From the NCBI RefSeq assembly GCF_003334315.1, contig NZ_QOWR01000085.1: a stretch of 11,574 nucleotides of DNA; one strand, 5' to 3'. This document shows, piece by piece, positions 1-11,574 of the stretch. The notes below the pieces were generated by a model. The model had not been told where the DNA came from. It did no database searches and saw only the letters and a list, made by a program, of their open reading frames with translations. The stretch is from Escherichia coli (GTDB lineage: Bacteria > Pseudomonadota > Gammaproteobacteria > Enterobacterales > Enterobacteriaceae). How positions within the stretch are numbered: position 1 is the stretch's first letter; every line of letters starts with the position of its first letter. A program made the position numbers and the translations under genes.

Positions 1-40
1 CCACGGGAATATCTGCGGCGGCGAACCAGTAATGGGTTAA

Positions 41-415
41 GTGATAAAAAGTGTATGGAAATATAGGGGCCAATCCATTGGTCGGGAACACACGCCAGCC
101 CTGAGTGATGCCGCAGAGCAATACCTTAACACCGTTGCGACTCGTAGAACCCGGGATACGGCGTTGCTAAAGTCGTTTGAGGCTTTCCGCGAGTGGGTAA
201 CCATTCAGGCCGGATTTTACACCGAGCATATTTATCCGGACGGTAGCCGTGGGCGTCGGGCAAAATCCATCGCTTTTGCGAATATGGACGAAGTCGAGTT
301 TCAGCAGGTTTATAAATCTGTACTGAATGTGCTGTGGAACTGGATTCTGTTCCGTAAATTCTCCTCTCAGGAGGAAGTTGAAAATGTGGCCGCACAACTA
401 CTGGAGTTTGCGTAA
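41..415 (+). CDS. DUF1367-like nin-region protein, probably only the C-terminal part of the family
   Basis: 124-codon ORF with a GTG start at 41, directly after an in-frame TAA (38-40). Its stop overlaps the next start (TAATG at 413-417). The stretch SIAFANMDEVEFQQVYKSVL matches my memory of DUF1367/YdfU-type lambdoid proteins, which I recall as roughly 200 aa. All three forward frames carry stops within nt 1-65, so the ORF cannot extend leftward. Confidence 0.5.
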   Translation: MIKSVWKYRGQSIGREHTPALSDAAEQYLNTVATRRTRDTALLKSFEAFREWVTIQAGFYTEHIYPDGSRGRRAKSIAFANMDEVEFQQVYKSVLNVLWNWILFRKFSSQEEVENVAAQLLEFA

Positions 416-705
416 TGGTGAATTTACGTAAAGCGGCTAAAGGCCAAATGTGCCAGATCAGAATCCCTGGCTACTGCAATCACAATCCCGAAACCTCTGT
501 GCTGGCGCATTACAGGCTGGCGGGGACGTGCGGAACAGCGACAAAACCACACGATATGCAGGCGGCGATAGCCTGTAGCTCATGCCACGATCTAATCGAC
601 GGGCGGGTAAAAACCAGCGATTACACCAAAGAAGAATTGCGCCTGATGCATGCTGAAGGGGTTTTTCGCACACAAGAAATCTGGAGAAAGAAAGGTCATT
701 TATGA
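415..705 (+). CDS. DUF1364 / YbcO-like small Cys/His-rich protein (putative zinc-binding, nuclease-like nin-region protein)
   Basis: 96-aa ORF coupled at both ends (TAATG at 413-417, ATGA at 702-705). LRKAAKGQMCQIRIPGYCNHNPETSVLAHYRL...IACSSCHDLID is close to my recollection of DLP12 YbcO, including the C-x8-C ... C-x2-C-H pattern. Its position just upstream of Q is typical. Confidence 0.75.
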   Translation: MVNLRKAAKGQMCQIRIPGYCNHNPETSVLAHYRLAGTCGTATKPHDMQAAIACSSCHDLIDGRVKTSDYTKEELRLMHAEGVFRTQEIWRKKGHL

Positions 706-1244
706 TTTACCCAACGAATACAGGAAAAAGCGGAGAACACCTTCGCCTCACCACGCTGGAAAGTGTCTGGATTCAGGGAAAACTACGTATGTGGGGGCGC
801 TGGTCGTATATTGGCGGTGGCAGGTCAGGGAATATGTTCAATCAGTTGTTGGCATCCAAAAAACTGACGAAAACAGCCATTAATGAAGCCCTGCGCAGAA
901 TGAAAAAAGCGGGAATAGAGAAAGCTGAGCTGGAAGCGTTTTTGCGAGAGATGATCAACGGCAAGCAAAAGAGCTGGCTGGCGCATTGTACTGATGCAGA
1001 GGCGTTATGTATTGATCGAGTCATAAGTGAGGTGCTGGCAGAGCATCCAGGATTGATTTGCATTCTCCGGCAACGCTATGAAGGGCGGGGGATGACTAAG
1101 CGCAAAATGGCTGAATTGCTAAATGATGCACACCCAGAGTGGTGTTTTAGCACATGCGAAAAACGGATTGCTAATTGGTTAGCTGTTGCTGAGTATGCCC
1201 TATATATTCCCATGCGTGAATCATTTGCTGAGAAAATGGCTTGA
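702..1244 (+). CDS. Late-gene antiterminator Q-like protein (DUF1133-type, as recalled)
   Basis: 180-aa ORF with an ATGA start/stop overlap with the preceding gene. The motif LESVWIQGKLRMWGRW matches my memory of Q-annotated proteins in EHEC and Salmonella lambdoid prophages. The C-terminal part (ILRQRYEGRGMTKRKMAELL) looks like a sigma-region-4-type HTH. It is followed at once by a promoter-like region and a strong terminator, the pR'/tR' arrangement. Confidence 0.65.
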   Translation: MIYPTNTGKSGEHLRLTTLESVWIQGKLRMWGRWSYIGGGRSGNMFNQLLASKKLTKTAINEALRRMKKAGIEKAELEAFLREMINGKQKSWLAHCTDAEALCIDRVISEVLAEHPGLICILRQRYEGRGMTKRKMAELLNDAHPEWCFSTCEKRIANWLAVAEYALYIPMRESFAEKMA

Positions 1245-1290
1245 TTTCTTACGTATAAACTGCTTCAATTTTGCTATGCTTCGCAAAGCT
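1241..1290 (+). promoter_or_regulatory. Candidate late promoter pR' / Q-utilisation region
   Basis: Two possible sigma-70 arrangements: TTGATT(1241-1246)-N17-TTCAAT(1264-1269), or an extended -10 TGcTATGCT (1272-1280). Either places a start 60-90 nt upstream of the terminator at 1325-1351. The call rests on position plus motifs only; the exact promoter is unresolved. Confidence 0.35.
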
Positions 1291-1324
1291 GTATCGCGAG
1301 GCGGATTGCAGACATGGACATCGT

Positions 1325-1351
1325 AAAAAAACCGCTTAATGCGGTTTTTTT
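1325..1351 (+). terminator. Rho-independent terminator, tR'-like
   Basis: AAAAAAACCGC-ttaat-GCGGTTTTTTT: a GC core stem extended by an A-run/T-run, with a T7 tail. Located about 80 nt after the Q stop. Confidence 0.8.
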
Positions 1352-1671
1352 ACGTCAGGAAAGCAGGGGAGAATGCTGCTAGTTGGGCAACTGGTCTTTC
1401 TGCTCCAAATTATAACAGAGACCAGTTATAGTTTCGGTGCTGTGTTTTTTTTACAATATTGTGATAACACATTGCTGGCGGGAGTTTTGATATTTCTTGG
1501 CAGGGGCTGATGATGCGTTATCCTGATGTCGTCAACTCATATAAAATGAGATGAGAGATCATTGCAGGGTGGTTTGTAATTCGCTGTTTAGCGGGACAAT
1601 ATGTTGTCTGATACAAGACACCCGACGCCTCAGATTACTATAATAAAGACGAAGCATCCTTTGTATTGACC

Positions 1672-1697
1672 AACCGCCTGTTTAGGCGGTTCTTTTT
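1672..1697 (+). terminator. Rho-independent terminator in the spacer
   Basis: AACCGCCT (1672-1679) pairs with AGGCGGTT (1684-1691) as a perfect 8-bp stem with loop GTTT, followed by CTTTTT. The opposite strand has no T-tail, so it is + strand specific. Confidence 0.6.
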
Positions 1698-2229
1698 GGG
1701 CTGGTTTATTGTATGCCAAATGATTATTAAAAAGGTTGTGTTAATAACAAAATCCGAAATAATATGCCTGCATATTTTTATCTTGCTTATATTCTGCATA
1801 TTGTGCATAGCAGGCTCATCCCTGCAATCAAAACTGTATGATGAGTATTTTTTGTTTTCCTTTTTTCCAGTCATCTGATGATGACCTGCTTCTTTTTAAT
1901 CCGGATCGACATCAGTTTTTTAAGATAATTCCTGCGAGTTATATGCATAAATACCACAAACTCCGCATTTTATGTGGTTGGGAGTTGCCGGGCGCGCAGT
2001 GAGTTTGCTAAGAAAACTCCTGCATGGTGAATCCCCCTGTGCGGTGGGGTGATACCATTAACCTTTTCTGTCGCCGACAGGTATCACGAACATTTTGTTC
2101 ACCGGGAGGCACCCGGCACCATGCACTTCAATAGATTCTCTCCACATTATGGATATTCTTTCAGAATATCCCACGCAGACTTTGTGTAAATGTTAACAAA
2201 TGTGCGTTTTATTTGATCTGATTCGCTGT

Positions 2230-2259
2230 TTGAGCGTCCAAAACAACGGTATATATAAT
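2230..2259 (+). promoter_or_regulatory. Candidate sigma-70 promoter for the lipoprotein genes
   Basis: TTGAGC(2230-2235)-N18-TATAAT(2254-2259), about 30 nt upstream of the ATG at 2289, which has the RBS GAGGAAAAATG. Confidence 0.4.
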
Positions 2260-2288
2260 CCTTTACTATATGACATATGTGAGGAAAA

Positions 2289-2717
2289 ATGGGTTTTCGT
2301 AGCGCATCAATTCTTACGTTGATTATTAGTGGGATTATTATCGGGTGCACTGATGCTGTATCGACAAATTATCATGACCGTACATCATATTACTCCGATA
2401 AAGCAATAGAGACACAGTATGTGAGTTCATCTGAACGTACTTCTGATGTTAGTGAGGATATCCGTCTGTATGCCCATCAAATCAAGAGCGCCATCGAAAA
2501 ACAGTTCGGGGATGCGAGTAAGTATTCAGGAAAAGAGTGTACACTGAGAATGCATATGGCCCCGAATGGCCTTCTACTGGAGGTTAAAAGAGAAAGTGGA
2601 GACCTCGATTTATGTCGTGAAGCGATGAATGCGATAAAGAATGCTGATATACCTGCCCCCCCTTCGCCGGAAGTATATAAAGTATTTCAAAATGGGGTGC
2701 TGGATTTTAAACCCTGA
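2289..2717 (+). CDS. Lipoprotein with TolA C-terminal (domain III)-like domain, copy 1
   Basis: 142-aa ORF with a strong RBS. The signal peptide ends in the lipobox IIIG|C (Cys20, Thr at +2), followed by an S/T/Y-rich linker. The C-terminal ~82 aa, YAHQIKSAIEKQFGDASKYSGKECTLRMHMAPNGLLLEVK...PPSPEVYKVFQNGVLDFKP, is nearly colinear with the C-terminus of E. coli TolA as I remember it, including the C-x24-C pair. Confidence 0.85.
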   Translation: MGFRSASILTLIISGIIIGCTDAVSTNYHDRTSYYSDKAIETQYVSSSERTSDVSEDIRLYAHQIKSAIEKQFGDASKYSGKECTLRMHMAPNGLLLEVKRESGDLDLCREAMNAIKNADIPAPPSPEVYKVFQNGVLDFKP

Positions 2718-2867
2718 TATTTATTGTTTTGTAATAAACGGTTTCGGCTTAGGTTTGTTCTGACACAGCTACGGCACTGAGCTAAATTTAGCGGATAGTC
2801 AGCTCTGAGCCAGTGGCGGACGTAACAACTACTATTGCTGAGATTTTAATGGATTGAGGAGCAAGAA

Positions 2868-3263
2868 GTGGGATTAAAGAAAATCGTTATGTTGACTTTT
2901 TGGGGCGGTTTTGTTGCGGGATGCACACCTTTACACCCTTCAGATTGCCACAAAACTACTGCTACAGGTAGTTGCAGTTCAGGACGCTGGGATGATCAGG
3001 ATGAATGGGGGGCGCAAGCGCGGGGAATCAGAGCTGCAATTAATGCCAAACTTGATGAGCCGCATAACTGGAAAGGGAAAAAATGCAGGTTGCATATGGA
3101 ATTCTCTCAGGATGGCACGGCGTTAAAAATATCTACCAGTAACGGTGATAAAGCCTATTGCGAAGCGATAAAGTCCGCAGCTCATAAAGCCAAATTTCCG
3201 GCCTTCAACAATCCGGAAGTCTACAGAGATTTTCAGAAATCTGGCTTTGACATGCGAGGTTAG
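2868..3263 (+). CDS. Lipoprotein with TolA domain III-like domain, copy 2 (diverged paralogue)
   Basis: 131-aa ORF with a GTG start, 6 nt after the GAGGAG RBS. The signal peptide MGLKKIVMLTFWGGFVAG|C has its lipobox Cys at residue 19. The C-terminal ~80 aa aligns without gaps to copy 1 (about one third identical by hand), sharing GK.C.L.M, the C-x24-C spacing and PEVY..FQ. Confidence 0.8.
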   Translation: MGLKKIVMLTFWGGFVAGCTPLHPSDCHKTTATGSCSSGRWDDQDEWGAQARGIRAAINAKLDEPHNWKGKKCRLHMEFSQDGTALKISTSNGDKAYCEAIKSAAHKAKFPAFNNPEVYRDFQKSGFDMRG

Positions 3264-3388
3264 CTCTTCAATTACTATATCTCATTCATAGCAAACTGAC
3301 AGATTTGATGATGTTCTATATACGAAACCTGTGATGTCAAGTCTGAGCTAATACAAATAAACATAATATCAGAGAAATACATTTTATT

Positions 3389-3412
3389 AGCTCGCTACGG
3401 CGAGCTTTTTAT
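3389..3412 (+). terminator. Rho-independent terminator closing the lipoprotein unit
   Basis: AGCTCGC-tacg-GCGAGCT, a perfect 7-bp stem, followed by TTTTTAT. Confidence 0.75.
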
Positions 3413-3514
3413 ATTGCATCGTCTCCAGCATATATATCAATTAAGGCTCTGATTGATGTGTCTGAAAGCCTACACATAATAACTATGCCATCCGTTCCGT
3501 GCGGAGGTGAGGCT

Positions 3515-3730
3515 ATGAAATCCATGGACAAAATTTCAACAGGCATTGCCTACGGCACCTCCGCAGGCAGTGCTGGCTACTGGTTTTTACAGTTGCTCGA
3601 TAGAGTAACTCCGTCACAGTGGGCTGCAATCGGTGTGCTGGGTAGTCTGGTATTTGGCCTGCTGACGTACCTGACAAACCTTTATTTCAAGATTAAAGAA
3701 GATAAGCGCAAGGCTGCGAGAGGTGAATAA
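3515..3730 (+). CDS. S: Class II holin (pinholin), phage 21 S-type, with dual-start motif
   Basis: 71 aa, [26 protein letters not shown]...[15 protein letters not shown], almost identical to my memory of S21/EssD. The Met1-Lys2-Ser3-Met4 dual start gives the antiholin and holin forms. The RBS GGAGGTGAGG lies upstream. The tracker's GTG at 3458 is an unlikely start. Confidence 0.9.
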
Positions 3731-4227
3731 TGCCTCCATCATTACGAAAAGTCGTTGCCGCTGCTATTGGTGGCGGAGCAATTGCTATAGCATCAGTGTT
3801 AATCACTGGCCCAAGTGGTAACGATGGTCTGGAAGGTGTCAGCTACATACCATACAAAGATATTGTTGGTGTATGGACTGTATGTCACGGGCATACAGGA
3901 AAAGACATCATGCTCGGTAAAACGTATACCAAAGCAGAATGCAAAGCCCTCCTGAATAAAGACCTTGCCACGGTCGCCAGACAAATTAACCCGTACATCA
4001 AAGTCGATATACCGGAAACAACGCGCGGCGCTCTTTACTCATTCGTTTACAACGTGGGTGCTGGCAATTTCAGAACATCGACGCTTCTTCGCAAAATAAA
4101 CCAGGGCGATATCAAAGGCGCATGTGATCAGCTACGTCGCTGGACATATGCTGGCGGTAAGCAATGGAAAGGTCTCATGACTCGTCGTGAGATTGAGCGT
4201 GAAATCTGTTTGTGGGGTCAGCAATGA
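3730..4227 (+). CDS. R: SAR endolysin (GH24 lysozyme, phage 21 R-type)
   Basis: 165 aa. The N-terminal Gly/Ala-rich, weakly hydrophobic segment [20 protein letters not shown] is a signal-anchor-release domain. The catalytic pattern E-x8-D-x5-T is present in [16 protein letters not shown]. The start abuts the holin stop (TAATG). Confidence 0.9.
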
Positions 4228-4688
4228 ACAGAGTAACCGCGATTATCTCCGCTCTGGTTATCTGCATCGTCGTCTGCCTGTCATGGGGTGTTAATCATTA
4301 CCGTGATAACGCCATCGCCTACAAAGAACAGCGCGACAAAAATGCCAGAGAACTGAAGCTGGCGAACGCGGCAATTACTGACATGCAGATGCGTCAGCGT
4401 GATGTTGCTGCGCTCGATGCAAAATACACGAAGGAGTTAGCTGATGCGAAAGCTGAAAATGATGTTCTGCGTGATGATGTTGCCGCTGGTCGTCGTCGGT
4501 TGCACATCAAAGCAGTCTGTCAGTCAGTGCGTGAAGCCACCACCGCCTCCGGCGTGGATAATGCAGCCTCCCCCCGACTGGCAGACACCGCTGAACGGGA
4601 TTATTTCACCCTCCGGGAACGACTGGTAATGATGCAGGCCCAACTTGAAGGTGCTCAGCAATACATAACCGAGCAGTGTTTAAAGTAA
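4224..4688 (+). CDS. Rz: i-spanin Rz
   Basis: 154 aa counted from the ATG at 4224, which forms an ATGA overlap with the endolysin stop. It has an N-terminal TM helix ([18 protein letters not shown]) and a coiled-coil periplasmic domain. The sequence resembles RzpD/RzpR. Confidence 0.9.
4444..4629 (+). CDS. Rz1: o-spanin Rz1, embedded in the +1 frame of Rz
   Basis: 61-aa lipoprotein with lipobox VVVG|C and a Pro-rich mature part ([22 protein letters not shown]). It matches RzoD/RzoR as recalled. Confidence 0.9.
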
Positions 4689-4825
4689 AATCTTAACTAC
4701 AATATGATTCATTTTGATGATTGTTTCATAAGGAACAGTGAAGTAAGATCTAAGAGGAGTTAAATTTTATACAGTATAATCATAATATTGCAGCAAGGTG
4801 GTTATAATTGAAAGAATATTTAGAT

Positions 4826-6283
4826 ATGAATACATCTCATGTAAGAGTTGTTACTCATATGTGTGGGTTCCTGGTTTGGCTCTATAGTCTTTCAATGTTG
4901 CCACCAATGGTTGTAGCATTGTTTTATAAAGAAAAAAGCCTGTTCGTTTTCTTTATAACTTTCGTTATATTTTTTTGCATTGGTGGCGGAGCGTGGTATA
5001 CAACTAAGAAATCTGGCATTCAATTACGTACCCGTGATGGGTTTATTATAATTGTAATGTTTTGGATTTTGTTTTCTGTTATTAGTGCATTCCCTTTATG
5101 GATTGACTCAGAACTTAATTTAACGTTCATTGATGCTCTGTTTGAAGGGGTTTCTGGAATAACAACAACAGGAGCAACTGTAATTGATGATGTTAGTTCA
5201 TTACCTCGGGCATATTTGTACTATCGGTCACAGTTAAATTTTATAGGTGGTTTAGGAGTTATTGTTCTGGCGGTTGCTGTATTGCCATTATTGGGTATTG
5301 GTGGTGCAAAGCTTTATCAGTCAGAAATGCCGGGGCCATTTAAGGATGACAAACTCACTCCCCGCCTGGCCGATACGTCACGGACACTGTGGATAACTTA
5401 TTCTTTATTAGGTATTGCTTGTATTGTCTGTTATAGACTTGCAGGAATGCCTTTGTTTGATGCTATTTGTCACGGGATTTCCACAGTTTCGCTTGGTGGT
5501 TTCTCAACTCATAGCGAGAGTATCGGATATTTTAATAACTATTTGGTTGAGCTGGTGGCTGGTTCTTTTTCCCTGCTATCGGCTTTCAACTTCACTCTTT
5601 GGTATATTGTTATTAGCAGGAAAACGATAAAACCTTTAATCAGAGATATTGAACTTCGTTTCTTTCTGTTAATAGCCTTAGGGGTGATCATTGTTACCTC
5701 TTTCCAGGTCTGGCATATAGGTATGTATGACTTGCATGGAAGTTTTATTCATTCGTTTTTTCTTGCCAGCTCCATGCTCACTGATAATGGTTTAGCTACG
5801 CAGGATTATGCAAGTTGGCCCACGCACACGATAGTGTTTTTGCTGTTGTCAAGTTTCTTTGGGGGATGTATAGGTTCAACTTGTGGTGGAATTAAGTCAC
5901 TTCGATTTCTTATACTTTTCAAACAAAGCAAACACGAGATAAATCAGCTTTCTCATCCCAGAGCGTTGTTGAGTGTAAATGTAGGAGGGAAGATAGTTAC
6001 AGATCGTGTAATGAGGTCTGTATGGAGTTTCTTTTTTCTTTATACTCTCTTCACGGTGTTTTTTATACTGGTGTTAAATGGTATGGGATATGATTTTCTT
6101 ACATCATTTGCAACAGTGGCTGCATGTATTAATAATATGGGATTAGGTTTTGGGGCTACTGCATCGTCATTCGGAGTGCTTAATGACATTGCAAAATGTT
6201 TAATGTGCATAGCTATGATTCTTGGTCGCCTTGAAATTTATCCTGTTATTATATTGTTTTCAGGTTTTTTTTGGCGCTCCTAA
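4826..6283 (+). CDS. trkG: Trk-system potassium uptake membrane protein TrkG
   Basis: 485 aa from the ATG at 4826 (MNTSHVRVVTHMCGFLVWLYSL...), which I recognise as Rac-prophage TrkG. It is polytopic, with repeated selectivity-filter-like Gly motifs (TTTGAT, LGGFS, CGGIKS, NMGLGFG). Spot counts of three 60-nt lines at 4981-5160 gave 25-48% GC (mean about 37%), against 48% for one flank line (6601-6660). An upstream TTG at 4808 has a better RBS (AAGGTGG, 6-nt spacing) and would give 491 aa. Confidence 0.9.
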   Translation: MNTSHVRVVTHMCGFLVWLYSLSMLPPMVVALFYKEKSLFVFFITFVIFFCIGGGAWYTTKKSGIQLRTRDGFIIIVMFWILFSVISAFPLWIDSELNLTFIDALFEGVSGITTTGATVIDDVSSLPRAYLYYRSQLNFIGGLGVIVLAVAVLPLLGIGGAKLYQSEMPGPFKDDKLTPRLADTSRTLWITYSLLGIACIVCYRLAGMPLFDAICHGISTVSLGGFSTHSESIGYFNNYLVELVAGSFSLLSAFNFTLWYIVISRKTIKPLIRDIELRFFLLIALGVIIVTSFQVWHIGMYDLHGSFIHSFFLASSMLTDNGLATQDYASWPTHTIVFLLLSSFFGGCIGSTCGGIKSLRFLILFKQSKHEINQLSHPRALLSVNVGGKIVTDRVMRSVWSFFFLYTLFTVFFILVLNGMGYDFLTSFATVAACINNMGLGFGATASSFGVLNDIAKCLMCIAMILGRLEIYPVIILFSGFFWRS

Positions 6284-6369
6284 TATATGGCTGATTTATA
6301 ATTGTGAGTTTAATATTATGTTGACTCACTCATTGATCCAATACCTAACTTTACCAGCAACCCCTCCGT

Positions 6370-6402
6370 CCCCAGTAGCACTGGCTGCTGGGGTGCGTTT
6401 TA
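6370..6402 (+). terminator. Rho-independent terminator after trkG
   Basis: CCCCAGTAGC-actg-GCTGCTGGGG forms a 10-bp stem with one G-U pair, followed by TGCGTTTTATT. Confidence 0.65.
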
Positions 6403-6420
6403 TTCATAAAGCAAGGCTGT

Positions 6421-7212
6421 ATGAGCGAGAAATTAAAGATAGTCTATCGCCCATTACAAGAATTGTCACCGTATGCGCACAACGCCAGGACGCACAGCCC
6501 TGAGCAGGTGGCACAACTGGTAGAAAGTATTAAGCAATTCGGCTGGACTAATCCGGTGCTGATTGACGAAAAGGGCGAAATTATTGCGGGTCACGGTCGT
6601 GTTATGGCGGCTGAAATGCTCAAAATGGATTCTGTTCCGGTCATTGTTCTGTCTGGCCTGACGGATGAGCAGAAAAAGGCGTACCGCCTGGCAGATAATC
6701 GCCTGCCGATGAATGCTGGCTGGGATGAAGATCTGTTGCGGATGGAGCTGTCGGACCTAATCAATGCTGATTTTGATGTCTCCCTGACAGGCTTCATCCC
6801 GACAGAAATTGATGAACTGTTGACGGATGTTTTGCCCGGTACAGGAAATGAGGAGGAGCCGTATACGACGAAAATTGATACGCCTGTTTATGAGCCGTCG
6901 GGCGGTAAACCGGATATCAGTGAACTGTACGACGATACGAAAACTCAGGAGCTGATCAGCCGGATACGTTCGGCGTCCCTTGAGCCTGATATTGAGAAAT
7001 TCCTCCTGTGTGCGGCAGAACGTCACACGGTGTTTAATTTCAGCAGAATTGCGGACTATTACGCTCACGCCCCCTCTGAAATTCAGTGTTTTTTCGAGGA
7101 GTCGGCGCTGGTGATCATTGATTATCAGCAGGCTATTGAAAATGGATTTGTCCGGATGACGCAGCGCATGGTGGAGATCATGCATGGTGGTGAGGAGGAG
7201 GAATATGCGTGA
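6421..7212 (+). CDS. ParB N-terminal (ParB/Srx-like) domain protein with an uncharacterised acidic C-terminal domain
   Basis: 263 aa. The N-terminal ~95 aa (YRPLQELSPYAHNARTHSPEQVAQLVESIKQFGWTNPVLIDEKGEIIAGHGRVMAA) shows the ParB-N fold pattern, with a GHGR box where ParB has GERR. The linker GWDEDLL...DFDVSLTGF..EIDELL is as I recall it from phage and plasmid ParB-methyltransferase fusions, but no SAM-methyltransferase motifs follow. It is probably the full-length form of K-12 Rac ynaK (from memory). Confidence 0.75.
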   Translation: MSEKLKIVYRPLQELSPYAHNARTHSPEQVAQLVESIKQFGWTNPVLIDEKGEIIAGHGRVMAAEMLKMDSVPVIVLSGLTDEQKKAYRLADNRLPMNAGWDEDLLRMELSDLINADFDVSLTGFIPTEIDELLTDVLPGTGNEEEPYTTKIDTPVYEPSGGKPDISELYDDTKTQELISRIRSASLEPDIEKFLLCAAERHTVFNFSRIADYYAHAPSEIQCFFEESALVIIDYQQAIENGFVRMTQRMVEIMHGGEEEEYA

Positions 7213-8137
7213 TGATTTTTGCGCCTTTATTCTGACTCACGGGCGACCGGACAAAGTTCTGACTTACCGGACGTTGCGTCGTGCTGGCTATACCGGGAAA
7301 ATTTTTATCGTTGTTGATGATGAAGATAAGACACGGAATCAGTACATGGCTGAATTTGGTGAACAGGTGCTGGTGTTTTCCAAAGCCGATATCGCCAGTC
7401 GTTTTGACGAAGCCGATAATTTCTGTGACCGCCGCTCAATTTTTTACGCCCGTAATGCCTGTTTCGACCTGGCAAAACTGGTCGGGTGTAAATACTTCAT
7501 TCAGCTCGATGATGATTATCACGAGTTCCAGTTTCGGGTGGATCGCAACTATGACCAGGCCTATTTTCCGATAAGGAAACTGGATGCGATCCTTTCTGAA
7601 ATGCTGGCGTACTACGAATCAATACCTGCTCTTTCCATCGCTATGTCGCAGGGCGGGGATTTTCTTGGTGACAATGGCGGCCATGCTTCGTGGGTGAAAC
7701 GCAAGGCAATGAACAGCTTTATCTGTTCGGTTGATCGACCGTTCTCATTCATGGGGCGCATTAACGAGGATGTGAATACGTACACGAATCTCGGTCGCTG
7801 TGGTGAATTGTTTATGACGATCGGTGCTGTCCAGTTAGGGCAGAAACAGACGCAGAAAAACAGCGGCGGAATGACCGAGCTGTATCTGGATTCCGGAACC
7901 TACGTTAAAAGTTTTTACTCCGTCATGTATGCGCCGTCGTGCGTAAAAATCTCACTGATGGGTGCCAGCCATAAACGCATTCACCATCAGGTCACCTGGA
8001 ACAACGCTGCAGTAAAAATCCTTCACGAAAAATACAGGAAGAAGACACCCTGCATATCAATGGGGGTGACAAATGATTCCGTATTCGAAAGTCGAGTCTC
8101 TGGCAGCGTGCCGGATGACTGCACAACAAATCGCTGA
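7205..8137 (+). CDS. GT-A fold (GT2-like) glycosyltransferase-like protein, soluble
   Basis: The start is taken at the ATG at 7205 (RBS GAGGAGGAGGAAT), which overlaps the ParB-like stop (ATGCGTGA). Motifs occur in GT-A order: FILTHGRPD, IFIVVDDED, ARNACFDLAKLVGCKYFIQLDDDY (DxD) and NEDVNTY. No TM segment is present. The last ~20 codons overlap the next ORF. Confidence 0.6.
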   Translation: MRDDFCAFILTHGRPDKVLTYRTLRRAGYTGKIFIVVDDEDKTRNQYMAEFGEQVLVFSKADIASRFDEADNFCDRRSIFYARNACFDLAKLVGCKYFIQLDDDYHEFQFRVDRNYDQAYFPIRKLDAILSEMLAYYESIPALSIAMSQGGDFLGDNGGHASWVKRKAMNSFICSVDRPFSFMGRINEDVNTYTNLGRCGELFMTIGAVQLGQKQTQKNSGGMTELYLDSGTYVKSFYSVMYAPSCVKISLMGASHKRIHHQVTWNNAAVKILHEKYRKKTPCISMGVTNDSVFESRVSGSVPDDCTTNR

Positions 8138-8324
8138 CGTTCTGGATGTTGATCTGAACCGACTGAAAGAAAATCGGGAAGCAATGACAGATTTTTATGC
8201 GGCCATCCGTAAGGGCAGAGCGAAAGGTGAAGCCGAGTTACGAGCGGCATTGTTTAAGCTTGCCAGAAAAGGGGATGCCTTTGCTCTGCGCGAACTACTC
8301 AGGGTGGATAAAAATCAGGACTAA
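8073..8324 (+). CDS. Small helix-turn-helix protein, possibly packaging-associated (TerS N-domain-like)
   Basis: 83-aa ORF with RBS GGGGGTG. It has an HTH-like segment (MTAQQIADVLDVDLNRLK) followed by AIRKGRAKGEAELRAALFKLARKGD, a pattern I associate with small phage DNA-binding and terminase-accessory proteins. The start is uncertain; an alternative ATG lies at 8115. Confidence 0.5.
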   Translation: MIPYSKVESLAACRMTAQQIADVLDVDLNRLKENREAMTDFYAAIRKGRAKGEAELRAALFKLARKGDAFALRELLRVDKNQD

Positions 8325-8327
8325 CTG

Positions 8328-9422
8328 ATGAGCAGACCGGACTGGGGGGCGTTGCAGCAGGAGTATATTGCTGAATACACCCGCTCCGGTATATCTCCGG
8401 TGGCATGGTGTGAAGCAAGGGGACTGAATTACGCAACAGCCCGTCGTTACATCAAAAAAACTCCGAAAAATGCGCAGACAGAAATGTGCAAAACTGCGCA
8501 AAAAAGTGCGCAGAAAAAATCTGCGCAGACTGCACAAAAGCGGAACGAAAAATCTCAGGAAAAAAAGCCAGTATTCGATGCGGGCCTGAATGAGGGCGAC
8601 GCGGAGGAATTTTCGTTCTGTCCCGATGAATTCGGCATTTCTGACCAGCAGGCTAAGTTTGCGATGCTTGTTGCTCAGGGTAAAAAGCCGACAGAGGCGT
8701 ACCGACTAGCCGGTTATGAGGGGCAAGGTGCGACAGCTAACAGCAACGCCAGTCGTATGCTTAGAAATGCCAGGGTTTTTCGCGCTATCAGCTACTTCCG
8801 CAATCAGTACCAGAAACGCTATACCGCAGACCTGGATTTACTAGTGAGTCAGTTGATGGCTATTGTCCTGGCCGACCCCAATCAGCTTGCACAATTTCGC
8901 CGTGTTAACTGCCGTTATTGCTGGGGCGAGAATCATCTCTACCAGTGGCGCGATATAGCAGAATTCGACAAGGCAGCGGCGCAGGCTTCCAGAGATGGCA
9001 AACCCGAACCGGAATATGGAGGCCTCGGCTTTGTTGATAACGCCATACCCAATCCGGACTGCCCGAAGTGCTGCGGTGAGGGAACGGGACAGCTTTATAT
9101 GGCTGATACCACTCTGCTTGATGGGGATGCGCGGCAATTATATGCAGGGGCAAAATTCGGAAAATTCGGCGTTGAGATCCTGCTGGAGGATAAGGCTGCC
9201 GCCCGGCGTGAATTGTTGCGTTTGTTTTCTGCTGGCGGGGCTTTATGTGCAGATAAACGGCTACAGGAACTGGAAATTGAACGGCGCAGAATGGAAAACC
9301 AGAAGCTGCGCAAAGAGATCGAAACGGTGGAAGATAATGAACATCCCCAGCCTGTGGCGATCAATATTAATGTGGTTGATGCCAGAGTAAGGAGTGATGA
9401 AGATGATCTCTCCGACGCTTAA
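8328..9422 (+). CDS. Terminase small subunit (Terminase_2 / P27-like core) with extra N-terminal HTH and a Cys4 insert
   Basis: 364 aa. The core FGISDQQAKFAMLVAQGKKPTEAYRLAGYEG...NASRMLRNARV is the typical TerS HTH region. Upstream lie a second HTH-like segment (GISPVAWCEARGLNYATARRYIKK) and a K/Q/A-rich repeat. CRYC (residues 198-201) and CPKC (residues 246-249) lie 44 aa apart. The gene lies directly upstream of TerL and overlaps it. Confidence 0.75.
   Translation: MSRPDWGALQQEYIAEYTRSGISPVAWCEARGLNYATARRYIKKTPKNAQTEMCKTAQKSAQKKSAQTAQKRNEKSQEKKPVFDAGLNEGDAEEFSFCPDEFGISDQQAKFAMLVAQGKKPTEAYRLAGYEGQGATANSNASRMLRNARVFRAISYFRNQYQKRYTADLDLLVSQLMAIVLADPNQLAQFRRVNCRYCWGENHLYQWRDIAEFDKAAAQASRDGKPEPEYGGLGFVDNAIPNPDCPKCCGEGTGQLYMADTTLLDGDARQLYAGAKFGKFGVEILLEDKAAARRELLRLFSAGGALCADKRLQELEIERRRMENQKLRKEIETVEDNEHPQPVAININVVDARVRSDEDDLSDA
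8471..8536 (+). repeat. Array of six TGCGCA-type palindromic hexamers inside terS
   Basis: TGCGCA occurs at 8471, 8495, 8507 and 8522. One-mismatch copies are TGTGCA at 8485 and TGCACA at 8531. Each is followed by (G/A)A, and spacings are 9-15 bp. Confidence 0.6.
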
Positions 9423-10704
9423 TGTGCCTCAGGCGCGATTTCTTTCAATGCCCCATAAATTTAAAGCCTATATTGCTGGTTTTGGCTCGGGCAAAATATG
9501 GGTTGGGTGTGGCGGCATATGCAAGGGGATTTGGGAGCATCCAGGTATAAATCAGGGATATTTTGCGCCAACGTATCCCCAAATTCGCGATATTTTTTAC
9601 CCTACAGTGGAAGAAGTTGCTGCTGACTGGGGATTGAACGTAAAAATTAATGAGGGAAATAAAGAGGTTCACTTTTATTACGGACGCCAGTATCGGGGAA
9701 CCACTATCTGCAGATCGATGGAGAAGCCACAAACGATCGTCGGTTTCAAAATTGGTAATGCGTTGGTGGATGAACTGGACATTTTGCCGAAGGAAAAAGC
9801 CAGAACGGCGTGGCGCAAGATAATTGCACGTATGCGTTATAAGATTGATGGACTTCGCAACGGTATTGACGTTACAACCACGCCGGAAGGATTCAAATTT
9901 GTCTACGAGCAGTTTGTTAAAGCCGTGCGTGAAAAAACAGAGCTGGCCTCACTGTATGGTCTGGTGCAGGCATCTACTTTCGATAATGAAAAGAACCTGC
10001 CAGCAGATTACATTCCTTCGCTTCTTGAATCATACCCTCCAGAGCTGATTAAAGCCTATCTTCGAGGACAGTTTACTAACCTGACAAGTGGTACTGTTTA
10101 CCATCAGTTTGACCGGAAACTGAATAATTGCGAAGAAGTGGAGCAGCCAGGGGAGCCGATTTATATTGGGATGGATTTTAACGTTGGAAAGATGGCGGGA
10201 ATCGTCCATGTGCTGCGTTTGGGGCTTCCATGTGCGGTAACTGAAATCATCAATGCCTACGATACGCCGGATATGATCCGCATCATTAAAGAACGCTTCT
10301 GGCTGTATGATGGGAATGATTACCGGAAAGTGAGGGAAATTTATATTTATCCAGATGCTTCCGGGGATTCCAGAAAATCAAGTAACGCAAGTACGACGGA
10401 TATAGCCCAGCTTAAGCAGGCTGGTTTTAACGTTGTGGTGAACAGCTCGAACCCGCCAGTAAAAGATCGCGTTAACTCAATGAATGCAATGTTCTGCAAT
10501 GCCAATGGTGAGCGTCGCTATAAAGTTAATGTGAAGCGTTGCCCGTTATATGCCGAATCTCTGGAGCAACAGGTCTGGGATGAGAAGGGGGAGCCTGATA
10601 AAAAATCTGGCAATGATCACCCGAATGATGCCGGAGGTTATTTCATCGTTAAGCAATTCCCTATTGTCAAACCGACCGGAAGAGTCACATCACTTCGGAT
10701 TTAA
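9403..10704 (+). CDS. Terminase large subunit
   Basis: Walker A AGFGSGKI, Walker B ALVDELD, and RNaseH-like nuclease Asp motifs (IGMDFNVG, YPDASGD, NDHPNDAGGY). The start is chosen at the ATG at 9403, 8 nt after AGGAG. ATG 9397 and GTG 9394 are alternatives. The gene overlaps the TerS stop at 9422. Confidence 0.85.
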   Translation: MISPTLNVPQARFLSMPHKFKAYIAGFGSGKIWVGCGGICKGIWEHPGINQGYFAPTYPQIRDIFYPTVEEVAADWGLNVKINEGNKEVHFYYGRQYRGTTICRSMEKPQTIVGFKIGNALVDELDILPKEKARTAWRKIIARMRYKIDGLRNGIDVTTTPEGFKFVYEQFVKAVREKTELASLYGLVQASTFDNEKNLPADYIPSLLESYPPELIKAYLRGQFTNLTSGTVYHQFDRKLNNCEEVEQPGEPIYIGMDFNVGKMAGIVHVLRLGLPCAVTEIINAYDTPDMIRIIKERFWLYDGNDYRKVREIYIYPDASGDSRKSSNASTTDIAQLKQAGFNVVVNSSNPPVKDRVNSMNAMFCNANGERRYKVNVKRCPLYAESLEQQVWDEKGEPDKKSGNDHPNDAGGYFIVKQFPIVKPTGRVTSLRI

Positions 10705-10706
10705 TT

Positions 10707-11126
10707 ATGGCTGATATATCAACACCCAACCTCGACTATAACGATATGCTGGAGGCGTGGGATATTAACGACGCACTGATGGGCGGTACGCTTGAAATGC
10801 GCAGGCAGGGGGAAAATTATCTCCCAAAATGGCCTAACGAAGATGAAGACGCTTATAAAAAACGCCTGTCTGTGGCTACGCTACTTCCTGTGTATGAAGA
10901 AAGCATCAAGCAAAATATTGGGCGCATATTTGCAGAGCCGACAGTATTGAGTGAGGAAACGCCGGCAAAAATCAGGGAATATGCAGAAAATATCGACATG
11001 GAGGGGAGCCGACTGGATGTGTGGGCGCAGCAATTTTTCAGCCTCGCATTTCAGTATGGTGTGGCACATGCGCTGGTGGACTACCCACGAACGGATATGA
11101 AAGAGATTCGTACAAAAGCCGGGTAA
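10707..11126 (+). pseudogene. Portal protein gene (DUF4055-like N-terminus), truncated by IS1 insertion
   Basis: The ORF starts 3 nt after TerL. Its N-terminal pattern (G..YLPKWPNE....Y..RL..A.L...YE.....IGRIF..P) resembles DUF4055-type portals as recalled. Only 139 codons remain, and the stop TAA (11124-11126) lies inside the IS1 terminal repeat GGTAATG. Native sequence ends at 11121. Confidence 0.6.
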
Positions 11127-11574
11127 TGACTCCAACTTATTGATAGTGTTTTATGTTCAGATAATGCCCGATGACTTTGTCATGCAGCTCCACCGATTTT
11201 GAGAACGACAGCGACTTCCGTCCCAGCCGTGCCAGGTGCTGCCTCAGATTCAGGTTATGCCGCTCAATTCGCTGCGTATATCGCTTGCTGATTACGTGCA
11301 GCTTTCCCTTCAGGCGGGATTCATACAGCGGCCAGCCATCCGTCATCCATATCACCACGTCAAAGGGTGACAGCAGGCTCATAAGACGCCCCAGCGTCGC
11401 CATAGTGCGTTCACCGAATACGTGCGCAACAACCGTCTTCCGGAGACTGTCATACGCGTAAAACAGCCAGCGCTGGCGCGATTTAGCCCCGACATAGCCC
11501 CACTGTTCGTCCATTTCCGCGCAGACGATGACGTCACTGCCCGGCTGTATGCGCGAGGTTACCGACTGCGGCCT
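11122..11574 (-). mobile_element. IS1 insertion sequence, partial (continues past the right edge)
   Basis: From 11122 the sequence matches IS1 read from its insB-proximal end (GGTAATGACTCCAACTTATTGATAGTGTTTTATGTTCAGATAATGCCCGATGAC...), as I remember it. The 23-bp terminal inverted repeat is at 11122-11144. The window ends just before the A6C frameshift site. Confidence 0.95.
11137..11574 (-). CDS. insB: IS1 transposase InsB reading frame (C-terminal 145 codons; 5' end outside the window)
   Basis: The reverse-strand translation reads [42 protein letters not shown]...HYLNIKHYQ*, identical to my memory of InsB. The frame stays open to the window edge. Confidence 0.9.

Follow-up and report, generated by a model that had tools for sequence, protein, structure and literature searches.

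STnc100 was first reported among the Hfq-associated RNAs of Salmonella Typhimurium prophages. In EDL933, an E. coli O157:H7 strain, eleven transcribed copies are known, one of them confirmed by Northern blot, and for some of these copies the ratio of ribosome footprints to RNA reaches 3.2 (PMC5331693). The copy just downstream of stx2B has been described both as EcOnc27 and as sRNA103 (PMC12711010; PMC7873438); when it is overexpressed the transcripts of fimZ and espA become more abundant, and overlapping SNPs have been reported as predictors of HUS (PMC12711010). In at least eight Sakai prophages Tree et al. placed such RNAs downstream of pR′ and ahead of the lysis genes, a location also described in PMC7873438, with convergent anti-sRNAs as their partners, and they reported Hfq crosslinking and Northern bands of about 177-247 nt for EcOnc04, EcOnc05, EcOnc06 and EcOnc27 (PMC4104026). 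In EPEC, the stability of PasD1 and PasD2 depends on Hfq and both have RIL-seq partners (PMC8550237); they are considered to be structural homologues of STnc100 (bioRxiv 10.64898/2026.05.13.724894).

The window, by which we mean the whole 11,574-nt stretch of E. coli DNA that was analysed, contains a lambdoid prophage late region. It encodes DUF1367, YbcO and DUF1133 proteins, the last of which (702-1244) also passes the Pfam threshold for antiterminators of the Q21 type, followed by two lipoprotein ORFs with TolA C-terminal domains, a P21-type holin/lysozyme/Rz cassette (3458-4688), trkG and the terminase genes. Between the gene for the Q-type antiterminator and the lysis cassette, and on the strand of the late genes, lies a structured block that the original prediction had not recognised as a known RNA family and for which it had proposed an Rfam scan. 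When the whole window was scanned at the gathering thresholds the single match was to the curated family STnc100 (RF02076), at 1992-2178 on the + strand, with 86.6 bits against a gathering score of 47 (E 6.7e-18) and with the model covered from position 1 to 206 of 206. Twelve diverse relatives that were re-checked also match RF02076 above this score. A more permissive scan of 1200-2300 found no other RNA family in the block at E ≤ 10; models of riboswitches, ribozymes, AsxR/AgvB and tRNAs had no match in that interval at the same threshold, and ARAGORN found no tRNA or tmRNA genes in the window. The block, which is unannotated in RefSeq, is a copy of a catalogued and already known family, of which it is an ordinary member with a chimeric tail. 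Of 5426 complete E. coli genomes, 921 contain the 1.4-kb stretch around it, in most cases at an identity of at least 99%.

The window copy has in common with the members of STnc100 the closing helix, the CCCCC/GGGG hairpin, the CCGGGAGGCACCCGG hairpin and the location in a prophage late region. EcOnc27/sRNA103 and EcOnc04, 05 and 06 of O157:H7, as well as PasD1 and PasD2 of EPEC E2348/69, belong to the same family on the basis of their probe sequences and structure; the published probes for EcOnc04, 05, 06 and 27 (PMC4104026) match, as reverse complements, middle domains or tails recovered here for the family. These RNAs, like the one in the window, occupy ‘moron’ sites that are preceded by the late promoter and followed by the lysis genes. 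They differ from the window copy in their tails and putative seeds, and while the O157 EcOnc RNAs face a convergent anti-sRNA (AsxR or AgvB) and have a bidirectional terminator in common with it, the window has no partner of this kind. By analogy with these sister copies we consider it likely that this copy of the STnc100/PasD/EcOnc27 family, at about 1992-2214 (+), is made in the lysogen as an RNA that associates with Hfq and acts in trans. A σ70 promoter of its own would give a discrete RNA of about 190-255 nt, with its 3′ end predicted to be at the weak hairpin and U-run of 2173-2214. The RNA would bind Hfq and base-pair with targets in trans, and during lytic growth Q-modified polymerase would read through the RNA gene. 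The features of the locus are collected in the table.

Table. Features of the STnc100 copy and of the adjacent DNA, in coordinates of the window
Feature	Position	Strand	Basis
Conserved upstream region: promoter DNA or 5′ leader of the RNA	1947-2021	+	Homology; the Rfam model covers 1992-2021
Local hairpin GAGTTT/AAACTC, inside the conserved upstream region	2001-2006 with 2013-2018	+	
P1, 5′ strand of the closing helix (GCAUGGUG)	2022-2029	+	Rfam consensus, MFE fold, covariation
P2 hairpin, CCCC(C) - UGUGCGGU - GGGG	2033-2049	+	Rfam, MFE, alignment
Middle domain, 8-bp helix GUGAUACC/GGUAUCAC	2049-2087 (2049-2056 with 2080-2087)	+	MFE fold
Small hairpin within the 13-nt palindrome, enclosed by the 8-bp helix	2069-2072 with 2076-2079	+	MFE fold
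P3 hairpin, GAACA-UUU-UGUUC	2088-2100	+	MFE fold
P4 hairpin, CCGGG-AGGCA-CCCGG, holding the GGGAGG ‘Shine-Dalgarno-like’ motif	2102-2116	+	Rfam, MFE, alignment
P1, 3′ strand (CACCAUGC), including ATG 2121-2123	2117-2124	+	Rfam consensus, MFE, covariation
22-codon ORF, judged not to be a gene	2121-2189	+	Start codon not conserved; spans the mosaic joint
Replacement 3′ tail	2125-2214	+	MFE fold; comparison with L011, L050 and mEp460
Tail hairpin without U-run	2151-2159 with 2163-2171	+	MFE fold
Weak, imperfect terminator-like hairpin, then UUUUAUUU to 2214	2173-2207	+	MFE fold
Promoter-like site, TTGAGC-18-TATAAT	2230-2259	+	10/12 matches
First lipoprotein ORF with TolA C-terminal domain	2289-2717	+	PF06519, 82.6 bits; lipobox-like IIIGC
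Second lipoprotein ORF with TolA C-terminal domain	2868-3263		

The observations behind the original prediction proved to be largely accurate, while its interpretation as an attenuator with a mini-ORF is not supported. All of the strings that it had quoted are found exactly at the coordinates given for them: GGAGTT (1981-1986), AACTCC (2015-2020), ATGGT (2024-2028), CCCC (2034-2037), GGGG (2046-2049), ACCAT (2054-2058), GTGATACC (2049-2056), the 13-nt palindrome (2068-2080), GGTATCAC (2080-2087), the P4 hairpin (2102-2116) and the ATG at 2121, whose ORF (2121-2189) translates to MHFNRFSPHYGYSFRISHADFV as stated. The block is also GC-rich as described, with a G+C content of 0.56 over 1981-2125 compared with 0.335 over 1700-1980 and 0.32 over 2190-2288. 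The interval 2019-2216 folds with a minimum free energy of -64.4 kcal/mol compared with -47.8 ± 4.1 kcal/mol for dinucleotide shuffles (z = -4.1), none of 200 of which was as good; for 1981-2189, the exact span originally proposed, z was -3.2. The MFE fold includes the CCCC/GGGG pairing, the 8-bp helix and the CCGGG/CCCGG hairpin, and each of them corresponds to an element of the family consensus. ATGGT does not pair with ACCAT; in the MFE fold, in the Rfam model and in the relatives described below, the partner of 2022-2029 is 2117-2124. Since ACCAT sits in a variable, non-conserved domain and the alternative helix is not kept, the proposal of two mutually exclusive folds is unsupported. The pairing of GGAGTT with AACTCC does appear in the MFE fold of 1981-2189, but it is absent from the closest relative and competes with the local GAGTTT/AAACTC hairpin.

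Relatives were collected by exact-pattern scans of the conserved cores, because a plain BLAST search against phages mostly matched only the 40-nt 5′ core. IMG/VR was scanned with the 5′ core and one genome per species with the 3′ core, which gave 219 elements, 166 of them unique and 107 non-redundant at 90% identity; these 107, from Escherichia, Salmonella, Klebsiella, Raoultella, Enterobacter, Kosakonia, Pantoea, Erwinia, Rahnella, Cedecea and others, were aligned with MAFFT. The P1 closing helix shows changes on both sides in seven of its eight pairs, a level of covariation that was reached by none of 500 shuffles, and when the strands are slid as a control the pairing falls from 94.7% to about 45%. 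Among 42 relatives the equivalent of P3, a hairpin directly 5′ of P4, covaries at eight of eight pairs and 97% of its cells are paired. P2 is paired in 96.7% of cells with almost no variation in sequence, and its GCGG loop motif is nearly invariant. P4 is essentially invariant in sequence across the 107 relatives and nearly invariant in the viral sample as well. The viral sample was selected only on the P1/P2 5′ string, which left P4 unconstrained, and the genome sample only on P4, which left P2 unconstrained, so that the invariance of the two hairpins is not only a matter of ascertainment. The conservation of P2, P4 and the junctions goes well beyond what a base-pairing sRNA would usually require. 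A structure-aware test of the window for P1, P2 and P4 found all three, with P1 enclosing the CCCC(C)/GGGG and CCGGG-AGGCA-CCCGG hairpins in perfect pairing; indeed every helix of the 5′ domain is perfect in the MFE fold of the window copy, which reproduces the architecture of the family. The helix order (a closing helix, a 4-bp arm, a middle arm and a 5-bp arm abutting the 3′ strand) bears only a loose resemblance to that of a tRNA. Possible likenesses to boxA/boxB (nut-like) elements, CsrA sites and CRISPR repeats did not fit the invariant positions.

Between P2 and P3 the domain is variable. In most relatives the P3 loop is complementary to a segment found 0-7 nt after P2, predicting a pseudoknot that is absent from the RF02076 structure line in the Rfam match. 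Counted on fixed MAFFT columns only 38.8% of cells are paired, which is low because the 5′ arm begins at varying distances, 0-7 nt, after P2; the column count was therefore replaced by per-sequence complementarity with shuffled and internal controls. Complementary runs of at least 5 nt are present in 93 of the 107 relatives, made up of 76 distinct sequence pairs, and runs of at least 6 nt in 77/97 compared with 9/83 for an adjacent internal control window; the mean run is 6.4 compared with 4.2 when the arms are shuffled. That the middle domain is, in most members, a pseudoknot supported by many differing compensating sequences is an addition of the present comparison, and the covariation in P1, P3 and the pseudoknot shows selection on RNA structure in the family. 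The window copy has a minority topology, in which the 8-bp helix is equivalent to the pseudoknot helix. Whereas most members have the pseudoknot, here the 3′ arm precedes P3 rather than lying inside its loop and the fold is thus nested, with a helix that encloses a small hairpin.

Upstream of P1 the window sequence (1947-2021) shares homology with the consensus for this region in E. coli copies, ...TAAAT-N5-CACAATTCAG...GGTTGACAGTTGTCTG...GAGTTTGTTAAAAGAAACTG. A -10-like hexamer ending 5-11 nt before P1 is found in 39 of the 107 relatives, compared with 18.9 ± 3.8 for shuffled sequences and 10-12 at displaced positions. Such hexamers are found upstream of P1 in many genera, in copies that are not from E. 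coli, and there are 25 strong full promoters where 5.1 would be expected. In the window the promoter scan found none directly upstream of the RNA; the -10 and -35 candidates are weak, with the -10 candidate, TAAGAA, agreeing with the consensus at three of six positions. The Northern sizes of the O157 copies (177-247 nt) leave room for a start as far as about 70 nt upstream of P1, and together with the conserved upstream block they suggest that copies of the E. coli type, including that of the window, start about 55-70 nt upstream of P1.

A second kind of short RNA is made in phage late regions. The lambda 6S RNA, StxS and IsrK are constitutive leader RNAs derived from pR′, which end at a terminator that is read through by Q-modified polymerase. 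They arise from the Q-loading promoter directly after the Q gene, while the STnc100 copy of the window is found some 650 nt beyond such a unit and its fold is unrelated to theirs. The stop codon of Q is directly followed in the window by a site resembling a promoter, a -10-like repeat and a strong terminator, an arrangement that recurs after DUF1133-type Q genes at four other loci; the pR′-type unit of the window is most likely at about 1241-1351, where there is a sub-threshold match to isrK. The possibility that STnc100 is itself driven by the Q-loading late promoter was therefore discarded for the window. In common with the sister copies of STnc100, StxS and IsrK bind Hfq (PMC7873438).

The window copy also departs from the family at its 3′ end. 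STnc100 RNAs usually end with a linker and a GC-rich terminator with a U-tail, and 66 of the 107 relatives have a terminator of their own ending 27-92 nt after P1, none being detectable in the other 41. Most E. coli copies have tails other than that of the window, ending in a GCCCCUCUCCGGAGGGGC terminator. The 3′ hairpin of the Rfam model aligns in the window to 2151-2171, which has no U-run and where non-canonical pairs are flagged, this tail being a foreign module. From 2125 onwards the window tail is found only together with TolA-like genes, and in two other loci (L011 and L050) and in phage mEp460 the 5′ domain joined to it is another one, of the pseudoknot type. The window shows 100% identity to mEp460 from 2102 to the start of the lipoprotein gene and is also identical to it over 2022-2049, but the two are unrelated in the middle domain and upstream, so that P4 (2102-2116) forms a mosaic joint. 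More generally the upstream, middle and tail modules of the E. coli copies have been reshuffled: one type of middle domain occurs with at least five types of tail, and tails are common to differing types of middle domain. The window copy is thus chimeric, its tail belonging to the TolA-like lipoprotein moron and replacing the usual linker and GC-rich terminator, and the invariant cores are the joints at which prophages swap modules; the latter, too, is an addition of the present comparison. An antiterminator pairing between the 3′ strand of P2 (GGAGGGGC) and the common E. coli terminator (GCCCCUCU...) was considered, and it proved to be specific to that terminator, being absent from other genera and from the window tail.

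Substitution of the native linker and terminator, which is usually the Hfq-binding module, might leave this copy silent or might allow read-through into the lipoprotein gene. At the extreme the copy would be a non-functional remnant, a recombination scar in which the invariant cores are simply exchange joints, the native 3′ module is lost and the RNA is not expressed. The sharpness of the mosaic boundaries, which fall exactly at the P1/P2 and P4/P1 cores in the comparison with mEp460, would fit with this, as would the recombined middle and tail types, the constant association of this tail with TolA-like genes and the weakness of the promoter candidates. We nevertheless think it unlikely. The 5′ domain is fully intact and its bit score equals that of copies with a native tail; the chimera is found at an identity of at least 99% in 783 E. 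coli records and, with the same layout, in mEp460, which is a viable phage; and the covariation of P1, P3 and the pseudoknot argues for selection on structure in the family.

Read-through is also the starting point for a cis-acting leader, in which a transcript starting upstream of P1 would continue into the TolA-like lipoprotein genes and the folded domain would affect the stability, translation or termination of the mRNA. The original prediction had offered a cis-regulatory leader, an attenuator or a small RNA controlling these genes. That the block is a structured RNA rather than coding sequence, and that it may be a small RNA, holds; the attenuator and the control of the lipoprotein genes are not supported. 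The terminator of the tail is weak and the tail and lipoprotein genes are inherited as one block, which together with the 41 relatives that have no detectable terminator would favour a leader. However, between the RNA and the lipoprotein ORF there are both a terminator-like hairpin with its U-run (2173-2214) and a promoter-like site (2230-2259) that matches at 10 of 12 positions. Across the family, where homologues could be detected, the relatives are co-oriented with the holin in 20/20, the lysozyme in 23/23 and Rz in 20/21 cases and lie downstream of Q in 7/7. They are often directly before holins, which belong to three non-homologous Pfam families; the other genes that follow encode a SASA (sialate) esterase, KdgM porins, NlpC/P60 proteins, TolA-like lipoproteins and tRNAs. 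This diversity of unrelated downstream genes argues against gene-specific control, as do the terminators that 66 of the relatives have of their own, and in tandem arrays each copy has its own promoter-like site and terminator. One exception is a subclass in Kosakonia, Klebsiella and Enterobacter that lies 33-200 nt upstream of an ORF for a KdgM-family porin, mostly with no detectable terminator and in one case in a neighbourhood that is not prophage; similarly some relatives are directly before or between tRNA genes and have no terminator of their own. While these copies speak for a leader, the published sister copies are discrete RNAs bound to Hfq, and for the window we regard a cis-acting leader as rather improbable.

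Among such leaders, attenuators and riboswitches resemble STnc100 in having a promoter-proximal domain closed by P1, conserved junctions, a pseudoknot and often an intrinsic terminator afterwards, but the family differs from them in having neither conserved exclusive pairings nor a conserved leader peptide, nor, outside the KdgM subclass, a consistent class of downstream gene. Neither is supported for the window, where P1 and the tail hairpins coexist in one MFE fold, which leaves no switch, and where the exclusive pairing is not conserved. The put RNAs of HK022, a lambdoid phage, are cis-acting antiterminators and likewise compact multi-helix structures; they are encoded shortly after a phage promoter and in the same orientation as the operon that follows. 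They act on early operons, and the terminators that come after them are read through, whereas STnc100 copies accumulate as terminated RNAs.

A broader possibility, which we hold to be speculative and improbable, is that the 5′ domain, with P1, the invariant P2 and P4 hairpins and their loops, and the pseudoknot that the Rfam structure line lacks, is a functional RNA module in its own right and more than the scaffold of a base-pairing sRNA. Its partner would be a particular protein, RNA polymerase, a nuclease or a small ligand, for example, and its effect would be exerted in cis on the sequence joined to its 3′ side. If so its targets would be the tails of sRNAs, tRNAs, the mRNAs of KdgM porins and perhaps that of the TolA-like lipoprotein. 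This would explain why loops and junctions are nearly invariant across genera, why tails are shuffled and why there are copies with no terminator. The invariant P2, P4 and junctions, along with the copies that precede porin and tRNA genes with no terminator, hint at a function of the folded domain beyond the label of a trans-acting sRNA.

That the 22-codon ORF is translated as a small protein or leader peptide, with its ribosome-binding site masked by P4 as originally suggested, is very improbable: although GGGAGG does lie inside P4, 11 nt before the ATG, and some EDL933 copies have the footprint ratios mentioned above (PMC5331693), this is not a translation unit, since ATG is present at the equivalent position in only 19 of the 107 relatives (the others having ACA, GCA, ATA, ACG and so on, changing to match their own 5′ strand of P1), the frames opened there run for between 2 and more than 46 codons into unrelated tails, the ORF spans the mosaic joint and GGGAGG is conserved whether or not an ATG follows. 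With its start codon inside P1, the mini-ORF is a by-product of the P1 and P4 sequences.

The reading of the block as an attenuator with a mini-ORF can therefore be set aside, and the interest that remains lies in the family rather than in this locus. RNAs of the STnc100 type are among the most numerous annotated sRNAs of enterobacteria and one copy adjoins stx2, with overlapping features that are reported to be predictive of haemolytic uraemic syndrome (PMC12711010). Besides the pseudoknot and the module joints, the present comparison adds that copies of this domain are also found ahead of porin genes, as a leader, and next to tRNAs; all three points could guide experiments on the family.

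Copies of STnc100, a prophage small RNA family, are lined up in tandem, three to five of them on a single strand and spaced by about 220-400 nt, at loci L174 (6323-7018), L175 (894-2010) and L005 (2265-3380). Each arrayed copy usually has its own promoter-like site and its own terminator, and at L174 the terminator of the last copy adjoins the start of the holin gene. At five loci tRNA genes, among which tRNA-Arg(UCU) recurs, are interleaved with STnc100 copies or lie about 10 nt directly 3' of them on the same strand; these tRNA-adjoining copies are without a terminator of their own. In one subclass, from Kosakonia, Klebsiella and Enterobacter, an ORF for a KdgM-family porin (PF06178) lies 33-200 nt downstream and the terminator is mostly undetectable. 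At the porin-linked locus L199 a LuxR-type regulator and a 569-aa secreted protein, rather than phage genes, make up the neighbourhood. The STnc100 domain upstream of these porins looks like an mRNA leader.

Features of the window and of STnc100-bearing loci (L numbers)
Feature	Position	Remarks
Promoter-like TTGATT-17-TTCAAT	within 1241-1351	Immediately 3' of the Q-like gene stop codon
Second -10-like TATGCT	within 1241-1351	At about +1 relative to the preceding site
Strong terminator AAAAAAACCGC-TTAAT-GCGGTTTTTTT	1325-1351	About 50 nt past TATGCT
Promoter-like AAGACA-18-TATAAT	within 1615-1700	10/12 matches
Clean intrinsic terminator, then a T-run	1672-1691 (terminator)	3' of AAGACA-18-TATAAT
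trkG, potassium transporter	4808-6283	AT-rich (30-37% G+C); between Rz and ynaK/terminase genes
STnc100/tRNA loci	L228 3717-5512; L002 8044-8560; L005 4009-4160; L128 5491-5933; L098	
Porin-linked STnc100 loci	L135, L154, L164, L176, L184, L199, L215, L225	e.g. L199 1844-2763

The real pR'/tR' leader of the prophage probably lies just after the Q-like antiterminator gene of the window, at 1241-1351. The identical arrangement of promoter-like site and terminator is found 3' of DUF1133-type Q genes at four other loci (L039, L134, L148 and L175), and the Rfam search gave a below-threshold match to isrK at 1278-1351 (21.6 bits, E 0.036). Beyond the terminator lies an ORF of 45 codons without a Pfam match (1373-1510), an arrangement reminiscent of the Gifsy-1 isrK-orf45 unit. 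The pair of promoter-like site and terminator at 1615-1700, for which there was no matching Rfam family, would yield a transcript of about 50 nt.

Downstream of the window STnc100 copy, the paralogous ORFs 2289-2717 and 2868-3263 are 28-31% identical and each carries a TolA C-terminal domain. In RefSeq the sole annotation of the first, which has a lipobox-like IIIGC, is a truncated tolA pseudogene (corresponding to 2458-2718); despite this label the full-length ORF is open and conserved, and its counterpart in phage mEp460 is annotated as 'TolA protein'. Further on, trkG is a Rac-prophage-like cargo insertion into a late region that is otherwise complete.

When the window is compared with mEp460 (L242, 2440-2800), the invariant cores of STnc100 (window 2022-2049 and 2102-2124) coincide with sharp mosaic boundaries between the prophages, at which 100% identity gives way to unrelated sequence. 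The cores appear to be homologous-recombination joints for the swapping of moron modules.

Follow-up and report, generated by a model that had tools for sequence, protein, structure and literature searches.

The window analyzed here, a stretch of 11,574 nucleotides from an Escherichia coli contig (NZ_QOWR01000085.1), carries two adjacent genes, ORF1 and ORF2, which lie among the late genes of a Rac-type lambdoid prophage. This prophage is defective; it contains IS elements, and its portal gene is truncated. Both open reading frames described in an earlier note on this DNA are present, on the + strand, among the following features:

702..1244, +: Q-like late-gene antiterminator, the upstream boundary of the slot (Pfam DUF1133, E 2.5e-107)
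1992..2178, +: match to the STnc100 sRNA family (Rfam RF02076, 86.6 bits, E 6.7e-18)
2230..2259, +: sigma-70 promoter-like element upstream of ORF1 (TTGAGC-18 nt-TATAAT, 10/12 matches, consensus only)
2289..2717, +: ORF1, a 142-aa predicted outer-membrane lipoprotein (ATG start; ribosome-binding site GAGGA, 2281-2285)
2289-2348, +: ORF1 signal peptide and lipobox (Cys20 codon, 2346-2348)
2349-2438, +: ORF1 disordered linker
2439-2714, +: ORF1 TolA domain III
2868..3263, +: ORF2, a 131-aa predicted outer-membrane lipoprotein (GTG start; ribosome-binding site GAGGAG, 2856-2861)
2868-2924, +: ORF2 signal peptide and lipobox (Cys19 codon, 2922-2924)
2925-2999, +: ORF2 conserved linker with a C-x8-C loop
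3000-3260, +: ORF2 TolA domain III
3389..3416, +: intrinsic-terminator-like hairpin and T-run, 3' of ORF2 (AGCTCGCTACGGCGAGCT then TTTTATATTG)
3515..3730, +: P21-type holin, essD-like, the downstream boundary of the slot (Pfam Phage_holin_2_1, E 2e-35)

The slot between antiterminator and holin

The position of the pair between Q and the holin, as the earlier note had it, is borne out by both neighbors. The product of the upstream gene also matches Phage_antitermQ (26.1 bits) and PHROG 753, "anti-termination protein Q-like" (E 2e-79), and 3' of the pair lie the holin, a SAR-type endolysin and Rz/Rz1, with a complete spanin pair encoded in the window. The spacer between Q and ORF1 is occupied by the STnc100-type match, which covers the whole model length (gathering score, 47) and whose 3' portion falls within the mobile cassette described below. 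No tRNA genes were found in the window.

The note had also credited the unit with its own transcription signals. The terminator-like hairpin (7-bp stem, 5 GC pairs) and its T-run are clear, but the promoter is a consensus match only; the scanned region has 11 such promoter-like sites and its shuffled versions have 6.5 ± 2.5, which is not a significant enrichment. Likewise, the AT richness that it described is in the right direction but mild, with a GC content of 41.8% in the two-gene unit versus 45.8% in the window and 49% in the lysis genes. In the lysogen, the unit would probably be transcribed from its own putative promoter, and Q-dependent read-through would also transcribe it after induction.

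Two predicted lipoproteins with a TolA domain III

ORF1 and ORF2 were each shown to consist of a lipoprotein signal peptide, a flexible linker of 25 to 30 residues and a complete TolA domain III (TolA-III). Profile and structure searches, proposed in the earlier note as the check on this likeness, all led to TolA-III. Both proteins exceed the gathering cutoff of 25 for Pfam PF06519 (TolA_C), ORF1 with 82.6 bits (E 2.4e-23) and ORF2 with 54.6 bits (E 1.3e-14), and phmmer matched them to TolA-III chains of the PDB with E values of about 5e-28 to 1e-27 and of 5e-9, respectively. The AF2 models have a pLDDT above 90 over residues 51-142 of ORF1 (below 50 over residues 1-50) and 45-131 of ORF2. In both, the predicted fold has three helices and three strands, in the order a1, short helix, b1, b2, a2, a3, b3. 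The best Foldseek matches in the PDB were TolA-III in every case (TMt, 0.85 to 0.96; rmsd, 0.6 to 1.6 Å), including 2x9a_B for ORF1 (TMt, 0.96; rmsd, 0.6 Å) and 3qdp for ORF2 (TMt, 0.92; rmsd, 1.0 Å), and both predicted domains superpose on 3QDP/2X9A at 0.6 to 1.0 Å.

The gapless alignments give 52 of 88 identical residues (59%) between ORF1 and E. coli TolA 334-421, 27 of 80 (34%) between ORF2 and TolA and 25 of 80 (31%) between the two ORFs. These values agree with the earlier estimates of more than half identity for the first copy and about one third between the two, and the TolA sequence given in that note agrees with the PDB chains. The reported C-x24-C spacing is present in both (Cys84/Cys109 in ORF1, Cys73/Cys98 in ORF2 and Cys363/Cys388 in TolA), and the Cys pair of the domain is invariant in alignment A1. 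The PEVY..FQ motif reads PEVYKVFQ in ORF1 and PEVYRDFQ in ORF2. The fold and the disulfide spacing are shared with E. coli TolA-III (PDB 1TOL, 1S62, 2X9A, and 3QDP/3QDR). Unlike TolA, however, the two proteins are encoded by a mobile element, lack domains I and II and have a predicted lipid anchor in the outer rather than the inner membrane. Full-length TolA models matched only over their last ~95 profile positions (TIGR02794/NF007065; matches confined to positions 265-362 and 293-386), and domains I and II were not found. The inner-membrane anchor that couples TolA to TolQ-TolR (domain I) is absent, the N-terminus being a lipoprotein signal peptide, and the Ala/Lys/Glu-rich helical domain II is also absent, the domain being preceded in these short proteins by the linkers, which were modeled with low confidence.

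Both ORFs start with a basic n-region, a hydrophobic core and a lipobox fitting [LVI][ASTVI][GAS]C, a type of signal that TolA does not have. The lipobox cysteines and the Thr at +2 are where the earlier note placed them, at Cys20 in ORF1 (lipobox IIGC; N-terminus MGFRSASILTLIISGIIIGC followed by TD) and at Cys19 in ORF2 (lipobox VAGC; N-terminus MGLKKIVMLTFWGGFVAGC followed by TP). An Asp at +2 is the signal for inner-membrane retention, and lipoproteins without it go, after processing by Lgt, LspA and Lnt, to the outer membrane through Lol sorting. Among the ORF2-type homologues listed, 120 of 120 have a lipobox, and their +2 residue is A, S, T, V, G or C (n = 3 for the last) and never Asp; of the 150 top-ranking distant representatives, 79 are short proteins, and 59 of these also have a lipobox. 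Furthermore, ORF1 alleles with otherwise unrelated signal peptides, whose nucleotide homology starts only at codon 19, still carry one. Given this retention across diverged homologues, lipoprotein export looks selected.

The two proteins differ in how much of the TolA binding surface they keep. The beta3 strand and the C terminus of TolA-III are used by g3p N1, colicin N and the TolB N-terminus (PMC7391070; PMC3365938). In beta3, ORF1 is identical to TolA at 4 of 6 positions and ORF2 at 1 of 6, and the C terminus of ORF1 is identical at 6 of 9. The contact residues for colicin A are kept at 4 of 9 positions in ORF1 and 2 of 9 in ORF2, and the key Lys368 of TolA is a His in ORF1 and a Glu in ORF2. 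ORF1 would be a close TolA mimic; ORF2 is not a faithful one.

ORF2 is a member of an old and strongly constrained enterobacterial lipoprotein family. The dN/dS of the mature protein is 0.04 to 0.09 against the plasmid, Enterobacter and Citrobacter copies; that of the ORF1 domain is 0.24 (against the P0028 allele). Within the ORF2 family, the linker (C-x8-C loop, RWDDQDEWG motif) is conserved to the same degree as the domain, and no surface-specific conservation was found, all elements being about equally conserved. The linker, SSGRWDDQDEWG, was also compared by eye with the TolB boxes of colicins (DGSGW...W), from which it differs in spacing and key residues. The PGAP annotation in RefSeq starts ORF2 at Met8, which looks like an annotation artifact.

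Origin, spread and relatives of the pair

The earlier note regarded the genes as two diverged copies. Sequence relationships point elsewhere: the pair is to be read as two separate acquisitions from different lineages, since ORF1 is closer to TolA (about 59 to 60%) than to ORF2 (31%) and ORF2 belongs to a wide family of its own, which rules out a tandem duplication.

The pair is present, at least 99% conserved, in 775 of 5,426 complete E. coli genomes, and the identical ORF1 sequence occurs on at least 1,000 contigs. It travels in a mobile cassette (~2100-3730) common to prophages with different flanks and backbones, in which homology starts at ~2001-2100 and ends at ~3720-3730, the 3' end of the holin. 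In line with the moron-like behavior proposed previously, some relatives have the unit lodged among conserved phage genes, and in others it is absent or replaced. In other prophages, an ORF1-type gene stands alone with different neighbors, and in a prophage of an O113:H21 STEC strain it follows tRNA-Ile/tRNA-Arg, the position of stx in Stx phages. Among sequenced phages, only 1 of 50,697 genomes, the record of an evolved laboratory phage, has the genes; therefore, they reside mainly in resident, often defective, prophages. A prophage "TolA," EDL933_2012, which one paper seemed to connect with ciprofloxacin induction, was set aside, as the supplement lists it as a tail fiber protein.

Stand-alone TolA-III lipoproteins related to ORF1 and ORF2 are common. 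ORF2-type genes lie 68 nt 3' of the relaxase gene in I-complex conjugative plasmids (pilus-encoding IncI1/B/O, IncK2/Z) and are also carried by pO157-type IncF plasmids. TolA-III is also the docking site of IF1, a phage of the I pilus (title of PDB 2X9A). Additionally, in 379 ColRNAI plasmids with a cloacin/colicin-E3-type operon, the gene for a 123-aa TolA-C lipoprotein (39% identical to ORF1 over 92 residues in the Klebsiella plasmids) overlaps that for a Sec-exported 121-aa TonB-C protein; thus, both bacteriocin import hubs have been copied side by side. Bacteriocins of this type belong to a Tol-dependent class. CloDF13 was considered as a carrier of this TolA/TonB pair and rejected, its proteins K and L filling that slot. 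In a Klebsiella IncF plasmid, a gene for a thioredoxin-fold protein precedes a TolA-C lipoprotein gene. In at least 30 Enterobacterales species, ORF2-type genes are also found as solitary genes on the chromosome, at non-phage sites that vary. The idea of a syntenic core gene was discarded, as a btuE-like neighbor is common to only 8 of 40 loci, and positions that differ between species are as expected for accessory genes.

Several known systems share part of this organization. The late regions of lambdoid phages carry morons such as stxAB in Stx phages and bor and lom in lambda. Like these, ORF1 and ORF2 are accessory cargo placed after Q/pR' and ahead of the lysis genes, here with a terminator-like hairpin and a putative promoter, but the cargo is a host-protein mimic and not a toxin or serum-resistance factor. 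Cor (phi80/N15), Llp (T5) and TraT (F) are outer-membrane lipoproteins that block entry by inactivating or masking a receptor (FhuA, OmpA). The likeness lies in small lipoproteins of a resident mobile element in an accessory or moron position, although the block of competitors is only proposed here; ORF1 and ORF2 would mimic a periplasmic co-receptor, and they have no sequence relationship to these proteins. The Klebsiella ColRNAI pair resembles ours in its combination of signal, lipobox and TolA-III and in its tandem import-hub domains on a mobile element. However, its partner is a TonB-C protein with an ordinary signal peptide and not a second TolA-III, and its plasmid makes the cloacin/colicin-E3-type bacteriocin. 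Engineered periplasmic TolA-III, for which colicin tolerance and outer-membrane leakiness by competition are reported, is likewise a domain detached from its motor in the periplasm, but it is soluble, overproduced and artificial, whereas ORF1 and ORF2 are natural, predicted to be lipid tethered and diverged from TolA.

Possible functions and their consequences

We infer that ORF1 and ORF2 are co-receptor decoys that intercept Tol-dependent invaders, the most likely selected function in our judgment, held at a confidence slightly short of even. A lipid-anchored TolA-III would hang just below the outer membrane, at the site where native TolA-III meets TolB and invaders first appear. Capture would occur by beta-strand augmentation, and, since the proteins have no coupling to the TolQ-TolR motor, a bound ligand would be held unproductively, in competition with TolA. 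From pilus-specific filamentous phages, the intercepted module would be the N1 domain of g3p/pIII; from group A colicins and cloacins, it would be the translocation domain. The lysogen would gain tolerance to these agents. ORF2, from a separate and older lipoprotein lineage, would probably have a ligand range other than that of ORF1. The plasmid settings, relaxase linked and bacteriocin linked, are circumstantial support that makes a decoy or exclusion function more plausible. Periplasmic TolA-III reportedly made E. coli colicin tolerant and leaky in the hands of Levengood-Freyermuth in 1993, and the use of the leakiness by Wan and Baneyx in 1998 is cited in PMC2689190, where overproduced periplasmic TolA-III permeabilizes the outer membrane. 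Affinities also favor the capture of parasites over that of a host ligand, with 1.3 µM for ColA-TolA-III (PMC3365938) and, for TolA-TolB, 4 µM by SPR (PMC2707214) or 40 to 200 µM in a review (PMC7391070). A search of the full-text literature found no functional study of these proteins, and neither matched the defense and superinfection-exclusion profiles of PADLOC-DB at E values up to 1.

Some observations run against decoys. ORF1 has only some of the colicin A contacts and ORF2 few of them, and ORF2 has low identity to TolA-III (34%) and a single conserved beta3 position of six. ORF2-type chromosomal genes evolve in a housekeeping-like manner, which an endogenous ligand fits equally well. Moreover, a reversible decoy would have to be abundant to protect from single-hit toxins. 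The lack of a study or PADLOC match, the consensus-only promoter and the presence of the genes in only 1 of 50,697 phage genomes also weigh against decoys.

TolB and g3p bind the same beta3 site (PMC7391070), and ORF1 retains this strand, so the selected ligand might be the host TolB N-terminus, held at the outer membrane without force and tuning Pal mobilization. Such modulation of Tol-Pal, which we regard as quite unlikely, could amount to a late loosening of the envelope (vesiculation, an outer-membrane lysis step) or to an altered envelope robustness of the lysogen. The genes lie directly 5' of the holin, SAR-type endolysin and Rz/Rz1, in one cassette with the holin, and Q-dependent read-through would co-produce them with the lysis proteins; the permeabilization by overproduced TolA-III points in the same direction. 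An aid to lysis nevertheless fits poorly with the same architectures on conjugative and bacteriocin plasmids and on chromosomes, where no lysis cassette is nearby, and with a window that already has a complete spanin pair. The TolA-TolB affinity of the review is weaker than that of ColA-TolA, the SPR value being that of one study, and the cost of a leaky envelope sits badly with the retention of the gene in 775 genomes inside a defective prophage. Another reading, rather unlikely in our estimate, takes the TolA-III/TonB-C fold as a generic outer-membrane-tethered strand-augmentation module for an endogenous envelope protein, e.g., an outer-membrane protein or periplasmic enzyme; mobile elements would have captured ORF2 in particular for an effect on fitness that does not involve colicins or phages. 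The wide occurrence of ORF2-type genes as solitary chromosomal genes and the very strong purifying selection on them speak for such an adaptor, as do the thioredoxin-fold neighbor on the Klebsiella IncF plasmid, the poor retention of known TolA ligand contacts in ORF2 and its linker, whose domain-like conservation suggests a specific partner. It is hard to picture, however, how ORF1, 59% identical to TolA-III and with its binding strand intact, would avoid TolA ligands. Repeated capture by phages, by pilus-encoding plasmids and, with a TonB-C copy, by a Tol-dependent bacteriocin plasmid points to import pathways, and the species-variable chromosomal positions are accessory-like.

The RefSeq annotation implies a further possibility, namely, that the genes are nonfunctional debris, decaying tolA fragments captured by the prophage. 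PGAP calls ORF1 a tolA pseudogene ("incomplete; missing N-terminus"), and the host prophage is itself defective. This label looks like an annotation artifact, because the full-length TolA model TIGR02794 exceeds its cutoff on the C-terminal domain alone. Both frames are intact, with good ribosome-binding sites, and both have gained lipobox signal peptides that TolA lacks; together with dN/dS values of 0.04 to 0.24, the exact ORF1 on so many contigs and the near-identity of the pair across the 775 genomes, this brings the debris reading close to refutation. RefSeq mislabels ORF1 in the record examined and probably does likewise in other genomes with this allele.

The decoy reading can be extended to a widespread, unrecognized class of mobile-element immunity, "periplasmic co-receptor decoys," in which motor-less C-terminal domains of TolA (and, on some plasmids, TonB) neutralize Tol- or Ton-dependent bacteriocins and pilus-specific filamentous phages. 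We consider this generalization conceivable and somewhat unlikely. The domains would be anchored beneath the outer membrane or set free in the periplasm; the copy in the relaxase operon of I-complex plasmids would shield piliated donors, the TolA/TonB pair of cloacin-type plasmids would give broad cross-protection, and the two TolA-III variants of the Rac-type prophage would cover different ligand sets.

Should the ligand prove to be TolB, natural lipid-anchored TolA-III domains would still offer ready-made tools for probing how Tol-Pal transduces force. Should the decoy reading be true, roughly one of every seven E. coli strains sequenced would have an inbuilt factor that modifies how sensitive it is to group A colicins and filamentous phages, and many clinical Klebsiella, Shigella and EHEC plasmids would carry such a factor as well. 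This would bear on bacteriocin and phage therapeutics, on hosts for phage display and on how pilus-encoding plasmids escape the cost that male-specific phages impose. Entry exclusion would also gain a new principle, the mimicry of a periplasmic co-receptor as opposed to the masking of a surface receptor.

Two predicted lipoproteins of the TolA_C domain family

Both reading frames proposed in the earlier note were confirmed at their positions:

2289-2717, + strand: ORF1, 142 aa, ATG start, RBS GAGGA at 2281-2285
2868-3263, + strand: ORF2, 131 aa, GTG start, RBS GAGGAG at 2856-2861

Their N-termini (MGFRSASILTLIISGIIIGC followed by TD in ORF1 and MGLKKIVMLTFWGGFVAGC followed by TP in ORF2) each show the basic n-region, hydrophobic core, canonical lipobox and Thr at +2 described previously, and the C-x24-C spacing (Cys84/109 and Cys73/98, respectively) and PEVY..FQ motif are found in both. 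The C-terminal domains align without gaps at 31% identity (25/80), in line with the one third estimated by hand. The claim that the first copy is more than half identical to the TolA C-terminus also holds, with 52 of 88 residues (59%, gapless) shared with E. coli TolA 334-421, and the TolA sequence quoted for it proved correct against the PDB chains. ORF2 aligns with E. coli TolA at 34% (27/80).

Profile, phmmer and Foldseek searches, the last proposed earlier as a check on the homology, all matched domain III of TolA (TolA-III). Pfam TolA_C (PF06519) hit both proteins well over the gathering score (ORF1, E 2.4e-23; ORF2, E 1.3e-14), and E. coli TolA-III ranked first in phmmer against all PDB chains (E 5e-28 and 5e-9, respectively), with 1S62, 3QDP, 2X9A, 1TOL and recent full Tol complexes among the leaders. 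AlphaFold2 models built from a 29-sequence alignment reached pLDDT above 90 at residues 51-142 of ORF1 and 45-131 of ORF2, and stayed below 50 at all earlier residues; the predicted secondary-structure order is a1, short helix, b1, b2, a2, a3, b3. For either model, TolA-III structures took places 1 to 9 in Foldseek against the PDB (ORF1 with 2X9A_B, TMt 0.96, rmsd 0.6 A; ORF2 with 3QDP, TMt 0.92, rmsd 1.0 A), followed by TonB C-terminal domains with much weaker scores. By sequence and predicted fold, ORF1 and ORF2 are members of the TolA_C domain family. They are not TolA: tests for domains I and II came out negative in both, full-length TolA models aligning only via the last ~95 positions.

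This partial match explains two artefacts of the RefSeq/PGAP annotation. In the annotated chromosomal copy of the region (L001), ORF1 is recorded as an incomplete tolA pseudogene (12258-12518, window 2457-2717), and ORF2 is started at Met8 (12690-13064, window 2889-3263), so that the basic n-region of its signal peptide is lost. Both calls look wrong, and the former is probably repeated in other genomes with the same allele. The names attached to either protein ("TolA", "TolA family", "colicin import membrane protein") are all automatic, and annotation pipelines already name the two as TolA_C members. A literature search turned up no papers on these proteins, nor are they catalogued in PADLOC.

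The genes are real and under purifying selection. The identical ORF1 protein occurs on at least 1000 public contigs, and 775 of 5426 complete E. coli genomes contain the 1.2-kb region at 99% identity or more. P0028, a diverged ORF1 allele (66% identical), keeps the same length and architecture; its nucleotide homology to ORF1 starts only at codon 19 (window 2343), so the two signal peptides are unrelated, and a lipobox ends both. The dN/dS ratio of the ORF1 domain against P0028 is 0.24 (0.11/0.46), and that of mature ORF2 is 0.09, 0.04 and 0.05 against an IncK plasmid copy, an Enterobacter chromosomal copy and a Citrobacter copy, respectively. The lipobox is kept in all 120 ORF2-type homologues listed, with A, S, T, V, G or C (n = 3) at +2 and never Asp. 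Under the established +2 rule that governs Lol sorting, ORF1 and ORF2, both predicted lipoproteins, should be destined for the inner leaflet of the outer membrane.

The prophage late region and its cassette

The window corresponds to the late region of a defective Rac-type prophage, whose chromosomal copy adjoins trkG, ynaK, ydfK, uspF, ompN and nifJ. Gene order is NinB-like (DUF1367), YbcO nuclease, Q-like antiterminator, 1-kb spacer, ORF1, ORF2, P21-type holin, endolysin (N-terminus hydrophobic and SAR-like by eye), Rz/Rz1 and trkG, with these elements around the pair:

702-1244: Q-like antiterminator (PHROG 753, E 2e-79)
1672-1691 and 1870-1885: terminator-like hairpins in the 1-kb spacer
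1992-2178, + strand: full-length Rfam match to the STnc100 sRNA family (86.6 bits, E 7e-18), also in this spacer
2230-2259: promoter-like TTGAGC-18-TATAAT, a consensus match
3389-3416: clean hairpin with T-run

Homology to other prophage backbones starts inside, or at the start of, the STnc100 match, which may therefore represent, in this type of phage, the leader of the late promoter or a terminated transcript. Since no terminator is predicted between ORF1 and ORF2, they are probably co-transcribed. Of the AT-rich unit with its own promoter-like element and terminator that had been described, the hairpin and T-run stand, the promoter-like element is present as a consensus match, and the AT-richness is only mild (41.8% GC vs 45.8% for the window).

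Of the 80 viral contigs of prophage origin that match best, about half carry the window's backbone and ~40 share only 2100 to ~3730, comprising the pair and the holin; thus, the unit moves as a cassette between backbones. The sole sequenced phage record with the unit, mEp460_ev081, has 2001-3731 in common, downstream of a different Q. Furthermore, 136 additional genomes have ORF1-type alleles by themselves in other lambdoid prophages. One lone gene lies between an AraC-like gene and nanS-p/holin, and another, in an O113:H21 STEC prophage (L134 6561-7429), directly follows tRNA-Ile and tRNA-Arg ahead of nanS-p and holin, in the stxAB position of Stx phages. Cassette movement and these alleles together support the moron-slot reading of the earlier note.

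Elsewhere in the window, the potassium transporter gene trkG (4808-6283, + strand) is inserted between Rz/Rz1 and a ParB-like gene. Its GC content is just 37.8%, and it appears to be another cargo gene of the same prophage, far richer in AT. After trkG and before the terminase genes, the + strand (6421-8137) encodes a ParB_N-domain protein (6421-7212) and, overlapping it, a TET-associated glycosyltransferase (7184-8137; PF20691, E 8e-35); the two look like what is left of a module for phage DNA hypermodification. An IS1 element (InsB-like ORF 11137-11514, minus strand) truncates a portal-like ORF (10707-11126), and in the RefSeq copy the ParB-like gene is also interrupted by IS3. The prophage is defective (IS1 truncation, 10707-11574); the TolA-III pair is nonetheless intact.

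Separate lineages and plasmid relatives

The two genes had been regarded as diverged copies, and this did not stand: tandem duplication was rejected because ORF1 is ~60% identical to E. coli TolA-III vs 31% to ORF2, which has a separate family. None of the other representatives has a full-length TolA nearer to ORF1 than the E. coli protein. The ORF2 family is found in representative genomes of 33 species, all Enterobacterales except two metagenome bins labelled otherwise, with genera including Enterobacter, Klebsiella, Citrobacter, Leclercia, Lelliottia, Raoultella, Kluyvera, Pantoea, Serratia and Rouxiella. In those species the gene is solitary, with neither an ORF1 partner nor the window's Q-like or lysis genes nearby. 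Chromosomal positions vary (a btuE-like neighbour is common to only 8 of 40 loci), and nucleotide homology to the window is confined to 2831-3264, the gene and its RBS. We found the tandem pair in no genera other than Escherichia and Shigella.

Searching 1.84 billion representative proteins with a profile brought up 602 matches. Among the best 150, 79 are 105-170 aa long; of these, 59 open with Met followed by a signal peptide and lipobox, and a few carry signal peptides of the ordinary kind. Lipoproteins with a stand-alone TolA-III thus represent a broad architecture, of which we found no description in the literature. ORF2-type genes (87% nucleotide identity) lie on ~600 Escherichia/Shigella plasmids, and more distant TolA-C genes on ~690 further plasmids, mostly of Klebsiella. 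Representative plasmid loci are as follows:

L003 3444-3875; L130, L131 and L132 2995-3426 (IncI1/B/O and IncK2/Z plasmids): ORF2-type gene after the relaxase gene
L138 5616-6349; L141 6127-6860 (Klebsiella ColRNAI plasmids): TolA-C/TonB-C gene pair

In conjugative plasmids of the IncI1/B/O and IncK2/Z groups (MPF_I), 68 nt separate the relaxase gene from the start of the ORF2-type gene downstream, which has the same orientation; this layout suggests that the gene is transcribed together with the oriT/relaxase operon. In pO157-type IncF plasmids, the ORF2-type gene is flanked by the hok/psi leading region and toxB. ABC exporters occur at most 1-3 kb from ORF2-type genes in three unrelated contexts (L132 5343-6429, L048 7650-9404, L049 7622-9721), a proximity that may be fortuitous; at least two of the exporters have a bacteriocin-type peptidase domain.

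The most telling plasmid case is a 10-12-kb mobilisable ColRNAI bacteriocin plasmid (379 records). Its bacteriocin is of the cloacin/colicin-E3 type (Cloacin T-domain, E2 R-domain, cytotoxic rRNase domain), with immunity and lysis genes. Adjoining that operon is the gene of a 123-aa TolA-C lipoprotein (MRLIPFILLALCSPLLLTAC followed by K; PF06519, E 2e-24; 39% identical to ORF1); it overlaps a second gene, whose 121-aa TonB-C product (PF03544, E 9e-11) bears an ordinary Sec signal peptide. CloDF13 was considered as a carrier and rejected, as proteins K and L fill that slot. On a Klebsiella IncF plasmid (L139 4217-5246), a thioredoxin-fold (DsbA/TraF-like) gene immediately precedes that of a 144-aa TolA-C lipoprotein.

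Ligands and a candidate decoy role

Strand augmentation at beta3 and the hydrophobic cavity of TolA-III is the binding mode of g3p N1, colicin N and the TolB N-terminus, and colicin A binds beta2 on the opposite face (PMC7391070; PMC3365938). ORF1 retains 4/6 of beta3, 6/9 of the C-terminus and 4/9 of the residues that contact colicin A; the remaining contacts are changed conservatively, although His stands in place of Lys368, which in TolA partners ColA Tyr58, the sole ColA aromatic whose mutation abolished binding (PMC3365938). In ORF2, the retained share falls to 1/6 for beta3 and 2/9 for the colicin A contacts. Given this difference in contact residues, the two are unlikely to share one ligand range. 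The ORF2-clade linker (window 2925-2999, residues 20-44), modeled with low confidence, holds a C-x8-C loop (Cys27, Cys36) that persists even in distant relatives and an acidic Trp-rich motif, RWDDQDEWG. It is constrained as strongly as the folded domain and may be a second binding element.

The analysis establishes what the domain is, that the motor-coupling domains are missing, that the lipoprotein signals are conserved, that selection is purifying and that the genes travel as cargo of mobile elements; what the proteins do is an inference. With no means of being energised by TolQ-TolR, such a TolA-III copy can only compete with TolA for ligands. TolA-III binds ColA at ~1.3 uM (PMC3365938), and TolA-TolB affinity is 4 uM by SPR (PMC2707214) or 40-200 uM in a review (PMC7391070); on the review's values, an outer-membrane-tethered decoy would capture colicin A ahead of the host ligand. 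We hold a decoy mechanism tentatively, as one that may well operate. Modulation of TolB or Tol-Pal, as a lysis aid or for envelope tuning, would account for the prophage position but leaves the plasmid and chromosomal homologues unexplained, and we consider it unlikely. A ligand unrelated to either role is rather doubtful for the pair as a whole; because ORF2 is so strongly conserved, an endogenous ligand is a serious possibility for that protein in particular. Decay, as the pseudogene label on ORF1 would imply, is exceedingly improbable for genes under selection.

Three contexts fit a protective decoy: a lysogen moron, plasmids making pili exploited by TolA-dependent filamentous phages such as IF1, whose g3p was crystallised with TolA-III in PDB 2X9A, and a bacteriocin plasmid copying both import hubs, TolA-C and TonB-C. 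Functionally, the closest known counterparts are Cor, Llp and TraT, entry-blocking lipoproteins of phages and plasmids, and engineered periplasmic TolA-III, which reportedly made cells colicin-tolerant. The decoy proposed here is directly testable, and its principle would be periplasmic co-receptor mimicry, in contrast to surface receptor masking.

Follow-up and report, generated by a model that had tools for sequence, protein, structure and literature searches.

A ParB-like protein and a glycosyltransferase (GT) of the TAGT family form an obligate gene pair in viruses of bacteria and archaea, and in Escherichia coli this pair heads the packaging operon of a Rac-like prophage. We analysed the pair in a stretch of 11,574 nucleotides of E. 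coli DNA (assembly GCF_003334315.1, contig NZ_QOWR01000085.1), hereafter the window. Our favoured but tentative reading, whose chance we put somewhat short of even, is that the pair carries out ParB-assisted, late-expressed glycosylation of phage DNA, in parallel with the ParB-methyltransferase fusions and the ParB-dependent T-dioxygenases. The C-terminal domain (CTD) of the ParB-like protein appears to be the true partner of the GT.

A translationally coupled gene pair

The features of the region, all on the plus strand, were as follows.

6421..7212, +, full-length ynaK-type ParB-like protein (ORF; 263 aa, pI 4.5; Pfam ParB_N; PGAP 'ParB/Srx family N-terminal domain-containing protein')
6421..6705, +, ParB/Srx (ParB-CTPase fold) N-domain, aa 1-95, with Box I N21-x-R23, Box II G57-H-G-R60 (6589-6600) and D92-N93
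6718..6822, +, helical linker GWDEDLL...LTGF...EIDELL, aa 100-134, common to ParB-methyltransferase fusions (AF2 helices)
6862..6912, +, invariant motif Y-T/S-x-K-x3-P-x-Y-E-P-x4-P, aa 148-164, in a segment of predicted disorder
6916..7185, +, conserved helical CTD, aa 166-255, FLxxAAxRHxVF...IAxYYAH...QxLMExSALVIIDxxxAIExG, putative specific GT partner domain
7192..7212, +, translational-coupling junction: Shine-Dalgarno-like GAGGAGGAGGAA at 7192-7203, GT ATG at 7205-7207, ParB-like TGA at 7210-7212
7205..8137, +, TAGT-family GT-A glycosyltransferase (ORF, 310 aa; Pfam PF20691, phrog_842)
7244-7246, +, GT catalytic R14, invariant in alignments
7508-7516, +, GT DDD 102-104, with D102-D104 invariant in alignments
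7763-7777, +, GT NEDVN 187-191, with N187 and D189 invariant in alignments
8073..8324, +, TerS-like ORF, 83 aa, overlapping the GT 3' end (phrog_309, E=8e-23)
8328-9422, +, terminase small subunit (Pfam Terminase_2, Terminase_6N and Terminase_6C for both terminase subunits)
9394-10704, +, terminase large subunit (same Pfam families for both subunits)

Both ORFs and their stop/start coupling, as given in a preliminary description of this DNA, are real. Viruses infecting four bacterial phyla and haloarchaea carry homologues with 39-48% identity, and this conservation across domains of life ruled out chance ORFs. The stop of the ParB-like gene and the start of the GT gene share 8 nt (ATGCGTGA), and a purine-rich Shine-Dalgarno-like run (GAGGAGGAGGAA) lies ahead of the overlap. 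A stop/start overlap of 4-29 nt was kept in phi jlb1, HHTV-2, c5, NTR1, the Porphyromonas phage and two further loci (L090 and L092). The GT ORF in the ORF listing extends to an ATG at 7184, while PGAP and the homologue alignments favoured the start at 7205. The ParB-like protein was matched over its whole length by phrog_620 (E=8.5e-91).

The glycosyltransferase belongs to the TAGT family

The GT matched the Pfam TAGT model (TET-associated glycosyltransferase, PF20691) over aa 8-222 with 121.1 bits, well above the cutoff of 27.5 (E=7.6e-35), and phrog_842 with E=1e-103. The motifs FILTHGRPD, IVVDDED, QLDDDY and NEDVN, which had been read earlier as those of a GT-A enzyme, were all present, and the R...DDD...ED(Y/F) catalytic motif is intact, with EDV as its third element. 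The proposed GT-A fold was borne out by Foldseek, whose top PDB matches were all GT-A enzymes (GalS1, SpsA, TarS, glycogenin), with structure models of moderate quality built on alignments of at least 54% identity (GT pLDDT 67.6). The GT has no sequence relative in the PDB and no NCBIfam model. Beyond the Pfam model lies a conserved C-terminal extension of about 60 aa (aa 222-281), followed by a tail (286-310) that is not conserved. The family comprises more than 8000 proteins, and in one relative the GT is fused to a SAM methyltransferase domain, as in hypermodification pathways.

The enzyme is soluble, as the preliminary description had stated, with no transmembrane segment (maximum 19-residue Kyte-Doolittle hydropathy 1.08). 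No GtrA/GtrB-like ORFs were found in the window, and Gtr-type O-antigen seroconversion was ruled out on these two grounds. The one membrane protein near the pair was TrkG.

The scope of the TAGT family includes the T6 second-glucose enzyme, 5hmC glycosyltransferases from metaviromes and animal GREB1 (PMC13390438; bioRxiv 10.1101/2023.12.21.572611; PMC7968844). In T6-like phages, attachment of the second glucose to glucosyl-hmC is attributed to their TAGT (PMC13390438), and JGT-like phage GT-A enzymes with the R...DDD...ED motif glycosylate 5hmC (bioRxiv 10.1101/2023.12.21.572611). The TAGT domain of GREB1 acts on a protein, O-GlcNAcylating ERalpha (PMC7968844). The window GT is like these enzymes and the trypanosome JGT in Pfam match, GT-A fold and catalytic motif, and like the phage members it is soluble and phage-encoded. 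It differs from them in its ~60-aa extension past the Pfam model and in being always paired with a CTD protein. The T4-like TAGT of Aeromonas phage 65, in contrast, scored higher against the Pfam model (210 bits) and had no CTD gene upstream. PGAP names the GT 'GREB1-related protein', and Iyer et al. 2013 is cited for ParB homologues in DNA-modification gene clusters in passages of PMC8256090 and PMC13229309; the pair, described earlier as essentially unstudied, had thus not gone wholly unnoticed.

A ParB-like protein with a conserved C-terminal domain

Both the ParB_N HMM match and the fold place the N-domain in the ParB/Srx superfamily. All three NTP-binding motifs (Box I N-x-R, Box II GxxR, Box III D/E-N) occur in the window protein, giving a predicted NTP site. 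Across 123 relatives, R60 was retained in 81% and N93 in 80%. The loss of the Box II arginine in ~19% of family representatives, together with the absence of the entire N-domain from the Vibrio and L095 versions, suggests that a ParB NTP switch is not essential to the system.

The GHGR box (aa 57-60) and the GWDEDLL, LTGF and EIDELL linker were found as previously described, with AF2 helices at 103-115, 120-123 and 127-134. The assignment of this N-domain and linker to the module of methyltransferase fusions also held: phrog_498 'DNA methyltransferase' aligned to aa 3-141 (E=1e-50) and PADLOC MTase_II (PDLC03229) to aa 10-144 (E=2e-38). The first ~140 residues (aa 3-144) are thus homologous to those of the ParB-N6/N4 DNA methyltransferase fusions known from plasmids and from lambdoid and P1-like phages, whereas a new CTD, together with a GT encoded by its own gene, takes the place of the methyltransferase domain and its SAM motif. 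Such fusions are also located ahead of packaging genes.

The N-terminal fold and Boxes I, II and III are shared with the CTP-gated clamps of partition ParB, KorB and Noc. The window protein departs from these clamps by its acidity and by lacking both an HTH or parS-binding domain and a ParA partner. No HTH Pfam match or DNA-binding domain was detected in it, parA was absent from the window and from the related loci viewed, and the TIGR00180 match covered aa 11-94 only, with 38.5 bits against a cutoff of 58.45. A canonical partition ParB was ruled out. The partners are acidic throughout the family (median pI 4.65), with GT pI values of 5.4 to 9.5.

The C-terminal part had been described as an acidic ~150-aa domain without SAM motifs. 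It is indeed acidic (pI 4.4) and lacks such motifs, but it is not a filler in place of a methyltransferase. The CTD is the most conserved part of the system, a very highly conserved and previously undescribed domain that had no Pfam, PDB or fold match and formed about 1200 clusters at 50% identity. In the Vibrio jumbo phages the CTD occurs alone, without the ParB N-domain. Ahead of it, Y148, P155 and Y157 were invariant in 123/123 representatives and P164 was kept in 122/123, in a region of low model confidence (pLDDT <50 at residues 136-170, AF2).

Several hidden functions of this part were rejected. A methyltransferase was ruled out, with no methyltransferase Pfam or HMM match and no SAM, DPPY or FxGxG motif. 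A metal-dependent hydroxylase making the acceptor was ruled out as well, since its possible metal ligands differ among relatives: E200 is variable, and in place of H216 phage c5 has N and the Porphyromonas phage F-N. A serine or threonine acceptor in the YEP[ST]G motif was also ruled out, since K, V or G stands there in many relatives.

The two genes are obligate neighbours in diverse viruses

Co-occurrence of the two genes in related viruses had been set beforehand as a test of the pairing. CTD and GT were adjacent in all 85 loci fetched by GT (85/85) and in all 79 fetched by CTD (79/79). The two are therefore obligate neighbours, with reciprocal co-occurrence without exception among the loci fetched, which span phages of E. 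coli, Lactobacillus, Nocardia, Porphyromonas and Vibrio and a Haloarcula virus. Their identities to the window proteins were correlated across loci (r=0.88), and among 27 diverse loci they were the sole two gene families common to all. Between the E. coli prophage and the Lactobacillus, Nocardia and Haloarcula viruses, the GT was 39-48% and the partner 32-42% identical, suggesting an acceptor common to all these hosts.

The pair lies directly 5' of four unrelated terminase types (Terminase_6N, TerL_ATPase, GpA and a Porphyromonas type), and in the Vibrio jumbo phages it stands among primase, exonuclease and helicase genes in a replication module. The ParB-like and GT genes of Cluster O mycobacteriophages have an unrelated context.

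No source of a hydroxylated acceptor was found

In the literature surveyed, the phage DNA glycosylations described start from a hydroxylated pyrimidine (5hmC, 5hmU or 5hoC). We looked for enzymes that could supply one. The complete 31.8-kb genome of phage c5 contained no TET/JBP or thymidylate-synthase family at E<3e-5, and no homologue of either was annotated in the complete 38.3-kb genome of phi jlb1, whose unannotated early genes all encode fewer than 120 aa, or in the 42 kb viewed of a Rac-like prophage. Five Pfam-annotated neighbourhoods (±10 kb or contig extent) likewise had none. In seven further large loci TET_JBP was not among the 25 commonest Pfam families listed, a weak absence; that of TET_JBP is firm for phage c5 and the loci with precomputed Pfam annotation only. 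The usual TAGT acceptor thus appears to be missing from the genomes and neighbourhoods examined, where we found no nearby acceptor source of the kind that goes with TAGT enzymes (5mYOX, dCMP/dUMP hydroxymethylase or a first GT). This sets the window GT family apart from the characterised TAGT enzymes, for which hydroxymethyl-pyrimidine or glucosyl-hmC is the substrate. Pyle et al. judged GT contigs without an adjoining 5mYOX or ThyS less likely to act on DNA, and O'Toole et al. reported thousands of 5mYOX-like sequences without a TET/JBP Pfam annotation (PMC13229309).

Proposed mechanism

The glycosylation of phage DNA is suggested by the membership of the GT in TAGT, the GT-A family whose phage members glycosylate DNA, and by a ParB-like N-module that equals that of the ParB-methyltransferase fusions, in a layout that matches ParB176. 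The strict linkage of the two genes, their place ahead of unrelated terminases or among replication genes, and the relative with a GT-methyltransferase fusion also speak for it. The acidity of the partners, which have no HTH, the natural loss of the N-domain in some versions and the protein target of GREB1 speak against it. The pair would constitute an obligate two-component, late-expressed nucleic-acid glycosylation module, in which the TAGT-type GT-A enzyme may draw sugar from a host nucleotide-sugar via its DxD/metal site. Translational coupling would supply the ParB-like protein in fixed proportion, and the invariant CTD would dock onto the GT in a physical complex. The ParB/Srx NTP-binding N-domain may have an accessory part, as a clamp that keeps the GT on replicated phage dsDNA or a switch that activates it there, just before packaging. 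The sugar mark could then protect the packaged genome against nuclease attack when the phage enters its next host. DNA as the acceptor, the atom modified, the sugar used and the protective mark are all parts of this model that we infer.

A close parallel is 5mYOX176/ParB176 (O'Toole et al. 2026, PMC13229309), in which ParB176 activates its T-dioxygenase on dsDNA. ParB176 has an NTP domain, short helices, a disordered linker, a CTD and no DNA-binding domain, and it is encoded beside its cognate, post-replicative DNA-modifying enzyme; the window protein has the same layout in its AF2 model and the same adjacency (85/85 and 79/79 loci). The NTP-site residues seem dispensable in both, by mutation in ParB176 (PMC13229309) and by natural loss in the window family. 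The partner enzyme is a dioxygenase there and a glycosyltransferase here, the CTD can occur without the ParB N-domain in the window family, and the likeness is one of domain layout. A second parallel is DpdB, which has a ParB fold and a helical CTD and assists DpdA on DNA in 7-deazaguanine modification (PMC10164549). Its C-terminal domain is likened to the window CTD by layout, and DpdA-DpdB differs in its transglycosylase chemistry and its location in a bacterial defence island rather than a phage late operon (PMC10164549). The earlier idea that the ParB-like protein recruits the GT to DNA is consistent with the TAGT assignment and with the precedents of the T-dioxygenases and DpdA/DpdB, but less so with the lack of an enzyme making hydroxymethyl-pyrimidines in the genomes examined.

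One form of the DNA-glycosylation reading would do without such an enzyme: the CTD-GT pair may glycosylate phage dsDNA directly, at a base that is canonical or carries no more than a methyl group. In that case the CTD would recognise the base or form one part of a composite active site, with the ParB N-domain as an optional NTP-gated loader. We consider this specific form unlikely. We know of no precedent for an enzyme that glycosylates a canonical DNA base directly.

Alternative acceptors

The main alternative, which we also regard as unlikely, is that the GT glycosylates a phage or host protein, such as the terminase, the portal, a packaging factor or a host defence protein, and that the ParB-like protein is a substrate adaptor. 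The protein-directed activity of GREB1 (PMC7968844), the unavailability of a hydroxylated base as acceptor in c5 and phi jlb1, the packaging genes next to the pair, and the acidic partner without a DNA-binding domain all argue for it. However, no other gene family accompanies the pair throughout, the neighbouring terminases come from unrelated families, and the pair of the Vibrio jumbo phages resides in a replication module away from structural genes. It is also hard to name a host protein that E. coli, Lactobacillus, Nocardia, Porphyromonas and Haloarcula would all offer as target.

It is improbable that the ParB-like protein is itself the acceptor, glycosylated at Y148 or Y157 in a glycogenin-like manner to yield a glycoprotein with a packaging or anti-defence role. 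Such a role would fit two tyrosines invariant in 123/123 representatives within predicted disorder, glycogenin among the structural matches, and genes that are obligately adjacent and translationally coupled. The glycogenin match, however, reflects generic GT-A similarity (TM about 0.3), an interface between two proteins or one forming a composite active site would be expected to show the same invariance, and the S/T after YEP is not conserved. Self-glycosylation leaves both the ParB fold and the link to DNA-metabolism genes unexplained.

A classical TAGT role is similarly improbable. Here the acceptor would be 5hmC, 5hmU or a DNA-borne sugar, made by an unrecognised or distant enzyme or present on the DNA of other phages only. 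The characterised phage TAGT members have this activity (PMC13390438), an unrecognised enzyme could belong to the 5mYOX-like sequences of O'Toole et al. that lack TET/JBP annotation, and the census at the seven large loci covered the 25 commonest families listed. Against it stand the complete c5 and phi jlb1 genomes without a candidate enzyme and a CTD with no conserved metal-ligand pattern. We know of no hydroxymethyl-pyrimidine synthesis in E. coli and Lactobacillus hosts.

Still less probable is that the GT glycosylates an NTP or signalling nucleotide bound by the ParB/Srx domain (perhaps disarming an immune signal of the host), or that the pair has a non-catalytic role in packaging, given that the N-domain is dispensable in some lineages, whereas CTD and GT are invariant, that the GT catalytic residues are invariant, and that no PADLOC or defence-system link was found for the pair.

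Significance of the pair

The window GT represents a large subfamily of TAGT that was not found with a hydroxylase in the loci examined and is locked to a near-invariant CTD on a ParB-like protein. If DNA is modified, the pair would define a new acceptor chemistry and a second class of ParB-assisted DNA-modifying enzyme, the first having been shown in 2026. If a canonical base is the acceptor, this would be the first DNA glycosylation without a 5-hydroxymethyl or 5-hydroxy precursor, a chemistry that many temperate phages of bacteria and archaea would share and that about one complete E. coli genome in six would encode. If a protein is modified, viruses of bacteria and archaea would have in the pair their own counterpart of GREB1. 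The system should be easy to test, as two genes suffice and host nucleotide-sugars are apparently used, and it is relevant to phage therapy, to restriction and CRISPR evasion, and to possible new DNA-labelling enzymes. Our literature search returned nothing relevant on ynaK, on ParB with glucosyl-HMC and terminase, or on Ld25A with ParB.

The pair in Rac-like prophages of E. coli

Rac-like prophages with the pair were present in 867 of 5426 complete E. coli genomes (~one in six). The pair had been placed just upstream of the terminase. It does precede the terminase genes, but the 83-aa TerS-like ORF at 8073-8324 lies between the GT and the terminase small subunit. This ORF was kept ~860 nt past the GT start in eight loci, seven of which carry GTs 73-82% identical to the window GT.

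Remnants of both genes had been attributed to K-12 as ynaK and ydaY. K-12 keeps ynaK alone from the pair, as an 87-aa protein. A GT remnant in ydaY was ruled out by position: in the intact prophage ydaY is the gene between the tail tube and the tape measure, and a deletion has moved it beside ynaK.

Gene content of the prophage region

The window comes from a Rac-like lambdoid prophage of E. coli and covers its late region, with the genes in the following order.

Features of the window
First in gene order: DUF1367, DUF1364 and a Q-like gene
2289-2717 and 2868-3263, + strand: two TolA-C-domain candidate morons, after the Q-like gene and before the lysis cassette
Between the TolA-type ORFs and trkG: holin, lysozyme, Rz
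4808-6283: trkG, after Rz
6421-7212, + strand: ParB-like gene, after trkG
7205-8137, + strand: glycosyltransferase (GT) gene, overlapping the ParB-like gene
8073-8324, + strand: 83-aa ORF matching phrog_309 (a TerS PHROG; E=8e-23), overlapping the last ~21 GT codons
8328-9422, + strand: TerS
9394-10704: TerL
10707-11126: DUF4055-type portal ORF, interrupted by an IS1-type element

The stop codon of the ParB-like gene (TGA, 7210-7212) and the start codon of the GT gene (ATG, 7205-7207) overlap within ATGCGTGA, and a strong SD-like purine run precedes the GT start at 7192-7203. The GT starts at 7184 in a mechanical ORF list; the start at 7205 is backed by PGAP and all homologue alignments. This overlap and the other sequence features in the preliminary description were all found where it had placed them. 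The 83-aa ORF keeps its position in closer relatives, whose GTs are 73-82% identical.

The IS1-type element (11137-11574 in the window, with an InsB-like ORF on the minus strand at 11137-11514) cuts the portal gene ~420 nt past its start, so virions cannot come from this prophage copy, even though neither the terminase genes nor the ParB-like/GT pair is disrupted. TerS is unusually long (364 aa), with a K/Q/A-rich low-complexity insert at ~aa 44-80, and the final 29 nt of its gene overlap the TerL start. The two TolA-type ORFs are paralogues; the annotation of a related genome calls them TolA and TolA C-terminal domain proteins, and as candidate morons they may hinder Tol-dependent entry of phages or colicins. 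At 6370-6393 (+ strand), 87 nt past trkG and 28 nt ahead of the ParB-like start, a GC-rich 10-bp hairpin with a T-run behind it looks like a terminator of the trkG moron inside the late operon, in which case readthrough by Q-antiterminated transcription would be required.

The ParB-like C-terminal domain and the GT form a module

In phage records searched by tblastn, GT homologues 39-47% identical to the window protein were found in Lactobacillus phages phi jlb1, c5, phiLdb and JNU_P11, Nocardia phage NTR1, Haloarcula virus HHTV-2 and Vibrio jumbo phages, and homologues 27-39% identical in Lactobacillus phages Ld17 and LL-Ku and Porphyromonas phages. In each case viewed, a full-length ParB-like homologue with the C-terminal domain (CTD) lay directly upstream of the GT, with overlapping stop and start codons. 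Every one of 85 loci containing a GT homologue, 80 of which are IMG/VR contigs, has the CTD upstream (at a distance of 3.2 kb in one locus), and a GT directly followed the CTD in all 79 contigs with sufficient sequence among 80 fetched by a CTD profile. In the related viruses covered, the two genes were always found together. Across 38 diverse loci, the identity of the GT to its window counterpart was correlated with that of the CTD (r=0.88), and no third gene family was common to 27 diverse loci. Judged from these sequences, the CTD and GT form an obligate module.

The terminase lies directly downstream of the pair in phi jlb1, c5, NTR1 and a Porphyromonas phage, and ~3 kb downstream in HHTV-2. 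The neighbouring terminases are of unrelated families: Terminase_6N in the window, and lambda GpA or TerL_ATPase in other loci. Vibrio jumbo phage pv27 encodes the CTD by itself, as a protein of 139 aa (54% identity to the window CTD, E=8e-36) that directly precedes the GT, and primase, exonuclease and helicase genes surround the pair; locus L095 is a second stand-alone case. In a metagenomic phage with the pair (L092, 17837-20316; L093, 8659-11138), four consecutive GT2-family glycosyltransferase genes right after the capsid gene resemble actinophage virion-glycosylation cassettes.

Domain structure of the two proteins

The ParB-like protein was claimed to share its N-domain and linker with ParB-methyltransferase fusions, and aa 3-144 indeed match a PHROG of phage 'DNA methyltransferase' type (E=1e-50) as well as the PADLOC model for type II methyltransferases (E=2e-38). 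Beyond aa 144 there was no HMM match; this remainder is acidic (pI 4.4) and lacks a SAM motif, as described. An AF2 model (pLDDT 68) predicts four parts.

Predicted parts of the ParB-like protein (AF2 model)
aa 1-95: ParB/Srx domain
aa 103-134: short helices
aa 136-170: disordered stretch
After the disordered stretch: helical CTD

ParB176, activator of a phage thymine dioxygenase, has been described with the same layout, and it too has no DNA-binding domain (PMC13229309).

By sequence comparison, no other part of the system is as conserved as the CTD. When 1.84 billion representatives were searched with phmmer (query aa 146-263), 1180 CTD clusters were found, in which the CTD was always C-terminal, usually behind one ParB-N domain, sometimes alone and once behind two (P0267, 433 aa, with tandem ParB-N domains). 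Among 123 full-length representatives, Y148, P155, Y157, R201, A211, D234, A238 and G242 were 100% invariant and H202, Y214, Q222, E226 and S228 at least 98% kept; the ParB Box II arginine was kept in only 81%, being replaced in NTR1 and others. The ParB-like partners are acidic (median pI 4.65).

The GT is clearly a member of Pfam PF20691, 'TET-associated glycosyltransferase' (TAGT; 121 bits, cutoff 27.5), a family of more than 8000 sequences at E<=1e-5, and in some genomes it carries the PGAP name 'GREB1-related protein'. Its structural model matched only GT-A glycosyltransferases in a PDB search, which supports the predicted GT-A fold, and no hydrophobic segment was found, in keeping with a soluble enzyme. 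The catalytic-motif residues R14, D102-D104 and N187-E-D189 are intact, and invariant in alignments from E. coli through the haloarchaeal virus. Because homologues of other taxa stop at about aa 285, residues 286-310 of the E. coli GT form an extension specific to its lineage. Contig IMGVR_UViG_3300047160_004028 (L081, 10001-11716) encodes a TAGT homologue that ends in a fused class-I SAM methyltransferase domain (aa 421-509); there the ParB-like gene lies 3.2 kb upstream rather than adjoining.

Search for an acceptor-making enzyme

Characterised phage TAGT enzymes need a hydroxyl supplied by other enzymes. Glycosylation of 5hmC in DNA has been shown for JGT-like GT-A enzymes of phages that carry the R...DDD...EDY/F motif (bioRxiv 10.1101/2023.12.21.572611), and the T6-type member of the TAGT family is credited with adding a second glucose onto glucosyl-5hmC (PMC13390438). 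Unlike the window GT, the T4-like TAGT of Aeromonas phage 65, a phage whose lineage uses hydroxymethyl-cytosine, is not accompanied by a CTD gene.

No TET_JBP or thymidylate-synthase family was found in the complete 31.8-kb genome of c5 at E<3e-5, and no acceptor-making enzyme is annotated in the complete 38.3-kb genome of phi jlb1, whose unannotated early genes are shorter than 120 aa. Nor did one appear in 42 kb of a Rac-like prophage or in the precomputed Pfam annotations of five neighbourhoods (±10 kb or full contig extent). Among 145 ORFs of seven further loci, the commonest families were TAGT, ParB_N and terminases; with only 25 families listed, this census is weak evidence on acceptor-making enzymes. 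Pyle et al. set aside the ~65% of GT-bearing contigs that had no nearby 5mYOX or ThyS (bioRxiv 10.1101/2023.12.21.572611). The 1.4-kb gap before the pair in phi jlb1 (L174, 11350-12746) holds no long ORF or annotated gene; short reverse-frame translations there resemble tRNA T-arm sequences, so tRNA genes or a packaging site may lie in it.

Proposed role

The best-supported reading, to which we give slightly less than an even chance, is a late-expressed system that would glycosylate phage DNA with ParB assistance, ahead of packaging. The CTD would be a GT-docking or co-catalytic element and the ParB N-domain an accessory NTP-dependent loader or switch. The preliminary description had the ParB-like protein recruiting the GT to DNA; its observation stands, and its interpretation as DNA sugar modification is supported in part. 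Within this reading, direct sugar addition to a canonical or methylated base is unlikely and, if true, would be new chemistry.

The family to which the GT belongs, the analogies with ParB-methyltransferases and ParB-dioxygenases and the precedent of DpdA/DpdB (PMC10164549) argue for a DNA acceptor, as do the relative fused to a SAM methyltransferase domain and the placement of the pair ahead of unrelated terminases and in the replication module of jumbo phages. High conservation across viruses of very different hosts also calls for a universal acceptor. Against DNA stand the lack of any acceptor-making enzyme found, the acidic partner without a DNA-binding domain, the apparently dispensable ParB NTP site and, by analogy, animal GREB1, whose GT domain O-GlcNAcylates a protein (PMC7968844). 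The GREB1 case favours protein glycosylation, which we consider rather improbable. Partner or self glycosylation at the invariant tyrosines of the ParB-like protein has a low probability, and so does a classical hm-base role, which would need a hidden hydroxylase; other roles take up the rest.

Relation to known systems and prevalence

Both proteins belong to known superfamilies. As cited in later papers, Iyer et al. 2013 saw homologues of ParB in gene clusters for phage DNA modification and proposed that the modifying machinery is directed by ParB (PMC8256090, PMC13229309); in 2026 a modifying enzyme was shown to be activated by a ParB-like protein (PMC13229309). Three features seem not to have been described before: a TAGT subfamily that does not depend on a hydroxylase, its obligate pairing with one specific and nearly invariant CTD for which ParB-N is dispensable, and the abundance of the pair in E. 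coli prophages.

Of 5426 complete E. coli genomes, 1607 contain the 2-kb stretch 6300-8330, 867 of these with 80% or more of it; it is also present in 10 deposited phage records. Two remnants had been suggested for K-12; ynaK (87 aa) proved to be the sole one. In intact prophages ydaY lies between the tail tube and tape measure genes, and in K-12 a deletion that took the GT, terminase and head genes brought it beside ynaK. In the Rac-like prophage of E. coli ST2747, a nin-region cargo island (L001, 9518-13017) has a gene for a Dcm-like C5 cytosine methyltransferase on one strand and genes for an O-methyltransferase and an ATP-binding protein on the other.

Follow-up and report, generated by a model that had tools for sequence, protein, structure and literature searches.

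A TGCGCA hexamer array inside a prophage small-terminase gene appears to be a new form of the phage P1 pac site

Six copies of a palindromic hexamer are clustered inside the small-terminase gene terS of a prophage in the window, the 11,574-nt stretch of Escherichia coli DNA analysed here (Table 1). The array appears to represent a new form of the pac site of phage P1. What selection maintains here is the DNA sequence and not the peptide it encodes. The hexamer motif co-varies with residue 39 of an N-terminal HTH module of TerS, and by sequence comparison this module appears to be a homologue of the P1 PacA N-terminus (..NLNPNTARRYLRAF). Most likely, the hexamers are the binding array for this HTH and form the recognition part of a P1-type headful pac site. 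The initial annotation had proposed a TerS recognition array and candidate pac site at this position. DNA-level selection, the residue-39 switch and the PacA homology support that proposal, and packaging would be expected to begin here.

Table 1. Coordinates of terS, its hexamer array and the adjacent terminase gene in the window.
Feature	Position	Strand	Description
terS, 364 aa	8328..9422	+	N-terminal HTH module, disordered Lys-rich linker, Terminase_2 core with CxxC...CxxC insertion
N-terminal HTH module, aa 1-44, MSRPDWG...WCEARGLNYATARRYIKK	8328..8459	+	proposed hexamer reader
Codon 39, CGT (Arg)	8442..8444	+	sole module position tracking the DNA motif
A-tract-rich spacers alternating with hexamers	8455..8567	.	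read in frame as linker Lys residues
Disordered linker, aa 45-94	8460..8609	+	pLDDT <50; peptide not conserved among relatives
Hexamer 1, TGCGCA	8471..8476	.	aaT GCG CAg; N-A-Q
Hexamer 2, TGTGCA	8485..8490	.	aTG TGC Aaa; M-C-K; other frame; most relatives perfect TGCGCA, M/V-R-K
Hexamer 3, TGCGCA	8495..8500	.	acT GCG CAa; T-A-Q
Hexamer 4, TGCGCA	8507..8512	.	agT GCG CAg; S-A-Q
Hexamer 5, TGCGCA	8522..8527	.	tcT GCG CAg; S-A-Q
Hexamer 6, TGCACA	8531..8536	.	acT GCA CAa; T-A-Q; perfect TGCGCA in many relatives
terL, 436 aa	9394..10704	+	nuclease/ATPase partner; Pfam Terminase_6N E 9.5e-31, Terminase_6C E 3.4e-10

The terS product scores above the gathering threshold of Pfam Terminase_2 (34.5 bits, cut-off 26.1, aa 122–321), matches phrog_51 with an E-value of 1.7e-75 and is annotated as 'terminase small subunit' in identical E. 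coli prophages. The match to the solved small terminase of Pam5 is weak (aa 108–158, E 0.23). In the AlphaFold model, which has a mean pLDDT of 50, helices of the HTH module span residues 6–20, 24–30 and 35–38 (pLDDT 65–79), and the third helix is called in part only. The underlying alignment comprised the best 120 of 1829 full-protein homologues, all more than 80% identical. It is therefore shallow, and the model is poor outside residues 1–44 and 100–180. The region between HTH and TerS core, previously taken for a flexible linker, is indeed disordered according to its pLDDT (Table 1). For the N-terminal 53 residues, Pfam returned no significant family. The module matches an IS66-TnpA-like HTH (E 4e-4) and is found in 190 representative clusters among 1.84 billion proteins.

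The prophage is of the Rac type and defective, with its portal gene cut by IS1. Thus, the pac candidate of the window could act only with a helper phage. P22-like capsid genes are present in relatives of this prophage. In this region the E. coli phages vB_EcoS-606R9 and vB_EcoS-473R12 are 99.7% identical to the window; other members of the family are Klebsiella ST11-VIM1phi8.2, E. coli PHB10 and, in the Lys class, Yersinia vB_YenM_29.18.

The array corresponds to codons 48–70 of the terS ORF. All six hexamer starts given in the initial annotation were confirmed in the sequence and by pattern search, as was the GA or AA directly 3' of every copy. Four hexamers are perfect and two carry one mismatch; at both of the latter positions close relatives have a perfect TGCGCA. 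In the consensus of 29 distinct Rac-type sequences all six hexamers are perfect, so the four of the window are at the low end and the array is slightly eroded. Perfect TGCGCA occurs nine times in the whole 11.6-kb window. Four of these are accounted for by the array, and the next one downstream lies at 9307. In 2000 dinucleotide-preserving shuffles of the whole window, four perfect copies within a 66-bp span were never obtained (0/2000; maximum three), and only three shuffles gave six copies when one mismatch per copy was allowed.

The spacers are rich in A-tracts. Tracts of at least four A are present at 3.8 per 130 nt in arrays and at 0.6 in controls. Their spacing has a weak peak at about 12 nt, and no peak was found in the arrays at 10.5 nt. 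A consensus scan of 8300–9000 on both strands gave no match to the IHF-like consensus WATCARNNNNTTR, which leaves room for IHF binding to a site that departs from it. Many database ORFs are frameshifted inside the array.

For comparison, 57 non-redundant loci with the same 44-residue HTH module were assembled, 38 with Arg and 19 with Lys at residue 39. In the Arg-class loci TGCGCA reaches a density of 43 per kb at terS nucleotides +100 to +199, compared with a density of about 0.3 per kb within ±2 kb. In this bin the Lys-class motif has a density of 42 per kb. The hexamer is read in all three frames, 141 times as xxT-GCG-CAx, 39 times as xTG-CGC-Axx and 12 times as TGC-GCA. Where it is retained, the encoded tri- or dipeptides are of at least 28 different kinds, among them such unrelated ones as LRT, VRK, MRN, CA, xAQ and xAH. 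The residue preceding Ala may be T, S, N, A, P, I, D, F, G, R or C, and Q alternates with H. At hexamer 2, M-C-K of the window is replaced by M-R-K or V-R-K in relatives.

Synonymous positions are fixed as well. The peptide X-A-[QH] is written xxT-GCG in 89% of array cases and in 21% of controls (p = 6e-48). For [LMV]-R-x written xTG-CGC-A the corresponding values are 98% and 26%, and for X-A-N written xxT-GCG-AAT they are 92% and 5%. Furthermore, Lys-class arrays include inverted copies (35 ATTCGCA, 31 of them in the palindrome TGCGAATTCGCA), which are therefore not the product of a peptide repeat. No difference in polymorphism between hexamer and spacer columns was seen among the 29 close Rac-type sequences (0.039 vs. 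0.049).

The initial annotation had offered as its alternative that the hexamers merely follow from the encoded (S/T)AQK peptide repeat, a flexible linker. It is true that the linker encoded here is disordered, and TRF reports a 36-nt period with 2.1 copies, so that duplication could explain part of the array. However, unrelated peptides are encoded in three frames, synonymous positions are fixed far above controls, peptides differ where the hexamers persist, copies are inverted in the Lys class, and the motif tracks a residue of another domain. A peptide origin is scarcely credible on these grounds. The relation is the reverse: since the hexamer stands in three frames above a variable peptide with fixed synonymous positions, the (S/T)AQK repeat is the by-product of the DNA repeat. 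Conservation of the hexamers as DNA where the peptide diverges, the check that had been suggested, is thus what the relatives display.

Selection on the nucleic acid might also act on RNA, with the self-complementary hexamers folding terS mRNA and modulating its translation or stability. The segment 8455–8550 folds with −29.8 kcal/mol (z = −5.5), and none of 200 shuffles was as stable, but any set of palindromes would score in this way. A helix would allow compensatory changes, whereas the exact hexamer is retained from Escherichia to Aeromonas. Moreover, the motif switches only along with a protein residue, and the number (three to nine hexamers per array in relatives), spacing and order of the copies are free to vary. 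A role as RNA is highly improbable.

The same variation in copy number would suit repeats that serve mainly as substrates of recombination or slippage, either as microhomology for swapping of HTH modules from one terminase core to another or as unstable repeats of A-runs and hexamers, and have no binding role. In Rac-SA53 the junction of a 'gpO-terS' fusion and the start of nucleotide homology lie at hexamer 2, and the frameshifts of database ORFs in the array point in this direction too. This explanation is nevertheless very unlikely: it accounts neither for the exact motif and its three-frame encoding nor for the strict link to residue 39 and the parallel to P1, and exchange of modules at this place is more readily understood as resulting from the array.

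When IMG/VR was scanned without bias for three closely spaced TGCGCA, the same module came up again, encoded directly upstream at 73 of 120 loci. The 47 loci not scored with the module consist for the most part of tandem repeats in coding sequence or of unrelated repeats between genes; they include two terS genes truncated by the contig end, one cut off at the HTH and a further one with another type of HTH. Arrays outside terS might be carried by satellites, but these 47 loci included no clear satellite case.

Across the 57 loci, no column of the 44-residue module other than residue 39 separates the two motif classes. Only TGCGCA is present in 37 of the 38 Arg39 loci, the exception being L084, which has a shortened ORF and is devoid of an array. 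All 19 Lys39 loci carry only TGCGAAT/ATTCGCA. The classes are interspersed on the tree of the module DNA, with at least nine switches, and the nearest neighbor of several Lys-class modules is an Arg-class module that is closer than any Lys-class one. Residue 39 is not the sole determinant of the motif, because P1 PacA also has A-R-R-Y but uses TGATCA.

The motif follows the class of the HTH and does not depend on the TerS core. The module is invariably part of a terminase small subunit, and at least four different cores are found with it. Both motif classes occur in three of the four multi-member core groups, as clustered at ≥40% identity and ≥70% coverage (looser single-linkage clustering merged all cores). 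The TerS proteins of PhiR12_3 and 933W share 75% identity, yet the former has ARRYIK and seven TGCGCA and the latter ARTRIK and four (C/T)GATCAT.

These findings modify the claim that TerS reads the array. TerS remains the candidate, but the likely reader within it is the additional N-terminal HTH (aa 1–44) and not the Terminase_2 core. An 83-aa HTH protein encoded upstream had also been named as a partner; its ORF is found in only 6 of the 57 loci, and it was ruled out as a general binding partner.

The HTH module matches the PacA family phrog_1711 (aa 6–80, E 3.8e-5). The BLASTP match to P1 PacA itself is weak (25% identity, E 0.002). The similarity is confined to the N-terminal module, and the remainder of the window protein belongs to Terminase_2. 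The P1 pac site has been mapped experimentally, and each of its hexamers contains GATC, a Dam site that gates cleavage. The TGATC[AG] hexamers of P1 lie in two frames at nucleotides +194 to +233 and +324 to +375 of pacA, with the annotated cleavage sites between the clusters. They correspond to codons 65–76 and 108–125 and thus come after the HTH (aa 7–44). In Cronobacter phage JK004 the P1 hexamers are retained and the peptide is different. Synonymous recoding of the P1 pac hexamers lowers P1 packaging (PMC10028697).

The array of the window resembles P1 pac in its place inside the small-terminase gene, directly 3' of the part coding for the N-terminal HTH. The HTHs themselves are related (ATARRYIKK vs. 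NTARRYLRAF), and in both cases palindromic TGNNCA hexamers are irregularly spaced by 7–16 bp in more than one frame. There are also differences. The central dinucleotide is CG in the window and AT in P1. TGCGCA contains no GATC, and the Dam control of P1 is therefore not applicable. The array begins at codon 48 rather than 65 and is one cluster of six, whereas in P1 HEX4 and HEX3 (four and three copies) flank the cut. A second cluster is present at +347 to +400 in Klebsiella-type relatives and in none of the Rac-type genes. The P1 type has an IHF site in the cleavage region; in the window, the scan of 8300–9000 gave no match to an IHF-like consensus. Finally, outside the HTH module the window TerS has a Terminase_2 core and not that of PacA, and TerL is of the Terminase_6N/6C type and not PacB.

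Recognition by the HTH could serve another purpose than packaging. The array would then be an operator through which TerS or another HTH protein regulates late transcription, translation or terminase timing. Co-variation with the TerS HTH indicates recognition but not what it is for, and the hexamer pairs with their A-runs resemble minus-strand terminators. On the other hand, a sigma-70 promoter scan gave no promoter-like site close to the array, and the only conserved neighbor is the 83-aa ORF with its restricted distribution. The module is always borne by a terminase small subunit regardless of the core, and the homologous module and array of P1 constitute an experimentally defined pac site. 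An operator function is rather unlikely.

Other headful systems share single traits with the array. The pac site of SPP1 (pacL and pacR boxes) overlaps terS and consists of short repeats in A-tract-rich, probably bent DNA; enrichment of A-tracts is also seen in the arrays described here, and the window core belongs to the same Pfam family, Terminase_2, as SPP1/SF6 G1P. Pac of the P22/Sf6 type likewise lies in the small-terminase gene (gene 3 or gene 1) of lambdoid headful phages. It is, however, a single, unique asymmetric site of about 22 bp, in contrast to the repeated palindromic hexamers of the window, and the TerS family differs. In SPP1 the HTH of the family itself is reported to read pac with little sequence specificity (PMC4737164), whereas the window protein has an additional, unrelated N-terminal HTH, and this module rather than the core co-varies with the motif. 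The small terminase of 933W and other Stx phages (phrog_370) has the same N-terminal module (42% identity), directly followed by a repeat array in the DNA that codes for the linker. It differs in its recognition helix, ARTRIK, and in its motifs, mainly (C/T)GATCAT in four copies, with GATC as in P1, plus two TGCGCA. The literature search yielded no TGCGCA pac site, no mapping of Rac or 933W pac and no Yersinia phage termini, nor any binding, cleavage or virion-end results for a member of this family.

From the combined evidence we infer physical binding, oligomer geometry, cutting and packaging direction at the array as follows. TerS would form a ring via its Terminase_2 core, and each subunit would carry its HTH on a disordered, Lys-rich tether of about 50 residues. 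Several HTHs could then occupy five to six TGCGCA sites over about 65 bp, with A-tracts in between, resulting in specific multivalent capture of phage DNA. TerL would be recruited, cut nearby and start headful packaging. Within the recognition helix, residue 39 would read base pair 5, with Arg selecting TGCGCA and Lys selecting TGCGAA(T). The AQK-containing, Lys-rich peptide is the in-frame reading of hexamers and A-runs. It is a clear example of dual coding, with a DNA signal dictating the sequence of a disordered linker.

There is an even chance that the HTH module and its array constitute a portable specificity cassette of about 200–250 bp, in which the site lies inside the linker of its own reader. 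Such a cassette would move between unrelated TerS cores, with its specificity set by very few residues (Arg39 for TGCGCA, Lys39 for TGCGAAT, ARTRIK for GATCAT and the P1 version for TGATCA). The biology of the window itself is modest, as the prophage is defective and its array slightly decayed. The implications concern the family as a whole. Pac sites are known in few phages, mostly through experiment. The rule that an N-terminal HTH module is followed by a repeat array in the DNA for its own linker predicts a recognition site in 57 non-redundant loci and ties these sites to the classical P1 pac. If the proposal is true, packaging specificity and pac would be readable from sequence in many prophages of Enterobacterales, Aeromonas and Vibrio, including Stx phages of the 933W type, whose GATC-bearing arrays would imply P1-like, Dam-gated packaging. 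In that case a single substitution together with recoding could also re-program specificity. The rule further offers a directly testable switch of one residue and one base pair. Such knowledge would be of use in predicting which prophages package which DNA, by generalised or lateral transduction or satellite mobilisation, and in the design of phagemids for delivery.

The hexamer array is located at codons 48–70 of terS, the start of the linker between the N-terminal module and the Terminase_2 core. Perfect TGCGCA copies start at 8471, 8495, 8507 and 8522; the imperfect copies are TGTGCA at 8485 and TGCACA at 8531. Each of the six is directly followed by GA or AA, and only nine perfect TGCGCA are present in the whole 11.6-kb window. 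In dinucleotide-preserving shuffles, four perfect copies within 66 bp never occurred (0 of 2000) and six copies with at most one mismatch occurred in 3 of 2000. The six hexamers, positions and tails described in the initial annotation are thus borne out. Five hexamers are read as xxT-GCG/GCA-CAx (X-A-Q), and hexamer 2 is read in a different frame as aTG-TGC-Aaa (M-C-K). Many database ORFs of 77–91 aa (P0001–P0034, e.g. P0001 and P0033; window 8500–8567) are terS frameshifted within the A-runs of the array. Sequencing errors or genuine slippage at the A6–A8 runs could account for these.

Features of the window, parts of TerS and arrays at other terS loci (L-numbers, collected loci)
Feature	Position	Strand	Description
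trkG	4808–6283		
ParB_N-domain protein	6421–7212		between trkG and terS
TAGT	7184–8137		TET-associated glycosyltransferase family, PF20691, E 8e-35
83-aa ORF	8073–8324		directly upstream of terS
terS	8328–9422		
terL	9394–10704		
Portal fragment	10707–11126		first 139 codons only, phrog_145
IS1 transposase gene	11137–11514	minus	adjoins and cuts portal gene
TerS N-terminal module	aa 1–44		MSRPDWG...WCEARGLNYATARRYIKK; three predicted helices, pLDDT 65–79
TerS linker	aa 45–94		predicted disordered
Terminase_2 core	C-terminal to linker		own HTH and CxxC...CxxC insertion
Klebsiella phage Chronis array			seven GTACGCA with inverted copies GCGTACC
pPE4 array			GTTTCCAC/GTGGAAAC
L179 array	2090–2160		six TGCGCA
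L172, second HTH type	720–860		array of this HTH type
L002, second HTH type	2330–2410		array of this HTH type

Relatives were collected as terS loci with the same N-terminal module from phage records, species-representative genomes (80 loci) and IMG/VR (80 loci). The 110 distinct 5' ends and one added locus (111) form 57 clusters at 85% nucleotide identity, from Escherichia, Klebsiella, Enterobacter, Citrobacter, Serratia, Proteus, Providencia, Pantoea, Tatumella, Xenorhabdus, Yersinia and Aeromonas. Among 1.84 billion proteins, the module is found in 190 representative clusters.

In the 38 non-redundant loci with A-R-R-Y-I-K (Arg at residue 39, Arg-class), TGCGCA has a density of 43 per kb in the 100 nt following the module and of ~0.3 per kb elsewhere within ±2 kb, with 3–9 copies per locus (mean 5.05). 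The array is absent from L084, an Arg-class locus with a truncated ORF. The initial annotation had offered as an alternative that the DNA repeat is a by-product of an (S/T)AQK peptide repeat. This is refuted, as TGCGCA is kept in all three reading frames among the relatives: xxT-GCG-CAx (141 copies, with T, S, N, A, P, I, D, F, G, R or C preceding Ala and alternating Gln/His), xTG-CGC-Axx (39 copies; LRT, VRK, LRK, MRN and others) and TGC-GCA (C-A, 12 copies). A Klebsiella phage gene (L004) uses three frames among its six copies. Synonymous positions are fixed as well: X-A-[QH] is spelled xxT-GCG in 89% of cases in arrays versus 21% elsewhere in the same loci (p = 6e-48), and [LMV]-R-x is spelled xTG-CGC-A in 98% versus 26%. 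Fixation is likewise strong in the Lys-class (Lys at residue 39; 92% versus 5%). At hexamer 2 the peptide drifts from M-C-K in the window to M-R-K or V-R-K in relatives, whereas the DNA differs from TGCGCA by no more than one base. The comparison of relatives suggested in the initial annotation therefore gave a conserved hexamer under a varying peptide. Placement, frames, synonymous positions and peptide drift all point to selection on the DNA. On these four lines of evidence, the (S/T)AQK repeat is a by-product, the translated DNA signal over a linker tolerant of almost any sequence. The linker lysines are translated A-runs between hexamers; A4+ tracts number 3.8 per 130 nt in arrays versus 0.6 in controls.

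Across 29 close Rac-type sequences, the hexamer columns vary no less than the spacers do, and 4, 5 or 6 perfect copies are present per prophage (six in the consensus). This variability would fit either tolerance of degenerate copies, for which TGATCG is the P1 parallel, or the decay of defective prophages.

TGCGCA is absent from all 19 non-redundant A-K-R-Y-I-K loci. All 19 carry 2–6 copies of TGCGAAT or its complement ATTCGCA at the same place, fused 31 times as the palindrome TGCGAATTCGCA. The motifs differ at base pair 5 (TGCG-C-A versus TGCG-A-A), and of the 44 columns in the module, residue 39 alone tells the two classes apart. The classes are interleaved, with at least nine R/K switches in a neighbour-joining tree of module DNA from which codon 39 was left out. 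Several Lys-class modules have their closest relative in the Arg-class (e.g. L007 and L039, 92.9% identical). Both classes occur within three of four multi-member core groups (≥40% identity, ≥70% coverage). PhiR12_3 TerS is 75% identical to 933W TerS, yet it has ARRYIK and seven TGCGCA where its counterpart has ARTRIK and four (C/T)GATCAT. The motif thus goes with the module and not with the rest of the protein. In the structure model, residue 39 is at the start of helix 3 or just past it; in the HTH_23/IS-type motif S-x-x-T-V-x-R-W it corresponds to the variable site that precedes the conserved Arg-aromatic pair. The simplest reading is that the N-terminal HTH would recognise the hexamers directly, with residue 39 contacting base pair 5. 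P1 shares A-R-R-Y with the Arg-class modules, which limits the role of residue 39 as a determinant to the closer family.

Action of the array as RNA, or as minus-strand terminators, would agree with its unusually stable RNA fold (z = −5.5) and with antisense-strand, terminator-like hairpins of hexamer pairs followed by T-runs (8527–8507 and 8538–8520). An RNA role, however, would neither fix the exact hexamer across genera nor link it to a protein residue. Fold and hairpins are taken as a consequence of palindromes adjoining A-runs.

The DNA-binding reading is paralleled by PacA, the small terminase of phage P1. Window TerS has a hit to phrog_1711, the profile of the PacA family (aa 6–80, E 3.8e-5), pairwise BLASTP aligns ...GLNYATARRYIKK with ...NLNPNTARRYLRAF (E 0.002), and phrog_370 is matched by both PacA and 933W TerS. 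The P1 site comprises seven TGATCA/G repeats bearing Dam sites, and their synonymous recoding lowers the P1 titre about nine-fold (PMC10028697). In the annotated P1 genome, TGATC[AG] hexamers of pacA form two clusters (nt +194, +201, +213, +228 and +324, +336, +347, +375) in two reading frames, and mapped cleavage sites (+276..285) adjoin an IHF site. A Cronobacter relative of P1 keeps TGATCA with the peptide N/R-D-Q instead of I-D-H/G-D-H. Given the module match and the hexamer layout, the window array corresponds in position and architecture to the P1 clusters, but its hexamers have CG rather than AT at the centre. In contrast to P1, there is a single cluster in the window and in other Rac-type genes, and core and TerL belong to other families. 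TGCGCA does not contain GATC, so Dam gating is absent. A consensus scan of 8300–9000 on both strands gave no IHF-like match, which cannot exclude binding. Klebsiella-type genes (L004, L017, L028, L056 and others) have the P1-like bipartite layout: a second cluster of 2–3 TGCGCA lies ~150 bp past the first (terS nt +347..+400, peptide VAQAIAQQQ). It is absent from the window and, despite the same peptide, from L019 and L043.

An unbiased IMG/VR scan for three close TGCGCA yielded 120 loci, 73 with the module encoded directly upstream. The others are two contig-truncated terS, one truncated at the HTH, one with another HTH type and, for the remainder, unrelated repeats. A second N-terminal HTH type (...RKRAKKFDW / ..RKRIASGGW), unrelated to this module, likewise has repeat arrays of its own downstream. 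In the Stx2 phage 86 / 933W-type terS (L169, 2130–2180), which has the same module with ARTRIK, two TGCGCA accompany the four (C/T)GATCAT (peptide I/T-D-H), each with a Dam site as in P1 pac. This array is a predicted pac candidate of Stx phages, apparently undescribed. Two database proteins, P0185 (565 aa) and P0235 (304 aa), contain 6–7 tandem copies of a related HTH module (...SGKS..WCEE.GI....F..) and resemble the IS66 TnpA accessory protein. In Rac-SA53, an annotated 'gpO-terS fusion by deletion' joins at hexamer 2 (L001 2500–2512, window 8480–8490), where nucleotide homology to the window begins; arrays may be module-exchange junctions.

The window holds the late region of a Rac-type E. 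coli prophage, with near-identical DNA in 305 complete E. coli genomes and ten induced-phage records. This prophage is unable to package on its own because its portal gene is cut down and abuts IS1. The ParB_N protein and TAGT, paired between trkG and terS (6421–8137), may be a DNA-modification module; TAGT-TerS fusions exist among database ORFs (P0072 and P0080, 565 aa). The 83-aa ORF, described as an HTH protein in the initial annotation, aligns only with the central part of another small-terminase family (phrog_309, positions 145–218 of 319). Just 6 of the 57 non-redundant loci have it conserved immediately before terS, so it is ruled out as a general partner of the array; it is a real small gene of Rac-type phages.

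Selection on DNA, covariation with residue 39 and the PacA parallel support the initial interpretation as a pac/TerS recognition site. The P1 hexamer pac is already known; the TGCGCA array and the module–motif rule are apparently undescribed, with no description found in the open-access literature. Judged from sequence comparison, the element is best filed as a candidate pac site, a new version of the P1 hexamer type; its predicted reader is the portable N-terminal HTH, in which residue 39 changes together with the motif.
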